A stretch of 64,000 bases of DNA from an uncultured bacterium (GTDB taxonomy: Bacteria; Patescibacteriota; Minisyncoccia; Moranbacterales; UBA2206): NCBI GenBank assembly GCA_903937035.1, contig CAIZXS010000001.1, positions 3,247 through 67,246 on the forward strand, in the 5' to 3' direction. Positions within the stretch are counted from its first letter, which is position 1. Every line of letters starts with the position of its first letter. Below are positions 1 through 64,000 of this stretch, piece by piece. The translations under genes and the position numbers were made by a program. The notes below the pieces were generated by a model. That model was not told the DNA's origin. It saw only the letters and a program-made list of their open reading frames with translations, and ran no database searches.

Positions 1-192
1 CTCACCACGCCTCAGCCGTGAAAGATCTTCTTGACTAAAATACAACTTAGAATCACGGGTAGTGAAATCTTTCACCTTTCCATATTTCTGAGAAAGTAAC
101 ACAGAAGAATTTTTATGCTTCAAAACAAATCTAGCCAAGGCATAGTCTAGCTCTACCGGTTTTTTTTGTATTTTTTGTATTCCATCTAGCAT
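1..192 (-). CDS. partial hypothetical protein; 5' end only, ATG at 192-190 overlaps the lgt stop (ATGCTAG)
   Basis: Minus-strand ATG at 192 runs open to the window edge (MLDGIQKIQKKPVELDYALARFVLKH...). The 4-nt start/stop overlap with lgt suggests translational coupling. No family recognised. Confidence 0.25.
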   Translation of the reverse strand, partial: MLDGIQKIQKKPVELDYALARFVLKHKNSSVLLSQKYGKVKDFTTRDSKLYFSQEDLSRLRRGE

Positions 193-1082
193 TGTTTTAT
201 TATAGCACATTTTCTTCTTTCGCAAAAAACAAGCACTAGCCCGCCAATTAGCATTGCAAGAGAAAATAACTGGCCTAGCGTAAAATAGCTCATAAAAAGA
301 CCTACCTGCTCATCCGGCTCACGAAAGAATTCCCCAATAAAACGCGCAACAGCATAACCTATGAGATATAATCCTAATAATTTTCCCTGTACTACTTTTT
401 TATTCCTAATTCTCCAAAAGAGCCAAAATAGTAAAAATCCTTCCAAAAAAGCTTCATATAACTGTGAAGGATGGCGCAAAACACCTAAGGCGTCACTCGG
501 GAAATACATCCCGATCCATATATCAGTGGCTCGACCATAAAGTTCTCCGTTGAGAAAATTTCCGATTCGACCAAACAGATAGCCAGCTGGAATTGCTGGC
601 ACGACAAAATCTGAAAGTGCCCAAAAATTTAATTTACGAAATCTCACAAAAAACAATACAGCCAAAAGTGCGCCAATCAGACCGCCATGATAACTCATGC
701 CATATATACCGATAAGCTCACCAGTAGCAGCGTCAAATGGAGAAATAATTGCCAGTGGATGCGCAAGATAAAAGGGCAAATTATAAAACAAAACGTAGCC
801 CAGCCTCCCGCCAATGACAACACCCAAAAAACAAACATACATGAAATCCAAAATAAAGCCTTTCTGTTTTTCAAGCTTATCCTTACCCTTTTTTTCAAAT
901 GTGTTTTCAAAGCTACTTCCGCCCTCATCCAATTGCAACCGCCTCTCCAGGAGCCTAAAAACAACAAAAAAGGCCACCAAATACATCACAGAATACCAGC
1001 CAACAGAAAAAAATCCAATATGAAAAATTTCCGGATTGATCTGCTCAGGAATGTGCTGATAAAATTTTAAAAAAGTATCCAT
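186..1082 (-). CDS. lgt: prolipoprotein diacylglyceryl transferase
   Basis: Multi-TM protein with Lgt signature regions (GGRLGYVLFYN, YGRATDIWIGMYFP, SQLYEAF). Track start 1097 is a TTG; the first ATG (MDTFLKF) is at 1082. Confidence 0.85.
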   Translation of the reverse strand: MDTFLKFYQHIPEQINPEIFHIGFFSVGWYSVMYLVAFFVVFRLLERRLQLDEGGSSFENTFEKKGKDKLEKQKGFILDFMYVCFLGVVIGGRLGYVLFYNLPFYLAHPLAIISPFDAATGELIGIYGMSYHGGLIGALLAVLFFVRFRKLNFWALSDFVVPAIPAGYLFGRIGNFLNGELYGRATDIWIGMYFPSDALGVLRHPSQLYEAFLEGFLLFWLFWRIRNKKVVQGKLLGLYLIGYAVARFIGEFFREPDEQVGLFMSYFTLGQLFSLAMLIGGLVLVFCERRKCAIIKQC

Positions 1083-1254
1083 CAAAAAAACGCACAATTT
1101 CTAATTACCAATTTCTAATGTCAAATCAAGTCCAAAAGTTAAATGACAAAAAATATTTTGAACTTTGACTTTTGTAATTGGTTGGAAATTTGGCATTTAG
1201 ATTTTGAAATTTACCTATCTACCGGCAAGCAGGAAAGCAAGGCCTAATTTAAAA

Positions 1255-1566
1255 TTATTTTTCTTTCTTAACCTCCCTCTCAACCTTCTTCTCCTCCTCT
1301 TTCTTCTCTTCTTTTTTTTCCAGCCGCATCAGATAAAAACTAGCCACCGCCACAACGAATGTAATCACTAATGCGTAAACTAGTTTAGCTTTTAGACTAT
1401 TTTGATCTTGAGGAAAGAAGTACTCGATGAAGGACTTAATAGAGTCATTCCACGCAAGTCCTGCCACAAGCCCAAGCGCTCCGACGATATATTTTACCGT
1501 TCGATTGCGCACTTCACTTCTCACTTTCGCCATTTCACTAATCAATTTTTCTTCAATTTCTTTCAT
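1255..1566 (-). CDS. small membrane protein with a K/E-rich C-terminal tail
   Basis: 103-aa ORF with one clear TM segment (VYALVITFVVAVASFYLM) and a low-complexity EKKEEKKEEEKK tail. Lies in the operon between lgt and the MurF-like gene. Confidence 0.4.
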   Translation of the reverse strand: MKEIEEKLISEMAKVRSEVRNRTVKYIVGALGLVAGLAWNDSIKSFIEYFFPQDQNSLKAKLVYALVITFVVAVASFYLMRLEKKEEKKEEEKKVEREVKKEK

Positions 1567-1572
1567 AAATTT

Positions 1573-2412
1573 TTATTTATTGATTATAGTGTCCACCGCC
1601 AGTGCTGCGGCGAGTGCAAATGCGTGATGCCTACCAAAACGTGGGACATCAAATGTTTCAGTCTTTTCTTTATGTCTTATTTCCACAACCTGTCCTACTC
1701 CCGTCCTTTCAATACCTACTATTCGCCAATCATCCTCTTTCTCGCAAGTTTCACCAAAATATTGCACTGGAGCGATGGCTTTTTTGGTTAACTCTTTTAC
1801 GCGTAAATTATCTCCATTTAAAATCACAGCGCCATTTTTTTTGGTTTTTTTTGCTAGATAAATATATTCTGCCACTAAGTCGTTCATACTAGGAAAAGAT
1901 TCCAAATATCTCTGAGTAATATCGGTCACAACTGAAATTTCTGGCGCAACGATTGAGAGCAAATAACGCATATCCCCTGCCGAAGAAACACCCAACTCAA
2001 GCACGAGATAGTCTGGATAGTTTTTTTGCCATATCGCGCGAAATGCTTTTCCAATCACAGGACGCCATTCGCGGTAAGATCCATATCCGCTTGATATATT
2101 AAGAATAGCCAAGGGAAGCCCGATTTCCGTGTTGAAATTGCGCGGATTAGCGCGAACACTTTTGCCCGCTTTTTCCAGAGCTCTGCGAATTTCATCACGC
2201 ACAAAAGTTTTATTCACACTTCCAGCAACTACAATAATTTTGGGACGATAAATCACTAAAACTAATTTGGCAATTAATTTTAGATAATACTTGAGAATGG
2301 GCTTGAAGATAAGTTTCATATATAATTTTATAATTTCAAATTTCAAACAAAATCCTAAATCAAAATAACAAAAAAATGACTTAACCAGAAATAGAAAAAT
2401 ATATTTTGACAT
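1573..2412 (-). CDS. truncated MurF-like Mur ligase paralogue (central domain only, hydrophobic N-terminus)
   Basis: Matches the Mur ligase middle domain: degenerate P-loop VVAGSVNKT, LVLELGVSSAGDM (Mg-binding Glu), RYLESFPS and VILNGDN. Ends at GRHHAFALAAALA, so it lacks the C-terminal domain. N-terminal 50 aa are hydrophobic rather than the canonical N-domain. Confidence 0.55.
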   Translation of the reverse strand: MSKYIFLFLVKSFFCYFDLGFCLKFEIIKLYMKLIFKPILKYYLKLIAKLVLVIYRPKIIVVAGSVNKTFVRDEIRRALEKAGKSVRANPRNFNTEIGLPLAILNISSGYGSYREWRPVIGKAFRAIWQKNYPDYLVLELGVSSAGDMRYLLSIVAPEISVVTDITQRYLESFPSMNDLVAEYIYLAKKTKKNGAVILNGDNLRVKELTKKAIAPVQYFGETCEKEDDWRIVGIERTGVGQVVEIRHKEKTETFDVPRFGRHHAFALAAALAVDTIINK

Positions 2413-2457
2413 TTGAATCTTGAGCTTGGTTTGACATTGGGAATTGGAAATTTGAAA

Positions 2458-3645
2458 TTATGTCCCGAATATTTTCTCCATCCGATCAAATGCCCGATTA
2501 ATATCTTTTTCACTTCTTCCAAAACTCATGCGAATATGGCCTTCTCCGCCCGGCCCAAATGCTACTCCTGGCACAGTTGCGACTTGCGCGCGCTCCAAAA
2601 TTCCAATGGCAAAACGCCAAGACAAACTATCTGGACAATCCTTCAGTTCACCAAAATCAAAATCATTTTTCAAAATTCTAGGAAAAACATAATAGGCGCT
2701 CGTTGGCTTCACATAACTGAAAACATGACTTAATTTATCCAGACGACAACAAATCAAATCGCGTCTTTTTTTGTACTCATGATTAAAAAATTCGATATCT
2801 TTGTCCCCCATCTCAAGAGCCCCCATCGCCGCGTATTGAGAAATAACTGGTGCGCAGGTCACCAATGAATCATGCACTTTCAGAATTTCTCTTGCAATAC
2901 TTTCATCCGCATGGAGATATGCCACGCGCCAACCAGTCATCGCGAACGACTTAGAAAAACTAAAAAGACGAATTACTCTTTTTCGCAGTTCTGGGAGTTG
3001 GGCAAGACTAAAAATTTTCTCACCGGAATCAAAAATAAAATCCTTATACACCTCATCGGAAATTAAATAGAGATTATGTTTTTCGGCAAGCTTGGCGAGG
3101 CCCATTAGTTGTTCCTTGGAATAAATCGTACCAGTTGGGTTATTGGGATTACAATAAAAAATCGCCTTAGTTTTTTCCGTGATCGCCGCTTCATATTTTT
3201 CCAACTCAAATGCCCAACCTTTTTCTTCGTCAAGCGACACGAACACCGGCTGACATCCTGCAAGCAAAATTACTTCGCGATATGAGGTATACGTCGGCTC
3301 AGGAATAATCACTTCATCACCCGGGTTCGTGATCGCAAACAGGGTCGCCGTGATCCCCTCGATTGAACCCGCCGTCACAATAATTTCTTTTTCAAAATCA
3401 TAAAACATTCCGTCTTCGGCCAGTTTTGTCTCAATCAGTTCTCGCAACTCAGAAAGCCCGGGCGACAGCGAATATTTCGCCACTACGCCGTTTTTCAAAG
3501 CCAGCTCCACTCGCCTCTTGATGCATTCCGGCGTATCAAAACTCGGCACGCCTTGCGCGAGCGATATCACATCGGGAAACCTTGAAGCCCTAAGTTCCAT
3601 TTGCTTGATCACAGAAAGTCGCAGATTTTTCGTTCGTTCAAACAT
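2458..3645 (-). CDS. PLP-dependent aminotransferase, class I/II
   Basis: Fold-type I aminotransferase motifs, with the PLP lysine in SFSKSFAMTGWRVAY; 395 aa. Embedded in the peptidoglycan gene cluster. Confidence 0.8.
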   Translation of the reverse strand: MFERTKNLRLSVIKQMELRASRFPDVISLAQGVPSFDTPECIKRRVELALKNGVVAKYSLSPGLSELRELIETKLAEDGMFYDFEKEIIVTAGSIEGITATLFAITNPGDEVIIPEPTYTSYREVILLAGCQPVFVSLDEEKGWAFELEKYEAAITEKTKAIFYCNPNNPTGTIYSKEQLMGLAKLAEKHNLYLISDEVYKDFIFDSGEKIFSLAQLPELRKRVIRLFSFSKSFAMTGWRVAYLHADESIAREILKVHDSLVTCAPVISQYAAMGALEMGDKDIEFFNHEYKKRRDLICCRLDKLSHVFSYVKPTSAYYVFPRILKNDFDFGELKDCPDSLSWRFAIGILERAQVATVPGVAFGPGGEGHIRMSFGRSEKDINRAFDRMEKIFGT

Positions 3646-3686
3646 AGAAAGTTATTTATCCGTATTATTATTAGCATTATTAGCTA

Positions 3687-3899
3687 TCATATACTCTCTT
3701 TTAATAAATTTAATGGCGCTAGCCAAATATTTTTTTCTACCGCCAGCCAATTTTGTCCTTGCTTGGAATCCCTTGGAGAATACGGATGCTTTTCAATAGT
3801 GCCCTTCGCCACAAAAATTATTTCTCCTTTTTTAATATTCGCTTTTGCAAAAAGGCCATTCCCGATATTGCCCGCTTTGGCAACATACACTTTTGACAT
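3687..3899 (-). CDS. small protein resembling the N-terminus of a SET domain (possible fragment)
   Basis: 70-aa ORF; GNGLFAKANIKKGEIIF resembles the SET-domain start (GrGlfAtrdIkkGEfI). Too short for a full SET domain. Confidence 0.3.
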   Translation of the reverse strand: MSKVYVAKAGNIGNGLFAKANIKKGEIIFVAKGTIEKHPYSPRDSKQGQNWLAVEKNIWLAPLNLLKESI

Positions 3900-3913
3900 A
3901 GTGTGGTATGAAA

Positions 3914-5089
3914 TTATTTCATTAACTTGCCCAACTTCAACTTCACCGAATTAGCAAAACTCATCATATCCGAATCAAAGGTATATTTAAATTTATTTTT
4001 TTCTCCGTGCCGCTCAACTGCAAAATCGATTAGTTTTTTCAAAAGTTCATTGAGCTCAAGGCCACTGGCTTTCCAGAGATGATGATAGACCGTGCCTGGC
4101 ATTGGATTAATCTCATTGGCATAGACTTTTTTTGCCACTTTGTCATAGAGAAAGTCCACTCGCGCAATGCCACTCGCTCCCACGCCTGAGTATATTTCCT
4201 TAGCCAACTCTTGCACATTTTTTGTCGTATCCGTATCCAGTCTTGCTGGAATCACCAAGCTATTCGTCGCATTGCCCAACTGCGCGCCGCCATCGACCAG
4301 ATATTTTTCCTTGAAATCAAACAGCTCACTTTCGAAAACTGATTCTTGAATGAGCGATGCCTCGAGCTCGTCATTACCGATAACACAACAAGTAATATCC
4401 ATCAAATTCTCCACTCCATCTTCCACCAAAACTTTCTCACCATAATGCAAGGCGACCTCAATTGCAAATTCCAACTCCTTGTCATCTTTCGCTTTGGAAA
4501 TTCCAATTGATGATCCGAGCTTCGGCGGTTTCACGAACAACGGATAGCGCAAAGTATTTTTGATGTTAGCAATAATTTCCGTTCGGTTCTTATCCCAATC
4601 CTTTTTGCTAAAAAACATAAAATTGGCCGTGGCAGTTCCCGTGCTCTTGTAATAGGTTTTGGTAAGAATTTTGTCATAGGCAATGGCCGAAGACGCGACG
4701 TCACAACCGACATATGGGAGATTGCAAAGCTCAAACATGCCCTGAATCGTGCCATCCTCACCATTGGATCCATGAAAAGCCGGAAAGGCTAAATCGATTT
4801 CAATTGATTTGGCCATAAGACCTTTCTTTTGAAAAACCATCTTCCCCTGAGATTTTTCCAGGTCTAGCGAGACTTTGGAAAACTCCAAAAGCTTCTTGTC
4901 TTTCTGGTGATCTTGAAAAAATTTTAACGTTCCCAGCTCCTGCGAAATATACCACTCGCCATTTTTTCCCAAGTATATCGGCACAACATTATGTTGCATT
5001 TTTTTCAACTCTGAGATGACGAGTTGTCCCGTGATAATCGAAACGTCATGCTCCGGACTTTTGCCTCCAAAAAATACTCCGATGTTCAT
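3914..5089 (-). CDS. ddl: D-alanine--D-alanine ligase
   Basis: N-terminal IGVFFGGKSPEHDVS and ATP-grasp motifs (EYEL-like ESELFDFKEKY, Ddl C-terminal region); 391 aa. Confidence 0.85.
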   Translation of the reverse strand: MNIGVFFGGKSPEHDVSIITGQLVISELKKMQHNVVPIYLGKNGEWYISQELGTLKFFQDHQKDKKLLEFSKVSLDLEKSQGKMVFQKKGLMAKSIEIDLAFPAFHGSNGEDGTIQGMFELCNLPYVGCDVASSAIAYDKILTKTYYKSTGTATANFMFFSKKDWDKNRTEIIANIKNTLRYPLFVKPPKLGSSIGISKAKDDKELEFAIEVALHYGEKVLVEDGVENLMDITCCVIGNDELEASLIQESVFESELFDFKEKYLVDGGAQLGNATNSLVIPARLDTDTTKNVQELAKEIYSGVGASGIARVDFLYDKVAKKVYANEINPMPGTVYHHLWKASGLELNELLKKLIDFAVERHGEKNKFKYTFDSDMMSFANSVKLKLGKLMK

Positions 5090-5164
5090 ATGATAAACTG
5101 TTAAATTGTTATATTGCTAAACACTTCCTTCTGAAATTTCATAACCTACACACCTACCTCTTAC

Positions 5165-5306
5165 TGTCATCCTGAGCGAAGTCCGTACTCGGATGCAGTC
5201 GAAGGATCTACTTTTGAATATTACTAGCTTTGCAGCTAAAGACCAGACCTTGGGTTGCGCAATGCAGATTCTTCGACTCCGCTCCGCTTCGCTCAGAATG
5301 ACAACC
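5165..5306. repeat. long imperfect inverted repeat / structured RNA candidate between ddl and murF
   Basis: GTCATCCTGAGCGAAG (5166-5181) pairs with CTTCGCTCAGAATGAC (5287-5302) with one mismatch. An inner helix CAGTCGAAGGATCT/AGATTCTTCGACTC gives an extended hairpin of about 140 nt. Confidence 0.35.
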
Positions 5307-5377
5307 TTAGTTTAAGCGTATAAATTCTTACCATACATTCGTATATTCGTATTTGATTCGTAATTAGTAGAGAGCTC

Positions 5378-6751
5378 CTAGATGTAATTATCCGGCAGAT
5401 CATTTTGAAAAATAATCGTGTCGCCGCTTTTCACAACATTCGAAAGATCAGCGTGTGCCTCTTGAGATGATGAGTAGACTCTATAATTCTTAAATCCTTT
5501 CTCTTCGAGTCCTTTAGTAATATAACCAGAATTAGGGCTTTTTATCAAGAGAATGAGATCTATCCCACTCTGGGCATAGAGCTGCCCAATTTTTTCATGA
5601 ACTTCCACGCTTTTCTCACCCAATTCAACGAGACCTGGCGTAAGCACGATTCTGCGACCAGCCGCTCGTTTCAAGACCTCCAATCCACTAGCGATACCGT
5701 CAAAATTACCATTATAGCTATCATCAATCACCCAAACTTTTGTCATTTCATTATAAATTGGTTCCAGGCGATGAGGCACATATTCAATCTTTCCCACTCC
5801 ATGCGAAATCTCAATCGTAGTCATGCCCAATTTTTGCGCCACACGGCTGGCCAGAAGAATTAGCGCTATATTATGCTGCGCCAGCAATTTTGTTCGAAAC
5901 ATTGCGCCCTCCAATTCAAATTCCAACCCAGAATAGTTGTCCAAAATTCTAACATTTTTCGCCTCACTTTTTGACGTGCCAATAAATTCCTTTAACTTAA
6001 AACGCGCATAATTTTTCAAAATATTCTCGTCATCAAAATTCAAGACCACTGTTTTTTTTGCCTCTTGCGGGAGCTCAAACTTCGCGGAAATGATATTTTC
6101 CAAACTACCAAATCTTTCCAAGTGCGATTCATTAATCCCCGTGAGAATGGCATAATCCGGTTCAACTAAATCGCAAAGTTTTTTGATTTCTCCTTTTTTA
6201 TACGCTCCCATTTCTACAATAAAAATTTCGTTTTCCAAAAACATTTTAGAATTTTTCAAAATAAAATCGGCAATCCCGATGTCCGTGTTTATGTTTTCCG
6301 ATAACTTTATCACTCGAAATTTTTCCGCTAAGATTGATGACAAAATCTCTCGCGTCGAGGTTTTCCCATAGCTCCCTGTTATCCCAATCACGGTGAGATT
6401 TTTCCTATTTTCCTGCAAAAACTTTTGCGCTTTTTTGAATAATCTATTTTTCAAAAAATAATCAATCGGCTCAATAATGCAAAGCGCAATGACAATGACT
6501 ATTGGAACAAGCGGGATTATGACCACTAAAGACAAAATTCCCCATGTGCCAAAAAGCCCTGCTGAAAACAAAAATATGGCGAGTAGCATCAGTGCCGTAA
6601 GCACATAAATCAGCCGAGCTTTTTTTGTCCAAATAAGTTTTGCTCTTTTTTCCAGTTTCCACCATTGAGAGTGCGAATAAGCAAATCGCAAAAATTTTCG
6701 GGCGTCATAGAGCTCCGCTTGGAGAATATAAATTAAGTTTCGAATAATCAT
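5378..6751 (-). CDS. murF: UDP-N-acetylmuramoyl-tripeptide--D-alanyl-D-alanine ligase (MurF) with an N-terminal transmembrane segment
   Basis: P-loop VIGITGSYGKTST plus MurF central and C-terminal domains (EMGAYKKGEI, HNIALIL...). The first ~100 aa contain two predicted TM helices instead of the canonical N-domain. Confidence 0.8.
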   Translation of the reverse strand: MIIRNLIYILQAELYDARKFLRFAYSHSQWWKLEKRAKLIWTKKARLIYVLTALMLLAIFLFSAGLFGTWGILSLVVIIPLVPIVIVIALCIIEPIDYFLKNRLFKKAQKFLQENRKNLTVIGITGSYGKTSTREILSSILAEKFRVIKLSENINTDIGIADFILKNSKMFLENEIFIVEMGAYKKGEIKKLCDLVEPDYAILTGINESHLERFGSLENIISAKFELPQEAKKTVVLNFDDENILKNYARFKLKEFIGTSKSEAKNVRILDNYSGLEFELEGAMFRTKLLAQHNIALILLASRVAQKLGMTTIEISHGVGKIEYVPHRLEPIYNEMTKVWVIDDSYNGNFDGIASGLEVLKRAAGRRIVLTPGLVELGEKSVEVHEKIGQLYAQSGIDLILLIKSPNSGYITKGLEEKGFKNYRVYSSSQEAHADLSNVVKSGDTIIFQNDLPDNYI

Positions 6752-7512
6752 CTTATTTCTTTTGAAAGAATTTCTCTAAACTTTTCCGGCTGATCAATGA
6801 ATGAAAAATGTCCCGCATCGGAAATCACAAACAACTTTGAATTGGCAATCTTTTCTCGCATCAACTCCCCTTGCCAAAGTGGCGTAATGGAATCTTTTTC
6901 GCCCCAGATAAGCGTTGTGGGGATAATAACTTTTTGCAAATCATCAGTTAGATCATCTCGGATAATTTTTTTGTAGCTCTCGATCATTTTTCCCGCTTCG
7001 ATATAATCTTTGGAATCAATTGCCGAGTAGAATTTTTTCCGAATTTTGTCACGAAAAATACTTAGCCCGGGCAGTAAAAAAAATACTTTGAAAATTTTCG
7101 CAATAACCTTATAGAAAAATATTCTTGGGCCTCTTTTTCTGATTCCTGCCGAGGCAATCAAAATCGCTTTTTCTGCCATCCCACCTTCCACTAGATATTT
7201 GATAATAATACTCCCACCGACAGAATGACCCACGAGGGTAGGATTTTTTATTTCAATTTTAGAGAGAAAACTATCTAAAAAAATCGCAAATTCCGACACA
7301 CCCCAAGGAGATAGTGGCAAATCACTCCCACCAAAACCCGGCAAATCCAGCGCAACAAAGTTTGGCAAATTTTCAAAAACGCTTTTGAGATGCGCAGCTC
7401 GTGAGCCCCAGCCATGCAAAAAAACAACGACTTCCTCTTTTTTTAGGTCTTCACTTTGGAAATAGTTGATATTTAAGCCATTGATAATTACCTGTTTTTC
7501 TCGCATAAACAC
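6748..7512 (-). CDS. alpha/beta hydrolase fold protein
   Basis: HGWGS oxyanion region and GHSVGG nucleophile elbow; 4-nt overlap with the murF start. Confidence 0.7.
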   Translation of the reverse strand: MFMREKQVIINGLNINYFQSEDLKKEEVVVFLHGWGSRAAHLKSVFENLPNFVALDLPGFGGSDLPLSPWGVSEFAIFLDSFLSKIEIKNPTLVGHSVGGSIIIKYLVEGGMAEKAILIASAGIRKRGPRIFFYKVIAKIFKVFFLLPGLSIFRDKIRKKFYSAIDSKDYIEAGKMIESYKKIIRDDLTDDLQKVIIPTTLIWGEKDSITPLWQGELMREKIANSKLFVISDAGHFSFIDQPEKFREILSKEIR

Positions 7513-7606
7513 ATTTTGCTCTTTTTACTATTCTACCACCTCCCAAAACTAAAATCCACCCCCTGCCTGGGAGTGGATTTTTGCCGTAACTGATCCAAAG
7601 AGAAAA

Positions 7607-8401
7607 CTACAGATTAATCGTGATTGTCACAGTTCCATCGGGAAAAGCCGCTTTCAAAGTTTGCAGAGCCGACTCCATCGTTCCGCGAAATTCCGTCCGC
7701 GCTTTTTCCATTGTTGCTTTTCGCGCTTGAATAAGCGGATCAACAGCTGTGCTCAATTTACTTTTTGTTCTTCTGTCACTTGCCATCTGTTGTTGCGCTG
7801 TTTTAACGCTAGCCCGAAATGTTGACATCGCAGCGGCCGAATCAGTACCACCAGCACAACTCGACTCAGCTGTCTTGAAAGCGGAAGCAATAGAATTTTT
7901 GAAAGTTGCCGTTACCGCTTCCGTTTCTGCTTTATTTTCTGTTATCGATTTTTGCATCCCGGCTAAGAAAGTTGTTCTTGCTCCGTCAACAGCTGATCTT
8001 TTTTTCGCCACTGCCTCTTGTTCGGCCTTGCTAAAAGCTTCTATGGCTGCTTTTTGAGCATCAGTTGTCGCCTTAGCCTTTAGGTTGTTGAGTGAATTAG
8101 CGAGAGCCGCATCGGCGTTTTTGCGAATATCCGTTAACCGTGTTGCATTGAGTTTTATCCGTTCCTGCCAGCGATTGGCACGTTCAGCTTTCTTGGCAGT
8201 AAAATTAGCTGAGCGCTCTGACATCTTTTTTGTCAGTTTGTCATAATAAGTCGAGATTCCAGTACAAAATTTTTCACTGGCTTTTTGCTTAGCTTCTTGA
8301 GGAGTTATATTTGTCGTCATTCCCTGCACTAAAATCGGCGTGACAAAAAAACCCAGCAAAAAAACCGTTCCACTAAGGAATACTTTTTTATTCATTGTCA
8401 T
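7607..8401 (-). CDS. secreted alpha-helical hypothetical protein
   Basis: N-terminal signal/TM segment (VFLSGTVFLLGFFVTPILVQG), then an Ala/Lys-rich helical region. Confidence 0.5.
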   Translation of the reverse strand: MTMNKKVFLSGTVFLLGFFVTPILVQGMTTNITPQEAKQKASEKFCTGISTYYDKLTKKMSERSANFTAKKAERANRWQERIKLNATRLTDIRKNADAALANSLNNLKAKATTDAQKAAIEAFSKAEQEAVAKKRSAVDGARTTFLAGMQKSITENKAETEAVTATFKNSIASAFKTAESSCAGGTDSAAAMSTFRASVKTAQQQMASDRRTKSKLSTAVDPLIQARKATMEKARTEFRGTMESALQTLKAAFPDGTVTITINL

Positions 8402-8711
8402 ATGAGCTTGTCAGATCAGCTGTTTCCTGATCGCTAGGCACGGCGTCCTTAGCGTCATTTTCCTCTTGGGAAAGCAACAAATCCTCTTCGTTAGTAGCGC
8501 TTGTTGTAGCGCTATTGCCATTTAAATTTGTGCCCGTACTACTACTTGCACTAGGCGTTTTTTCACCCGCCACTGGGACCTTCTCGGTAGGGGTTTTTCC
8601 GCCTGTCTGTGGCGCTTGATTTTTCTGCTCCGTCGAACCACAACCAGACAGAAACACCAAACCAAAAATCAGCACGCCAAAAGACAAGACTTTTTTTAGT
8701 TCTTTTCGCAT
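8388..8711 (-). CDS. lipoprotein, Ser/Thr-rich
   Basis: Lipobox FLSGC after a signal peptide, then low-complexity S/T/N-rich sequence. Confidence 0.5.
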   Translation of the reverse strand: MRKELKKVLSFGVLIFGLVFLSGCGSTEQKNQAPQTGGKTPTEKVPVAGEKTPSASSSTGTNLNGNSATTSATNEEDLLLSQEENDAKDAVPSDQETADLTSSYDNE

Positions 8712-8786
8712 AGTTATTTTGCAATTAAAAAATTAATTAAATCAATTAAACTAATTAGGGAAAATCGACCACTTCCCCTTTCTATT

Positions 8787-9362
8787 TTATTCGATGCAAC
8801 AATCAATCGCTTTTCTGACCAATTCTCGAAGCTTCCCCGTGAAACCACTTGGATTTTTATCGCTTTTATTCAGGGCCTTTTCTGGAATTTTTTTAATGCC
8901 TAAGTTTTTTTCTGCGTCAATTCCGCCCGCTTCTTTAATATCATTTGCTCCAATCAATTTCATGTTAAGCGCCCAAAACATCCCGTAGAGATCATAGGCC
9001 TTATGAAACAGTTCTTGCGCTTCTTCCTTCTTCCCCATTCCCTGCTGCTTTGTTCCCACTTCCATAAGCCTCATTGAGGCCGCTAACAAGTGCTTGGAAA
9101 TACACCAAACTTCGCCCTCATATTCTTTAATAATTTTTCGCAAAAGTTCACCACGCATCTTTCTCACTTCCTGCAAGAGATCAAAATATTCATTTTTTCC
9201 AGTTTTCTCAGCTGTAAAAAAGAAATGTTCTTCGATACTGATGAGATTCATGATCGCAATACTCAGGTCCTGATCCGATGACAAGTCCATCTTGTCTTGC
9301 TTTTTCATCTGATCAATCTTCTCCACGAATTCATTAAGACTTCTGATTTTGTTTTCTTCCAT
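8787..9362 (-). CDS. hypothetical protein
   Basis: 191-aa ORF with consistent coding bias and no recognisable domain. Confidence 0.45.
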   Translation of the reverse strand: MEENKIRSLNEFVEKIDQMKKQDKMDLSSDQDLSIAIMNLISIEEHFFFTAEKTGKNEYFDLLQEVRKMRGELLRKIIKEYEGEVWCISKHLLAASMRLMEVGTKQQGMGKKEEAQELFHKAYDLYGMFWALNMKLIGANDIKEAGGIDAEKNLGIKKIPEKALNKSDKNPSGFTGKLRELVRKAIDCCIE

Positions 9363-9389
9363 AATTATACTTTATATGTTAGATATTAG

Positions 9390-9527
9390 AGTTTGCCATT
9401 TTCCGTTCAGGTAAATTTTTGACGTTCGACTTTTTCAGCATCTTAGTCTTTGATAGACCGGTAGAAAAATAACCAAAACTAGTAAGCAGCGCTATAAAGA
9501 ATGCACTTGAACGGAAAATGGCAAACT
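9390..9527. repeat. perfect 20-bp inverted repeat flanking ~98 bp (AGTTTGCCATTTTCCGTTCA ... TGAACGGAAAATGGCAAACT)
   Basis: Exact reverse-complement arms at 9390-9409 and 9508-9527, in the intergenic region between two minus-strand genes. Confidence 0.6.
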
Positions 9528-9535
9528 ACACTTTC

Positions 9536-10090
9536 TTAGCTTCGGGTTAAAAAATAAAAAACCACACTCAAGATTAATAACAATCCCACTGGCACAACCA
9601 CTTTTTGAAAAGGAAAATGGACTTTATTATTATTTTTTTTCTTGAGATGAAAATGCCACATTCCGCCAAAAAAGAAAACGACACTACCAAAAATTATGCC
9701 CAAGAGCAGCTTATCCACGCCCCAAAAGCTGTGATAAGACTGACCCATGAGACCCGCAAAATAGAGCGGGACAATCATGAGCAGATAATAGCCAGCATAC
9801 ACCGCCAACGTCTCTCCCTTGAATGTAATTTTTTTCTTTTTCAGCCACTCAATTGTCCAAGCAGACAGTCCCACGAGAAGCGCTCCAACCCAAAGACCAG
9901 TCACGGTGTCATCAATCCCCAGATATTGAGAAAGCTCAAGTCCCGCTCCAACCGCTACCACACAAACAGGGCAAAATGCTCCGACCGGCAAAGCACTAAA
10001 AAGCAAGCCGAAAAAAGAGAATAGATAAATAAACTTCTTAAGATACTTATTATGCGCCATTTTTATCTTTGAAAAAATTAATGATCTCAT
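9536..10090 (-). CDS. polytopic membrane protein with an N-terminal CxxC (CPVC) motif
   Basis: Four or five predicted TM helices with CPVC at the start of the first helix. Adjacent to, and overlapping, a thioredoxin-fold CxxC lipoprotein gene. Confidence 0.5.
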   Translation of the reverse strand: MRSLIFSKIKMAHNKYLKKFIYLFSFFGLLFSALPVGAFCPVCVVAVGAGLELSQYLGIDDTVTGLWVGALLVGLSAWTIEWLKKKKITFKGETLAVYAGYYLLMIVPLYFAGLMGQSYHSFWGVDKLLLGIIFGSVVFFFGGMWHFHLKKKNNNKVHFPFQKVVVPVGLLLILSVVFYFLTRS

Positions 10091-10412
10091 CTTGACCTAA
10101 GTAGCATTTTTCTGCTGTCCATAGGAATGGCACAGCTCCAACAGAAGCTTTGTCTATCTTGCAATTCTGCTGTCTCTTTACCATCATACTAGCATTGGCC
10201 TTATCATGATTTACTTCTCGCTCAGAAAAAATCACTTTCGCTTTGACATTGTTATCCGCGATATATTTTTCTACCACCTTGCAGTGCGGACATTCTTCAC
10301 CATAAAACAAGATAATTGCAGAATCATCAGGCGCAGCTGACTGCTGACTTCCGCAACCACTAAAAACAAAAATTCCCAAAAATAAAAAAACACCTAAAAT
10401 AATTTTTCTCAT
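10050..10412 (-). CDS. thioredoxin/glutaredoxin-like lipoprotein (CPHC)
   Basis: Lipobox FSGC, then a thioredoxin-fold signature YGEECPHCKVVEKYI. Confidence 0.6.
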   Translation of the reverse strand: MRKIILGVFLFLGIFVFSGCGSQQSAAPDDSAIILFYGEECPHCKVVEKYIADNNVKAKVIFSEREVNHDKANASMMVKRQQNCKIDKASVGAVPFLWTAEKCYLGQDEIINFFKDKNGA

Positions 10413-10554
10413 AAAAGTTCCTCTAGGCCAATTAACTCCTACCTTAATAAATTATACCAGCAGCCAGATTATCCTGCAAACTTTCAATTAAACACAAAAA
10501 AAATAGCCCCGATTGCTCGGGACTACTTTTTTATCCACTAAGGGAAAAGAAATA

Positions 10555-10878
10555 CTAGTATCTCTTTGCTCCGCGGAAACCACCGTCATTGCCACCTGGC
10601 TTTCGGAAACCACCAGTTCTTGGTCTTTCCTCCATTGGGCGAGCTTCGTTAACAGTCAAAGTTCTTCCTTCGAACTCTTTTCCGTCAAACATTTCGACAG
10701 CTTTCCCAGCTTCTTCATCAGAAGACATTTCAACAAAACCGAAACCTTTTGAACGACCAGACATTTTATCAGTGATGATAATTGCTGATGTAACGGCTCC
10801 AGCTTGAGAAAAATAATCCTTCAAGCCTTCTTGTGTTGTACTGTAGGAAAGTCCTCCTACGTATAATTTTTGTGCCAT
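10555..10878 (-). CDS. RNA-binding protein with RRM domain and glycine-rich tail
   Basis: RNP-2 (LYVGGL) and RNP-1 (KGFGFVEM) motifs, then a GG/R-rich tail. Confidence 0.85.
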   Translation of the reverse strand: MAQKLYVGGLSYSTTQEGLKDYFSQAGAVTSAIIITDKMSGRSKGFGFVEMSSDEEAGKAVEMFDGKEFEGRTLTVNEARPMEERPRTGGFRKPGGNDGGFRGAKRY

Positions 10879-11159
10879 GTTTTTTGCCTTATACTTAATT
10901 ATCTTGCAAGCCGACCTTCTCTTTTAGCTTACTTCTCTTTGAAACTAACGTTTCAAGATCTTTTTCCTTAGATTCACATATAAGGCAAAACCTGCTGAGA
11001 AAACTTACAATAGAACTAGTATACACCAGAATGAGAAAAAAATCAAGTGACTAGAGCCTTTGGAGCGCGCTTAGTACTTTTGGCTCTAAAGGCTGATAAA
11101 TTGCATCTTTTAAAAAACAATTCGAATATTGTACGACTTGTGCATTTGCCAAAGAAAAG

Positions 11160-11777
11160 TTAATTTTTTTCAATCCAGCTCCCGAAAACCTCCAAAAAAC
11201 CTTTGAAATTTTCCTGCTCTATCACCCATAACTCTTTCTCATCAAATTCCAGATAGGATTTCCCTCCCTTAACTGGAGACATGATTGCTGACATCGGATA
11301 ACCAGTCGTCTTTCTTTTGGAAAATTTCTCCACCGCATAGGAAACTTGCCTGACGAGACAAGAACCCTTAGCTGAATTTTCGGGATTAAAAAAAGCAGCG
11401 GCAAAATTCCAGATAAATTCTTTGTTCTTTTGAGGATATTGCGCATATATTTTTTTCCAAACATCAATCACCTCCCGATCAGTTAATTCTTTTTTGTTCC
11501 CACCAAATCTGCGCACATACACTCCAGGTTGTTCATTCTCTGGCAAAAAATTAGTCGTCACAGCTTCATCAATTGCCAGTGTTATTTTCCCCGACATCTT
11601 TCCATAAGCAACCGCCTTATGCATTGCATTTTCACTGTTCGTTTCAAAAATCTCATCCACTTTTTCTGTAATTCCCAAATTCAAAAGCGACACTGCGCGA
11701 ATTCCAGCGATACCTTCAATCAGTCGTTTATACCTCCCCAATTTTGCCAAATTATGTGTGGCGATTAATATCTCCAT
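11160..11777 (-). CDS. non-canonical purine NTP pyrophosphatase (Ham1/RdgB family)
   Basis: Collinear similarity to RdgB: ILIATHNLAKL (cf. VLATGNVGK), TLAIDEAV (cf. AIADDSGL), GYPMSAIMSPVKGGKSY (cf. GFGYDPIFFVPSEGKT). Confidence 0.55.
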   Translation of the reverse strand: MEILIATHNLAKLGRYKRLIEGIAGIRAVSLLNLGITEKVDEIFETNSENAMHKAVAYGKMSGKITLAIDEAVTTNFLPENEQPGVYVRRFGGNKKELTDREVIDVWKKIYAQYPQKNKEFIWNFAAAFFNPENSAKGSCLVRQVSYAVEKFSKRKTTGYPMSAIMSPVKGGKSYLEFDEKELWVIEQENFKGFLEVFGSWIEKN

Positions 11778-11926
11778 ATAAAATAATATTATTCTTTGCT
11801 TAGCTTAAATTAACACAATCAAAGCTCAAAATCAATTTTGTGATTTTCTAAATTTTGCAAAATAAAGCCCCGCCAATCCTCATAGGATAACGGGGCGCCC
11901 TGAAATATCAGTCAACCTAAATAATT

Positions 11927-12196
11927 TTAGCAACTACAAGTTGCTTGCCGCTCAATATTCTCGAGAGCTGGAACAAAATACTGATATTCCCTGTCTTGTT
12001 GGTTAATACCACTCTCTCGCTCGGCGTCTCGCAAGGCAGCGATTACTACTGCGGATATTTCTGGTGGAATTTCTTTTTCCGCCGTTGCATACGCCCGAGT
12101 GATAGTTTCGATATTATGCTTAGTCGGACTACTCTTGAGCAGAACAACTACTCTGTCATGACGTATCTTCACGTCACCAAACTTTTTGTGCGACAT
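11927..12196 (-). CDS. hypothetical small protein
   Basis: 89-aa ORF with its own upstream spacing and no recognisable domain. Confidence 0.35.
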   Translation of the reverse strand: MSHKKFGDVKIRHDRVVVLLKSSPTKHNIETITRAYATAEKEIPPEISAVVIAALRDAERESGINQQDREYQYFVPALENIERQATCSC

Positions 12197-12344
12197 CCCC
12201 CGTCCTCCCCTTTAATAATTTAAAAAAATCAAAAAAACAGACTAACTTGAAACCATTCGGCCATTGACCTGTGTGGTCGCTGGACACCAAAGAACTAAAA
12301 AAATATTTTAGCACCGGATCTTGTCCTGGTCAAGTTTACTGACC

Positions 12345-12386
12345 TCAAAAAAAACACTCCGCCAAAATAGCGGAGTGTTTTCAAGT
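12345..12386 (-). terminator. rho-independent terminator downstream of rplY
   Basis: 9-bp stem ACACTCCGC/GCGGAGTGT with loop CAAAATA; on the minus strand it is followed by a T8 run. Confidence 0.65.
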
Positions 12387-12400
12387 AGGCAAACTGATTT

Positions 12401-13081
12401 CTATTTTCCTTTTTTTTCTTCTTTCTTTTCAGTTCCCACGACTGGTGCAGTTTCCTTGACCACACCTTCAATCTTAGTTACATCAGCATCTACCTTCGTG
12501 TCTAGTCCAGACATCTCATCATCTGATCTTGGTTCAGAAACTAAAGCAATAACAGTTTCAAGGTCGATGCTAAGTTCAATTTTCTTAGAAATATTAAGGT
12601 CTCCCAGGGTGATGCGATCATCAAAAGTCTTAAGACTTGAGATGTCCACGGTGATGCTGGATGGCAAATCAGCAGGAAGACACTTAACTTCAATAGCATC
12701 AATATTTTTCACCAGCACTCCGCCCAGTTCTTTCACGGCTGGTGCTTCTCCAATATATTCCAATTCCACTTCTGTTTCAATTTCCTCATCCATTCTCACC
12801 TGGAAAAAGTCAATGTGCACATATGTATCTCGCACTGGGTCCTTTTGTGTATCGTAAATAAGCACATTGCGATTATCCTTCTCATCAATCTTGAGATCAA
12901 TCACGGTGCTCTCTCCAGACTTCTTAATCAAACGCTTGAAGTCAAGTAGTTTTACCCAGATATTTGTACCGGAAATTCCCTTACCATAAACCACAGCCGG
13001 GATAAGACCTTCTTTGCGGCCTTTATTAGTCTTACGCCCAAGCACATCCCTCTTTTTTGCTTCTAAAATTACTTTATCCAT
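12401..13081 (-). CDS. rplY: 50S ribosomal protein L25 / general stress protein Ctc
   Basis: N-terminal MDKVILEAKKRDVLGRKTNKGRKEGLIPAVVYGKG is the canonical L25 start, with a Ctc-type extended acidic C-terminus. The ATG at 13081 is preferred over the TTG at 13099. Confidence 0.85.
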   Translation of the reverse strand: MDKVILEAKKRDVLGRKTNKGRKEGLIPAVVYGKGISGTNIWVKLLDFKRLIKKSGESTVIDLKIDEKDNRNVLIYDTQKDPVRDTYVHIDFFQVRMDEEIETEVELEYIGEAPAVKELGGVLVKNIDAIEVKCLPADLPSSITVDISSLKTFDDRITLGDLNISKKIELSIDLETVIALVSEPRSDDEMSGLDTKVDADVTKIEGVVKETAPVVGTEKKEEKKGK

Positions 13082-13270
13082 GTTTTTCGCTCTACCCACC
13101 CCCGAAGTGTTTCGGAGCCTCTCAAGCGGATTAATTTATTAAAACTATGCCCATTTCGACATTGGACCAGTTTAGCACAAAAATTGATTTCGTCAAACAT
13201 TCCGCCCTATTTTCTTTTCCTGCCTTTTCACGTACAATAAGATACAGTTAATAATTCACATAACAAAAAT

Positions 13271-13600
13271 ATGGAAAATGAACCAGTAGCTAAAAATCAA
13301 ATACAAAGCGCTCCAGTAAGCGAAGTAATTACTCCAGAAACTAAAAAGAAAGTATCTCCTTGGGTGTGGGCTATTGGAGGATGCCTCTTAATTGTGTTTC
13401 TTTTTATGATTGTAATGGGCGCCTTGGGTTGGTGGGGATACAAGGCTGCCAAAAGAGAACTTAGGAAACAAACTCCGGCAATGAAAGAATTCCAGCAAAA
13501 GATGGAAAAAGCGAACAAAGAATCTGATGAGTGGGAAGAAGAATCAAGAAGCACTCGCAATTCAATGCCAGATGAGACAGCTCTGCCGGAGTTAAAATAG
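13271..13600 (+). CDS. small single-pass membrane protein
   Basis: TM segment WVWAIGGCLLIVFLFMIVMGALGWWGY, then a charged tail; followed by a hairpin and T-run. Confidence 0.45.
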   Translation: MENEPVAKNQIQSAPVSEVITPETKKKVSPWVWAIGGCLLIVFLFMIVMGALGWWGYKAAKRELRKQTPAMKEFQQKMEKANKESDEWEEESRSTRNSMPDETALPELK

Positions 13601-13684
13601 CCACACATTTCCAGCTATGAACTAAACGCCTCTTCTATTAATAGTAAGAGACGTTTTTTAATCAGAAAATACAAACCGTCAAAA

Positions 13685-14974
13685 TCATTCTAAAAGATTC
13701 CCGTACTGTTTTTTTAATTCCTCGAATTGCCGCATCTCATCTCCAGCTAATGGCTCGCCTTTAGGCATATCCATTTTTAAAGGATTGACTGGCACACCAT
13801 TCAATTTAATCCCATAATCCAGATGTGGCCCAGTCGACCAACCGGTAGACCCAACATAGCCGATTAATTGCCCCTGGCCGACTCTTGCCCCGGAACGCAA
13901 CCCCTTAGCGAAAGCGCTAAGATGACCAAAGTGAGTAGTGTAGCCATTGTCATTTTCAAGTCGAACCATGTTCCCCCAGCCCCCCGACCAGGAAGCGCTA
14001 ATGACTGTTCCGCCGGCTGAAGCTACAACTGGCGTTCCAGCAGGCGCTGCATAATCAATCTGATAATGCGCGCTAACTTTACGCGTAATCGGATGCCTCC
14101 GTGCACCAGTAAAGCCGGATGAGATGTGTCGATAACTCAAAGGGGCCTTCAAAAACTGCCGCTCCAATACTCTTCCATCCGCATCATAATATCCACTATT
14201 ACCAGCATTGTCGAAATAATAAGCGAAATAATCCGTGCCGACATTTGTAAACTTAGCCGCTAGAATATTTCCATCTGACGCCTTTTCTCCATCACGCGTT
14301 CGCTTTTCATAGATAATTGAAAAACTATCGCCCGTCTGGATCTCGGTGGTAAAGTCAACATCAAAGGAAAAAATGTCCCCCACCTCTAGGACCGTACTTT
14401 CCGAAAGTCCTGACTCCAATGCATCAGCGTAGAAAAAATTGTTAATCGTTCCCTTGGCAGTCTCCTTTGAAATATTATAATTAATTTTCTCCTCTCGCAC
14501 CATAAAGTCATCCCCGGCGCGCTCAACAATAATCACTCGCTCAGTATCACGATCATATTCAATGCGCGTAGCACGCACTTCATTTTCAAAATAAAATCGG
14601 ATGCTCCGTCCAATTTTTAGATTGGTAAAATCATACGCATCTTTCGAAGCAGCTAATAGCACAACTGTATCATTAGCATCCAGCTTTCCTTGCGAGCTAA
14701 AAATATCTGCCGGAATATCACCAGCTGAAATAGTATAGTTTAAAATCTGAGAATATTTAGCATTGGGGTCAGGAACGGTTTCTATGCTTTGTTTTTGAGC
14801 AAGAGGAATCTCCGTAACCCGCCTTTGCCCAAACATCCCCTTAATCCAGAAAAATCCCTTAAAAAGAAAGAAGGCCAGCAGAAGAAAAAATAGCCAATGA
14901 ACAAGCCTTCTTTCGGGCCGATTTTTCTTCGGTTCAACCGCGTCTTTCCGCTGATAGCTATAAATCTGGTTCAT
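13685..14974 (-). CDS. M23 family metallopeptidase (LytM-like) with N-terminal membrane anchor
   Basis: C-terminal M23 motifs HxxxD and HxH (GYTTHFGHL...GSTGWSTGPHLDYGI) with an N-terminal TM helix. Confidence 0.8.
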   Translation of the reverse strand: MNQIYSYQRKDAVEPKKNRPERRLVHWLFFLLLAFFLFKGFFWIKGMFGQRRVTEIPLAQKQSIETVPDPNAKYSQILNYTISAGDIPADIFSSQGKLDANDTVVLLAASKDAYDFTNLKIGRSIRFYFENEVRATRIEYDRDTERVIIVERAGDDFMVREEKINYNISKETAKGTINNFFYADALESGLSESTVLEVGDIFSFDVDFTTEIQTGDSFSIIYEKRTRDGEKASDGNILAAKFTNVGTDYFAYYFDNAGNSGYYDADGRVLERQFLKAPLSYRHISSGFTGARRHPITRKVSAHYQIDYAAPAGTPVVASAGGTVISASWSGGWGNMVRLENDNGYTTHFGHLSAFAKGLRSGARVGQGQLIGYVGSTGWSTGPHLDYGIKLNGVPVNPLKMDMPKGEPLAGDEMRQFEELKKQYGNLLE

Positions 14975-15158
14975 ATGGATAGTCTCCTAGTAAAAATCAC
15001 ACCAGTCTATTGTAGCATAAATATGGGACTATTGATTTATTTCAAATACCTGCTAGAATTACTTTGTTTTGCAAAATTGTATTTTTAAGCCAAACTGTCC
15101 TGCGACAGCCTCAGCCCAAGGCTAATCCCCCTACTAGGGCAAACAATGGTTCTTAAAA

Positions 15159-15186
15159 TTAGACTAACAATTTCTTGTTAGTCTAA
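15159..15186. repeat. perfect 12-bp stem hairpin (TTAGACTAACAA-TTTC-TTGTTAGTCTAA) 18 nt upstream of tRNA-Asn
   Basis: Exact palindrome read directly from the sequence; no flanking T-run. Confidence 0.5.
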
Positions 15187-15203
15187 CATTAAAAATCAAA
15201 TAT

Positions 15204-15275
15204 TCCGCGATAGCTCAATGGTAGAGCAGTTGACTGTTAATCAATTGGTTCCAGGTTCGAGTCCTGGTCGCGGAG
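15204..15275 (+). tRNA. tRNA-Asn (anticodon GTT)
   Basis: Cloverleaf with acceptor stem TCCGCGA/TCGCGGA, D-arm TAGCTCAATGGTAGAGCA, anticodon loop CTGTTAA and T-arm GGTTCGAGTCC. CCA is not encoded. Confidence 0.85.
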
Positions 15276-15283
15276 CATCATTT

Positions 15284-15312
15284 TCAAGGCCTATTTAAGC
15301 CTTGATTTTTTA
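15284..15312 (+). terminator. rho-independent terminator after tRNA-Asn
   Basis: Stem TCAAGGC/GCCTTGA followed by ATTTTTTAT. Confidence 0.55.
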
Positions 15313-15423
15313 TACCCGAACAGGAATATTTGAAAGCAAAAATATATATGCAAAAACAAACAATCCCCCTAAAACCATGCTATACTTGTTTAGCGTATAA
15401 TTTTTAAAACATTAAAAAGCCAA

Positions 15424-16893
15424 ATGAAAAAAATAATCATCGCAGTCATCCTTATAATTCTTTTAGCGACTGGCACTCTATATCTAATCAATAAGCGCAA
15501 CGTAAATCCAGCAAAAAAAGTACCTCAAAAGCAAGTAGTTCTAGAAAAAACGTATAACCTCTCTAAGGAATATGTGTCATTACGCTATAGAACTGATGAA
15601 GTTCTGAGCAGCGCCAAGAATTATTCGGACTACACAACTTGGAATAATGAGATGAGCGCAGTAGTGCAAAAATGGGAAGCATTGGAAAAAGAAGCACTGA
15701 TCTTGGAAAAGTCAGCTGAAATCATGGCTCAGGAGAAAGTTAGCTTTAATCTAGTGCCTCAAGCGATGGCCTATGATAAAAAAGAAATTTCTGATATTTT
15801 TGACAACGCCCCCGCTGGAAAAAAAATTGCTACGCTTGCCAAACATCTTGGCGTAGATGCTAAAAGAGCCTTCAAAATTCTTCAACAAGACCAAGCTCAA
15901 GTGGAAGCTGATGGATGGAATGAAGCGGGAGACACTTTTCAGAAATTAGAAACTTCCGCCACAATCATTAAAGATGGTTGCAAGGTGGCAGGATTCGTCG
16001 GCGGCATTGCAGTGACCGGCGGAACTTCAGCCTTAGCGGCCGGATCAAGTTTGGCTAAAGCTGCTGTGATAATTTCAGGAGCGGACCTGACGCTCGAAAT
16101 CACAGATGATGGAGCAAAAATAGCTCTCGGAAATCACAATAAAATATCCGCTATCGTGGGTGATGCTCGCAAGGTGACCGAGCCACTCGCAACAATTCTA
16201 ACCATCGCCAATATTCCTGATAATCTAGCTAATAATATGGATAAATTCAATGCCGCAATAGTGGCGCTGGATCAATTCAATAGCGCAGCTCAAGATGGAA
16301 AAATCATAGGAATCACACTTCCTGCCTACACAAAAGATCAACCGACACAACCAACCAGAGTCGCTGTCATGCAAAAAGCTGAAATTGAAAAATGGCTAAC
16401 TGATCAAGGCATAAAAAACAAAACAGAGAAAATTGAGGATATCGAAAAAATACTGAACATCCTAAAGAAAGAAGGAGACGCGAAAACTGCCACCAAAGAA
16501 GCTGGCACAATAGCTGAACCGGAAACGACTGATGCAGCCCAAGCACATAGCGCAACTGTCGGAATTTGGGATGGCACAATAACTCATACATCCAGTCAAA
16601 CAGCCAAGGAAGAAAAAAATTCGATTGCCTTCAGCTTGAATCCGGACGGAACTGTCACAACTACTAGTGAGCTAGGAACATTTGTTTCATGGGAACAAAA
16701 AGGAACTACTATAATCTTGCATGCAGAGGCAGAACAGAAAGATGGTCAGTATGAGTTTTCCCTATCCGGGGATACCATGACTTTTGTCAAATTATCCGGA
16801 TTTGATGATGAAGGAGTTTGGCAGGAAATTTTTGCCGGAGATGATTTTTTTGGCGGAAAGTTTCTGAAAATTGAATTGAAAAAACAATACTAA
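15424..16893 (+). CDS. membrane-anchored hypothetical protein (489 aa)
   Basis: N-terminal TM helix, a coiled/Ala-Gly-rich middle region and a C-terminal beta-rich domain; no family recognised. Confidence 0.5.
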   Translation: MKKIIIAVILIILLATGTLYLINKRNVNPAKKVPQKQVVLEKTYNLSKEYVSLRYRTDEVLSSAKNYSDYTTWNNEMSAVVQKWEALEKEALILEKSAEIMAQEKVSFNLVPQAMAYDKKEISDIFDNAPAGKKIATLAKHLGVDAKRAFKILQQDQAQVEADGWNEAGDTFQKLETSATIIKDGCKVAGFVGGIAVTGGTSALAAGSSLAKAAVIISGADLTLEITDDGAKIALGNHNKISAIVGDARKVTEPLATILTIANIPDNLANNMDKFNAAIVALDQFNSAAQDGKIIGITLPAYTKDQPTQPTRVAVMQKAEIEKWLTDQGIKNKTEKIEDIEKILNILKKEGDAKTATKEAGTIAEPETTDAAQAHSATVGIWDGTITHTSSQTAKEEKNSIAFSLNPDGTVTTTSELGTFVSWEQKGTTIILHAEAEQKDGQYEFSLSGDTMTFVKLSGFDDEGVWQEIFAGDDFFGGKFLKIELKKQY

Positions 16894-17406
16894 TGAGGAC
16901 TACTAAAAAACACTTCTTGCCCTCTTTTAAGTTGAAATAGTCAACAAATCTAATCCCTGTAAGATTTTGGCTACATTCAAAACTCCGGACATATCTACCA
17001 GTGAAAACTAGTATTATAAGAGAGCCAAAATTTGGCTCTCTTATGTTATCATGTCGGTTCAAATATTTAAGTATTTCTTTTGATTCGTCCATCGTTCTTT
17101 GCAGCACTTGCGAATAATCTTGCCCGGAAACGATGTAACAGCCTACCGTAATTTTGTCGACCTCGTATCTCTTGGGATAAAAAAAGTTAAAGAAGCACTC
17201 CCCAACCCGTTCGAAAGGAAATTTTTCCCGAAGATGGGATTTTCAGAAAAGTCCTGGCTAGTATTGTAATCCTAGGCGGAACAATTTTGCTTGTTATTAA
17301 ATAAAACTATAAGTCGAGAATAGCTCTTGATTGCCTCAATCCATTTTTTATCAGATAATAATAGTAACGTGACCACTCGCGTTACTAAAAAGTTTAATCT
17401 AAAAAT

Positions 17407-18078
17407 ATGACACAAAAAGAAGCCTTGAAGGGTTTGCGAATTCTATATCCTATTTGGATAGTGGCAGGATTGTTTAGCCTTATGTATGTTCCGTCTAGGT
17501 TTATCACGGAAGATGCCGTTCAGACCGCAAATAATATCCTCGGCAATGAATTGCTTTTTAGATTTAGCATCGCCGGTAGTCTATTTTCTCAGTTGCTCTT
17601 CATCTTCGCAGTCATCTTACTCTATCATCTCTTCAAATCAGTTAGCCGGATATGCACAATGAACATGCTCATTTTTGCCCTTGTTTCCGTGCCGATTGCG
17701 ATGATCAGCACGCTTGGGCGGATTGCCGCGCTTGAGCTTGCTGGAAATAATAATGAGCTCATGCTGCTTTTTCTAAAGCTAAACGACCAGGGCATTATCA
17801 TTGCTTCAATATTTTGGGGCCTTTGGCTATTCCCGCTGGGAAACCTGATCAGGCAATCAGGCTATTTCCCAAAGTTCATTGCACCGGCCGTGATGTTTGG
17901 AGGAGTCGGCTATTTCTTCGGATCATTTGCTCAGCTAATCATGGCGAACCATGAAAAAATAATGCCGCTATTTGGAATATTAACTCTAGGAGAAATAGTC
18001 TTTATCTTCTGGCTCATCATCAAAGGAGCTAAGTTGCCTGAACGCGCGGAGGCTGGTGGCGGAAATGAGGAGAAATAA
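17407..18078 (+). CDS. polytopic membrane protein, hypothetical
   Basis: Five or six hydrophobic helices. Confidence 0.5.
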   Translation: MTQKEALKGLRILYPIWIVAGLFSLMYVPSRFITEDAVQTANNILGNELLFRFSIAGSLFSQLLFIFAVILLYHLFKSVSRICTMNMLIFALVSVPIAMISTLGRIAALELAGNNNELMLLFLKLNDQGIIIASIFWGLWLFPLGNLIRQSGYFPKFIAPAVMFGGVGYFFGSFAQLIMANHEKIMPLFGILTLGEIVFIFWLIIKGAKLPERAEAGGGNEEK

Positions 18079-18539
18079 AAAATATCTACAACACAATGGA
18101 AGCAGACAATGGAATCGAAGCGACTGGATTTGTGGGAGAATTGACCAAAGCAAAATTGGCCGAAAAAGTTAGATAGTTTGTTTTTGGAAAGCAGTTTGAA
18201 TTTTTTCTAGTTTGCGGAGCACAAAAAAACAAGAAGAGGCTAAATCGCCTCTTTTTATTTTGCCCCATTCCCCTCTTTTGCATCTCTAATTCAAATCTAG
18301 TAAGATTCAAACTTCCAAACGCGCTAGCTATCAAGAGCAAAGTTGAATCAAGGCTTTTTTAAAGCCTTTTTTCTATCTCTCGCACTTGACAACCTCTGCA
18401 TTACGTGCTAGGCTTTCTTATTAGTTCTTTCCAACTAAACATTGTACAAACTGATAGCAAAGTCATTAAAATTGTTAATCATTTTGCTGTCAGTTTGTGC
18501 AGTTTTCTTTAGCTAAACTCAAAATAGTGGGAGGGAAAG

Positions 18540-18776
18540 ATGAATTTTTCCAAGATTGGATTATTACTGCTGGATATGCTTGAATTTTTATTTAGCAGCA
18601 TATATGTCCCTAATAAGCTATATTGGGGACTGCCAGCGGCAGCTATAGTATCGTCCTTCTTTTTCTTTTTTTCATCCGAAGTTACGAAGTTGTTCTTGGG
18701 AAATCTAGGGGCGATTTTCCTTGCTATCTATGGCATTACAGTCCTAATAATAAGGGTTAGACATTTCGGACGATAA
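18540..18776 (+). CDS. small membrane protein, hypothetical
   Basis: 78-aa ORF with two hydrophobic segments, an upstream GGGAGGGAAAG Shine-Dalgarno sequence and a downstream hairpin with T8. Confidence 0.45.
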   Translation: MNFSKIGLLLLDMLEFLFSSIYVPNKLYWGLPAAAIVSSFFFFFSSEVTKLFLGNLGAIFLAIYGITVLIIRVRHFGR

Positions 18777-18908
18777 CATCCGAAATACAAGGAAAACGAA
18801 AAGTCAGTGGCGGAATATCGCGCTGACTTTTTTTTATTGACCTAAAATAAATCTGGATTTGTGATATACTTAATCTAGTAAGGATTAGTTTGAAAAATAA
18901 AAATATAC

Positions 18909-19763
18909 ATGGAAAATAAAACATTCACAAAAATCCGCTCGATAATATTTCAACTAGCACTCTTTTTTCTAGCGCTACTCTTGCCAGCGTTTAAATTTGA
19001 TTTCGACATATCCACCATCCTGACTGTTGTGACATTATTATTTACTATTCTTGTTGGCTTCTTTATTGCTGCCGCCACATCAAATTATCTCAGATTGCAA
19101 ACTATCATTTCCGATGAGGATGCTAGCCTCATCTCCCTATTTGGCTTGGTGAAAATATTACAACCAGCCATGGTAAAAAAAATCAGAAACTCGATTGATA
19201 AATATATGATTGCTGCATTAGATTATGGATTACTTGATTATTCTGAGTACACTTCAGGGGAGGTTGACGCTCTACTAAACACCATAGACGAAGTCACACC
19301 CACCAAGAAACACACAGAATCATTAATCCAAAATCTGCACAATATCAAAGTAAACATTATCTCAATCAGGCAAGAAATGGCAGTTTTAATTAAGCGAATC
19401 GTGACCGCCAGACATTGGTTTATCCTAGTTTCGCTGGCCGCTATCATTTCGGTGATTCTGCTGAGCCTGCGGAGTGGGAATATTATAACATCTTCCTTAA
19501 TTGGCTTGATTATGATAACCCTATATCAAACATTAAGACTTTTGCATCAAATCGACTCTAATTTATTTCTCGCAAGTCAATTGGCCTATGAAGTTCCACA
19601 AAAAGTTTTTCTAGCCATCGGTCAACTCAGATACTACCCAGAATATGCACTAAGCCGAAAGATAAAAAAAGCTCTAAAAAATGAACGTTATCGGGTCGGA
19701 CTTTACAAAAACTTTCCCGAAACCATGGAGAAAAAAATAAAGATAGTTAAGCCAAGCAAATAG
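18909..19763 (+). CDS. polytopic membrane protein, hypothetical
   Basis: Multiple TM helices; followed by a terminator (ACCCATC/GATGGGT stem with T-run). Confidence 0.5.
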   Translation: MENKTFTKIRSIIFQLALFFLALLLPAFKFDFDISTILTVVTLLFTILVGFFIAAATSNYLRLQTIISDEDASLISLFGLVKILQPAMVKKIRNSIDKYMIAALDYGLLDYSEYTSGEVDALLNTIDEVTPTKKHTESLIQNLHNIKVNIISIRQEMAVLIKRIVTARHWFILVSLAAIISVILLSLRSGNIITSSLIGLIMITLYQTLRLLHQIDSNLFLASQLAYEVPQKVFLAIGQLRYYPEYALSRKIKKALKNERYRVGLYKNFPETMEKKIKIVKPSK

Positions 19764-19784
19764 CACGCAACCCATGCCCGTCAG

Positions 19785-19820
19785 AACCCATCTGTGTTTT
19801 TGATGGGTTTTTTGTTTTTG
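19785..19820 (+). terminator. rho-independent terminator
   Basis: Stem AACCCATC/GATGGGTT followed by TTTTTGTTTTT. Confidence 0.6.
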
Positions 19821-19896
19821 CCATGATGGGTGGCGGCTCCTATGGAAACCTCTTGAGCCCTACTAATACCCCACCAGCCTACCGAGGCTAGTTTCG

Positions 19897-20259
19897 CTAT
19901 TCCTGACTCGATTCTTTTTTTGGCTCAAAGCGATTGATAATAGCACTGACAAGTGAAAGCGCGAGACTAAAAAGCAGTGCCCACCAAAAACTTTTCACAT
20001 AGAAACCACTGACGATACCACTCGTAAGCATGACGAGTCCGGCATTAATAACAAGCGTAAAAAGACCAAGAGTAAAAACTTGAATCGGTAGGGTAAGGAT
20101 AATTAAAATTGGCTTAATCATACTATTTAAAAATCCTAAAACAACCGCCACGACCAATGCCACAAAAAAGCTCTCTATAAAAATAGCTTCTTTAGGCAAT
20201 AGATATGCAGTGATGATGACGGCCAAGGCAGAAAGAATCCAACGAATAATAATTTTCAT
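19897..20259 (-). CDS. phage-holin-like / YvlD-type 4-TM membrane protein (PF04020-like)
   Basis: MKIIIRWILSALAVIITAYLLP...GLFTLVINAGLVMLTSGIVSGF pattern typical of the 4-TMS putative holin family. The ATG at 20259 is preferred over the upstream extension in the track. Confidence 0.5.
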   Translation of the reverse strand: MKIIIRWILSALAVIITAYLLPKEAIFIESFFVALVVAVVLGFLNSMIKPILIILTLPIQVFTLGLFTLVINAGLVMLTSGIVSGFYVKSFWWALLFSLALSLVSAIINRFEPKKESSQE

Positions 20260-20415
20260 ATAATTTTCAATTATAATTATGCCTTGAGTATAATCCAAAA
20301 TTATTCTAGGCGCAATGATTCTCTTGCGCCTGCTTTTGTATTTTTCTTCAAGCAAAGGTAGAATAAAGAAAAGGGATAGGGTTTGTCAGGGAAGTCTTTG
20401 GAAAACAAAAAATAT

Positions 20416-21525
20416 ATGGAAAACATTTCTGGCAGGGAAAATGAAGATTTGGGATATGATGCTTTTTTTGAAGCTAGCCGAGTAAAGCTCAGGCTGGTTG
20501 ATTTTGCTGTGGCGCGCGTGACTGCTCAGCATAAGGGAGGCTACCGGGTCAAAAACGCTAGTGGAGAATATCTGACAAAGATTACTGGAAAGCAAATATT
20601 TAATGCAACCGCAAAAGAAGATTTTCCCGCCGTTGGTGATTGGGTGACACTCAGCGAAGAGACCAATGGTCAAGTCATGATTCACAAAATATTACCAAGA
20701 AAAACTTTACTAAAAAGAACATCCGGGGATAAAAATAGGCTTGGCGAAAAAAGGGAAACACAAATTATCGCGGCCAATATTGACGTAGCACTGATCATCG
20801 AGTCAGTTGGAAGGGATTATAGCCTGAACCGCATAGAAAGATATTTTGCCCTCGCCAATGATGGTGACATCCAGGGCGCAGTCATTCTCAATAAAATCGA
20901 TCTAATCTCGCAGGAAGAATTAGAACTGAAAATTAATGAGATCAAAGGCCGACTAGCAAACGCCACAGTCATTGCCACCAGCACTTTGACCGATGAAGGA
21001 CTGGCGGAACTCAAAAGATATACAACGAAAGGCAAAACCTATTGCTTCTTGGGCTCGTCAGGCGTGGGCAAATCATCGCTCATCAATAAACTTCTAGACG
21101 AAGCCCCCATTAAAACCGAAAAAATCGGAGAGCGTTCAGGCAGAGGCAAACACGCGACAACCGCTCGAGAAATGTATTTTCTGGCCCAAGGTGGCATCGT
21201 AATCGACAATCCTGGAGTACGAGAAGTGGGAATGACAGACGCAAGCACTGGCATTGACAATCTATTCGACGAGATAACTTCCCTCTCTCAAAAATGCAAA
21301 TTCGTTGATTGCACACATGTACACGAACCAGGCTGCGCAGTACTCTTGGCCGTCGCTTCCGGCCAGCTGAATAAGAGCCAACATGCCAATTACATTATTC
21401 TAAAAAAAGAAACTGCGCACAACAGAATGACTGGACTGGAAAAAAAAGAAAAGAACCGCCAGTTTGGAAAATTCATCAAATCCGCAAAAAAGGGATTGAG
21501 GGGTATGGGGCATAAGGAATATTAA
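20416..21525 (+). CDS. rsgA: ribosome small-subunit-dependent GTPase A
   Basis: Circularly permuted GTPase motifs NKIDL, G-box GSSGVGKSSLINKL and C-terminal zinc finger CKFVDCTHVHEPGCAV. An alternative TTG start lies at 20383. Confidence 0.8.
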   Translation: MENISGRENEDLGYDAFFEASRVKLRLVDFAVARVTAQHKGGYRVKNASGEYLTKITGKQIFNATAKEDFPAVGDWVTLSEETNGQVMIHKILPRKTLLKRTSGDKNRLGEKRETQIIAANIDVALIIESVGRDYSLNRIERYFALANDGDIQGAVILNKIDLISQEELELKINEIKGRLANATVIATSTLTDEGLAELKRYTTKGKTYCFLGSSGVGKSSLINKLLDEAPIKTEKIGERSGRGKHATTAREMYFLAQGGIVIDNPGVREVGMTDASTGIDNLFDEITSLSQKCKFVDCTHVHEPGCAVLLAVASGQLNKSQHANYIILKKETAHNRMTGLEKKEKNRQFGKFIKSAKKGLRGMGHKEY

Positions 21526-21676
21526 ATGATACTAGAAAAATAACCCACAAATTCTAGCAAGAAATTCCCAAACATTTTCCATTTGTAAATTTAGATAAAT
21601 TTTTGTAACATTATTAATACAGTGACTTCTAAAAAATTCTAAACCTACCTAGGTAATCGGCAAAAAAGCAACAACC

Positions 21677-22363
21677 ATGAAATTAACACAAGAAATAATA
21701 AAACTATTATCCATCCCTGAATTATTCAGTGGATTTTCTTTTGTTGACCAGGATTATGTCATACGGGCAAGTGATTGTGAGTTTGTTGCAATTACTGGGA
21801 ACAGCCTTCTTTTGAATGGGCATAATCTATTGGACAAAATATACTCGCCTGACGAAAATGGTAAGGACTATATTTTAGATTATCAATCTTTCTTTCAAAA
21901 AATATCTGATTCAATCATCAAACTAGACCACATCGGGATCAGCTATTCTTGTCCTGATATGGAAAAAGAAATCCGCTTTTACAAAGACATTCTCAAAGAC
22001 AGCCCCTTTGAGCTGAAGGAAGAAAAAAATCCTGACGGTGATTCGCGCTGGTTTTTTGTTCGAAGCAAGGAGGACGAAGATGCCCCGCTATTTGAAATTG
22101 TTTTGCGAGAAAGCAAGGAAAAAGTAATAAACGAATGGGTCCCCCATTTTCAGATCGATCTCAATACTGCGCTAACAATAGAAGAACTAGGAGAATTGAC
22201 TAATAAATATCTCACCCCCGATTTCATCAAATGGGAAATGGATACGCCAGAAAGGGGCGTGGTTTTGGCGATGGGCTTTTTGGGGCAAGCAGGAAAAACG
22301 AAGATTTGCCTTGGACTAGGAACCAACAGAAGAATTACTAATAATCGCAATGAGCCTGCTTAA
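21677..22363 (+). CDS. hypothetical protein (possible VOC/glyoxalase-like C-terminal half)
   Basis: 228-aa ORF; LDHIGISY and PHFQIDL segments weakly resemble vicinal-oxygen-chelate motifs. Confidence 0.4.
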   Translation: MKLTQEIIKLLSIPELFSGFSFVDQDYVIRASDCEFVAITGNSLLLNGHNLLDKIYSPDENGKDYILDYQSFFQKISDSIIKLDHIGISYSCPDMEKEIRFYKDILKDSPFELKEEKNPDGDSRWFFVRSKEDEDAPLFEIVLRESKEKVINEWVPHFQIDLNTALTIEELGELTNKYLTPDFIKWEMDTPERGVVLAMGFLGQAGKTKICLGLGTNRRITNNRNEPA

Positions 22364-22469
22364 TCATAAACGAGGAAAAATAAAATACTAGAATTAATTT
22401 ATTAATCAAAAAAATATTGACACAAAGATAAGCATCAAGGAAAAGTTTTCGTTGCTATGGATTGTCGTG

Positions 22470-22823
22470 ATGTTCACGATGGTTTTTGCGGACATTGCTG
22501 GACTCATGAATCCTGGAACACTAAAGGCGATGATGAACGGTGAAGTGGGAATTCAAATCACCCAAGGAATTTTATTGGCCTTTGCTATTTTGATTGAAAT
22601 TCCCATTGTCATGATTTTCTTGTCCCGAATATTGAAATACAAGATGAACCGCTGGGCGAATATTGTTGCCGGTGTGATAACTATTTTATTTGTTGTCGGC
22701 GGCGGCTCCCCCTTCCCCTATTATGTATTTTTCGCATTTGTGGAAGTTGTCTGTATGCTAGCCATCATCTGGACTGCCTGGAAATGGCCTAACCCAGAAA
22801 GTGTCTCCGATACCAAAATTTAA
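22470..22823 (+). CDS. small polytopic membrane protein
   Basis: Three hydrophobic helices. The track start at 22452 is a TTG, so the ATG at 22470 is used. Confidence 0.35.
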   Translation: MFTMVFADIAGLMNPGTLKAMMNGEVGIQITQGILLAFAILIEIPIVMIFLSRILKYKMNRWANIVAGVITILFVVGGGSPFPYYVFFAFVEVVCMLAIIWTAWKWPNPESVSDTKI

Positions 22824-23098
22824 TTAATTAGGTTGAGTAAAATGAAAAACCTAGCCCTTAACTTAACACAACGCGATTCTGTAAGATTCGCATACTCAAC
22901 ATCTTAACAATGGGAGAATTATTGCTTACAAGTTGACTTGTGTTTCGGGGAGCTAAGATACCCGAAACAGATGAGGCTAAAGGATGAAAGAAAAATTAGA
23001 CATTTTCTTGAAATATACCTATAATAAAGCCCTGCAACTTAACATTATAATAACGATTGAAAATATCCATACAACCTCAAAAGGAGAAAATAGTAATT

Positions 23099-24457
23099 AT
23101 GTGCGGAATAATTGGAATTTATTCGGAAAAAAAGATCGAGCTCATGTCACTACTCTATTTCGGACTTCTCGGTGTGCAACATCGAGGGCAAGAATCGAGT
23201 GGAGTGATATTGTCGAATGGAGAGACTGAACTTGAACATCTTCATTTTCGCCGATTATCAACTGGCAAGAACTCCGTTGATAGTCTATTTGCCAAAAAAA
23301 ATATTCCCATTGGAGAGAAATTTAGCTTGGCAATCGGACATAATAGATATTCAACATCTGGATCGGTAAAAAATATAAACAACATTCAACCGCTTTTAGC
23401 AAAAACCCGCTATGGAACATTGGGCATTGCTCATAACGGAAACCTTCCTCAATCTTTAGCGATGCGCGATGAATTGAGTAAGCAGGGGGATATTTTTTTC
23501 TCCGATTCTGATACCGAGATTATTCTTAAATTAATAGCTCGGTCAAAAAGAAGCTCTTTAGTGGAAGCGATAATTGAAACTCTCGAAGTGATTGGCGGCA
23601 GCTACTCTTTGCTTTTTATCACTAAAGACGAAATAATCGCAGCAAGAGATCCCTATGGCATTCGCCCACTCTGCCTTGGTCAGTTTGATCATGGCTACAT
23701 GATTGCTTCCGAGCAAAGCTCTTTTAACAAAAATCTGGGGGTAAATTTCGTGAGAGAAATAGAGCGAGGAGAAATTCTCGTTATAAACAACGAGGGACTA
23801 AAAACTCACAAAATGAACATTCCCCAAAATGCCGCTCATTGCATTTTCGAATTAATCTATTTTGCCCGACCAGACTCCTTTCAGTTTGACCACTCTGTAG
23901 CTGATTTTCGAATGCAGACCGGAAAACTCTATAGTCGAAGACATTCTTCTTTGGCTATCGATGCGATTGTTCCAATTCCGGATAGCGCCATGTATTTTGC
24001 CCAAGGCTACTCAGATGAATCTGGATTGCCCTTAAAATTAGCGCTCTTGCGCAATCATTACATCGGCAGAACATTCATCACCCCTGGTCGAAAAAATATT
24101 CAAGCAAAACTCAGTCCGATAGAAAGTTTGATACGAGATCGGCACATCAGTCTTGTTGATGATTCTATTGTCAGAGGCACAACAAGCAAGAACATTGTTG
24201 ATATCGTCAGAGAATGCGAACCCAAAGCAGTACACTTTGGAGTTGCCAGCCCACCAATCATTGGGCATTGCTCCCTTGGGATAGATATTAAAAGCGAAGA
24301 AGAATTGGCAATAAGCGGCGGAAGGAGTGTCGAAGATATCCGCCAATCAATCCATGCGGATACATTAAACTATCTTTGCATGGAGGATTTGCGCAAAGCG
24401 ACTTCGCATCCTGATGATTTTTGTTATGGATGCTTCACCGGAAAATATCCGGTGTGA
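23099..24457 (+). CDS. purF: amidophosphoribosyltransferase
   Basis: MCGIIGIY N-terminal nucleophile Cys (class II glutamine amidotransferase) and PRTase motif VDDSIVRGTT. Confidence 0.9.
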   Translation: MCGIIGIYSEKKIELMSLLYFGLLGVQHRGQESSGVILSNGETELEHLHFRRLSTGKNSVDSLFAKKNIPIGEKFSLAIGHNRYSTSGSVKNINNIQPLLAKTRYGTLGIAHNGNLPQSLAMRDELSKQGDIFFSDSDTEIILKLIARSKRSSLVEAIIETLEVIGGSYSLLFITKDEIIAARDPYGIRPLCLGQFDHGYMIASEQSSFNKNLGVNFVREIERGEILVINNEGLKTHKMNIPQNAAHCIFELIYFARPDSFQFDHSVADFRMQTGKLYSRRHSSLAIDAIVPIPDSAMYFAQGYSDESGLPLKLALLRNHYIGRTFITPGRKNIQAKLSPIESLIRDRHISLVDDSIVRGTTSKNIVDIVRECEPKAVHFGVASPPIIGHCSLGIDIKSEEELAISGGRSVEDIRQSIHADTLNYLCMEDLRKATSHPDDFCYGCFTGKYPV

Positions 24458-24477
24458 AAGATGATACATTTAAAAAA

Positions 24478-24522
24478 AAGGAGTACGACTATGAACATAG
24501 CTGTACTCCTTTTAATTTTTTA
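24478..24522 (+). terminator. rho-independent terminator after purF
   Basis: 9-bp stem AAGGAGTAC/GTACTCCTT followed by TTTAATTTTTT. Confidence 0.65.
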
Positions 24523-24711
24523 AAAAAATCAAAAATCGTTTCTAAATTGCATAAATACCTATATCTGCTATCATAAAGAACTACTTATTTTAGTAGTTTT
24601 GGTAACTTAAAAAAAGAATGAATTTGTGTACATAAATTGGGATAATATCTCAAAAGTGACTGATTTTAACCATCATTTTTCCATTTTCACAAACATCAAC
24701 ACAGGGAGGAC

Positions 24712-26022
24712 TTGGCAATGATCAAACGCTATAGCAAAGAAGAAATCACGAAACTGTTTACAGACGCCGCAAGGTATGGAGCTTGGCTCAAAGTTGAGTT
24801 GGCCATCCTTCGGGCACGCGTTGATCTCGGCACGTTAGAAAAAGATTCTCATGATGAGATCGAAAGACGTGCCAAATTCGACTGTCGGCGCATCGAAGAA
24901 ATCGAAGCGGACACCAGGCACGACCTGCTTTCTTTCGTACAATGCGTACAGGAAGAAATCGGCAAAGATCGGCTTGCAAAATTTTTTCATGAATCCATCA
25001 CAAGCTACGATACGGAAGAACCGGCTACTGCCATAATCATCATTGAGGCCATCCAGGTAATCATCGCGGCCTTGCAACGACTCTGCACCTCTCTCAAGGA
25101 GAAGGCAGTGGAGCATAAATATCTATTAAAAATTCATCGGACTCATGGTCAACATGCCCAACCCACAACGTTCGGACTGGAATTGCTGTGGTGGCTCGAT
25201 GCAGTTGATCGCCAGATCGAAAAACTCGAAGATGTTAAAAAGGACATGGCATATTCGAAAATTACTGGCGGAGTGGGAACGTATGGAACAGGCCTAAGTC
25301 CAGAACTGGAAAAAAAGGCGCTTGAATATCTCGGACTCAAGCCGGCGCGCATTTCTGCGCAGATTATTCTGCGTGATCGGCACTGCAGAGTTCTCAATGA
25401 GTTGGCCATTCTGGCTTCACTACTTGAGCATATTGCGGTCAACATCAGATTGTATGGGCAAACAGAGGTCAATGAAGTCAAGGAACCATTTGGCAATAAG
25501 CAAAAAGGTTCCTCATTCATGCCACATAAAAGAAATAATATTCTCACGGAGAATGCCTGTGGAATGGCGACAATGGTGCGAGGATATGCGGGAATGTTAA
25601 TGGAAAAAATTCCCACCTGGGGAGCCCGTGACATCGCCCACTCCAGCATCGAACGAGTTATCATACCTGACGCTTTTGAGATCGCCAACTTCATGCTTTG
25701 CCGTATAGACGGTGTAATCAAAGGTATGGTGGTCAATAAAGACCAGATGCAAAAAAACCTCAATTTACTCAAAGGAGCAATCTTCTCTCCAGATGCTAAG
25801 GAACTTCTCATGAACAAAGGAGTTGATCCTGAAAATGCCTATCGCATCTGTCAGCGAGCCGCATTCGAAACCATGGAAAATGGCACGCCCTACAAGGATG
25901 CTCTTGAAAATGACACTGATTTTCCTGTCGACCTGAAAGGAAGTAAGGAGCTCGAGGGAATTTTCATACCTGAAAATACTCTCAAATACATTGACGAAAC
26001 GTTCGCCAGATTTGGGCTTTAA
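24712..26022 (+). CDS. purB: adenylosuccinate lyase
   Basis: Fumarate lyase family with PurB N-terminal pattern (RYSKEEITKLFTDAARYGAWLKVELA) and lyase signature region GSSFMPHKRN. Confidence 0.9.
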   Translation: MAMIKRYSKEEITKLFTDAARYGAWLKVELAILRARVDLGTLEKDSHDEIERRAKFDCRRIEEIEADTRHDLLSFVQCVQEEIGKDRLAKFFHESITSYDTEEPATAIIIIEAIQVIIAALQRLCTSLKEKAVEHKYLLKIHRTHGQHAQPTTFGLELLWWLDAVDRQIEKLEDVKKDMAYSKITGGVGTYGTGLSPELEKKALEYLGLKPARISAQIILRDRHCRVLNELAILASLLEHIAVNIRLYGQTEVNEVKEPFGNKQKGSSFMPHKRNNILTENACGMATMVRGYAGMLMEKIPTWGARDIAHSSIERVIIPDAFEIANFMLCRIDGVIKGMVVNKDQMQKNLNLLKGAIFSPDAKELLMNKGVDPENAYRICQRAAFETMENGTPYKDALENDTDFPVDLKGSKELEGIFIPENTLKYIDETFARFGL

Positions 26023-26063
26023 TTTCCAATAACTAGCAAAACTTCAAAGGAAAGGAAAAGGCT

Positions 26064-26489
26064 ATGCTTTATTTAGCATCGGACCATGCAGGCTTCACTC
26101 TAAAGACTGCAATTATTGCAGCTCTAAAGAAAAATGATGTACCGCATGATGATTTGGGATGTTACTCGGAAATTTCCTGCGACTACTCAGATTTTGCCCA
26201 CAAGTTGGCCGATCAGGTGCAAAAAAGTGGCGCGATGGGCATTGCTATTTGCGGCAGTGGCATCGGAATGTCGATGGCCCTAAATCGACATGCGGAAATC
26301 AGAGCCGCATTGTGTCACGAAGAAAACTCTGTGGAGTTATCCAGAAAACACAACGATGCCAACGTGCTCGTTCTCGCTGGAAGAAAGACGACTCTCGAAC
26401 AAGCACTATCATTTCTGAAAATATTTTCCGAAACTCAATTCGAAGGTGGAAGACACCTCGCTCGAGTGAAGAAAATAAAAATAACCTAA
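26064..26489 (+). CDS. rpiB: ribose-5-phosphate isomerase B
   Basis: RpiB/LacAB motifs ASDHAGF and ICGSGIGMSMALNRH. Confidence 0.85.
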   Translation: MLYLASDHAGFTLKTAIIAALKKNDVPHDDLGCYSEISCDYSDFAHKLADQVQKSGAMGIAICGSGIGMSMALNRHAEIRAALCHEENSVELSRKHNDANVLVLAGRKTTLEQALSFLKIFSETQFEGGRHLARVKKIKIT

Positions 26490-26512
26490 AACATGCACAT
26501 TACAAAGTCAAC

Positions 26513-26557
26513 AGACCCACCAACAAAAAATATGCGTTGGTGGGTCTTCTGTTTTTA
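26513..26557 (+). terminator. rho-independent terminator after rpiB
   Basis: 11-bp perfect stem AGACCCACCAA/TTGGTGGGTCT followed by a T-run. Confidence 0.7.
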
Positions 26558-26658
26558 TGCCAATTTTAGCTCTATTTTTTGTAATTTTTCAATAAAAAAA
26601 ACGGGCAACAGAAATTTATTCTGTCACCCGGGTTTTGGTTTAGGGAAGTTTTCCCCTT

Positions 26659-28038
26659 TTATTTTTCAGCTCTCTGGCGAATGTCTTCGAAAGAGTATTC
26701 GCGCATGAGCTGCCCATCTTCGAAAACCACCCTGAGCTGGTCTTCACCGGGAACATTTTCCGCTACAGTTTCATAGCGTCCAGCGTTCTTCAAAAGCTTC
26801 ATTCTTCCCGCCTTGGAGCGTTTTTCCGGATCCGTGATAGGATCTTTCATTACTTGCCTTCTCTCACCGTTGACTTTAACTTCCGAACATTTGATCGCAA
26901 ATTTTGAAGTATCACGATTTACTTTCTGCAAAAGTCCCCCGCCTGAACCAAAGGCAATGTTGTCTGCTGACCAACTATTGTTTTTAAGTGCAAGGAGGAT
27001 GGGTCGCAAAGTTTCTCGGTCAATTCCGTCACCTTGAATCACGCGCACCTTGGGATTTAAAAGCTTATAGCCTTTTGCATTTAATTCGAAACCGAAAGCA
27101 TCTCCCAAGATTGCAAACATTTGCGGCAACACCTCTGTTGGCTCGCCAGAGTCAGGACGAACCACGAGCACTCCATCACGCTCCAAGATTTTGTCGCGCA
27201 ACGCCTGCCCCCAGATATTCTGACAAGCATTAAAAATGTCATAGGAATCGGAAACAACAGCGACAAGTCCTGCGGGAAATTGATCGAGCATATTTTCATA
27301 AGCTGCCCTTTCATTTGATTTTCCCCAGGCTGTAATCGTGCTGTGTTCGGCTGCCGGAATAGAAAAACCGGCCATGGTTTCGGAATAATAATCCCGTGCC
27401 ACTAAGATGCCAGCGAGCGTATCGCTACCTTTGAAATTAACCAAGTGCGCCGCGCCGCCAATGCCGGCCGATTCATCAGATGTTGATCCGCGATAGCCGA
27501 AATCATGCAATTTGAAATCAATCAATTCAGGACTTCCCGTTTCTTCCAAAAATTCCCGAATTATTTTTTTCATATAATAACTCTGCGTGGCAACCGTCGT
27601 AGGATACCAGACCTGAAGGATGAGCGTTTCCAGATAATTGGTGAGCCAAGGCAATTGCGGATCAGTGTTTTCCATTGTAAGAAGCACATTACCAGTCGGG
27701 ATTCGCAAACCTTCCGCGACAGCTTTGATGCGCACAGGGAGACATCCTCCGTGTTCATCGACGATTCTTTGCCAACCGGCTTCGTTGAATATCTCACTGG
27801 AACCGAAATGTGCGGTAAAAAATTCTCGTGCTTCAAAAATGTCAGCTTGAGTCACCACTTGCCCGACAAGATAGCGCTTGAGGATATACTGCAATCCGAA
27901 AAATAATGTTTCGGGGAAAATGCCACCGCGGCTTTCCAGGAAGGAATAGACACTTCTCGTCCCTTGTGGATATTGCTTCCAGTGGGAAACCTTGTAGCTA
28001 TCAGTAGCCAAAATTGGATTCATTCTTGTTTTGTTCAT
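26659..28038 (-). CDS. nadV: nicotinamide phosphoribosyltransferase (NAMPT)
   Basis: N-terminal NPILATDSYKVSHWKQYP is the NAMPT hallmark; 459 aa; strong SD AAGGAGAACC upstream. Confidence 0.85.
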   Translation of the reverse strand: MNKTRMNPILATDSYKVSHWKQYPQGTRSVYSFLESRGGIFPETLFFGLQYILKRYLVGQVVTQADIFEAREFFTAHFGSSEIFNEAGWQRIVDEHGGCLPVRIKAVAEGLRIPTGNVLLTMENTDPQLPWLTNYLETLILQVWYPTTVATQSYYMKKIIREFLEETGSPELIDFKLHDFGYRGSTSDESAGIGGAAHLVNFKGSDTLAGILVARDYYSETMAGFSIPAAEHSTITAWGKSNERAAYENMLDQFPAGLVAVVSDSYDIFNACQNIWGQALRDKILERDGVLVVRPDSGEPTEVLPQMFAILGDAFGFELNAKGYKLLNPKVRVIQGDGIDRETLRPILLALKNNSWSADNIAFGSGGGLLQKVNRDTSKFAIKCSEVKVNGERRQVMKDPITDPEKRSKAGRMKLLKNAGRYETVAENVPGEDQLRVVFEDGQLMREYSFEDIRQRAEK

Positions 28039-28059
28039 TTGGTTCTCCTTTCCTCTTTA

Positions 28060-28950
28060 TTATTGAATGCTTGAGAGATGTGAAAGCAACTCTTCAGCTA
28101 GTCGTTTATGTTCTTTGATTACCACTTTCTTGCAATCCCAAATAGGGATCCAAGCCAACTCATCGATATCGTCTCCAGCACATTCCCTACCACAGAGTTT
28201 ATAGGTGACAAAAAAAGCTGTCATAACTCTATCCTCTTCTGCTCGGTAGCGATAATCTGAAACACGCCAAGAACCGAGATAAGTGAAATTATGACAATCA
28301 ATAGGGCCGGCTTCTTCCCTCAATTCACGATGCGCCGCCATTTCAAGCGAATCGTCAGCTGGGTCAACAAATCCACCAATAAAACGATACTTTTCTCCGT
28401 CGATCTTTTTTCGCCCCATCAACACGGCTTGATCCTCATGTCGCACGACAGCAATGTCCACTGTCTGAAATGAAATTGGAAAGCGTTTATTCTGAGCATA
28501 GATGATACCAGAGACAAATTGCTTGTCCGCCGTGACAGCGCCGTTAACTTTTTTCCGCATAACCGTTCCTGATGGCACAGTCATTTTGGGAACAGTAACG
28601 ACCGGATATTTTCCTGAATAATATGGAATAAAACTATCACGCGAACCAAAGAGCGAAGCCATATAGTCCGGAAAATTTTCTCCAATAATTTGATCCACAC
28701 TGTCTGACCATCTTGCATCTGATGGGTTATCCGGCAATGCGATAATCATAGCCTCAGGAAAGGCCTTTTTTAACATCATCTTACGAATTGCGAAATCTAA
28801 TGGATTTCGCTTACTTGGCATGGCCTGCGTCACTCCAACAAGAATTAGCAGTGCATCCGCCTTTTCGCACGCGTAGTTTATGAGATAGAGGTGCCCCGCA
28901 TGGAGCTCCGGCACTTGAAAACGTCCAATAATCACACTTAAATTTTTCAT
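28060..28950 (-). CDS. nadM: bifunctional NMN adenylyltransferase / Nudix (ADP-ribose) pyrophosphatase
   Basis: N-terminal nucleotidyltransferase motif GRFQVPELHAGH and a C-terminal Nudix box GGFVDPADDSLEMAAHRELREEAG, as in Synechocystis/Francisella NadM-Nudix. Confidence 0.8.
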   Translation of the reverse strand: MKNLSVIIGRFQVPELHAGHLYLINYACEKADALLILVGVTQAMPSKRNPLDFAIRKMMLKKAFPEAMIIALPDNPSDARWSDSVDQIIGENFPDYMASLFGSRDSFIPYYSGKYPVVTVPKMTVPSGTVMRKKVNGAVTADKQFVSGIIYAQNKRFPISFQTVDIAVVRHEDQAVLMGRKKIDGEKYRFIGGFVDPADDSLEMAAHRELREEAGPIDCHNFTYLGSWRVSDYRYRAEEDRVMTAFFVTYKLCGRECAGDDIDELAWIPIWDCKKVVIKEHKRLAEELLSHLSSIQ

Positions 28951-29007
28951 AGAATTATCCTTTCTTCTAATTAATTGTCAAGGTTCTGCTCCCTTCCTCT
29001 GCCTTAA

Positions 29008-29219
29008 TCGCCAGAGTTTACTGGATTGTGTAATTTATACACTAAGTAGGTAAAAATAATAAACACTTGCGTGTTCCCAGTCAGGTCCTCCTAATCTAGC
29101 TTTTTATGCGCTTTCGGATCAATAAATATAATTATCCGGCTCATAAAAAACGCTTCTTAAAAAAGTCCCCTCTTCTTCTCACCTACCAGCGGTTTTAAAT
29201 TACTAAGTGTAGTTTACAC
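29008..29219. promoter_or_regulatory. candidate NrtR operator palindromes in the nrtR / nadM-nadV divergent intergenic region
   Basis: GTGTA-ATTTA-TACAC at 29008-29022 and GTGTA-GTT-TACAC at 29207-29219, both followed by ACTAAGT-like sequence. Located between divergent nrtR and nadM. Confidence 0.35.
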
Positions 29220-29296
29220 AATAACTAAATATTTGTCAATAGCCTCCTCCGAAGTGTGATTGACCAACCCAAATTAATAGTGTTATTATAGTTGCA

Positions 29297-29983
29297 ATGA
29301 AACACAAAACGAACAATTTAGGCGAACCAAAAAAGACCCCAGCCGTGGCGGTCGATACTTTGATTTTTTCTGTTATTGATAACAAATTAAAGATTCTTCT
29401 TATAAAAATCCTCGGTGGGGCGTATAAAAATAAATGGGCCATTCCGGGTGGACTCGTGGACACCAATGAGTCTCTTGAAAAGGCCGCTTCACGGATACTC
29501 TCGCAAAAAGCCGGCGTCGATGGAATTTACCTCGAACAGCTAGCTACTTTTGGCGACCCCAAAAGAGATTCGCGCGGGCACAGTGTGTCTGTCGCCTATT
29601 TCGCATTAGTCAATGACAAATTATTCTATCCAAAAACGACGGAATACTATGCAGACATCGCCTGGAAAAATGTGGACACCCTTCCGACAATGGCTTTTGA
29701 TCACAAAAAAATCATTGAGTATGGCAAAGAACGTTTAATGAGCAAACTCGCCTATTCAAACATCGCCTACGCCCTACTCCCCAAAGAATTCACACTGACG
29801 GAACTTCAATCTGTCTATGAAGCCGTGCTTGGCAAAGTTCTAGACAAGCGAAATTTTCGCAAGAAAGTTCAAGAAATTAAACTAGTAAAAGAAACTACGC
29901 GCACAAGACAACTAGGAGCAAACCGCCCCGCAAAGCTTTTCATTTTCACACAAAGACATCCAAGGATTATGGACATACTATGA
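29297..29983 (+). CDS. nrtR: Nudix-related transcriptional regulator of NAD metabolism
   Basis: N-terminal degenerate Nudix box (GGLVDTNESLEKAASRILSQKAG; REx2EE degenerated to RIx2QK) plus a C-terminal NrtR-type winged helix (FTLTELQSVYEAVLGKVLDKRNFRKK). Confidence 0.8.
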   Translation: MKHKTNNLGEPKKTPAVAVDTLIFSVIDNKLKILLIKILGGAYKNKWAIPGGLVDTNESLEKAASRILSQKAGVDGIYLEQLATFGDPKRDSRGHSVSVAYFALVNDKLFYPKTTEYYADIAWKNVDTLPTMAFDHKKIIEYGKERLMSKLAYSNIAYALLPKEFTLTELQSVYEAVLGKVLDKRNFRKKVQEIKLVKETTRTRQLGANRPAKLFIFTQRHPRIMDIL

Positions 29984-30022
29984 GTTGAAAAAACATACCC
30001 ATTAGCAAGAGCAAATAAAATC

Positions 30023-30046
30023 AAGGCCTTTTAAGGCCTTTTTTCC
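30023..30046 (+). terminator. rho-independent terminator after nrtR
   Basis: Stem AAGGCC/GGCCTT with loop TTTTAA, followed by TTTTCC. Confidence 0.55.
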
Positions 30047-30113
30047 TACTCATAAGCTATACTGATCAAGATATGTATGATATATTTAAAATATAAATAG
30101 ATAATAAAAAAAT

Positions 30114-30494
30114 ATGGATGAAAGAAATAACTTTGCAGAAGATATAAATCCAATAGAAACAAATAGCTATGGAACAATAAATTGGAAAAATAACACGTTC
30201 ACAAAAATATGCGGTCCAATAATCATCCTAATGATCATTGCTCATCGGCTGTTTTTGATGGCAAATAGCGACCCCGTTGGAGCAGAAGGAGCTGCGATGA
30301 CAGGGCTTCTTATGATTGCCATATTTGGCATTCCTCTCACTTTAATGCTACCGGCTTATTTAACATATCAATTTATCAAACGCAATGAATTGGATAAGTG
30401 GGATATTCTCATTTCAAGAATCATCCTAGGACTAATCTTCCTGACACTCTTGACCACACTAATACTCAGCCTTTTAGACCCTTATGCTTTTTAA
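30114..30494 (+). CDS. small polytopic membrane protein
   Basis: Three or four TM helices; no family recognised. Confidence 0.45.
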   Translation: MDERNNFAEDINPIETNSYGTINWKNNTFTKICGPIIILMIIAHRLFLMANSDPVGAEGAAMTGLLMIAIFGIPLTLMLPAYLTYQFIKRNELDKWDILISRIILGLIFLTLLTTLILSLLDPYAF

Positions 30495-30579
30495 TATACC
30501 AGTCCGATCTTAATCAAACGCTCAACAGAACACTGTGTCTGTTCGAGCGGTTTTCTTATTCCTAAATTCAAGTGATACG

Positions 30580-31008
30580 CTATTCCAAGCCACCTTCCTT
30601 GAAACAATGCACATATTTATGATCCATATTGAGAACGTGATCAGAAAACCAATTTTCTATAAAATCAACCAATTCTAGCAACTGCTCTTTTTCGCTATTT
30701 TTTTGAAAACTCGCAACCAACTCCCCTACTTTTTCATTGAAATCTTTATGTGCCTGAATGTGTTCATCTGCTCCGGCGTAATTAAATTGTTTGAAATATT
30801 TCTCCTCTGTCTCAAAATGAACTGTTTTGTACGCATCAATTTTTTCAATAATTGATGTGATCTCTTGATTTGCACTCCCAGGATATTCTCCAACTAGAGC
30901 AACAAGTTCATTCAAAATTTCGACCAACTCTTTGTGTTGGTCATCAATCTCTCTAACGCCAACACTAAAGCTATCATTCCACAAAAGCATTGCTTGTTGT
31001 TTCCCCAT
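30580..31008 (-). CDS. bacteriohemerythrin
   Basis: Hemerythrin HHE cation-binding pattern: W.D.FSVG..ID.QHK.L, H.E.EE.Y and H....HDF. Confidence 0.8.
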   Translation of the reverse strand: MGKQQAMLLWNDSFSVGVREIDDQHKELVEILNELVALVGEYPGSANQEITSIIEKIDAYKTVHFETEEKYFKQFNYAGADEHIQAHKDFNEKVGELVASFQKNSEKEQLLELVDFIENWFSDHVLNMDHKYVHCFKEGGLE

Positions 31009-31059
31009 ATTTTTTATTATTTATTTTTCATTATTAACTAGTCAAAAAAACAAGAAAAA

Positions 31060-31890
31060 TTATTCGTGCGTCACTTTCGCCTGATAGACAACAACTTCAC
31101 CATAATTATTTTCCGAGCACAAAGCGGCGGACTCCTCTCTTTGGCAATTTGACTGTGTATATACGCCAACCTTGAAATAGGCTTGCTTAACCTTTTTTGC
31201 CAGAACATATGCAGGCTCTGGATTATTGTTGTAATAAAGTTTCATTTCACCATTTCCTACCACAAATTTAACCGTGAACCGTTTGCCTAGGACATAGTCA
31301 TCATCTAAAGTAACAAGATTTGTCTTGCTGCGCGTAAGATAAAGTTTTTGACCCTCAAGCCGAATAACCAAAAGATCGCTATCATCACCATGGATTTGTC
31401 CGGCCACAACATCCGGCTTATTTTTCGGAGTGGCAGTAATCGCCTCGTCGAGAAAAAGCGTATGAGTGCCTGCGGACGATGACCAGAAAATTTCTTGCGC
31501 TCCCTTGTCTGTCATCTCCCGCAATTCTGAACGAGGATAGCTAGAATTTGAAGTTGTTGGCGCGTTGACAGCCGCCCGAAAAACAATTCCCTTCTTTTGT
31601 GGATCTAGCACAAACCAGGGGCTTAGTTGATATTTCGCTAACTCAGGCTGGCGAATTTCCAGCGGCTGCGTCAAATCATCGGGAGACACGATTGGCAAGG
31701 TCAATTTCCAATTAGTCAAATCCGGTAATTGGGAAGAATTGCCCTGATCAGGCTGCTGAGACAACGTAGACTTGAAAAAGGGAGGCAAAGCGATTGACTG
31801 TTTCTTACGCAAAAAAATGACAATAACAAGAACTCCAGCCAGAAGCAAGAAAACTGTCACTCCAAAAATGAACCACTTTCTATTAGACAT
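31060..31890 (-). CDS. polysaccharide lyase family 7 (alginate-lyase-like), membrane-anchored
   Basis: All three PL7 signature blocks are present (RSELREM, QIHGDD, YFKVGVYTQS) after an N-terminal TM anchor. Confidence 0.7.
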   Translation of the reverse strand: MSNRKWFIFGVTVFLLLAGVLVIVIFLRKKQSIALPPFFKSTLSQQPDQGNSSQLPDLTNWKLTLPIVSPDDLTQPLEIRQPELAKYQLSPWFVLDPQKKGIVFRAAVNAPTTSNSSYPRSELREMTDKGAQEIFWSSSAGTHTLFLDEAITATPKNKPDVVAGQIHGDDSDLLVIRLEGQKLYLTRSKTNLVTLDDDYVLGKRFTVKFVVGNGEMKLYYNNNPEPAYVLAKKVKQAYFKVGVYTQSNCQREESAALCSENNYGEVVVYQAKVTHE

Positions 31891-32047
31891 ACCACTATTT
31901 TTAAAGCTTGCTATGATTTATTATAAAACGTAACAATTTTACATGCAAGGCTTGCTTTTTCCTCAAAAAGGGTGTATAATAGAAGGGTAATATAATAGTG
32001 TTTCAAAAGCGGGTGATGCCGCTTTTTGCTTTATATTAAACAAAAAT

Positions 32048-32752
32048 ATGCCAAAACTAAAACAAAAACTCAAAAAATTGATAGACCAGGCGAAATCCCA
32101 AAAAACCGCTTATTTTAAGCTTTTATCACAAAAAATGAATTTTGTTGCTGAAAACATCAAAAATAGCATCAAGCTGGGAGGACTCAGCGAGCACCAAGCC
32201 AAAAGCCTGGTTTTGATTTTCCTGATTGCCTTCACTGGCTTTGTGATTTTATTTAGACAATACTACAGTGAAAACTTCTTTCCACAAAAAAACTACGTTG
32301 AAAAAAAGAATCCGAAAGAAATTGAAAAAGAAAAATTAAGAAAAGATCTTAGTGTTCTTGTAAAGGGTCATCCGATTGAAATGATGGTTCCTTACATTGC
32401 AAAGCAGGACCGAGTTACAGCCGCCTATTTAATTGGGATTGCCAAAAAAGAAAGTAACTGGGGAAAGAGACGCCCGATACTTGCAGGACAAGATTGCTAT
32501 AATTATTGGGGCTTCAGAGCGCAGCGGGAACGAATGGGTAGCGGAGGTCACACTTGTTTTGATAATCCACGTGAAGCCGTCGATGTTGTTGCAAGAAGAA
32601 TCGCTGAAATCATCGAACGCAACGACGCCCAGTCAGCGCGTGACATGCTTGTTTGGAAGTGTGGTTCAGATTGTTCGGTGACGGGTGGACAAAGAGACGC
32701 TGATAAGTGGGCACTTGATGTTGATTTTTATGCAGAAAAAATACTCAATTAG
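32048..32752 (+). CDS. membrane-anchored protein, possible GH73-like peptidoglycan hydrolase
   Basis: N-terminal TM segment. AKKESNWGKRRP and YNYWGFRAQ resemble the GH73 E-S-G-W-G and YNYFGIK blocks, but the match is weak. Confidence 0.35.
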   Translation: MPKLKQKLKKLIDQAKSQKTAYFKLLSQKMNFVAENIKNSIKLGGLSEHQAKSLVLIFLIAFTGFVILFRQYYSENFFPQKNYVEKKNPKEIEKEKLRKDLSVLVKGHPIEMMVPYIAKQDRVTAAYLIGIAKKESNWGKRRPILAGQDCYNYWGFRAQRERMGSGGHTCFDNPREAVDVVARRIAEIIERNDAQSARDMLVWKCGSDCSVTGGQRDADKWALDVDFYAEKILN

Positions 32753-32882
32753 CAGGGGGGCCTCTTACTAATAAAGAAATTTGGAGCCACATTGACAGAC
32801 TAACTGAAATATGTTAGTCTGTTTTATTGTCCACAGAAAAAATTCTGTTTTAACAACAATAATAACAACGGGGGGATGAAAA

Positions 32883-33689
32883 ATGGAAATCATGATTAAT
32901 GATCCGGAGATCGAAAGCTACTGGCCAATCAGCTCATTTCGAGAAACTTATCAGCAGGTGGCTGGCAAAAACATCTGTAAATGCCTTGCCATTACTGAGG
33001 ACAATGGAAGGATTGATCCGGAAGCTATAGTCGTAATCGTTCGTCTCTTTATTGAAAATGGCGAACGAGCGAGAAAGGATCAGAAATATGTTGTCTGTCT
33101 TCGCTTTTATAACTTCGGAGAGATGGCTACGCTTGACATTATCAGCCAAGATAAACCCAATCATCGTGACATTCTAAAAGATCACGCGATTCGGATGAAC
33201 TGGCTATCTCCAGAATTAAGCACTGGAGCAAATGCTTTCGCGGAGTCATTTAAAATGCCGGCAATTGCCGTTGGTGCACATTTGCGAGTTGGCGATAGTA
33301 ACGCCATTGTGCCATTTGGTGATAGCGGAGATTTTGGCAACAACCTCATTGGATTCGGTGCTAATGATGTTACGGAACATATCGCTACTCTTTGTAGTCT
33401 GGGCAAAAATAACGCCAATGGACTGCAATTCGTCAAAACACTAACAACCTTCATGCTGCAAAACAAAGAGCGAGACAACTTCTATGAATTGTTCGTTAAG
33501 CACTGTGTAGCAAGCAAGATGTCTTCGCAAAATTATGCGGGGCTTCTCATGATGAAAGTACTCGACAGAACAGTAAGGGAAAGTTCCAATAATCTGCTCT
33601 CCATCCTTGTCGATGAATTGACAGGCGAATTTGGTGGAAGCTGCATCGTCATCGGCGCCGCACACAACATGAAGATGAAGGGTGGCTAA
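32883..33689 (+). CDS. hypothetical protein
   Basis: 268-aa ORF with no recognisable family, followed by a strong terminator. Confidence 0.45.
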   Translation: MEIMINDPEIESYWPISSFRETYQQVAGKNICKCLAITEDNGRIDPEAIVVIVRLFIENGERARKDQKYVVCLRFYNFGEMATLDIISQDKPNHRDILKDHAIRMNWLSPELSTGANAFAESFKMPAIAVGAHLRVGDSNAIVPFGDSGDFGNNLIGFGANDVTEHIATLCSLGKNNANGLQFVKTLTTFMLQNKERDNFYELFVKHCVASKMSSQNYAGLLMMKVLDRTVRESSNNLLSILVDELTGEFGGSCIVIGAAHNMKMKGG

Positions 33690-33707
33690 AAAGCCACGGC
33701 TTCATCT

Positions 33708-33752
33708 GAAGACCAGAAACTATCGTAATAGTTTCTGGTCTTCTTTGTTTTT
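33708..33752 (+). terminator. rho-independent terminator (16-bp perfect stem)
   Basis: Stem GAAGACCAGAAACTAT/ATAGTTTCTGGTCTTC with loop CGTA, followed by TTTGTTTTT. Confidence 0.8.
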
Positions 33753-33789
33753 AGCCTCACACAGTAAAGCACATTCACAAAATAGACAA

Positions 33790-33830
33790 ACAAAAAACTC
33801 TCGAAGCCCTAAAGCCCGAGAGTTTTTTTA
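33790..33830. terminator. bidirectional terminator (serves csp on the minus strand)
   Basis: Stem AACTCTCG/CGAGAGTT flanked by an A-run on one side and a T-run on the other. Confidence 0.6.
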
Positions 33831-33847
33831 AAGTTTACCTAAGATAC

Positions 33848-34045
33848 TTAGGCGCGCTTAACGTTGATTGCATTCAAACCCTTTGGGGATTCTTCTGAAT
33901 CAAAAGAAACTTGGTCACCTTCTTGGATTTCGTCAAATGTAACGTCAACCAAAGAATTGCTGTGGAAGAATAAATCCTTACCCAATTCTGGAGAAGTGAT
34001 GAAACCGAAACCTTTGTCAGTTTTTTTCTTTATTGTACCGATCAT
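33848..34045 (-). CDS. cspA: cold-shock protein
   Basis: Cold-shock domain with RNP motifs KGFGFI and VFFHS-like (LFFHSN). Confidence 0.9.
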   Translation of the reverse strand: MIGTIKKKTDKGFGFITSPELGKDLFFHSNSLVDVTFDEIQEGDQVSFDSEESPKGLNAINVKRA

Positions 34046-34285
34046 ACTTTTTTCGTTTGTAATTAATAACCTCGTGTATTGCGTGAAGCTCGACGACTTT
34101 TCACTTCTCTTAGCTTAGCACACAACACAAGTTTGGTCAATGACTAACGCAAACTAAACTTAATCCCATTTTAAGCTCAGTTTAGGACTCAAATAGGCCA
34201 GATTCCTATTTGTACAGTCCTCACATTTTAAAATAGAAAAGAGATGAATGAAAAACTCATAGTTTCATAGCATGACTACATGATA

Positions 34286-34294
34286 TGCTATAAT
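34286..34294 (+). promoter_or_regulatory. extended -10 promoter element (TGCTATAAT) upstream of the pilB-like gene
   Basis: TGnTATAAT lies 35 nt upstream of the ATG at 34329. Confidence 0.4.
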
Positions 34295-34328
34295 ATTAAA
34301 ATAAGTACAATTTAAATATCAAAACAAT

Positions 34329-35531
34329 ATGGACACGCCAGAAAAAGAAAAGACCGCAAAAGAACTGACGCCAACTGAGGCAATCAATGTCATCATCCAA
34401 GAGGCTTTCCTCGCCGGAGCTTCCGACATTCATATAGAACCGCTTAAAGATAAGGTTAGAATCCGCTTTAGAATAAACGGAGACATTATAGACACACAAA
34501 CAATATCGACCGAGAAAGCTTCGCTCATATTTAATTCACTGAAAGTCATGGCTAACCTCCCCTATCAGACATCAGAGCTGCCTGAGGATGGACATTTTTC
34601 AGCCGATTTTCTTAATTCTGAAAATAAATACGAGAACGTCGATATTCGACTTTCCGTTTTTCCCACGATAAACGGAAGCGCCGTTGTTTTGCGAATTCTT
34701 AACCGCGCAGAAATCCTACTCTCCATGAAAGATCTTGGCATGAGCAATGATGACCTCATAAAACTCAAGCGTCTTTCTATGCGAGGCTATGGTATGATCC
34801 TCATAAACGGTCCTGTTGGTTCCGGAAAAACAACAACCATGTATTCAATCATCCTAGAACTTAGCCAGCACGATAACAAAAAAAATATCATCACACTGGA
34901 AGATCCAATCGAATATAATTTTGAATTCATCCGTCAAAGTCAGATAAAATCAGAAATCGGCTTCACCTTTGCAGAAGGAATGAAAGCCATTCTTCGCCAA
35001 GACCCAGATGTTATTATGATTGGCGAAATTCGTGATCCTGAAACCGCTGCCTATGCTGTGGGGGCGGCTCTCTCTGGAAGAAGCGTTTTCTCCACAATCC
35101 ATGCTAACTCCGCAATAGGCACTCTAGCTCGACTTGTTGATTTGAAAATTGAACGTGGGCTCATCTGCTATGTCCTCAATGGAACAATCGCACAAAGGCT
35201 TGTGAAAAAAATTTGTCCAGCGTGCAAGCAAGATGACACTCCGCCACTTGAATTCATCCACATGCTCGGACTAGAAAATGAACGCGTCAATTACAAAAAA
35301 GGGGCTGGCTGTCCAAAATGTAAAAATACGGGCTTCATTGGCAGAACAGGAATTTTTGAAATTTTGGAATTTAATGATGAAATAAGGTCGGCTATCATTG
35401 AAAAAAATCCCATCAGTGAGATAATTTCAATTGCCAGAAAATCTGGCTTTAAAACGCTCCTTGAAGATGCTGTCAATAAAATAAGAGAAGGCGAAACAAC
35501 AGTCGAAGAAGTGATAAAAATAGTTTTATAG
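34329..35531 (+). CDS. type II secretion / type IV pilus assembly ATPase (GspE/PilB family, short form)
   Basis: Walker A GPVGSGKTTT, Asp box, His box and C-terminal tetracysteine CPACx(n)CPKC; 400 aa, lacking the N1 domain. Confidence 0.8.
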   Translation: MDTPEKEKTAKELTPTEAINVIIQEAFLAGASDIHIEPLKDKVRIRFRINGDIIDTQTISTEKASLIFNSLKVMANLPYQTSELPEDGHFSADFLNSENKYENVDIRLSVFPTINGSAVVLRILNRAEILLSMKDLGMSNDDLIKLKRLSMRGYGMILINGPVGSGKTTTMYSIILELSQHDNKKNIITLEDPIEYNFEFIRQSQIKSEIGFTFAEGMKAILRQDPDVIMIGEIRDPETAAYAVGAALSGRSVFSTIHANSAIGTLARLVDLKIERGLICYVLNGTIAQRLVKKICPACKQDDTPPLEFIHMLGLENERVNYKKGAGCPKCKNTGFIGRTGIFEILEFNDEIRSAIIEKNPISEIISIARKSGFKTLLEDAVNKIREGETTVEEVIKIVL

Positions 35532-35553
35532 AGCCATCCATCCTCTCTACATT

Positions 35554-35592
35554 AAAAGTCCCCCTGGTTACTTTGACCAGTGGGACTTTTAA
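35554..35592 (+). terminator. rho-independent terminator
   Basis: Stem AAAAGTCCC...GGGACTTTT with an inner CTGGT/ACCAG helix. Confidence 0.55.
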
Positions 35593-35643
35593 GTTATCGC
35601 CAATTAATAACATAGATGGAACATTTAAAATTAATATGCTAGA

Positions 35644-38082
35644 ATGGAAAACATGGAAATTAGCAAAAAATTAGCCAAAAATAGACGTTGGGATATATTG
35701 GGGATTGGCAGTCCCCTGCTTGACATTGTCATAAATATTAATGAGGAAATGCTCAAAAGCCTTGCGCTCAAAAAAGGCTCCATGAACCTGATTACCAAAA
35801 AAGAAGGCCAAGCCATCCTCAAAAAATTTGACCATAAAAAGCAAAGATTGGCACTAGGTGGAAGCGCATCAAATACACTTTTGGGCGCGAGTCTTCTAGG
35901 GAGTTCTGTCTCTTTTTTGGGAATGACCGGAAAGGATGCGCATGGAAAAATGTACAAAGAAAAAATAGAAAAAGAGGGAGTTTTCACACACCTTTCCGAG
36001 CATGCTAGCGACGCAACGGGGCATGTCATCATCCTCATCACACCAGACGGAGAAAGAACCATGCTACCTCATCTGGGGGCAGCGCTTAATTTTGCCAAAG
36101 AACATATCCGCGAAGATGAAATCAAAAACAGTAAAATTTTACATATTGAAGCATATCAGTTGGAAAATGAAGCAAGTCGGCACGCAGTTTTACACGCAGT
36201 AAAAATTGCAAAAAATAACCAAACGCTAGTTTCACTTGATCTTTCCGACACAGGACTGATTAAAAGAAACAAGGATCTTTTTAAATATTTTGTAAAAGAG
36301 CATATCGATATCGTATTTGCAAATGAAGATGAGGCGATGGAATTTTCTAGTAAAAACGACGCGCGCGCAGCTCTGCATGATATAGCGGGAATTTGTACTA
36401 TTGCAGTGGTCAAATTAGGCGCTAAGGGAAGCTTAATTAAAGAGGGTCAAAAAGTTTTTGAGATTGATCCATGCCCAGTAGACATGATAAATACCAATGG
36501 CGCGGGAGATATGTACGCAGCGGGAATCCTGCATGGCCTAATTAACAACCTAAACATGCAGACTGCGGGAGAAATGGCTAGCCACCTGTCAGCCCTGGTC
36601 GTCTCGAGTGTTGGCGCACAACTAGATAAGATACATCTTAAGTCAATTAATAAATATAAGAATATGAAAATGGAAAAAGAACTGGATTACAAAATTAGTG
36701 ACATGAGTCTCGCAGAATATGGACGAAAAGAAATTATCATTGCGGAAAAAGAAATGCCCGGCCTCATGGCTCTGCGAAAAAAATTTAGCAAAATTAAGCC
36801 ACTGAAAGATGCGCGAATTTTGGGAAGTTTACACATGACCATTCAAACCGCAGTTCTCATTGAAACTCTTGTCGAGCTTGGAGCTCAAGTGCGCTGGGTA
36901 TCTTGTAACATTTTTTCTACCCAGGACCACGCGGCGGCGGCGATTGCAAAGGCAGGAATTCCTGTTTTTGCTTGGAAAGGTGAAACACTGGAAGAATATT
37001 GGTGGTGCACAGAGCAAGCCTTTAAGTTCAAAGGTAACAAGGGACCAAATTTAATTGTCGATGATGGAAGCGACGCGACACTCATGCTTCATCTTGGAGT
37101 AGAAATCGAAAAAGATCCAAAAATTCTCAAAAAAGATTATTCCAAAAAAGGTGAGGATGAAAAAGAGCTGATGAAAATTCTTGCAAGAATCCACAAAGAA
37201 AATCCAATCTTTTGGAGCAAAATCATCAAAGATGTTAAAGGTGTTTCAGAAGAAACAACCACGGGCGTGCACCGACTCTATCAAATGTTTGAGCAAAAAA
37301 GACTCCTCTTCCCCGCCATCAACGTGAATGACTCAGTCACAAAAAGCAAATTTGATAATCTCTATGGTTGCCGAGAAAGCTTGGCTGACGGAATCAAGCG
37401 TGGAACAGATGTAATGGTGGCCGGAAAAGTTGTAGTTGTTTGTGGTTATGGTGATGTGGGAAAAGGTTGCGCGGGAAGCATGAAAGGCTTTGGCGCGCGC
37501 GTCATCATCACTGAAATCGACCCTATTTGCGCCTTGCAAGCTGCTATGGAGGGATTCGCAGTAAAAACAATTGAAGAGACTCTTTTTGAAGGAGACATTT
37601 TCGTGACCACAACTGGCAACCGAGATATCATCACAATAGCGCATATGGAGAAAATGAAAGATGAAGCGATTGTATGCAATATTGGACACTTTGATAATGA
37701 AATTCAAGTTGAAAAATTGGAAAAATATAAAGGCATCAAAGAAATCAACATCAAGCCTCAGGTGGACAAATTTGTCTTTCCTGATGGACACGCCATTGTA
37801 CTGCTTTCAAGAGGACGCTTGGTGAATCTGGGAAATGCGACTGGTCATCCAAGTTTTGTAATGAGCGCGTCTTTTACCAATCAAGTCCTAGCGCAAATGG
37901 AACTTTGGGAAAATAAATATGCAATTGGTGTTTATACTTTGCCAAAAAAATTAGACGAAGAAGTCGCGCGACTGCACTTAAAAAAGCTTGGCGTATCTTT
38001 GACAAAACTAACCAAGCTTCAAGCTGACTATATTAATGTGCCAACGGAAGGTCCCTATAAAGCAGAGCGTTATCGTTATTAA
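35644..38082 (+). CDS. ahcY: adenosine kinase (PfkB family) fused in-frame to S-adenosyl-L-homocysteine hydrolase
   Basis: Residues 1-~335 match adenosine kinase: [12 protein letters not shown], the GG dipeptide (ALGGSASN) and anion hole [14 protein letters not shown]. Residues ~340-812 are a complete SAHH: [33 protein letters not shown]-binding [14 protein letters not shown] and C-terminal YRY. The reading frame is continuous with no stop between the halves. Confidence 0.85.
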
Positions 38083-38163
38083 AATTCTGCTTGAAAAACT
38101 ATTTCGTATTTATTTATTTTTATGCTATAATAAATAGGAAATAAAAAACTTATTCTTTCGTCA

Positions 38164-41100
38164 ATGCTAGAGCTTGCCCTGCAATTATTTAGGGGTCAAA
38201 AAAAATGTATACGCAAATTGCTTTTGCTTGTTTTTTTGTTTTCTTTTTTTGCAATTTCTCGCGAAGCAAGTGCTGCTCCCAGCACTGACTCACTTTTGGG
38301 TTATTGGAGATTTGATGGAAATGCCAATGATTTAAGTGAAGATGGAACAACTGGACAACTCGAAGGACCAACAACTTATAGCACCGTTTCCCCTGCTTCT
38401 GGGTCAGCATGCTTAAGCCTTACTGGTATCGATAGCTTTGTGTCTTTCGCGAATCAACCTGATATAACACCATCCTCGGAACTGACTCTTTCTTTCTGGC
38501 TTAATTTACCAAACTACCCAACGGCATCAACAATAATTGCTGGAAATTATTTGGCTTCATATCCAACTAAAGGCTTCTTTTTTACCATAGACCCTTCTAA
38601 TGTTTCATTTTCAATTGGAGACGGAAGCTCAATTCATAGTGTTGTCCGCCCAATAACAGAGATCCCTACCGGGACCTGGGTACTACTCACAGGCACTTGG
38701 AATGGAACAACTTTAAAATTATATAAAAACGCCGAACCCGCCATTAGCTCCGCATCCGGCTCTATAATGTACCCCCCGGGAACACTTTTTCAAGTCGGCA
38801 ATTTCACCGGTAAAATGGATGAGATGCGGTTATACAATCGCGCACTCTCACCAGAAGAAATTGCGGTTTTGACTTCTAAGCAACATCTAACAGCGACCTG
38901 GAATGGAAGTGTTAACTCCTCTTATGAAAACAAAAGCAACTGGACACCGAATGCCGTCCCAGATCCATATTCCCTCGTCACAATAAATAGCGGGACTTAC
39001 CAGCCGGAATTTACATCGGGAACAGCCGAATATATGGCTGGACTGACTATAAACAGCAACGCTTCCTTGGATTTGCATGATTCCAACCTAACTATCAATG
39101 ATTCCGGAATTTTTAATAACAACGGCACGCTAAGCTTAGATAATACGTCCCTTCAACTTCTATCCGGCTTTTCAAATGACATTGACAGCGGAACAATTAA
39201 GATCAACAGCCCGGCAAGTGTCACTGGTCTAAAAACTGGACCCAATTATTATAACCTCACAATCAATGCCGCAACATCAACTACATTAACGCTGGGAGCA
39301 ACAACCACCATCCATGGCAACTTAAACCTAGAAAATGGAAAACTAGACGTTATCCATTCTTCGCCAGACTATGGAATAATTCTTTACGGAAACTGGAATA
39401 GCAGCTCCGTTGACAATTTCAATCCCAGACAAGGCACAGTCTCTCTCGTTGGTACCGACCAGGCGATTAATGGCTCCAATCATTTTTACAATCTCAGTAA
39501 AACCACCTCAACTGCAAACACGCTAACTTTTCAAGCTGGCACAACTCAAAATATCGTCGGCACATTAACTCTTCAGGGAGAGGGGTTAGGAATAGATACG
39601 AACACAAATTTATTATCCTTGCGCTCCTCAGCTACTGATGGGTCAGTCTGGAATATCTATCCTTCGCAGAGTAGCGTAGGTGCTGTTGATGTCAAAGATA
39701 GCACAAACCTAGGGACCACAATTATACTACAAGGTCGCAATGTTAACTCAGGCAATAATACCAACTGGGCATTCGATACCACCCCACCCGTGCTAAGCCT
39801 TTCTGCCGTTGCAACGCCAACTTCAAATAACTTGCAACCAATAACTGGAACGGCTTCGGAAGCCGATGGAACCAATACGACTATCCGCTCTGTTGAATTT
39901 CAAATGGAAACCACTGGCGGCACATGGACAGCCTGCACTGCGGATAATGGTACTTTCAACACTACGACCGAAGCGTTCACCTGCACGCCTGAAGCCCCCC
40001 TACCAGAAGGCCAACACACAATGTACGTCAAGGCAACCGACATAAACAACAACATAACAACACCAAGCACCGCAAGCTTTACAGTTGATGCTTACCACAC
40101 ACTAACTTACACTGCGGGGGCTAATGGAACAATCGCTAGTTCGGGCGGAACAACAGTGGCAAATATCAACACACAAACTATTGCACATAGCACTAATGGC
40201 GCAGCCGTAACAGCTACTCCAAACACGGGTTACCACTTTGCCGGTTGGGATGATAGCAATTCAGAAAACCCCAGGACCGATTCCAACGTCACCGCAGATA
40301 AATCAGTTACGGCTAATTTTGTCATTAACACATACACCGTCACATTTAACAAAACATCTGGCACAACTGATGCTAGTCCCCTGACTAAAACTGCTGACTA
40401 TAATACTTCTGTCACTTCCCTGCCTTCTGCTCCAACCAAGACTGGCTACACATTTGCTGGATGGAATACGATTACTGATGGTTCTGGCACAGCTTTTACT
40501 ACTAGCTCTTCAGTTACAGGAGATATTACGGTTTATGCGCAATGGACCATCAATAATTACACCGTCACATTTAACAAAACATCTGGCACAACTGATGCTA
40601 GTCCCCTGACTAAAACTGCTGACTATAATACTTCTGTCACTTCCCTACCTTCTGCTCCAACCAAGACTGGCTACACATTTGCTGGATGGAATACGATTAC
40701 TGATGGTTCTGGCACAGCTTTTACTACTAGCTCTTCAGTTACAGGAGATATTACGGTTTATGCGCAATGGACGGCCAACACTCACACATTAACCTACACT
40801 GCGGGAGCCAATGGAACAATCACGGGCTCAGCCTCTCAAACCATAAGCCTCGGCGCTTCCGGGACAGCAGTCAGTGCTACAGCCAATGCCAATTATCACT
40901 TTGTCAATTGGAGTGACGGATCAACAGCGAACCCCAGAACAGACACAAATGTGACAAGCAATGTCACAGTGATTGCTAATTTTACACCAAACACGTTCAC
41001 CCTTAAATATAAATGTGACGAGAATGGAAAATTGGATGGCGACACCACGCAAACAATCAAATACAAGGAAGATGGCTCTAAGGTTGAAGCCAAACCAGAT

Positions 41101-42252
41101 ACGGGGTATAAATTCAAAAAATGGAGTGATGGTTCTGATGATGATTCGAGAAAAGATGAAAATATTGATGAAGACCTAACAGTAACAGCCGAGTTTGAAA
41201 AAGAGGAATATACCCTCAAATATGAAGCTGGATCACATGGCAGCATCAATGGCGATACAGAGCAAAAAGTTAAGTACAAAGAAGATGGAGAAGAAATCGT
41301 TGCCGTTCCTGATAATGGTTACCGCTTCTCAGGTTGGAGTGACGGGAAAAATGAAAGAGTCAGAACTGATAACGATATTAAGGAAAATCTCACACTAAGT
41401 GCTAGCTTTGCGCCAGATACAGCTCCAGGCTCCGATGAGTCAAAAACCACCACCCCGCCACCAACCGAAACACCCATCCCGGAGAAAACAACGCCTGCTA
41501 AAATTGACTACAATGGAGAAACTACCCCGAACTGGCAAAGTACCCATTTTGGAGCATCCTTCTGCTATGATGCAACTAAGTGTGGTGGCGCAGCGGACCC
41601 AGACGGCGATGGAATCAGCAACAGTGAAGAATTTAGACTAGGCACAAATCCAACTAAAGCCGACAGTGACCAAGATGGAATTTCCGATAAAACTGAAATT
41701 GAAGAAGGTCATAGCCCAACCAAATCGTCCAAAAACAATAGTGACGACAAGATCAAATTTGAAGACCCAAAAGAAAAAGGTGAAACGAAAAAAGATACGT
41801 ATAGAGTCGATAAGGTAGAATTGGTTTCCTCGGCTGACGGAAAAAAACATCTCAAACTTACTGGAAAGGGATTGCCGAATAGATTTGTCACGGTCTATAT
41901 CCACAGCGATCCAATCGTCCTGACAGTTGAGACAGATGCTGATGGAAATTGGTCCTACACCCTAAACAAAGAATTGGAAAATGGTGACCATGAAGTTTAT
42001 GTCGCTATGACTGATAGCAGCGGAAAAATTTCTGAAAAAAGTGAACCACTAGCGTTCATAAAGACGGCTGAAGCTGTGACCATCATTCCTCCAGCCCAGG
42101 CTGCTGCTGCCAATCGAGCAAAGTCCCCTGTAGAAGCTGGGTACCAAAAAAACCTAATCCTTTCTATCGTTATTGGTATTGGCGGACTACTTCTCGCCAT
42201 CATTACTATCGGATTCATCAAGCACAGAAAAAATGAAAATCGAATAGCCTAA
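38164..42252 (+). CDS. giant surface protein: signal peptide, LamG/ConA-like domain, multiple Listeria-Bacteroides-type repeats, TSP3-like Ca-binding repeats, C-terminal TM anchor
   Basis: N-terminal signal peptide; LamG_3 hallmark ending MDEMRLYNRALSPEEI; about six repeats of the TGYxFxGW...W type; DPDGDGISNSEEF/DSDQDGISDKTEIE; C-terminal TM helix followed by KHRKNENR. Confidence 0.8.
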   Translation: MLELALQLFRGQKKCIRKLLLLVFLFSFFAISREASAAPSTDSLLGYWRFDGNANDLSEDGTTGQLEGPTTYSTVSPASGSACLSLTGIDSFVSFANQPDITPSSELTLSFWLNLPNYPTASTIIAGNYLASYPTKGFFFTIDPSNVSFSIGDGSSIHSVVRPITEIPTGTWVLLTGTWNGTTLKLYKNAEPAISSASGSIMYPPGTLFQVGNFTGKMDEMRLYNRALSPEEIAVLTSKQHLTATWNGSVNSSYENKSNWTPNAVPDPYSLVTINSGTYQPEFTSGTAEYMAGLTINSNASLDLHDSNLTINDSGIFNNNGTLSLDNTSLQLLSGFSNDIDSGTIKINSPASVTGLKTGPNYYNLTINAATSTTLTLGATTTIHGNLNLENGKLDVIHSSPDYGIILYGNWNSSSVDNFNPRQGTVSLVGTDQAINGSNHFYNLSKTTSTANTLTFQAGTTQNIVGTLTLQGEGLGIDTNTNLLSLRSSATDGSVWNIYPSQSSVGAVDVKDSTNLGTTIILQGRNVNSGNNTNWAFDTTPPVLSLSAVATPTSNNLQPITGTASEADGTNTTIRSVEFQMETTGGTWTACTADNGTFNTTTEAFTCTPEAPLPEGQHTMYVKATDINNNITTPSTASFTVDAYHTLTYTAGANGTIASSGGTTVANINTQTIAHSTNGAAVTATPNTGYHFAGWDDSNSENPRTDSNVTADKSVTANFVINTYTVTFNKTSGTTDASPLTKTADYNTSVTSLPSAPTKTGYTFAGWNTITDGSGTAFTTSSSVTGDITVYAQWTINNYTVTFNKTSGTTDASPLTKTADYNTSVTSLPSAPTKTGYTFAGWNTITDGSGTAFTTSSSVTGDITVYAQWTANTHTLTYTAGANGTITGSASQTISLGASGTAVSATANANYHFVNWSDGSTANPRTDTNVTSNVTVIANFTPNTFTLKYKCDENGKLDGDTTQTIKYKEDGSKVEAKPDTGYKFKKWSDGSDDDSRKDENIDEDLTVTAEFEKEEYTLKYEAGSHGSINGDTEQKVKYKEDGEEIVAVPDNGYRFSGWSDGKNERVRTDNDIKENLTLSASFAPDTAPGSDESKTTTPPPTETPIPEKTTPAKIDYNGETTPNWQSTHFGASFCYDATKCGGAADPDGDGISNSEEFRLGTNPTKADSDQDGISDKTEIEEGHSPTKSSKNNSDDKIKFEDPKEKGETKKDTYRVDKVELVSSADGKKHLKLTGKGLPNRFVTVYIHSDPIVLTVETDADGNWSYTLNKELENGDHEVYVAMTDSSGKISEKSEPLAFIKTAEAVTIIPPAQAAAANRAKSPVEAGYQKNLILSIVIGIGGLLLAIITIGFIKHRKNENRIA
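40326..40775 (+). repeat. near-perfect tandem duplication, 2 x 225 bp (75-aa repeat) inside the surface protein gene
   Basis: Copies at about 40326-40550 and 40551-40775 are identical except for a few bases at the copy start and one silent change. They encode ...YTVTFNKTSGTTDASPLTKTADYNTSVTSLPSAPTKTGYTFAGWNTITDGSGTAFTTSSSVTGDITVYAQWT twice. Confidence 0.9.
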
Positions 42253-42291
42253 ATCAATACTCACCCACCATCAACATATCATATAAAAAAA

Positions 42292-42325
42292 TAAGGCCCC
42301 AAAAAGCCTTATTTTTTGTTTTTTT
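42292..42325 (+). terminator. rho-independent terminator after the surface protein gene
   Basis: Stem TAAGGC/GCCTTA with loop CCCAAAAA, followed by TTTTTTGTTTTTTT. Confidence 0.55.
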
Positions 42326-42394
42326 GTACAAAACATTCTTCTTTTTGAAAAAATTTGCTAAACTCTAATTATACTTATTTTTTTACACAATCCT

Positions 42395-43402
42395 ATGCAC
42401 GATGACTTTAAATTACCTCTAGTCAATGCTCACACTCACGCCGCAATGATCGCTTTTCGCGGTCTTGCCGAAGACATGCCACTTCAAAAATGGCTCGAGG
42501 AATACATTTGGCCAGCAGAAAAACAAAGCGTAACGGCTGAATTTGTCTACGCTAAAACCAGAGAAGCCATTCTTGAAATGCAAAAAAATGGCATCAAAGT
42601 TTTCTGTGATATGTATTTTTTTGAAGACGAAGTAGCCCGAGCAGCCAAGGAATTAGGAATGCACGCACTCATTGGAGAAGCAATCCTGGATTTCCCCACG
42701 CCTTCAGCCAAAAATCCTGAAGAGGCTTTTGAAATCACAAAAAAACTTCTAACAAAATATGCCAATGACCCGCTAATAAAAGTGGCGGTCGCTCCCCACT
42801 CGATCTATACAGTTTGCCGAAAAAACTTGCTCAAAGCAAAGGAATTAGCAGAAGAATATAATGCCCCACTGCATATTCACCTCGCAGAAACCAAGCTAGA
42901 ATTTGATGATTGTCTGGAAAAAAATAATCTAACTCCAATCGCCTATCTAGATGAACTTGGCCTCCTGAGCGAAAAATCCATCCTAGCACATTGCGTCTGG
43001 ATAACCGATGAAGATATTGAAATTATGGCAGAGAAAAAAGTCAATGTCGTCCACTGCCCACTGAGCAATCTAAAACTTGGATCAGGAATCGCGCCAGTCA
43101 TAAAAATGCTAGAAAGCGGGATCAATGTCTGCTTGGGAACAGATAGCGCGGCCAGCTCTAATCGACTCGATATCTGGGAAGCAGGCAAATTCGCCGCACT
43201 CTTGCAAAAAGGTGTAAGCCTTGATTCAAGTAAAATCTCGACCAAAGATGTAGTGAAAATGATGACCGTAAACGGCCTCAAAGCTTTGGGGTTTTCTGAA
43301 ATTGATGGCAGAAAAATAACAGAAATGGAAGCAAGGATCAAAAGCACTGATAATTACAACCTCATTTATACATTAAATTCAAATGAGCTTAATTTCAAAT
43401 AA
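42395..43402 (+). CDS. amidohydrolase of the MTA/SAH (adenosine-type) deaminase family, N-terminally short
   Basis: Metal-binding HxH (VNAHTHAAM), HIHLAET, HCPLSN and GTDSAAS motifs typical of MtaD/TM0936-like deaminases. At 335 aa it lacks about 50 N-terminal residues of the canonical beta-sandwich domain. Confidence 0.6.
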   Translation: MHDDFKLPLVNAHTHAAMIAFRGLAEDMPLQKWLEEYIWPAEKQSVTAEFVYAKTREAILEMQKNGIKVFCDMYFFEDEVARAAKELGMHALIGEAILDFPTPSAKNPEEAFEITKKLLTKYANDPLIKVAVAPHSIYTVCRKNLLKAKELAEEYNAPLHIHLAETKLEFDDCLEKNNLTPIAYLDELGLLSEKSILAHCVWITDEDIEIMAEKKVNVVHCPLSNLKLGSGIAPVIKMLESGINVCLGTDSAASSNRLDIWEAGKFAALLQKGVSLDSSKISTKDVVKMMTVNGLKALGFSEIDGRKITEMEARIKSTDNYNLIYTLNSNELNFK

Positions 43403-43407
43403 TACCC

Positions 43408-44598
43408 GTGATCAACAAAAAGCTTTTTTTTACTATTTTCATCCTAATTCTTGCTACCGCAAGTACTGTTTTCTATTTAAACCGCAAAAGGGGAAATACT
43501 GTCCTGCTCATTAATACACAAAGCACGGATACCATTGAAGGTGCGAAAGAAAAAGAAACAGCCAAGGCAATACCCGACGAAAAGACATTTTTCATATCTG
43601 GCTGGCTCCCCTATTGGAGCAAAAAGGCTGGCGCAGATTCGCTTTCTGGAAATCTAGCTTTGTTTTCCGAAATCAATCCCTTTGCCTATGGCGTAAACCA
43701 AGATGGCACTTTGCGCGATACGCTAGACATTAAAAATGCTCCTTGGCCTGAATTGCAAAAAGAAGCGCAAAAAGAAAGTGTTGCCATCGTTCCAACAATT
43801 ATTTGGACTGATGCCCCTGCAATGCATGCAACTTTTTCCGACTCACAAAAATTAGAAAAACACGTCAGTGCCATCTCAACAATGCTCACGCAAAATAATT
43901 TTCCAGGAGTGGACATTGATTATGAAGGCAAAGATGTGGCTGACCGAGATCTCTTTACCACCTTCCTTGAAGCGCTGCATCAAAAATTAGCACCGTTAGG
44001 AAAGACTGTGAGCTGCACTATTGAGGCGCGGATCCAGAATGACCCACCGTCAGACTGGACGGGAACACGAGCAATGAGCTTTGCAAATGACTATCCAGCG
44101 CTCAACCGACTTTGTGATAGCGTGCGAATTATGACCTATGACCAAGTATTCCAAGCGGGTGGCGGGAAAAAAATTTTTGATGATTCTAATGAAACACCTG
44201 CTGCGCCTAACGCCGATATTTATTGGGTAGAAAAAGTGATGCATTATGCATTGCAATACATTTCACCATCCAAGTTAGTAATGGGCGTACCAACTTATGG
44301 TTGGGAATTTAGTATCAAAAAAACCAATTCTGGTTATCACTATGAGAGGATAAGAAGCGTCACCTATCCACAAGCACTGGAAGAAAAAACACAAAGCAAC
44401 GCAAAACAAGAGAGAACTGCTGGCGGAGAACCATTTTTTATCTACACGGCGCCAGATGGAAAGCATTTGGTCACTTTTTCCGACGCCGAAAGTGTGAGGC
44501 AAAAAATTGAACTCGCAAAAACACTTAAAATCAAGGGTGTGAGTCTCTTTAAAGTTGACGGGCAAACTGACCCTAAACTTTTTTCAGAAATCAAATAA
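43408..44598 (+). CDS. glycoside hydrolase family 18-like (chitinase-like) protein, membrane-anchored
   Basis: N-terminal TM segment; GH18 catalytic block GVDIDYEG (DxDxE) and the downstream MTYD motif. Confidence 0.5.
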   Translation: MINKKLFFTIFILILATASTVFYLNRKRGNTVLLINTQSTDTIEGAKEKETAKAIPDEKTFFISGWLPYWSKKAGADSLSGNLALFSEINPFAYGVNQDGTLRDTLDIKNAPWPELQKEAQKESVAIVPTIIWTDAPAMHATFSDSQKLEKHVSAISTMLTQNNFPGVDIDYEGKDVADRDLFTTFLEALHQKLAPLGKTVSCTIEARIQNDPPSDWTGTRAMSFANDYPALNRLCDSVRIMTYDQVFQAGGGKKIFDDSNETPAAPNADIYWVEKVMHYALQYISPSKLVMGVPTYGWEFSIKKTNSGYHYERIRSVTYPQALEEKTQSNAKQERTAGGEPFFIYTAPDGKHLVTFSDAESVRQKIELAKTLKIKGVSLFKVDGQTDPKLFSEIK

Positions 44599-44634
44599 AG
44601 ATGCTCTGGCGGGGCGTCTCTACGAAGTCTCTAT

Positions 44635-45602
44635 AATCACCGTTTTCTATCCAATAGCTTGGAAACAATTAATTAAATAATTTGGCGTTTGAAAATTAAT
44701 TCCCATATGCAATCTTTCCGCATTGTAGTAACTCAGATACTCTGGCAATGCTCGATTAAAGATTTTAACCTTGATCGGTAATTCTCGCAGACACTCATCT
44801 TGCAATGTCCGATTGAATCTTTCCACATAAGAATTATCATTTGGTTTTCGAACGCGAGAATGACGATGTAAAACTTTAATTCTTTCCGAAAAGTGTTGAG
44901 AAAACTCGCTGCCATTATCTGATTGAATACAGTTAAATTTAAACGAAGCTAGCCCCTGTGCTCTTTTTAAAAACGCGACACTCATTCTAGTATTAATTCG
45001 CTCCGTAGCCCAAGCATAACACCAGCGCAAATAGACATCAATCAGAGTGTAGACGTAAATTCGCTTCTTCTCACTGATCATGAGATGAATGGTGTCCTCC
45101 ATCACCAAATCACCAGGCTTCAAGGCCTCTGGACGCTTAGCAGACAAATGCAAACGCTTCCAAGGACTACGTTTCTTTACAAGGCCGGCTTATTCCAGTT
45201 TTCGTTTAACACTATTTAAGCTAACTATGACCCCATCATTTTTCAAATGCTGATGAATCACATCACTGCAACGATTATACTTCTTTTTACATTCAATAAT
45301 CTTTTCTACAACATCCTCTGAGAGCTCTCTTGGGTGATGGTGTGGACGAGAAGATTTAGTGGGAATGTAGTGGATACCGCTGGGCGGTGACTTATGACAC
45401 CACTTACTGACTGCACCCTTGGTGTAGCCGAAATATCTCGCCACTTCCGAAACTGATTTACCGGAGAAAATTATATTAACTGCCCGAGCACGAAGCTTGG
45501 GCATTCTAGGGTTAGTTGTATACATAGGCGGAAACGTTAGAGTTTAACTGGTTATTCTATGCCAGAAAACGTTTCCAAGCTATTGGGCTATTACGGGTGA
45601 TT
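44635..45602. mobile_element. IS481-like insertion sequence (about 970 bp) with imperfect terminal inverted repeats
   Basis: Left end AATCACCGTTTTCTATCCAATAGCTTGGAAAC (44635-44666) matches the reverse complement of the right end (45571-45602, AATCACCCGTAATAGCCCAATAGCTTGGAAAC) with a 16-bp perfect core. It encloses HTH and DDE (rve) transposase reading frames. Confidence 0.65.
44647..45525 (-). pseudogene. IS481-family transposase interrupted by a single in-frame TAA stop
   Basis: The N-terminal HTH ORF (45525-45190) and DDE/rve-core ORF (45153-44647) are in the same frame, separated only by a TAA at 45190-45192. The rve motifs DNGSEF and ERFNRTL are present. Confidence 0.6.
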
Positions 45603-46004
45603 GAAGAAAATAATAGAAGAACTGAGTCCATCAAAAAAGGCACCGAGAAGATTCTTCTTGTTGATGATGAAATTATTGTTTTAGATGTCACAAAAGCACT
45701 ACTTACCCATTTGGAGTATAAAGTTCTTACTGCAAGAAATGGCAAGGCGGCAATAACTCTTTATCAGGAAAATAGGGATATCGATTTAGTTGTTCTGGAT
45801 ATGATTATGCCCAACATGCAAGGAGGTGAATTTTTTGACTCTCTCCGAAAAATCAATCCGACTATCATAGTGCTGCTATCCAGCGGGTATAGTCTGGATG
45901 GACAAGCCCAAAAAATCATGGAAAGGGGCTGTAATGGATTCATCCAAAAACCCTTTAACATAACAGAATTCTCACTGAAAGTCAGAGAGGTTTTGGATAA
46001 ATAA
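45597..46004 (+). CDS. single-domain response regulator (CheY-like receiver); 5' end abuts the IS right inverted repeat
   Basis: REC domain motifs LLVDDE, VLDMIMPNMQG and KPF. There is no ATG upstream of KILLVDDE; the only in-frame start is a GTG inside the IS terminal repeat. Confidence 0.65.
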   Translation: MIEENNRRTESIKKGTEKILLVDDEIIVLDVTKALLTHLEYKVLTARNGKAAITLYQENRDIDLVVLDMIMPNMQGGEFFDSLRKINPTIIVLLSSGYSLDGQAQKIMERGCNGFIQKPFNITEFSLKVREVLDK

Positions 46005-46110
46005 CAATAACTTGTCCCGGTGCCAAGTTTTGGTGCCGGAACATTTTTTTCAAAAGCGCTCTCGTTAGGCGTTTTTTATTTTTGGTTATATAATCAAAGA
46101 GTAAGAATTA

Positions 46111-47466
46111 ATGACAAAATTGATGAAAAATCTTCTATCAAAAGCGCTAACTTTTATCCGCGAAAATCCTAGCATCATCTTCTCCCTTATGCTAGTCGTT
46201 ATCATTCCCGTTGCCTTCTTTGTGAATACCTACATGATAACCAGCAACTTTGAAAAAAACATCGATAAAATCACCCAAAGCAACGCGATTGTTAGTGAGA
46301 ATATTATTAAATTTATCGTTAGCCAACAGATAGAAGACGCAAACTCACTGCAAGAAACAGTTGAAAACATTACGCGCGAAAATGAAAAAATAGTTGAACT
46401 GACTATCCTAAAACCCAATGAAACTCATGAGACTTTTCGCGCAATCGCTTCCACAAACAAAGAACTTCTCGAAAAAAAAGACTCTCCAGATGTTCAGAAT
46501 ACTCTTGCTTGGGGGGAGCCTGGGGGAATCGCATTCCTAGATCAAAATCAAGGTGGTAGATTTTGGAAAGTGACCAAGGCCTTTACGAATTCTTCGGGGG
46601 AAAAAATAGGTCTCGTCTCAATTTCACTTACTCTAAATGACACAGACAAAATGATCGGGGCTACCATAGACCGAGCCTACATAATCCTACTCATTACCAT
46701 ATTAGTAGTCGTCTTATTTGTTTCTAATCAAGCACGTCTTTTTGGCTATGCCCTGACGCTTTCTAAATTAAAAGAAATCGATAAGATGAAAGACACTTTC
46801 ATTTCAATGGCTAGTCATGAACTACGCTCACCACTCACTGCCATCAAGGGTTATTTGGAATTCCTCAGCGAAAAACAAGCGGAAAGTAAAGATGAAGAAA
46901 GCAAGCACTATATTGAGAATATCACTCTTTCTGTCAATCGCCTCGGCACCTTGGTTAATGATATTTTGGAGGTATCTCGCATTGAAGGCAATCAAATTCC
47001 TATTGAGATGACCTCGTTTGATCCTCACCCACTCATCTCTCAATCCATAGAAGAATTACGCTCACAAGCCATCATTAAAAATCTTGAGCTTATCTATGAG
47101 GTCGGTCCACAGTCAACTATTGACTCTGACAAAGAAAGATTTAAACAAGTTTTGGTCAATTTAATCGGCAATGCTATAAAATATACCCAGAAAGGAAACG
47201 TAACCGTTAGTACAAAAATTAAAGACAATGAATATCTGATTACCGTGGCAGACAGTGGAATTGGAATGTCCGCCGAAGATCAGGCCAGACTTTTTGAGAA
47301 ATTCTATCGAATCAAAAATGACAAAACCAAAGACATCGTTGGCACTGGACTTGGGCTTTGGATAACAGCAGAACTTGTTCGTCGAATGAAAGGAAAAATC
47401 ACCATTGAAAGTATCGAGGGAGTCGGATCACATTTCACAATCCATCTTCCGCTTGCTAAGGCATAA
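46111..47466 (+). CDS. sensor histidine kinase
   Basis: N-terminal TM helices, HisKA H-box SMASHELRSPLTAIKGYLEFL and HATPase N/G boxes (NLIGNAIKYT, GTGLGLWI). Confidence 0.8.
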   Translation: MTKLMKNLLSKALTFIRENPSIIFSLMLVVIIPVAFFVNTYMITSNFEKNIDKITQSNAIVSENIIKFIVSQQIEDANSLQETVENITRENEKIVELTILKPNETHETFRAIASTNKELLEKKDSPDVQNTLAWGEPGGIAFLDQNQGGRFWKVTKAFTNSSGEKIGLVSISLTLNDTDKMIGATIDRAYIILLITILVVVLFVSNQARLFGYALTLSKLKEIDKMKDTFISMASHELRSPLTAIKGYLEFLSEKQAESKDEESKHYIENITLSVNRLGTLVNDILEVSRIEGNQIPIEMTSFDPHPLISQSIEELRSQAIIKNLELIYEVGPQSTIDSDKERFKQVLVNLIGNAIKYTQKGNVTVSTKIKDNEYLITVADSGIGMSAEDQARLFEKFYRIKNDKTKDIVGTGLGLWITAELVRRMKGKITIESIEGVGSHFTIHLPLAKA

Positions 47467-47476
47467 CTAAAAAAAC

Positions 47477-49132
47477 ATGAACGCTTTTTGGCAAAAGAAG
47501 AAAATATATTTCATCCTAATTATCGTTGGAATCATCATCTATTCCAACGCGCTGACCAACCAACTTTTTTGGGATGACAACGATGGAATCGTCAACAATG
47601 CCTATATCAAAGATTGGCAATATCTTCCAAACTATTTCTCCGAAAATCTGATTGCCGGCGCAGGACTTTCCAGCAATTACTGGCGTCCAATCCTCCTCAT
47701 TACCTATGCCATTGAATGGGAAATTTGGGGCCTTTGGCCACCTGGCTATCATCTAGTCAGCATCCTGATACACGTCCTTGCTTGCCTCTTAATGTTCAAA
47801 TTATTCAATCTTTTGACCAAAAAAAGATGGCTGGCTTTTTTCAGCGCCCTGCTTTTTCTTGTGCATCCATTGCAAACAGAAGCAGTTACCTATGTTTCAG
47901 GACTGGCTGATCCCCTTTCAACAGTTTTCACAGTTTTAGGCCTGATCTACTATCTCAAAAGAGGTAAGGAAAATATCTTGTGGCCAGTTTGGTTTTTTTT
48001 CATTCTCGCGCTCATGACCAAAGAAAAGGCGCTCCTTATTTTTCCCTCTCTCTTAGTCATTCTCGAGCTCACCGTCTTTCTTCATGAAAGTCCAAAAATA
48101 ATAAATTCTGCTCAATGGAAAGAATGGTTTTTTTCAAAAGTTAAATCACTTTGGCCAATTTTTGCTATCGGCATTTTTTATGCCCTTTTGCGCGCGACAT
48201 CATTAAATTTTCAAAATACTTTCAATCTCTATGATGGAGCAAATGTCTATGCGGACAGCATCTTTGTCCGCACATGGACTTTTTTAAAAATTTTTCCAGA
48301 TTATTTGAGGTTGATTCTTTGGCCATTTAACCTGCACATGGAACGTTTAGTTCAAATTGAAATATCCCCTTTCTCGTCACTAGTTTTTTTTGGTCTAATT
48401 CTTTTGGCGCTGCTCTTTTTTCGCGCGCTCAGCCAGGCAAAAAAGAATCCCTTCATTTTTTTCGCGCTTGGCTGGTTCCTTACCTCTTTGCTTTCTTCGT
48501 CAGGCATCCCGGCTGTTTCCAGTGGAATCATGTATGAGCATTACCTCTATTTGCCTCTGGCTGGTTTTTTTCTCTGGCTAGGACTAGAAATGGACAGTCT
48601 AATAGCTTATTTTAAAAAACCCGGCCTAGTTAGACAAATACTTTTCATTTTAATTCTGATTATAGCTTTTTTCTTTTCAGTCCTAACTATCCAGAGAAAT
48701 CGCACATGGAAAACACCAATCGCTCTTTATGAAGATATTTTGGATTACAATCAAACAAGCTTACGTGTTTGGAATAACCTTGGCATGGCCTATACTGATA
48801 CCAATCAAATGGATGAAGCTGTCAACGCTTATCAAAGAGCTATCGAACTTGATCCACAAAAAATTTCAGCTCCACCCTATCACAACCTTGCTAACGCTTT
48901 TGCTGCGTTAGGAAAAAAAGATGAGGCAGTTGCTAATTACAAAGAAGCCTTAAGAGTCAATCCCGACTTCACTTTTTCCTATGGCGCGCTATTCAATCTC
49001 TATGTGGAAGAAAAAAAATATGACGAGGCCATTGCTTTTTTTGAAGATTTAAGTCAAAAATCTTCCCAAAATAAAAGCGGAATTAATGGACTAATTAGCA
49101 TGCTTAAAAAAGCTAAAGCTAGCTCGATTTAA
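47477..49132 (+). CDS. polytopic membrane protein with C-terminal TPR repeats (PMT/ArnT-like topology)
   Basis: About 10 TM helices, then TPR motifs (NNLGMAYTDTNQMDEAVNAYQRAIELDP; YHNLANAFAALGKKDEAVANYKEALRVNPD). Confidence 0.6.
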   Translation: MNAFWQKKKIYFILIIVGIIIYSNALTNQLFWDDNDGIVNNAYIKDWQYLPNYFSENLIAGAGLSSNYWRPILLITYAIEWEIWGLWPPGYHLVSILIHVLACLLMFKLFNLLTKKRWLAFFSALLFLVHPLQTEAVTYVSGLADPLSTVFTVLGLIYYLKRGKENILWPVWFFFILALMTKEKALLIFPSLLVILELTVFLHESPKIINSAQWKEWFFSKVKSLWPIFAIGIFYALLRATSLNFQNTFNLYDGANVYADSIFVRTWTFLKIFPDYLRLILWPFNLHMERLVQIEISPFSSLVFFGLILLALLFFRALSQAKKNPFIFFALGWFLTSLLSSSGIPAVSSGIMYEHYLYLPLAGFFLWLGLEMDSLIAYFKKPGLVRQILFILILIIAFFFSVLTIQRNRTWKTPIALYEDILDYNQTSLRVWNNLGMAYTDTNQMDEAVNAYQRAIELDPQKISAPPYHNLANAFAALGKKDEAVANYKEALRVNPDFTFSYGALFNLYVEEKKYDEAIAFFEDLSQKSSQNKSGINGLISMLKKAKASSI

Positions 49133-49187
49133 TTCCATACTTTTCTGATTTGGTAGCAACATCCTTTTATGTTAGACTTCACTAGTT

Positions 49188-49520
49188 ATGATTAATAAGT
49201 CAACAAATATTAAAAATATGAATTTAGAAGGAACAATTTTGGGTTACAACAAAAAAATGCTTGCAATTTTTGCACTTGTTATTTTCGTCGCTGGTACGAT
49301 GTTTTATGCTGGAGCTAAATATGAAAAAAGAAAATTGAGTTCTTTGGGACTACTAAAAACAACGGCTGATAACAAAGCTAAGAAAAAACCAGCCGAAACC
49401 ATTGCTCCAAGCAATAAAGTTCCAATAGATGCCCCAAATGGACAAAACACTGCTACGCCAACAACCGCTACTCCGTCGGCTACAAAATCAGTAACCATGC
49501 CAACTAATCCTCAAAAATAA
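49188..49520 (+). CDS. small membrane-anchored hypothetical protein
   Basis: TM helix, then a Thr/Pro/Ala-rich tail; followed by a terminator. Confidence 0.4.
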   Translation: MINKSTNIKNMNLEGTILGYNKKMLAIFALVIFVAGTMFYAGAKYEKRKLSSLGLLKTTADNKAKKKPAETIAPSNKVPIDAPNGQNTATPTTATPSATKSVTMPTNPQK

Positions 49521-49543
49521 CTGCCAAAAAATACCAAAACAAA

Positions 49544-49575
49544 AAGCTGCAATCATATATTGCAGCTTTTTTAAA
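49544..49575 (+). terminator. rho-independent terminator
   Basis: 10-bp stem AAGCTGCAAT/ATTGCAGCTT followed by a T-run. Confidence 0.7.
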
Positions 49576-49677
49576 TCAGAACTTGCACATTTGCCGGTAA
49601 GGCTGTCGCCCCTTCCCTTTTCTCTCAATATGGTGTAGAATAAAAACTCGAGTATTATAAGTTAATTTTCAAAAAAT

Positions 49678-51129
49678 ATGTCAAGCAATGAAGTTGCAAT
49701 CAGATTTAATGAAGTTTCATTTGAATATTCTCGCGATAAAGTCATTCTAGACGATGCCTCTTTTTCTCTGCGTCAAGGAGCGAAAGTGACTCTGATGGGC
49801 CAAAACGGCGCCGGGAAAAGCACCCTCTTGGAGCTCATTACTGGAGCGCTTAAACCAAAATCTGGAACAATCCACGTTGCTAAAAATCTTACTATCGCTT
49901 ACGCCAAGCAAGTCATTCCTCGAGACGAACTTGAACTAACTGTGAATGATTTTTTTGCTAAGCGCTTTACAGAAAAAATCTATAACCTCACCCCACGCAT
50001 TGATAAGGTTTTGGACGTGGTTAATCTCAAAGCTCCCCATGATCGAATAGTTAAATCCTTTTCTGGCGGACAACAAGCTAGGCTCCTTCTTGCATCGGCT
50101 ATTATTTCTGATCCAGACCTTTTGATTTTAGATGAGCCGACCAACAATCTTGACCCGGCTGGCATCGAACACCTCACTCAATTCCTAATTAACTACGGGA
50201 AAACTTGCCTTGTCATTTCTCATGATGCTGATTTTCTTAATTCTTTTACTGATGGCGTACTTTATCTCGACATCTTCAATCACAAAACTCAGCAATATCT
50301 TGGCGACTATTACACGGTAGTAGAAGAAATTGCCGCCCAGATTGAAAAAGAGAAACGCAAAAATGCTCAATATGAGAAAGAAATCATTGCCAATAAGGAA
50401 AAGGCCAATTTCTTCGCCAATAAAGGAGGCAAAATGCGACTTGTAGCTAGACGCATGCGCGACAAAGCGACAGAAATGGAAGAAGCAAAAGTTGATGTTA
50501 GAAGAGAAGACAAGGCTATTCGCCAATTTGAAATCCCTTGCCAAGAAGACCTGGGCGGAGAAATCCTACACATTGACTCAGTTACAATTGTTAAAAATTA
50601 TGAACCAACAGAAAAAACCGTCAACGTTTCACTGCGCAAAAATCAGCACCTACTCCTCTCCGGACCAAATGGCATTGGAAAAAGCACCCTACTAGAATCA
50701 ATTGCCAAAGGAGAAACGCTAAGCGCAAAGATTCTTGAAGGCGTTAGCGTCGGTTATTATCGTCAAGACTTTTCAACCCTTAATTTTAAAGATACAGTCT
50801 TTGACTCACTTCTCTCAGTGATGAAATTGAAAGATGAAGAGAGGATGCGTTCGGTCGCCTCAGGCTTTCTTCTAACAAAAGAAGTTGTTTACGCTAAAAT
50901 CGGCAGTCTTTCTGAGGGACAAAAAGGTCTTGTCGCTTTTGCGCAACTAGTCCTCTTGGAACCAGGACTTTTAATTCTTGATGAACCAACAAATCACATT
51001 AATTTTCGCCATTTACCAATCATCGCGAAAGCGCTTGATGAATACAAGGGCGCGATGGTACTTGTCAGCCACGTACCTGATTTTGTGGCGCAAATCAGAA
51101 TTGACGAGGTGTTGGATTTGGAAAGATAA
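49678..51129 (+). CDS. ABC-F family ATPase (two tandem ABC domains, no TMD)
   Basis: Two Walker A motifs (GQNGAGKST, GPNGIGKST) and two ABC signatures (FSGGQQARLLLA, LSEGQKGLVAFA). Confidence 0.8.
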   Translation: MSSNEVAIRFNEVSFEYSRDKVILDDASFSLRQGAKVTLMGQNGAGKSTLLELITGALKPKSGTIHVAKNLTIAYAKQVIPRDELELTVNDFFAKRFTEKIYNLTPRIDKVLDVVNLKAPHDRIVKSFSGGQQARLLLASAIISDPDLLILDEPTNNLDPAGIEHLTQFLINYGKTCLVISHDADFLNSFTDGVLYLDIFNHKTQQYLGDYYTVVEEIAAQIEKEKRKNAQYEKEIIANKEKANFFANKGGKMRLVARRMRDKATEMEEAKVDVRREDKAIRQFEIPCQEDLGGEILHIDSVTIVKNYEPTEKTVNVSLRKNQHLLLSGPNGIGKSTLLESIAKGETLSAKILEGVSVGYYRQDFSTLNFKDTVFDSLLSVMKLKDEERMRSVASGFLLTKEVVYAKIGSLSEGQKGLVAFAQLVLLEPGLLILDEPTNHINFRHLPIIAKALDEYKGAMVLVSHVPDFVAQIRIDEVLDLER

Positions 51130-51160
51130 GCTTAAATTATTTTAACTAACCATATCGCGG

Positions 51161-51194
51161 GTTCAAGCTTTTCGCTTGAACTTTTTGTTTTTCC
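51161..51194 (+). terminator. rho-independent terminator after the ABC-F gene
   Basis: Stem GTTCAAGC/GCTTGAAC followed by TTTTTGTTTTT. Confidence 0.65.
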
Positions 51195-51241
51195 AATATT
51201 TTACCAGTCCTTCAATGCTTTATTAAAGAAAATTATTCACC

Positions 51242-51270
51242 TTGACAGCTTTTAAGACTAGTCTTATTGT
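51242..51270 (+). promoter_or_regulatory. sigma70-like promoter TTGACA-N17-TATTGT
   Basis: Consensus -35 and near-consensus -10 with 17-bp spacing, about 40 nt upstream of the small ORF at 51311. Confidence 0.45.
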
Positions 51271-51310
51271 TGAAATAGGAAATAACTCATGAAAGGAGGT
51301 GGGCCCGTCT

Positions 51311-51469
51311 ATGGGAGACTACGAAGAAGGCATTAAGGCAGGAGAACACATGCTTGAGAGTGGCATCAGTGAAGATGCAGCGCATCTGTCCACTCACTGG
51401 AATCCAATGGATTCCTCAGATTTTTCTGATGGTGTTGATGAAGCGATCAGACGATCGCACGAAGAGTAA
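51311..51469 (+). CDS. unannotated small acidic protein (52 aa) with strong Shine-Dalgarno sequence
   Basis: AAAGGAGGTG lies 7 nt upstream of the ATG. The ORF encodes MGDYEEGIKAGEHMLESGISEDAAHLSTHWNPMDSSDFSDGVDEAIRRSHEE. Its own promoter lies upstream and a terminator hairpin downstream. Confidence 0.4.
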   Translation: MGDYEEGIKAGEHMLESGISEDAAHLSTHWNPMDSSDFSDGVDEAIRRSHEE

Positions 51470-51532
51470 CGCTAACCCCTCACGAGTTACTGTCAATTTC
51501 AAGTCCAACTTGTTTCAACAGTTTTCCATGGA

Positions 51533-51587
51533 GTGATAAGTCGCATTGCGCTTATCACTTTATTATTTTTTTTGCTTTTTTTCAGCA
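51533..51587 (+). terminator. rho-independent terminator
   Basis: Stem GTGATAAG/CTTATCAC followed by a long T-rich run. Confidence 0.55.
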
Positions 51588-51642
51588 GTAGTCTAGCATT
51601 AGCTTTTATGCTAATATAAGTTATAATATTTATTTTTTTCTT

Positions 51643-52770
51643 ATGGTTTTTTTGCAAATTATCCTTTTTTTAAGCCTCTTCATCCTAATAATTTTCGGCT
51701 CGCACTATCTCCTGTATTCCTCGCTGATTAAATTTTTTCCTTTTTTTGAAAGTCACAAAAACGGACTAATTATCACTCTTTTCATCCTAGCTATTAGTTT
51801 TATCCTAACCTCAATTCTTGTACATATGCGAGAAGATTTTTTCACCCGCATTGGCTATTTTCTTTCTGGCTTTTGGCTCGGTTTTCTTACCAATCTCACT
51901 ATTGCTATTGTTCTTATTTGGATTATTCGCTGGCTGTTTCAACTAGCTAGCATTAATCTAAACATTCAATTTATAGCCTCAATTCTTTTTGGCTTGGCTT
52001 TTCTGGTTTCCATTTACGGAAGCTGGAATGCCTTCCAACTGAGAATAAAAACTGTCACAGTCGCCATCCCCAACCTGCCAGCTGATTGGCAAGAGAAAAA
52101 GGTCGTTCAATTGTCTGATATCCATCTGGGCATGACTTATCATCAGAATTTTCTAAGCCAAATTGTAGCCAAAACAAATTCTGTCCAGCCTGATTTAGTT
52201 GTCATAACAGGAGATCTTTTTGATGGTACAGACAACACGGACCTAGGCTCACTAACCGCACCTCTCAACAATCTCAAATCGAGAAGAGGCACATATTTCA
52301 TAAATGGCAACCACGAAACCTATCTTGGTTTGGACAAGGTTAATGAAACTCTTGGAAAAACTTCTGTAAAAGTGCTAAATGATGAGGTTTTTGACCTCTC
52401 AGGGCTAAAACTAATTGGACTTAGTTACCCCGAACGCGATCTGAAAAAAGACGTGCTTGCAACCTTGCAAAACCTAAAACCTCAATTTTTTGGTTCACCC
52501 AATATTCTGCTCTATCACTCCCCGACCAACATTACTGGGTTCGCTGAAAATGGCATCAATTTGCAACTTTCTGGACACACACACTTAGGACAAATGTTTC
52601 CTTTCAATTTTATCACGAAGTTAATTTATCACGGGTATGACTATGGTCTGCATTCAATTGGAAACTACACGCTGTACACAAGCAGCGGAATTGGAACATG
52701 GGGACCAGCCATGCGCACCAATAGCACCCCAGAAATTGTTGTAATTACACTGAAAAATAAAACTGACTAA
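51643..52770 (+). CDS. membrane-anchored metallophosphoesterase (calcineurin-like)
   Basis: Three or four N-terminal TM helices, then phosphoesterase motifs LSDIHLG, GDLFDG and NGNHE. Confidence 0.75.
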   Translation: MVFLQIILFLSLFILIIFGSHYLLYSSLIKFFPFFESHKNGLIITLFILAISFILTSILVHMREDFFTRIGYFLSGFWLGFLTNLTIAIVLIWIIRWLFQLASINLNIQFIASILFGLAFLVSIYGSWNAFQLRIKTVTVAIPNLPADWQEKKVVQLSDIHLGMTYHQNFLSQIVAKTNSVQPDLVVITGDLFDGTDNTDLGSLTAPLNNLKSRRGTYFINGNHETYLGLDKVNETLGKTSVKVLNDEVFDLSGLKLIGLSYPERDLKKDVLATLQNLKPQFFGSPNILLYHSPTNITGFAENGINLQLSGHTHLGQMFPFNFITKLIYHGYDYGLHSIGNYTLYTSSGIGTWGPAMRTNSTPEIVVITLKNKTD

Positions 52771-52775
52771 TCCAA

Positions 52776-53360
52776 ATGCCTGAAACATTAACTCAAAAAG
52801 ACTTACTGGCCAGAAAGGCTCAGGTAATAAAAGATATTAAGGAAGGAAAACTTTTTATCTATCCTACTGACACTTTGCATGGACTAGGCACAAATGCTCA
52901 AAATGCAAAGAGTGTAGAAAAAATCATAGATCTCAAAAGAAGATCTGGAAAAGCCTTTCTCATAATCGCCCCATCTCTCAGATGGATATTCGATAATTGC
53001 GTAGTCGCAAATAAAGAGATAGAAAAACTATTAACTGAAAAACTGCCCGGACCATATTCATTCATCTTAAAATTGAAAAATGTTAAAGCCGTTAGTCCAA
53101 TAGCGATTAATTTTAGTGAGACGGTTGGCGTTCGCTTGCCCAATAATTGGTTTTCTCAAATTATTGCGGAAAGTGGCGTGCCTTTTATTTCTACCTCCAT
53201 AAACTACGCCGGAGAACCTTCAGCTAAGCGCCTATTTGATATCGCTCAAGAGCTCCAAAACTCAATGGATTACGTTGTTTGGGACGAAGCATCTTCCACT
53301 GGAATGGCCAGTACCATCATTGATGTAACTTCTGGAATACCAAAAATACTTCGCCCCTAA
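52776..53360 (+). CDS. tsaC: L-threonylcarbamoyladenylate synthase (YrdC/Sua5 family)
   Basis: YrdC domain motifs (YPTDTLHGLG, VRLP, SANxSG-like STSINYAGEPS); 194 aa. Confidence 0.8.
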   Translation: MPETLTQKDLLARKAQVIKDIKEGKLFIYPTDTLHGLGTNAQNAKSVEKIIDLKRRSGKAFLIIAPSLRWIFDNCVVANKEIEKLLTEKLPGPYSFILKLKNVKAVSPIAINFSETVGVRLPNNWFSQIIAESGVPFISTSINYAGEPSAKRLFDIAQELQNSMDYVVWDEASSTGMASTIIDVTSGIPKILRP

Positions 53361-53452
53361 ACTTTTCTTTGACAAAAAGCTTTTTCAAGGGTAGAATAAG
53401 GGTTATGTTTAATTTAACCTAAAAGCTCTCTCAAGAGCGAAAAAATACTCAG

Positions 53453-55240
53453 ATGGAAATCCGAAATATTGCGATTATCGCCCATGTGGATCATGGAAAA
53501 ACAACCTTAACAGACGCAATTATGCGTCAAACTGGAAACGCCCCTGAAGGCGATACGATGGACAGCAATGCCCTAGAAAAAGAACGCGGAATCACAATCT
53601 ATTCCAAGAACGCAGCTATCATCTACAAAGATACAAAAATTAATATTGTGGACACCCCGGGACATGCCGATTTCGGCTCTGAAGTAGAACGAGTTCTTCG
53701 TTCGATCGATAGTGTTGTACTTGTCGTTGATGCTCAAGAGGGTCCAATGCCACAAACTAGATTTGTGCTCAAAAAATCCCTAGAGCTAGGACTAAAGCCA
53801 ATTGTCGTTATCAATAAAATCGACAAGCCGGCAGCAAACCCAGATATGGTGCAAGAACAAGTTTTCGAATTGTTCCTGGATTTAGGTGCAAATGATGAGC
53901 AACTGGAATTCACAACAGTTTATGCCATCGCTCGTCAAGGTATTGCCAAGATGCACCTGGAAGACGAATCAACTGATCTCTCCCCTCTTCTCGACACTAT
54001 CCTTGCACGCATTCCAGCGACACCACTTGAAAATAGTGACAAGCCTCTTCGCATGCAATTTTTCAATCTGGGTTATGACAACTTTTTGGGACGCCTCGGA
54101 ATTGGGCGAATTTATGAAGGCAAAATCCACTATAACGATACTGTGACGGTCAAAAAAAGTGATGGCACAATTGAAACTGGTAAAATCGTTAAACTGTTTT
54201 CATTTCTTGGGACAGAAAGAAGGGAAGTGACTGAGGCGATTGCTGGAGACATTGTCATGATTGCCGGAATTCCCAAAATTGATATTGGAGAAACAGTTTG
54301 CGCCACTCCGGAGCAAGAAGCATTGCCTTATATTAGCATTGATGAGCCAACCATTTCACTTAGCTTTATCGTTAATGACTCGCCCTTTGCCGGGAAAGAA
54401 GGTAAACTAGTCACCAACAAGCAAATCAAAGAACGCTTAATGAAAGAATTGGAAATCAATGTTGGACTCAAAATTGATTTTTCCCAAGCCGAATATTACA
54501 CCGTTTTGGGACGCGGAGAACTGCACATTGCCATACTTCTCGAAAATATGCGCCGTGAAGGATTTGAATTACAAGTTTCGAAACCAAAAGTAATTATCAA
54601 AGATATCGATGGAGTAAAATCTGAACCATTCGAAGAGCTCACAGTCGATGTTCCAGAAAAATCATCTGGCGTGGTGATTGAAAAGATTGGAAAAAGAAAG
54701 GGTGTTATGATGAATATGAAACAAACCGGATCACAAATGCGAATGATTTTTGAAGTTCCAACCCGGGGAATTTTAGGCTATCGCGGAGAGTTTATGATTG
54801 ATACGCGTGGCGAAGGCATCCTTTGTAGTCGCGTAATTGGCTTTCGACCATACGCTGGAGAAATCAAAAAGACTGACACAGGATCAATGATTTCTATGGC
54901 TACTGGAAAGGCGCTCGGCTTTTCTCTCGCCAACCTCCAAACTCGTGGCACGCTCTTTATCGAACCTTCCACTGAGGTCTATGAAGGCATGGTCATTGGC
55001 AACACATCAAAAGGTCAAGACATGTCCGTTAATCCAACCAAAGGCAAGGCAATGAGCAACATGCGCTCATCTGGCGCAGACGAAGCTATCCAGCTCACCC
55101 CGCCAATCAAAATCACTCTTGAGCGCGGACTGGAAATCATGTCTGATGATGAATATCTAGAAGTTACTCCTCTCTCCGTGCGACTAAGAAAGCAATTTCT
55201 CAGCGAAACCGAGCGAATCAGGCATTCAAGAAAGGCCTAG
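53453..55240 (+). CDS. typA: translational GTPase TypA/BipA
   Basis: N-terminal [23 protein letters not shown] and NKIDK motifs, with the BipA-specific C-terminal domain. Confidence 0.9.
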
Positions 55241-55263
55241 ATAGTGTGAATGAAAAATCTCAA

Positions 55264-55300
55264 ACAAAAAAACCATCCTCTTTTGGATGGTTTTTTGTTT
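55264..55300. terminator. bidirectional terminator between typA and the convergent aminotransferase gene
   Basis: Stem AACCATCC/GGATGGTT flanked by A7 and T6. Confidence 0.65.
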
Positions 55301-55319
55301 ACAAACAGACCGGACCAGC

Positions 55320-56420
55320 TTAATCAATTTGCTCCAAGGCTGAAAGAAGTTTTCTATTTTTCTTTTCATCCTGAACAGTAATTCTCACATAACCCAGATC
55401 CTCTAGTCCAAGACTTTTTCTAAAATCTGCCGTCAAGACAAATCTTTTTTTCAATTCTTCATAGATATCTTTACTAACGTGTTTCAGGATGACTACGTTT
55501 GTTTCAGAATTCCCTCCAATCTTATAATTTTTCATTTTCCCTATTTCTGAAATTAATTTCTTCCTGATTAACTTAGTTTTCTTCGCCACTTGAGAAATAT
55601 AGCTCCTATCCCCCAGTGCGATCTTGGCCACTTCTTCTGACAGGGCATTAATATTAAAAACCGGCTTAATGTGATTGATATTTTCGATCAAATGTTCGTC
55701 CGCCACCACAAAACCTAGCCTTATCCCAGCCAAACTATATGATTTCGAAAGGCTCCTAATTACAATCAGATTTTTATACTTCTTCACTAAATTAACCGCC
55801 GAATTCTTTCCAGTCGGATCAAAAAAATCAAAGAAAACCTCATCAATAATCAAGATACTTTCTGAGCTAATGTTATCCAAAATTTGCTTGATTTGTTTTT
55901 GTGTTAACACATTTCCTGTGGGATTATTGGGATTGCAAATCCAAGCCGTCCGCGCTTTCTTGTTATTTATTTCTTGAATGAATTTATCAATAAATTTCTT
56001 ATCATACTTAAATTTATTTTTTTCTTCTAAGCCAACAAGATGCACGTTAATTTTGAACATTATATTGGCTTCGACAATTCTATAAAAAGTCGGCACGGCA
56101 AAAACACTGTTGCTGCCAGGCTCACTGAAGGCCCTTGGAATTATCCCGATAGCCTCGTCAGCGCCCACAGATAGAAGAATATTTTTCAAGTCAACGTTCA
56201 GCTTTTTGGCTATTATCTGTCTAATTTCCTTATACGTCGGGTCCAAGTAAGCACTCAATTTTTTTGGATCAAACTCAGAAAGCCCCTGCTTAATTTTCTT
56301 GCTAGGCGCAATAAAGCTCTCGCCCATATTAAACAGCTCATATTTGGAAATATTTTTAATTTCATCATGGACATAGCCGGCCACTTTTTGACTGAGTAAA
56401 TTTTTGATGTATGAATTCAT
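55320..56420 (-). CDS. class II aminotransferase, histidinol-phosphate aminotransferase-like
   Basis: HisC-family pattern with PLP lysine in SLSKSYSLAGIRLGF. The start at 56420 (MNSYIKNLL) is preferred over the longer track ORF. Confidence 0.7.
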   Translation of the reverse strand: MNSYIKNLLSQKVAGYVHDEIKNISKYELFNMGESFIAPSKKIKQGLSEFDPKKLSAYLDPTYKEIRQIIAKKLNVDLKNILLSVGADEAIGIIPRAFSEPGSNSVFAVPTFYRIVEANIMFKINVHLVGLEEKNKFKYDKKFIDKFIQEINNKKARTAWICNPNNPTGNVLTQKQIKQILDNISSESILIIDEVFFDFFDPTGKNSAVNLVKKYKNLIVIRSLSKSYSLAGIRLGFVVADEHLIENINHIKPVFNINALSEEVAKIALGDRSYISQVAKKTKLIRKKLISEIGKMKNYKIGGNSETNVVILKHVSKDIYEELKKRFVLTADFRKSLGLEDLGYVRITVQDEKKNRKLLSALEQID

Positions 56421-56607
56421 GGGATTAATTTTGATTAAATAATTAAAGGTATAAACCCTAGGGCAAGCCCTAGACCTTATTTGCGGCAAGCCACGGAGAA
56501 TTTACTCAAATTAGCTCGTCCGCCAAAGCTTCAGCGTAGGAGGATTAAAATTTTATTAATTATAAGTCTGGATGGGAAATTGCTCGCTGGCAATCTCCCA
56601 TCCCAAT

Positions 56608-57441
56608 TCATGAAAAAACTTGTCGATACTGATCGCCAATTAAAAGGTTTAACTGTTGCATACAGTCCAAAAACGTCTCGACTGGTGGGCTACCATTGAG
56701 ATGAAATCCCATTTCGGCAAAAATGTTAAAGGCAGGTTGCAATGTACCTCTTTTCACTTTCACAGACTTAGTCGTTCCGCCCTTACCTCTAACAAGAAAC
56801 TTCGCAGAAAGACTCTCTGGTTCTTCCACAAGCAGAACTCTGCAGTCAGTTGTAGACTGCTTGACAAGGTAAGGCGGTCCTGGCTTGTAATTGGGGATTA
56901 TTCCTGGGAACCTTCCCAGTACAAACCCAATGTCTTTGCGATCCGGAAAATATTTGCCAAATTGATAGGCAAAATAATTTTCATCCTTAGCCAAATAATT
57001 TGTTCTGTAGCTGGGGTAAACCCAGCCTATTTGAAATCCGCCATTAGGCAGAAGTCTATTGGTGATGCTACTCTGCACTTCTTCATAGCTCCACCCAAAA
57101 TCTTCATGAGCGAACAGATCAGAATACTTTGTAACTTTCCAGTACTTCATGCCGAGAGAATCCAGTAAAAATGCAATGAAAGACTCCTCTTCTGTCACGT
57201 CAAGAATATCTTGACCAAAGGGTTTGTTCATTAGAAACAATGTCGCACTCCTGGCTGAAAGCCGCTTCCTTGTTTCTTCTGCCATCTTGAGCATGAAAAG
57301 AAAATCCAGCCCCAGTCCGCAGCATCTATTGCCATCGCTCCCAAAAAATCCCATTCCCATATAGATATCAGGATTTTTCAAAGTGCATTCCGGCGCGATC
57401 ACCTTTTCCACAAATGGAACGTTCTTTAAAAGTTCAAGCAT
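56608..57441 (-). CDS. hypothetical protein (unknown family, Cys-Cys motif GNRCCGLG)
   Basis: 277-aa ORF with no confident family assignment; sits in a cluster with the M28 peptidase. Confidence 0.45.
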   Translation of the reverse strand: MLELLKNVPFVEKVIAPECTLKNPDIYMGMGFFGSDGNRCCGLGLDFLFMLKMAEETRKRLSARSATLFLMNKPFGQDILDVTEEESFIAFLLDSLGMKYWKVTKYSDLFAHEDFGWSYEEVQSSITNRLLPNGGFQIGWVYPSYRTNYLAKDENYFAYQFGKYFPDRKDIGFVLGRFPGIIPNYKPGPPYLVKQSTTDCRVLLVEEPESLSAKFLVRGKGGTTKSVKVKRGTLQPAFNIFAEMGFHLNGSPPVETFLDCMQQLNLLIGDQYRQVFS

Positions 57442-57506
57442 GCTACTACCCCCATGTCATATGTTAGTCAATCGATTATCGACAAATTCATTCAATTTTC
57501 CAAGGA

Positions 57507-57540
57507 ACAAAAAAACCGGTCTCGCGAGAGATCGGCTTTG
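57507..57540 (-). terminator. rho-independent terminator downstream of the M28 peptidase gene
   Basis: Stem CCGGTCTC/GAGATCGG (one G-U pair) with loop GCGA; on the minus strand it is followed by TTTTTTG. Confidence 0.5.
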
Positions 57541-57725
57541 ACTTGACTGAAATGAATATTGAAGCGTTATGCGTTATTCATTTTAAGCAAACCAAGACCG
57601 ATCTGGCTAAACCAGAAACTAAAAAAATAGAAACTATACAATTTTTGGTTGGTTTGATTGCTCATTGTTTTTTACTTAGCTATCTTAGCACTTTTAGGAA
57701 TTTTGTCAACACCCAAGGCGGTGAG

Positions 57726-58679
57726 TCACGTCTCCTTCTTAACCAAAAGAGTGAAAGCTTCGTTCAAGTAGGCCTCACTTATACCTCTTCCATCATCTAA
57801 ATCGCTATGATAAACACTCATAAGACTATCCAGATTTGCTGTAACAATCTCTGTTTTTTTGGCTATTTTATGCAAGTTTTTTACCGGGAAAGCCAAAATT
57901 GCTATGCTTGGATCAGTTATCACAACCGCGTGGTCATTTCCCACGCAGTCAATAACAACGATTTTTTTGGCACCATCAATTAGTTTTTGGTATTTCTGTT
58001 CAAAAGCGCGAAAGCCACTCCCCCAATAAACCGGCTTATCATAGGACAACTCTTCAGCTCCTGAGAAAATAAACAAATTATTTTTTAATGTTTCTGGTTT
58101 TTCTAAAATCACCTTCATCATTACCGCCACACCAGAAGCGTTATCAATGGCACCTTTTTTAATGCTATCGTAGTGAGCAAAAAATATTGCCCTAGGATTT
58201 TTCACATTTCCCACAAGAATATTAGCTGATTGATGAGCAACTTTTTCAACCTGAACATTGCCAGCAATTTTTTTCGCCTCAACTATTTTGGCAATATCTT
58301 TGTAATTAACGCAAATAGCTGGAGTAAAGTAATAGTTCTTCAGCGATATTCCCTCACACCTGGGGTTGAAGTTGATGTTGGAAATTTCCTGACAAATCGA
58401 AGAAGAAAGCAAGGAACTGAGCACAACGTCATTGCTTTTAATTTCTCCACTCAAAAAAGAACAACCTTCGCATTTAACCTTTTTGCCGTCCGCTAACAGA
58501 GAGACTTCTTGTGTTAAAGGAATTGCCACTTGAAATTTCTGCAATAAAAAGGGAATGGAATTTTCTTTTAACACAGAAACTAAAAAATCACGCGCTTTCA
58601 ACTCTCCTTCCAATTGTCTGGGAGCAAAAGAAACTAATTTAGCAATAAACTTTTGGTAATTTAATTTTTTAGTATTCAT
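57726..58679 (-). CDS. M28 family zinc peptidase
   Basis: M28 metal-ligand blocks HYDS, DNASGVAVMM and GAEE, and a downstream His region. Confidence 0.65.
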   Translation of the reverse strand: MNTKKLNYQKFIAKLVSFAPRQLEGELKARDFLVSVLKENSIPFLLQKFQVAIPLTQEVSLLADGKKVKCEGCSFLSGEIKSNDVVLSSLLSSSICQEISNINFNPRCEGISLKNYYFTPAICVNYKDIAKIVEAKKIAGNVQVEKVAHQSANILVGNVKNPRAIFFAHYDSIKKGAIDNASGVAVMMKVILEKPETLKNNLFIFSGAEELSYDKPVYWGSGFRAFEQKYQKLIDGAKKIVVIDCVGNDHAVVITDPSIAILAFPVKNLHKIAKKTEIVTANLDSLMSVYHSDLDDGRGISEAYLNEAFTLLVKKET

Positions 58680-58762
58680 AATTATATATATAAAATTTAA
58701 CTACTGTCATGGGAAAAGGGTTGTGCTGATATTAGCTTAGCACAACCCTTTTTTTAAAGCAT

Positions 58763-59728
58763 TCACGACTGAGCGATTAGCTCTTTTTCGTAATGATTCA
58801 TCAGCCCGAAGAAACATCCATCAATGGTGGCTTGAGACGGAGCAGAGAGAGATTTGAAAAAACCATTTCCACCCAAAGCTTTACGAGGAATCTCGTTTAA
58901 CTTTGAGCAAAACCCATCAACTTCCACTTTGAGCGGAGTATCAAGTATAAGTGGCAAAAAGCCACAGATATCCTTTATTTTTTGATTACTCTCCCTAAAC
59001 CATTCAACTACTTCCGGGTCTTCATCCACAGTCGAAGCAAGTCCACGATAGCCGCTGACAAAAAGAAGTAAGTAAAAAAAATAATACCACGCCGCTGGTG
59101 GCCGAGGATCATTAGCTTCTGAATAGCCATAATAAGAAGACATTTTCTCCCGCCTACCTTGACGCACAAAGACCGAGTGGGGTAAATTTTTAGAAGAACT
59201 TAAGAGTAATTCCTGAAAAAAACTACTTAATTCCAGTTTTTGAGGAGGATTTGGAATGGCCATTTCCATCAGTTCCCAGTGAACTTCAGGAAGCTTCCTT
59301 CCACACTTCGTGCCTAAATCAGAAAAAATAATATTCTGAAGAGCACCCTCCTGGGAAATTCTCTCAAATTGAACAGAAATCCCATTTCTTCCGTGAAACA
59401 TCCGTGGCGAATTAACTAAGGATTTTTTGTACGGATTTTCTGCTGCCTGCTGAGGAAAAGAATCTCTGGTCAGTGACATATAGACCGGCTCCAATCCCCA
59501 TGCTTTAGCTGATAGATATGTGGCCAAATGCTCGACATTTGGTGTTGGTATTTGACGCACCAAGCAAATCTGAAACCCGTCCATCTGTTCAGGAAAATAC
59601 TTGTCCGCAATCACAAAAAAATCTTTAATTCCGAACTCTTTCGCGCAAAATGCGTTAATAGAGCTTCGAATTTCCACCTGAGCGCATCTTCTTGTTGCAG
59701 CTTCTCTCTCAACTTGATCACGTTTCAT
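58763..59728 (-). CDS. hypothetical protein (unknown family)
   Basis: 321-aa ORF with a central hydrophobic stretch AWYYFFYLLLFVSGY; no family recognised. Confidence 0.45.
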   Translation of the reverse strand: MKRDQVEREAATRRCAQVEIRSSINAFCAKEFGIKDFFVIADKYFPEQMDGFQICLVRQIPTPNVEHLATYLSAKAWGLEPVYMSLTRDSFPQQAAENPYKKSLVNSPRMFHGRNGISVQFERISQEGALQNIIFSDLGTKCGRKLPEVHWELMEMAIPNPPQKLELSSFFQELLLSSSKNLPHSVFVRQGRREKMSSYYGYSEANDPRPPAAWYYFFYLLLFVSGYRGLASTVDEDPEVVEWFRESNQKIKDICGFLPLILDTPLKVEVDGFCSKLNEIPRKALGGNGFFKSLSAPSQATIDGCFFGLMNHYEKELIAQS

Positions 59729-59825
59729 TTTAAATCCCCCCTTTATCCCTATCTACTGATTGACTTGAATCAAATGACTCAAGCTGTTATTATATTTTCT
59801 ACTTCTTCATATTCTTTCAAGGAAC

Positions 59826-59862
59826 TAAAAAACCGGCTCTTTCGAGACCGGTCTTGGTTTAG
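59826..59862 (-). terminator. rho-independent terminator downstream of the cimA-like gene
   Basis: Stem ACCGGCTC/GAGACCGGT (1-nt bulge) with loop TTTC; on the minus strand it is followed by TTTTTT. Confidence 0.5.
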
Positions 59863-60029
59863 TGAAAATGTTTTTTTTCTTACCCCCTACACATTTCCCT
59901 TAAACCAAAACCGGCCTTGACAATAATCAAGACGCAAATCAACATCAAAGTGATATTCTTTTCAATTGTTTTGGTTATATTTCTAAACATAGTAATAACT
60001 TAGCAAATGAGCGGATTTTTGTCAAGTTT

Positions 60030-61604
60030 TTATTTTTTCGCTTTATACAGCTTATAATTCACACTATCTGTGAGCGCCTGCCAACTGGCTTCAATAACGT
60101 CATAGGACACACCCATGGTGTGCCAGCGTCCCGCTTCGCCATTGGCTGATTCAATAAGCACTCGCACGCGTGCCACTGTCCCCGCTCGACCAGGCAGCAC
60201 CCGCACCTTATAGTCCAGCAGTTTCATCTCTTTCAAAACAGGATAATATTTTTCCAATGCTTTTCGCAGAGCCTTGTCTAGCGCATTAACCGGGCCATCG
60301 CCCGAAGCAAAAGCTTCTTCCAATTTGTCACCTACTTTGATTTTCACTGTCGCTTCCACTTGTGGATTTTCTTCCCCGGCTTTTCGCTCATCAATCACTC
60401 GCCGACTGATCAGTTCAAAAAATTTAGTTTTTTTGCCCAATGCCTCGGCCAGTATTAGTTCGAAACTCGCTTCGGCGCTTTCAAATTGAAACCCGACATT
60501 TTCTAATTCTTTCATTTCTTTGAGCGCACTCGCCACAACTGGATTTTTAGGATCGAGCTCGATTCCCAGTTCTTTGGCCTTCATCACCACAGATGCTCTT
60601 CCGGCTAAATCAGAAACTAAAATTCTTCTTTTATTTCCCACAAACTCAGGTTTGATGTGCTCATATGTATGCGGATTTTTAGCCACTGCGCTAGCATGCA
60701 CGCCACCTTTATGCGCAAAAGCACTCCGTCCGATGTAGGCTTGAAAATGATTAGACGGTAGATTAGCCAGTTCCATGAAATAGCGACTAAGCACTTGCAA
60801 CTGGGCCAAATTTTCTTTTGGCACACATTCAATTCCTAATTTTAGCTGTAAAGTTGGGATAACCGAACAAAGATTAGCATTGCCGCAGCGCTCGCCGACA
60901 CCGTTCAGTGTCCCCTGGATATGCGATGCTCCCGCAAGCACCGCCGCAATAGTATTAGCAATCGCCAGCTCACTATCATTGTGCGTGTGAATTCCCAATT
61001 GACTCTCGGGAAATTGCTTTTTGACTTCTGTCACAATGCGCGTCACTTCACCCGGCAACGATCCACCGTTTGTATCACAAAGCACGAGACAATCTGCTCC
61101 ACCATCCCTCGCCACGCGAAGAGTAGAAAGTGCATACTCAGCATTATTTTTATACCCATCAAAAAAATGTTCCGCGTCATAGAAAACCGCTTCAATCTTT
61201 TTTTTCAAAAATTCCACGCTGCCTTTGATGATTTCCAAATTACGCTCGGGAGAAATTTTGAGCACATCCTCCAAGTGCACCGTCCAACTTTTACCAAAAA
61301 TAGTCACCACGGTCACGCCAGAGCTGATTAGCTCTCGCAGATTATCATCCATCTCGGGAGTATTTTTCGCCAAATGCGTTGAGCCAAATGCAGTGAGCTT
61401 AGCATTTTTCAGTTTTTGCGTTTTCATGACTTCAAAAAATTCCCGGTCTTTCGGATTTGATCCTGGCCAACCGCCTTCAATATAATACACACCAAACTCA
61501 TCCAGTTTTTTGGCAATTCGCACCTTGTCAGCCACAGAAAGGCTCATTCCCTCACCTTGCGTACCGTCTCGAAGTGTTGTGTCGTAGATTTCAACTTTTT
61601 GCAT
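60030..61604 (-). CDS. cimA: citramalate synthase / 2-isopropylmalate synthase family
   Basis: N-terminal DTTLRDGTQ, HTHND (GIHTHNDSELAIAN) and C-terminal LeuA-dimer-type regulatory domain; 524 aa. Confidence 0.85.
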   Translation of the reverse strand: MQKVEIYDTTLRDGTQGEGMSLSVADKVRIAKKLDEFGVYYIEGGWPGSNPKDREFFEVMKTQKLKNAKLTAFGSTHLAKNTPEMDDNLRELISSGVTVVTIFGKSWTVHLEDVLKISPERNLEIIKGSVEFLKKKIEAVFYDAEHFFDGYKNNAEYALSTLRVARDGGADCLVLCDTNGGSLPGEVTRIVTEVKKQFPESQLGIHTHNDSELAIANTIAAVLAGASHIQGTLNGVGERCGNANLCSVIPTLQLKLGIECVPKENLAQLQVLSRYFMELANLPSNHFQAYIGRSAFAHKGGVHASAVAKNPHTYEHIKPEFVGNKRRILVSDLAGRASVVMKAKELGIELDPKNPVVASALKEMKELENVGFQFESAEASFELILAEALGKKTKFFELISRRVIDERKAGEENPQVEATVKIKVGDKLEEAFASGDGPVNALDKALRKALEKYYPVLKEMKLLDYKVRVLPGRAGTVARVRVLIESANGEAGRWHTMGVSYDVIEASWQALTDSVNYKLYKAKK

Positions 61605-61868
61605 AAATTTGTCAGTGTCATTCCCGCGAAGGCGGGAATCCAGGTTCCACTAGTTTTAAATTTTAGAAAATCGAATTATAAATCCTCTGAATTCTTATCA
61701 CCAACCAATAAATTCTGTTTTTCTATTTCTTAGGCCTGAGGTGCCTGGATCCCCGCCGGAGTTTATACTCGTGAAACGGGTGCGGGGATGACACAAAAAA
61801 TAATAACTTCTCGAACAAACAAAAAACCCGGTTCTGCCGGATTATGCTTTGCTACTATTTTCTTATCT

Positions 61869-61952
61869 TTTATGCACAAACCAGCGTGAAAAATTTTCGT
61901 CTAATGATGACGATGCTAATAAATCCAATAATTTTTTTCACTATTTTTTGCA
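61869..61952 (-). CDS. candidate Ile/Val-rich leader peptide (27 aa) upstream of cimA
   Basis: ATG-initiated minus-strand ORF encoding MQKIVKKIIGFISIVIIRRKFFTLVCA (7 Ile, 3 Val). It is followed by a GC hairpin (CCGG-CAGAA-CCGG) and then TTTTTTGTTTGTT on the coding strand. No obvious SD. Confidence 0.3.
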
Positions 61953-62019
61953 TAGAGCTAGTTTACCGTGAGATAAATAAAGTGTCAAATTGATTTTAAT
62001 TTAGTTGCAGATATATATA

Positions 62020-62054
62020 AAATAAAAGAGGGGCAAATCATTATATTTGCCCCT
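62020..62054 (-). terminator. rho-independent terminator after the small membrane protein gene
   Basis: Stem GAGGGGCAAAT/ATTTGCCCCTC with loop CATTAT; on the minus strand it is followed by CTTTTATTTT. Confidence 0.7.
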
Positions 62055-62063
62055 CCTAACCAT

Positions 62064-62273
62064 TTAAGACATCCACCCTTTCCATTTAAATATCCAGTAG
62101 GCAAGCGTACTAACTGCCCCGCCAGAAAATAGTGCAATAATGATAAATACTGGCGTTGTTGCTGGCTCCTTAATCACCCCCTTCACCTCGTAGACACCCC
62201 AGCAAACAACAAGAAAAATGACCCAAAGAAAAATCCGGCAAATCATCTCAATATCATGCGCCTGCATCTGCAT
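62064..62273 (-). CDS. small two-TM membrane protein
   Basis: 69-aa ORF with two hydrophobic helices and its own terminator. Confidence 0.4.
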   Translation of the reverse strand: MQMQAHDIEMICRIFLWVIFLVVCWGVYEVKGVIKEPATTPVFIIIALFSGGAVSTLAYWIFKWKGWMS

Positions 62274-62300
62274 CCCACACCTCCACTATGAATGATTAAT

Positions 62301-62332
62301 TTACAATGATACTAGTTTTAGTATCATTGTAA
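62301..62332. repeat. perfect 14-bp palindrome TTACAATGATACTA-GTTT-TAGTATCATTGTAA
   Basis: Exact reverse-complement arms. Located between the MFS gene 3' end and the small membrane protein gene start, with no T-run on either side. Confidence 0.55.
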
Positions 62333-62405
62333 GTTAGCAAAAAATAATTCGAATGTCAATAAATAGAAAAAAGCGTTCTGATAGATTTCAGAACGCTTTT
62401 TGGAA

Positions 62406-63590
62406 CTATTCTCCGTTTTTGAGATTATAAAAAACCACAACCCCAACCGCAAGAAGAATTCCAGATGTAAGCCAGTTTGCTGGAATACCGGCTTTTTCTG
62501 CCAAGTAGCCACTGCCGAAAAGACCAATGCACGCACCCGCCTTCCCCATCATTGAATCAAAAGACAAAATTGTCGCTCTCTTTTCCGACGGGATGCGATG
62601 ATTGAGGTAGCTTTGTTTCAAAGGTCCCACCATTCCACGTCCCATTTCATGGAAAAGAAACAAACTAACCGTAGGAACAACTCCAAACATCATCGCTGCC
62701 CCAAGCATTCCAATCACTGTCACAATTTGCGAAAGCACAATTGCATTTTTTTCCTGATGGATTCTCCCTGCGAAATATTTCGATAATACTCCGCCCAGCA
62801 TTGTAAATAGTGAAACTGCCACAAACAACCAACCAAGCTGAGAAGTTGAAAATCCATACGTTTTTTGGAACACAAATGGCCATTGCATATTCATCCCTTG
62901 GACCGACATCGCCAAAAACATTCCAAACAGTGTCACAAACCAGACCGATTTTTTCTTGAAACCAAAACTAACACTATCCCTGATAACTTTTTTGAAAGGC
63001 GCGAAAGTAAACCGGAAAGGTGCATGTTTTTTCTCTTTTTCGGTAATCGCAAAAAAAGCAAATATCCCTGCAACAAAAGTACCAATTGAGCTAGCCAGCC
63101 ATGGTAGAGCCAAATCAAATTGACCCAAGTATCCACCAGCTAAGCTACCAACAATTATTCCAATTTGTGAGGCATAGACTTCTCGGCGAAAAACAGTTGC
63201 AATCTCTCCGTCATAACCATGACCTGCCAACGCGTCTACAACCCAAGCCTCCAGCGCACCAGAGAGAAAAGTCAATCCCAGTGCACCAATAAGCTCAGCT
63301 GCCACGAAAGCCCAAAAGCTGTTGCCCAAAAAATACATCAGCATCGAAAACGAAGATAGCAAACATCCGACAACAACTGATTTTTTGCGTCCAAAAGTAT
63401 CAGCGAACGCTCCGGTGGGCACCTCCAAAAGAAATACCCCGACCATAAAAAACATATTGACGATATTTATCTCCAAAAGATTTAGTCCACGTGAAGCCAG
63501 AAATAATGCATAGGTTGCGAAGAAGAAGGAATGAGCCAAACTAAAAAGAAATGAAAATACAATGTAGGCCCTGATGGTTTTTTTTGACAT
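62406..63590 (-). CDS. MFS transporter
   Basis: 12-TM MFS topology with a D-R/K loop motif (GAFADTFGRKKS). The start at 63590 (MSKKTI) has the SD GAGGAG upstream, so the longer track ORF is probably over-extended. Confidence 0.8.
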   Translation of the reverse strand: MSKKTIRAYIVFSFLFSLAHSFFFATYALFLASRGLNLLEINIVNMFFMVGVFLLEVPTGAFADTFGRKKSVVVGCLLSSFSMLMYFLGNSFWAFVAAELIGALGLTFLSGALEAWVVDALAGHGYDGEIATVFRREVYASQIGIIVGSLAGGYLGQFDLALPWLASSIGTFVAGIFAFFAITEKEKKHAPFRFTFAPFKKVIRDSVSFGFKKKSVWFVTLFGMFLAMSVQGMNMQWPFVFQKTYGFSTSQLGWLFVAVSLFTMLGGVLSKYFAGRIHQEKNAIVLSQIVTVIGMLGAAMMFGVVPTVSLFLFHEMGRGMVGPLKQSYLNHRIPSEKRATILSFDSMMGKAGACIGLFGSGYLAEKAGIPANWLTSGILLAVGVVVFYNLKNGE

Positions 63591-64000
63591 AATGTTATTC
63601 TCCTCTAAGTTATTGTTAATGATCACCTCAAGCATAAAAACAAAAAACTCGGCTTTTACGTTTGAGCCGAGGAGGTCTTTTATCAATTTTGTGTGAACTA
63701 CTTCTAGAAAGCGTCTATCCGATACGCATACTGGCTCACAAAAACCGCCTGGGCTCGCAAATCATCATACATTGCGACAATGGCAAAATGGGGAGAATTA
63801 TTCCCACAGGTCTTTGCCATATTCAGTTGGTTTTCGTAATTTATATACATATATTTAACTTCGCCTATTTTTAACACGGATGAGGTTTTTTGTCAAATTC
63901 GAAGACCCATTATTTCTCAGAAGCCAGTCTATCTTTCTTATACACATCCGCCTTATACGCCAACGGAAGGAGTTCTCGTGAATCAGTCTTGACCACAAGA

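Follow-up and report, generated by a model that had tools for sequence, protein, structure and literature searches.

Does one polypeptide of an uncultured Moranbacterales bacterium both split S-adenosyl-L-homocysteine (SAH) and phosphorylate the adenosine thereby released, and what would the cell gain from such a link? The question is raised by an 812-residue open reading frame, with an ATG start and without internal stop, at positions 35644..38082 (+) of the 64,000-nucleotide stretch of DNA that we analysed (the window). The initial annotation had described this frame, from the letters alone, as an in-frame fusion of an adenosine kinase (ADK) with a full SAH hydrolase (SAHH, AhcY) in a reduced genome, and the host is indeed a reduced-genome CPR bacterium (Moraniibacteriota). 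We consider it probable (roughly 0.8) that the product of this gene is a true bifunctional enzyme, in which an adenosine-kinase-type PfkB domain is followed by a linker of ~7 residues and a complete NAD-dependent SAH hydrolase, and that it is one of several such fusions with functional coupling of the two activities. Both are textbook enzymes.

Composition and recurrence of the fused gene

The locus is made up as follows:

35604..35631, + strand: weak promoter-like site (TTAATA, 16 nt, TAAAAT, 13 nt before the start codon), 9/12 in a consensus scan
35644..38082, + strand: fused gene adoK-ahcY, complete, 812 codons plus stop (Pfam, NCBIfam)
35644..36663, + strand: adenosine-kinase-type PfkB half, aa 1-340 (Pfam PfkB, PDB matches, AF2 fold)
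36664..36684, + strand: in-frame linker MKMEKEL, aa 341-347, which retains two ATG codons of the relic ahcY start (36664 and 36670)
36685..38079, + strand: long-form S-adenosyl-L-homocysteine hydrolase, complete, aa 348-812 (PF05221, PF00670, TIGR00936)

Pfam analysis of the translation recovered PfkB (PF00294) at aa 65-327 (E 5e-49; 167.6 bits versus a cutoff of 25.8), AdoHcyase (PF05221) at aa 348-811 (5.6e-145; 482.5 bits) and AdoHcyase_NAD (PF00670) at aa 572-734 (1.5e-81; 272.7 bits), and the NCBIfam ahcY model TIGR00936 scored 617.1 bits over aa 349-804 (cutoff 497.6). These values are far from chance for both halves, confirm the proposed in-frame fusion to a full AhcY and place the N-terminal half in the PfkB family. 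The GC content of the fusion locus equals that of the remainder of the window. The consensus scan that gave the promoter-like site found 11 such sites in the region versus 6.9 ± 2.7 expected.

The same architecture (PF00294 plus PF05221), looked for in other genomes as the initial annotation had suggested, was present in about 48 protein clusters of 54-100% identity (NCBI, JGI, ENA and Logan), compared to thousands of AhcY clusters. These fused clusters occur in CPR bacteria and in DPANN archaea, including two (P0032 and P0047) with archaeal genes around the fusion, and the kinase was N-terminal in all 47 of the 47 fused proteins; at least one entry listed as 'stand-alone' (P0222) is in fact a fused gene with a frameshift or truncation. 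At the DNA level, the one-ORF fusion was verified at 8 independent loci, among them a Moraniibacteriota MAG locus (L007) that is collinear with positions 33788-40065 of the window at 83% nucleotide identity with the fused frame intact, and a protein identical to that of the window (P0121) is encoded on 8 public contigs (NCBI, JGI, Logan and ENA). Two consecutive predicted activities are therewith found on one polypeptide in an architecture conserved across lineages (47-48 clusters, 8 DNA loci). Scans of genome and metagenome contigs with a kinase alignment yielded, among the matches listed, mostly distant kinases, and serve as a source of examples (including L007-L009, L017, L079, L093 and L096) rather than as an unbiased census of fused, adjacent and separate genes. 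Searching a 50%-representative library with the kinase half uncovered an extensive family of kinases that stand alone (1,246 representatives at E<=1e-30); this library is not usable for counting fusions, and fused proteins are apparently not kept in it as separate representatives.

Both halves are under purifying selection while fused, as dN/dS was 0.081 for the kinase half and 0.009 for the AhcY half between the window and L007, and 0.061 and 0.029, respectively, between the fused loci L001 and L009 (the two pairs span dS 0.4-0.6). The initial annotation was not aware of this architecture having been described in bacteria. For papers this stands: no description of an ADK-SAHH fusion was found in the literature searched, and a 2026 review of SAHH nowhere mentions adenosine kinase, fusion or bifunctional forms. 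It does not stand for the databases, where the ~48 clusters are already public under the label 'adenosylhomocysteinase' only. The fusion is unannotated rather than unseen in public data.

From an adjacent gene pair to a single chain

In unfused Moranbacteria a pfkB gene lies directly upstream of ahcY on one strand. Since kinase and ahcY form a conserved adjacent pair in these relatives, the fusion works as the Rosetta-stone link that the initial annotation took it to be. Unfused adoK-ahcY pairs of Moranbacteria/Parcubacteria (e.g. GW2011_GWF2_36_839, GCA_000991855.1; loci L002-L006 and L008) have the genes, order and strand of the window; their AhcY proteins (470 aa) are 85-91% identical to the AhcY half and their kinases 60-69% identical to the kinase half, which ends in a native C-terminal helix ('...SINKYKN') whose I-x-KYK end the stand-alone orthologues share. 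The pairs differ from the window in having a stop codon, either alone or along with a spacer of 0-72 nt that bears a Shine-Dalgarno (SD)-like motif, or an out-of-frame overlap: kinase and ahcY are 72 nt apart in L002, abut as TAAATG in L003-L006 and overlap by ~23 nt in different frames in L008, an arrangement that a single-nucleotide frame change turns into the fused form. As the kinase gene sits directly upstream of ahcY in unfused Moranbacteria, the fusion came about through either a small deletion or a change of frame. The ancestral Moranbacteria unit was a kinase gene followed by ahcY, two genes on one strand, and this event did away with the stop codon of the kinase, with the spacer (~37 nt in unfused relatives and missing from the window) and with the ahcY ribosome-binding site, while the old start Met was kept internally.

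Among lineages the linkers are unrelated and fall into 6-10 non-homologous classes, which suggests that genes were fused independently on several occasions in CPR bacteria and DPANN archaea. A neighbour-joining (NJ) tree intermixes fused with stand-alone kinases; a Fitch count on it gave 22 state changes, to be read as a maximum since support is weak at many nodes and at least P0222 is not truly stand-alone; the linker classes are the more conservative sign of multiple origins. A transfer from CPR to DPANN, considered in view of the 72-79% cross-domain AhcY identity, was dropped, as Bacteroidota and Spirochaetota AhcY proteins are equally similar.

The SAHH equilibrium favours SAH, and ADK takes adenosine away (PMC8190896). 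In the fused protein, the AhcY half would split SAH, which every SAM-dependent methylation leaves behind and which is inhibitory, to give homocysteine and adenosine, and the kinase half would then phosphorylate the released adenosine to AMP with ATP, a coupled conversion that we regard as likely. Removal of adenosine should relieve the back-reaction of the reversible SAHH towards SAH, and the adenosyl moiety would go back to the nucleotide pool, perhaps, as the initial annotation proposed, by the cell's main route of adenine recycling, which may matter in a group often unable to make nucleotides de novo, as nucleotide synthesis is often missing in CPR bacteria (PMC7304191). The most likely benefit of the covalent link would be obligatory 1:1 co-expression and co-localisation, with one SAHH tetramer carrying four kinase domains, and a kinase at the N-terminus would leave the C-terminal tail of AhcY free for NAD binding in the subunit next to it. 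A sealed tunnel between the active sites is unlikely. The linker region (aa 343-349) has a pLDDT <50 in the full-length AF2 monomer model and is disordered, and the pTM of this model is 0.47, so that no fixed inter-domain interface or geometry is predicted, and the direct channelling of adenosine proposed in the initial annotation finds no support in it.

SAHH and ADK also interact in plants, there as separate polypeptides (PMC7367456), whereas the pair in the window is covalent and its host prokaryotic. Engineered SAM-regeneration cascades follow the same logic, with ADK pulling the SAHH reaction forward, but are in vitro mixes of separate enzymes from different organisms (PMC8190896), while the window encodes a natural single chain. 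No metK product, methionine synthase or adenylate kinase, and no other methyl-cycle or purine-salvage partner, turned up in a scan of ~26 proteins that cover roughly one half of the window. The neighbouring genes encode a T2SSE ATPase and a giant surface protein, and there is an NAD-salvage cluster as well.

How much the cell owes to the join itself is a separate matter. The fusion could be real and bifunctional and still be nearly neutral, a by-product of packed or overlapping operon genes that brings no kinetic or channelling gain over the unfused pair and is gained and lost by single-nucleotide changes. Spaced, abutting, overlapping and fused forms all exist among close Moranbacteria, one nucleotide separates the overlapping from the fused form, fused and unfused states mix in the kinase tree, the AF2 model has no fixed interface, and fused clusters are few among AhcY clusters. 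Since little mutational change is needed for the fusion and close relatives thrive without it, the link could thus be close to neutral, a reading that we take seriously but hold to be short of probable. It sits poorly with a fused frame that is kept across dS 0.4-0.6 under strong purifying selection, with recurrence through unrelated linkers in CPR bacteria and DPANN archaea, with an order that is invariably kinase first and AhcY second, and with the loss of the internal ribosome-binding site in short-linker lineages (see below). At the other end, and tentatively, the fusion may be a convergent adaptive metabolon with at least 5-6 origins in ultra-small, purine-auxotrophic CPR/DPANN episymbionts, in which tetramer-mounted kinases would capture adenosine, render the hydrolysis of SAH in effect irreversible and complete an 'adenosyl cycle' as the cell's sole way to keep methylation-spent adenine.

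Predicted substrates and products of the two halves

The motifs on which the assignment of the kinase half draws are the following:

35707..35724, + strand: GSPLLD motif with D27, the same residue throughout alignments A2, A3 and A4
35857..35874, + strand: GGSASN motif of the substrate pocket (GG dipeptide G72-G73, S74, N77), with G72, S74 and N77 (nearly) invariant
36322..36333, + strand: NxxE motif N227-E-D-E230, Mg/phosphate site of PfkB kinases, with N227 and E230 invariant in A2, A3 and A4
36490..36510, + strand: NTNGAGD anion-hole motif with the catalytic base D289, its invariant residues scored in A3

We take D27 to be the Asp that binds the ribose 2'/3'-OH in ADK/ribokinase-type kinases, and D27 and N77 to be equivalent to the ribose-hydroxyl ligands D18 and N68 of human ADK; T284, G286, A287, G288 and D289 are invariant in 36/36 fused proteins (A3). 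Because D27 and N77 also occur in ribokinases, they indicate a ribosyl substrate and not specificity for adenine. The kinase half could be a kinase of other specificity (for inosine/guanosine, ribose or a keto-deoxy sugar), whose coupling with AhcY would be different. It reaches no NCBIfam equivalog cutoff and has no ADK model among its matches, the best of which (iolC, ribokinase and Gsk) each lie far under their own cutoffs; its top PDB match, the rhizobial 4e3a (7e-43), is deposited as 'probable sugar kinase', and E. coli guanosine kinase, at a Foldseek TM of 0.81, is about as near as the eukaryotic ADKs. Against this, adenosine kinases make up the great majority of the named solved structures closest to it. 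In the PDB sequence search 4e3a is followed by 3ubo, an 'adenosine kinase' (7e-41), and then by eukaryotic ADKs (Toxoplasma, human, plant; 1e-15 to 1e-18). An AF2 model of the kinase half alone (pLDDT 94, pTM 0.92) superposes on 4e3a/3ubo with TM 0.89-0.93 and on ~25 solved ADK chains with TM 0.78-0.86, and the ~30 matches after the rhizobial structures are nearly all solved ADKs, with ribokinases lower (TM 0.70-0.72). The AF2 models also place helices in the lid region at aa 34-38 and 52-61, as in ADKs.

The ADKs of Sinorhizobium (3UBO), Rhizobium (4E3A), human (1BX4) and T. gondii (1LII) share with the kinase half the fold (TM 0.78-0.93), the GG, NxxE and GAGD motifs, the ribose-binding Asp/Asn and the helix-containing lid, but are only 20-28% identical in structural alignments, and the kinase of the window is covalently joined to AhcY. 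The stand-alone orthologues are named 'adenosine kinase' by NCBI (PGAP), in another member of the kinase clade (P0283) the fusion partner is a nucleoside phosphorylase domain (PNP_UDP_1), and linkage or fusion to the one adenosine-releasing enzyme is conserved. We draw the adenosine specificity from homology, naming and gene linkage, given that guanosine kinase is structurally as near and no equivalog cutoff is reached, and judge another specificity to be unlikely.

Somewhat less likely again is that the frame gives two proteins, internal initiation at Met341/Met343 still making free AhcY with the fusion protein as a minor product. A Met at the old AhcY start is kept in almost all fused proteins and is often chosen by gene callers (e.g. 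P0041, P0136), and the long-linker genes L089 (whose linker retains AAGGAGG) and L091 retain SD-like motifs ahead of it. However, the relic Met has no SD-like motif ahead of it in the window or in L001, L007, L009, L093 and L087, whereas the unfused L002 and L003 carry AGGG or AAGG at -9 and -7 before ahcY, and the motif-bearing spacer is deleted in the window. As the short-linker lineages have lost the internal ribosome-binding site, the cell depends on the fused product.

The features of the hydrolase half are these:

36832..36846, + strand: nucleobase fingerprint H397-M-T-I-Q401 (HxTxQ), with H, M and T invariant in A3
37339..37371, + strand: catalytic segment with K567, D571 and C576, all three invariant in A3
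37444..37467, + strand: NAD-binding Rossmann motif GYGDVGKG (GxGxxG), aa 601-608, inside AdoHcyase_NAD and invariant in A3
38050..38079, + strand: C-terminal tail, aa 803-812, with K806, Y810 and Y812 invariant in A3

K567, D571 and C576 presumably correspond to human K186, D190 and C195. All of H397, D474, E537, K567, D571, H682 and H735 are invariant in the 36 fused proteins of A3 and are, we assume, the human catalytic residues H55, D131, E156, K186, D190, H301 and H353, and K806 and Y810 presumably extend into the NAD site of the adjacent subunit, as in SAHH tetramers. The canonical stand-alone long-form AhcY (TIGR00936; bacterial/plant type with a ~40-residue insertion) has the catalytic and NAD domains, HxTxQ, the catalytic Lys/Asp/His, GxGxxG and the C-terminal Lys/Tyr tail in common with the AhcY half of the window, which differs from it by the 340-residue kinase at the N-terminus.

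A truncated-looking TRZ/ATZ (MtaD/DadD-like) amidohydrolase gene 4 kb downstream (42395-43402) raised the reading of the C-terminal half as an S-inosyl-L-homocysteine (SIH) hydrolase acting after an SAH deaminase in the manner of Methanocaldococcus and Thermotoga, with the kinase acting on inosine. The SIH route exists in certain archaea and Thermotoga, and HxTxE/Q marks SAH-preferring and HxExK SIH hydrolases (PMC10978960). The HMTIQ fingerprint of the window is HxTxQ and not HxExK, which rules this route out for practical purposes; moreover, the enzyme is of the long bacterial/plant form with TIGR00936 above cutoff, and the amidohydrolase lies under every curated cutoff, is non-adjacent and is unlinked to the fusion at other loci. 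The DadD/SIHH route (deaminase plus HxExK hydrolase; SAH to SIH to inosine and homocysteine) likewise makes SAH cleavage effectively irreversible, via a changed nucleoside product (PMC10978960), whereas the window has an HxTxQ-type hydrolase and a kinase partner.

A sequencing or assembly artefact is effectively refuted: although the junction is A/T-rich, a one-base indel would suffice to merge an overlapping gene pair and certain database entries resemble artefactual splits (e.g. P0222), the protein is identical on 8 contigs from four sources, the fused frame recurs in L001, L007, L009, L087/88, L089/90, L091/92 and L093 from unrelated studies, the architecture is common to 47-48 clusters, and the frame is conserved over dS ~0.5 with dN/dS <0.1.

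Implications for reduced-genome prokaryotes

The fused gene would amount to a natural proof, of the Rosetta-stone kind, that SAH hydrolysis is coupled with adenosine phosphorylation in prokaryotes as it is in plants and animals. It also offers a functional context for the PfkB 'sugar kinases' that form a large clade with poor annotation in CPR bacteria and DPANN archaea. Public annotation overlooks the predicted kinase activity, and gene callers at times truncate the frame at the relic Met. A single-chain SAHH-ADK could also serve SAM-regeneration biocatalysis, in which SAH hydrolysis is a described bottleneck (PMC8190896). The Moranbacteria series of spaced, abutting, overlapping and fused genes is an unusually clean snapshot of the birth of a bifunctional gene from an operon. 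That the fusion turns up repeatedly in symbionts with reduced genomes, bacterial as well as archaeal, suggests the economy of adenine and the methyl cycle as a selective pressure, and the 'adenosyl cycle', if true, would run from ATP through SAM, SAH and adenosine to AMP.

A recurrent kinase–hydrolase fusion

The initial annotation described one ORF in which an adenosine kinase (ADK) is joined to S-adenosylhomocysteine hydrolase (SAHH, AhcY), and the ORF listing, Pfam and NCBIfam all agree: an 812-aa ORF runs from an ATG without interruption through 35644..38082 (+), carries both the PfkB and the AdoHcyase/NAD domains, and scores 617 bits against the ahcY equivalog TIGR00936 (cutoff 497.6). 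GC content at the locus is nothing out of the ordinary.

Domains of the fused protein (aa) and other genes of the window (nt)
aa 65-327, PfkB kinase domain (Pfam PF00294, 5e-49)
aa 348-811, AdoHcyase domain (Pfam PF05221, 5.6e-145)
aa 572-734, NAD domain of AdoHcyase (Pfam)
26659-29983, NAD-salvage cluster of the following three genes
26659-28038 (-), NAMPT-type phosphoribosyltransferase
28060-28950 (-), cytidylyltransferase-like plus Nudix protein
29297-29983 (+), NrtR-type Nudix/winged-helix regulator
38164-42252 (+), surface protein (1362 aa), the next gene 3' of the fusion

Besides LamG, Flg_new/InlB B-repeat, TSP3 and Big domains, the surface protein has, close to its C-terminus, a hydrophobic segment that probably spans the membrane; its gene is also kept in the relative L007. 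At the gathering threshold, the sole Rfam match in the 64-kb window is one tRNA (15204-15275, +).

Searching 5.8 billion protein clusters for the same architecture found PF00294 and PF05221 together in 47 (~790-830 aa if complete; identity 54-100%), with source assemblies from NCBI, JGI, ENA and Logan. The kinase-half search added one further partial fused protein, and a profile built from 36 fused proteins recovered no fused cluster beyond the 47 in the protein-cluster search. An identical 812-aa protein (P0121) is recorded on eight contigs, and a single ORF was verified at the DNA level in L001, L007, L009, L087/88, L089/90, L091/92 and L093. L007, a Moraniibacteriota MAG from a different study, is collinear with window positions 33788-40065 at 83% nt identity, junction intact. 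In comparisons made at dS 0.4-0.6, dN/dS was 0.081 (kinase) and 0.009 (AhcY) for the window versus L007, and 0.061 and 0.029 for L001 versus L009; both halves are under purifying selection while fused. Recurrence of the architecture and selection on its halves contradict a sequencing or assembly artefact, which is practically out of the question. One partial fused protein (P0035/HBG19028.1), labelled 'Desulfobulbaceae bacterium', falls in a 90%-identity cluster with Moranbacteria HCU71151.1 and probably comes from a mis-binned contig rather than being a proteobacterial occurrence.

The two catalytic halves

The N-terminal half had been said to bear adenosine kinase hallmarks, and the PfkB match (5e-49), ADK-like matches and motifs agree with this. 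Its top sequence matches among solved structures are Rhizobium etli 4e3a (7e-43) and the Sinorhizobium 'adenosine kinase' 3ubo (7e-41), followed by Toxoplasma, human, plant and trypanosome ADKs. The AlphaFold (AF2) model of this half alone is of high confidence (pLDDT 94, pTM 0.92) and resembles 4e3a/3ubo at TM 0.89-0.93 and ~25 solved ADK chains at TM 0.78-0.86, with ribokinases and KDG kinases ranking below the ADKs. D27 (GSPLLD), GGSxxN, NxxE and NTNGAGD with the catalytic D289 are invariant in fused and stand-alone homologues alike, and stand-alone orthologues in Moranbacteria, Parcubacteria, Falkowbacteria, Woesearchaeota and Pacearchaeota bear the NCBI name 'adenosine kinase'. Since no NCBIfam equivalog model reaches its cutoff on the kinase half, we infer specificity for adenosine from homology, naming and gene linkage. 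A kinase of different specificity, for which the lack of a curated ADK match and the similar fold score of E. coli guanosine kinase (TM 0.81) speak, is unlikely. Members of the kinase-half clade are also fused to other partners, namely PNP_UDP_1 (P0283, 598 aa), a CYTH domain (P0394, 483 aa) and a mannose-6-phosphate-isomerase C-terminal/cupin domain (P0361, 443 aa).

In the AhcY half, the catalytic, NAD-binding and C-terminal-tail residues are all invariant in an alignment of 36 fused proteins. HxTxE/Q marks SAH-preferring enzymes and HxExK S-inosylhomocysteine (SIH) hydrolases, according to PMC10978960; on that scheme the fingerprint of this half, HMTIQ, indicates an SAH-type hydrolase, and its HxTxQ motif contradicts a role in the SIH hydrolase route, which is highly improbable. 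A 335-aa Amidohydro_1 protein is encoded 4 kb away (42395-43402, +). Its best models are TRZ/ATZ (MtaD/DadD-like MTA, SAH and 5'-deoxyadenosine deaminase), which it matches at 354 bits (cutoff 540) over profile positions 69-362 of 444. Both ends of the canonical enzyme seem to be missing, and the protein could be a stripped-down or decayed nucleoside deaminase.

Origins from adjacent genes

In unfused Moranbacteria ahcY lies directly 3' of the kinase gene on the same strand: the spacer is 72 nt in L002, the ahcY ATG abuts the kinase TAA in L003-L006, and in L008 the kinase stop lies ~23 nt inside ahcY in a different frame, an overlap shared, judging by C-termini, by P0146 and P0148. The helix '...LDKKHxxxIxKYK' that ends stand-alone kinases also stands just before the window junction, and a ~37-nt spacer with a stop codon and Shine-Dalgarno (SD)-like AAGG/AGGG is absent from the window, L001, L007 and L009. 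The sequences therefore indicate that a small deletion or one-nucleotide frame change created the fusion, and that M341/M343 is the surviving ahcY initiator. Fused ORFs called from this relic Met account for some of the 470-aa 'AhcY' entries in databases (e.g. P0041 in L001). Retention of the Met would allow an internal start and thus two products, a slim prospect given that the window has lost the SD-like motif; short-linker fused genes no longer have the internal ribosome-binding site, so production of free AhcY from them is unlikely.

The unfused spacer (L002 3928-4000; L003/L004 about 3955-4000) is conserved between genomes, and the short palindromes TCTTATTATAAGA and AAGATTCAAATCTT precede its SD-like AAGG; they may form a regulatory hairpin that was deleted in fused genes. 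In the fused Moraniibacteriota L001 and L009 the ORF stays open ~85 codons 5' of the kinase start, and this extension (L001 35-292) is a DUF3135 domain (1.8e-15; total ORF 883 aa, L009 253-2907), which could reflect a triple in-frame DUF3135-kinase-AhcY or an upstream small gene minus its stop codon.

Linker classes are unrelated: Moranbacteria have an ultra-short I-x-KYK-x-M, other groups differing linkers of 10-50 residues. The L089 linker retains a perfect AAGGAGG ahead of the relic Met and is therefore a read-through intergenic spacer. An NJ tree mixes fused with stand-alone kinases and gives a Fitch minimum of 22 changes, a figure to be read as a ceiling since some nodes are weakly supported and one or more of the splits (P0222) are artefacts. 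The neighbours of fused protein P0032 are archaeal (ribosomal proteins S19e, L31e, GatD/E), P0047 adjoins a Cbf5-type pseudouridine synthase and TrmB, and NCBI labels relatives Pacearchaeota or 'archaeon'. Judged by sequence, the fusion arose several times, in bacteria as well as archaea. Among the matches listed, a Lentisphaerae genome and ~8 of 80 distant metagenomic kinase loci likewise have the kinase next to and ahead of ahcY, and Bacteroidales, Spirochaetes and others have the two genes unlinked. The kinase is N-terminal in 47/47 fused proteins, none of these clusters showing an N-terminal AhcY; the reversed order occurs, adjacent and unfused, in a Nanoarchaeota MAG (L017 2057-4478, JAUSJN010000070.1). 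Directly downstream of the archaeal fusion in L087 (Pacearchaeota, GCA_002688875.1), a 426-aa protein (10535-11815) fuses a PNP_UDP_1 nucleoside phosphorylase/nucleosidase to a phosphoribosyltransferase, which makes it another Rosetta stone for purine salvage; upstream there is a divergent RsmB/F-type SAM methyltransferase.

Function and significance

The polypeptide combines an intact ADK-type kinase with an intact SAH-type hydrolase, both constrained. The full-length AF2 model has both domains folded (mean pLDDT 84.5) with pTM 0.47 and linker pLDDT <50, and we therefore favour tethering, which would force 1:1 expression of the halves and deplete adenosine locally on the SAHH tetramer, over a sealed channel. 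The AhcY C-terminal tail is required at the NAD site of the adjoining subunit, and by analogy with SAHH structures the N-terminal kinase would leave it free. SAHH equilibrium lies toward SAH and adenosine removal by ADK pulls the reaction (PMC8190896); in plants the two enzymes interact (PMC7367456). A near-neutral fusion with no kinetic benefit is less likely but quite possible, since so small a mutation suffices and the genes are separate in close relatives. The enzyme would convert SAH to homocysteine and AMP, relieving methyltransferase inhibition and putting the adenosyl group back into the nucleotide pool; nucleotide synthesis is often beyond CPR bacteria (PMC7304191).

The architecture had been thought undescribed in bacteria. 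This stands for the literature, as no description was found in the available full text, including a July-2026 SAHH review and archaeal SAHH and CPR metabolic-platform papers (most subscription journals lie outside this coverage), but the proteins are already public, named only 'adenosylhomocysteinase'. The two enzymes are textbook knowledge, as is their functional coupling, and the fusion does not amount to a new type of system. It may find use in biocatalysis, and it provides a well-supported Rosetta-stone case whose evolutionary path is unusually clear.
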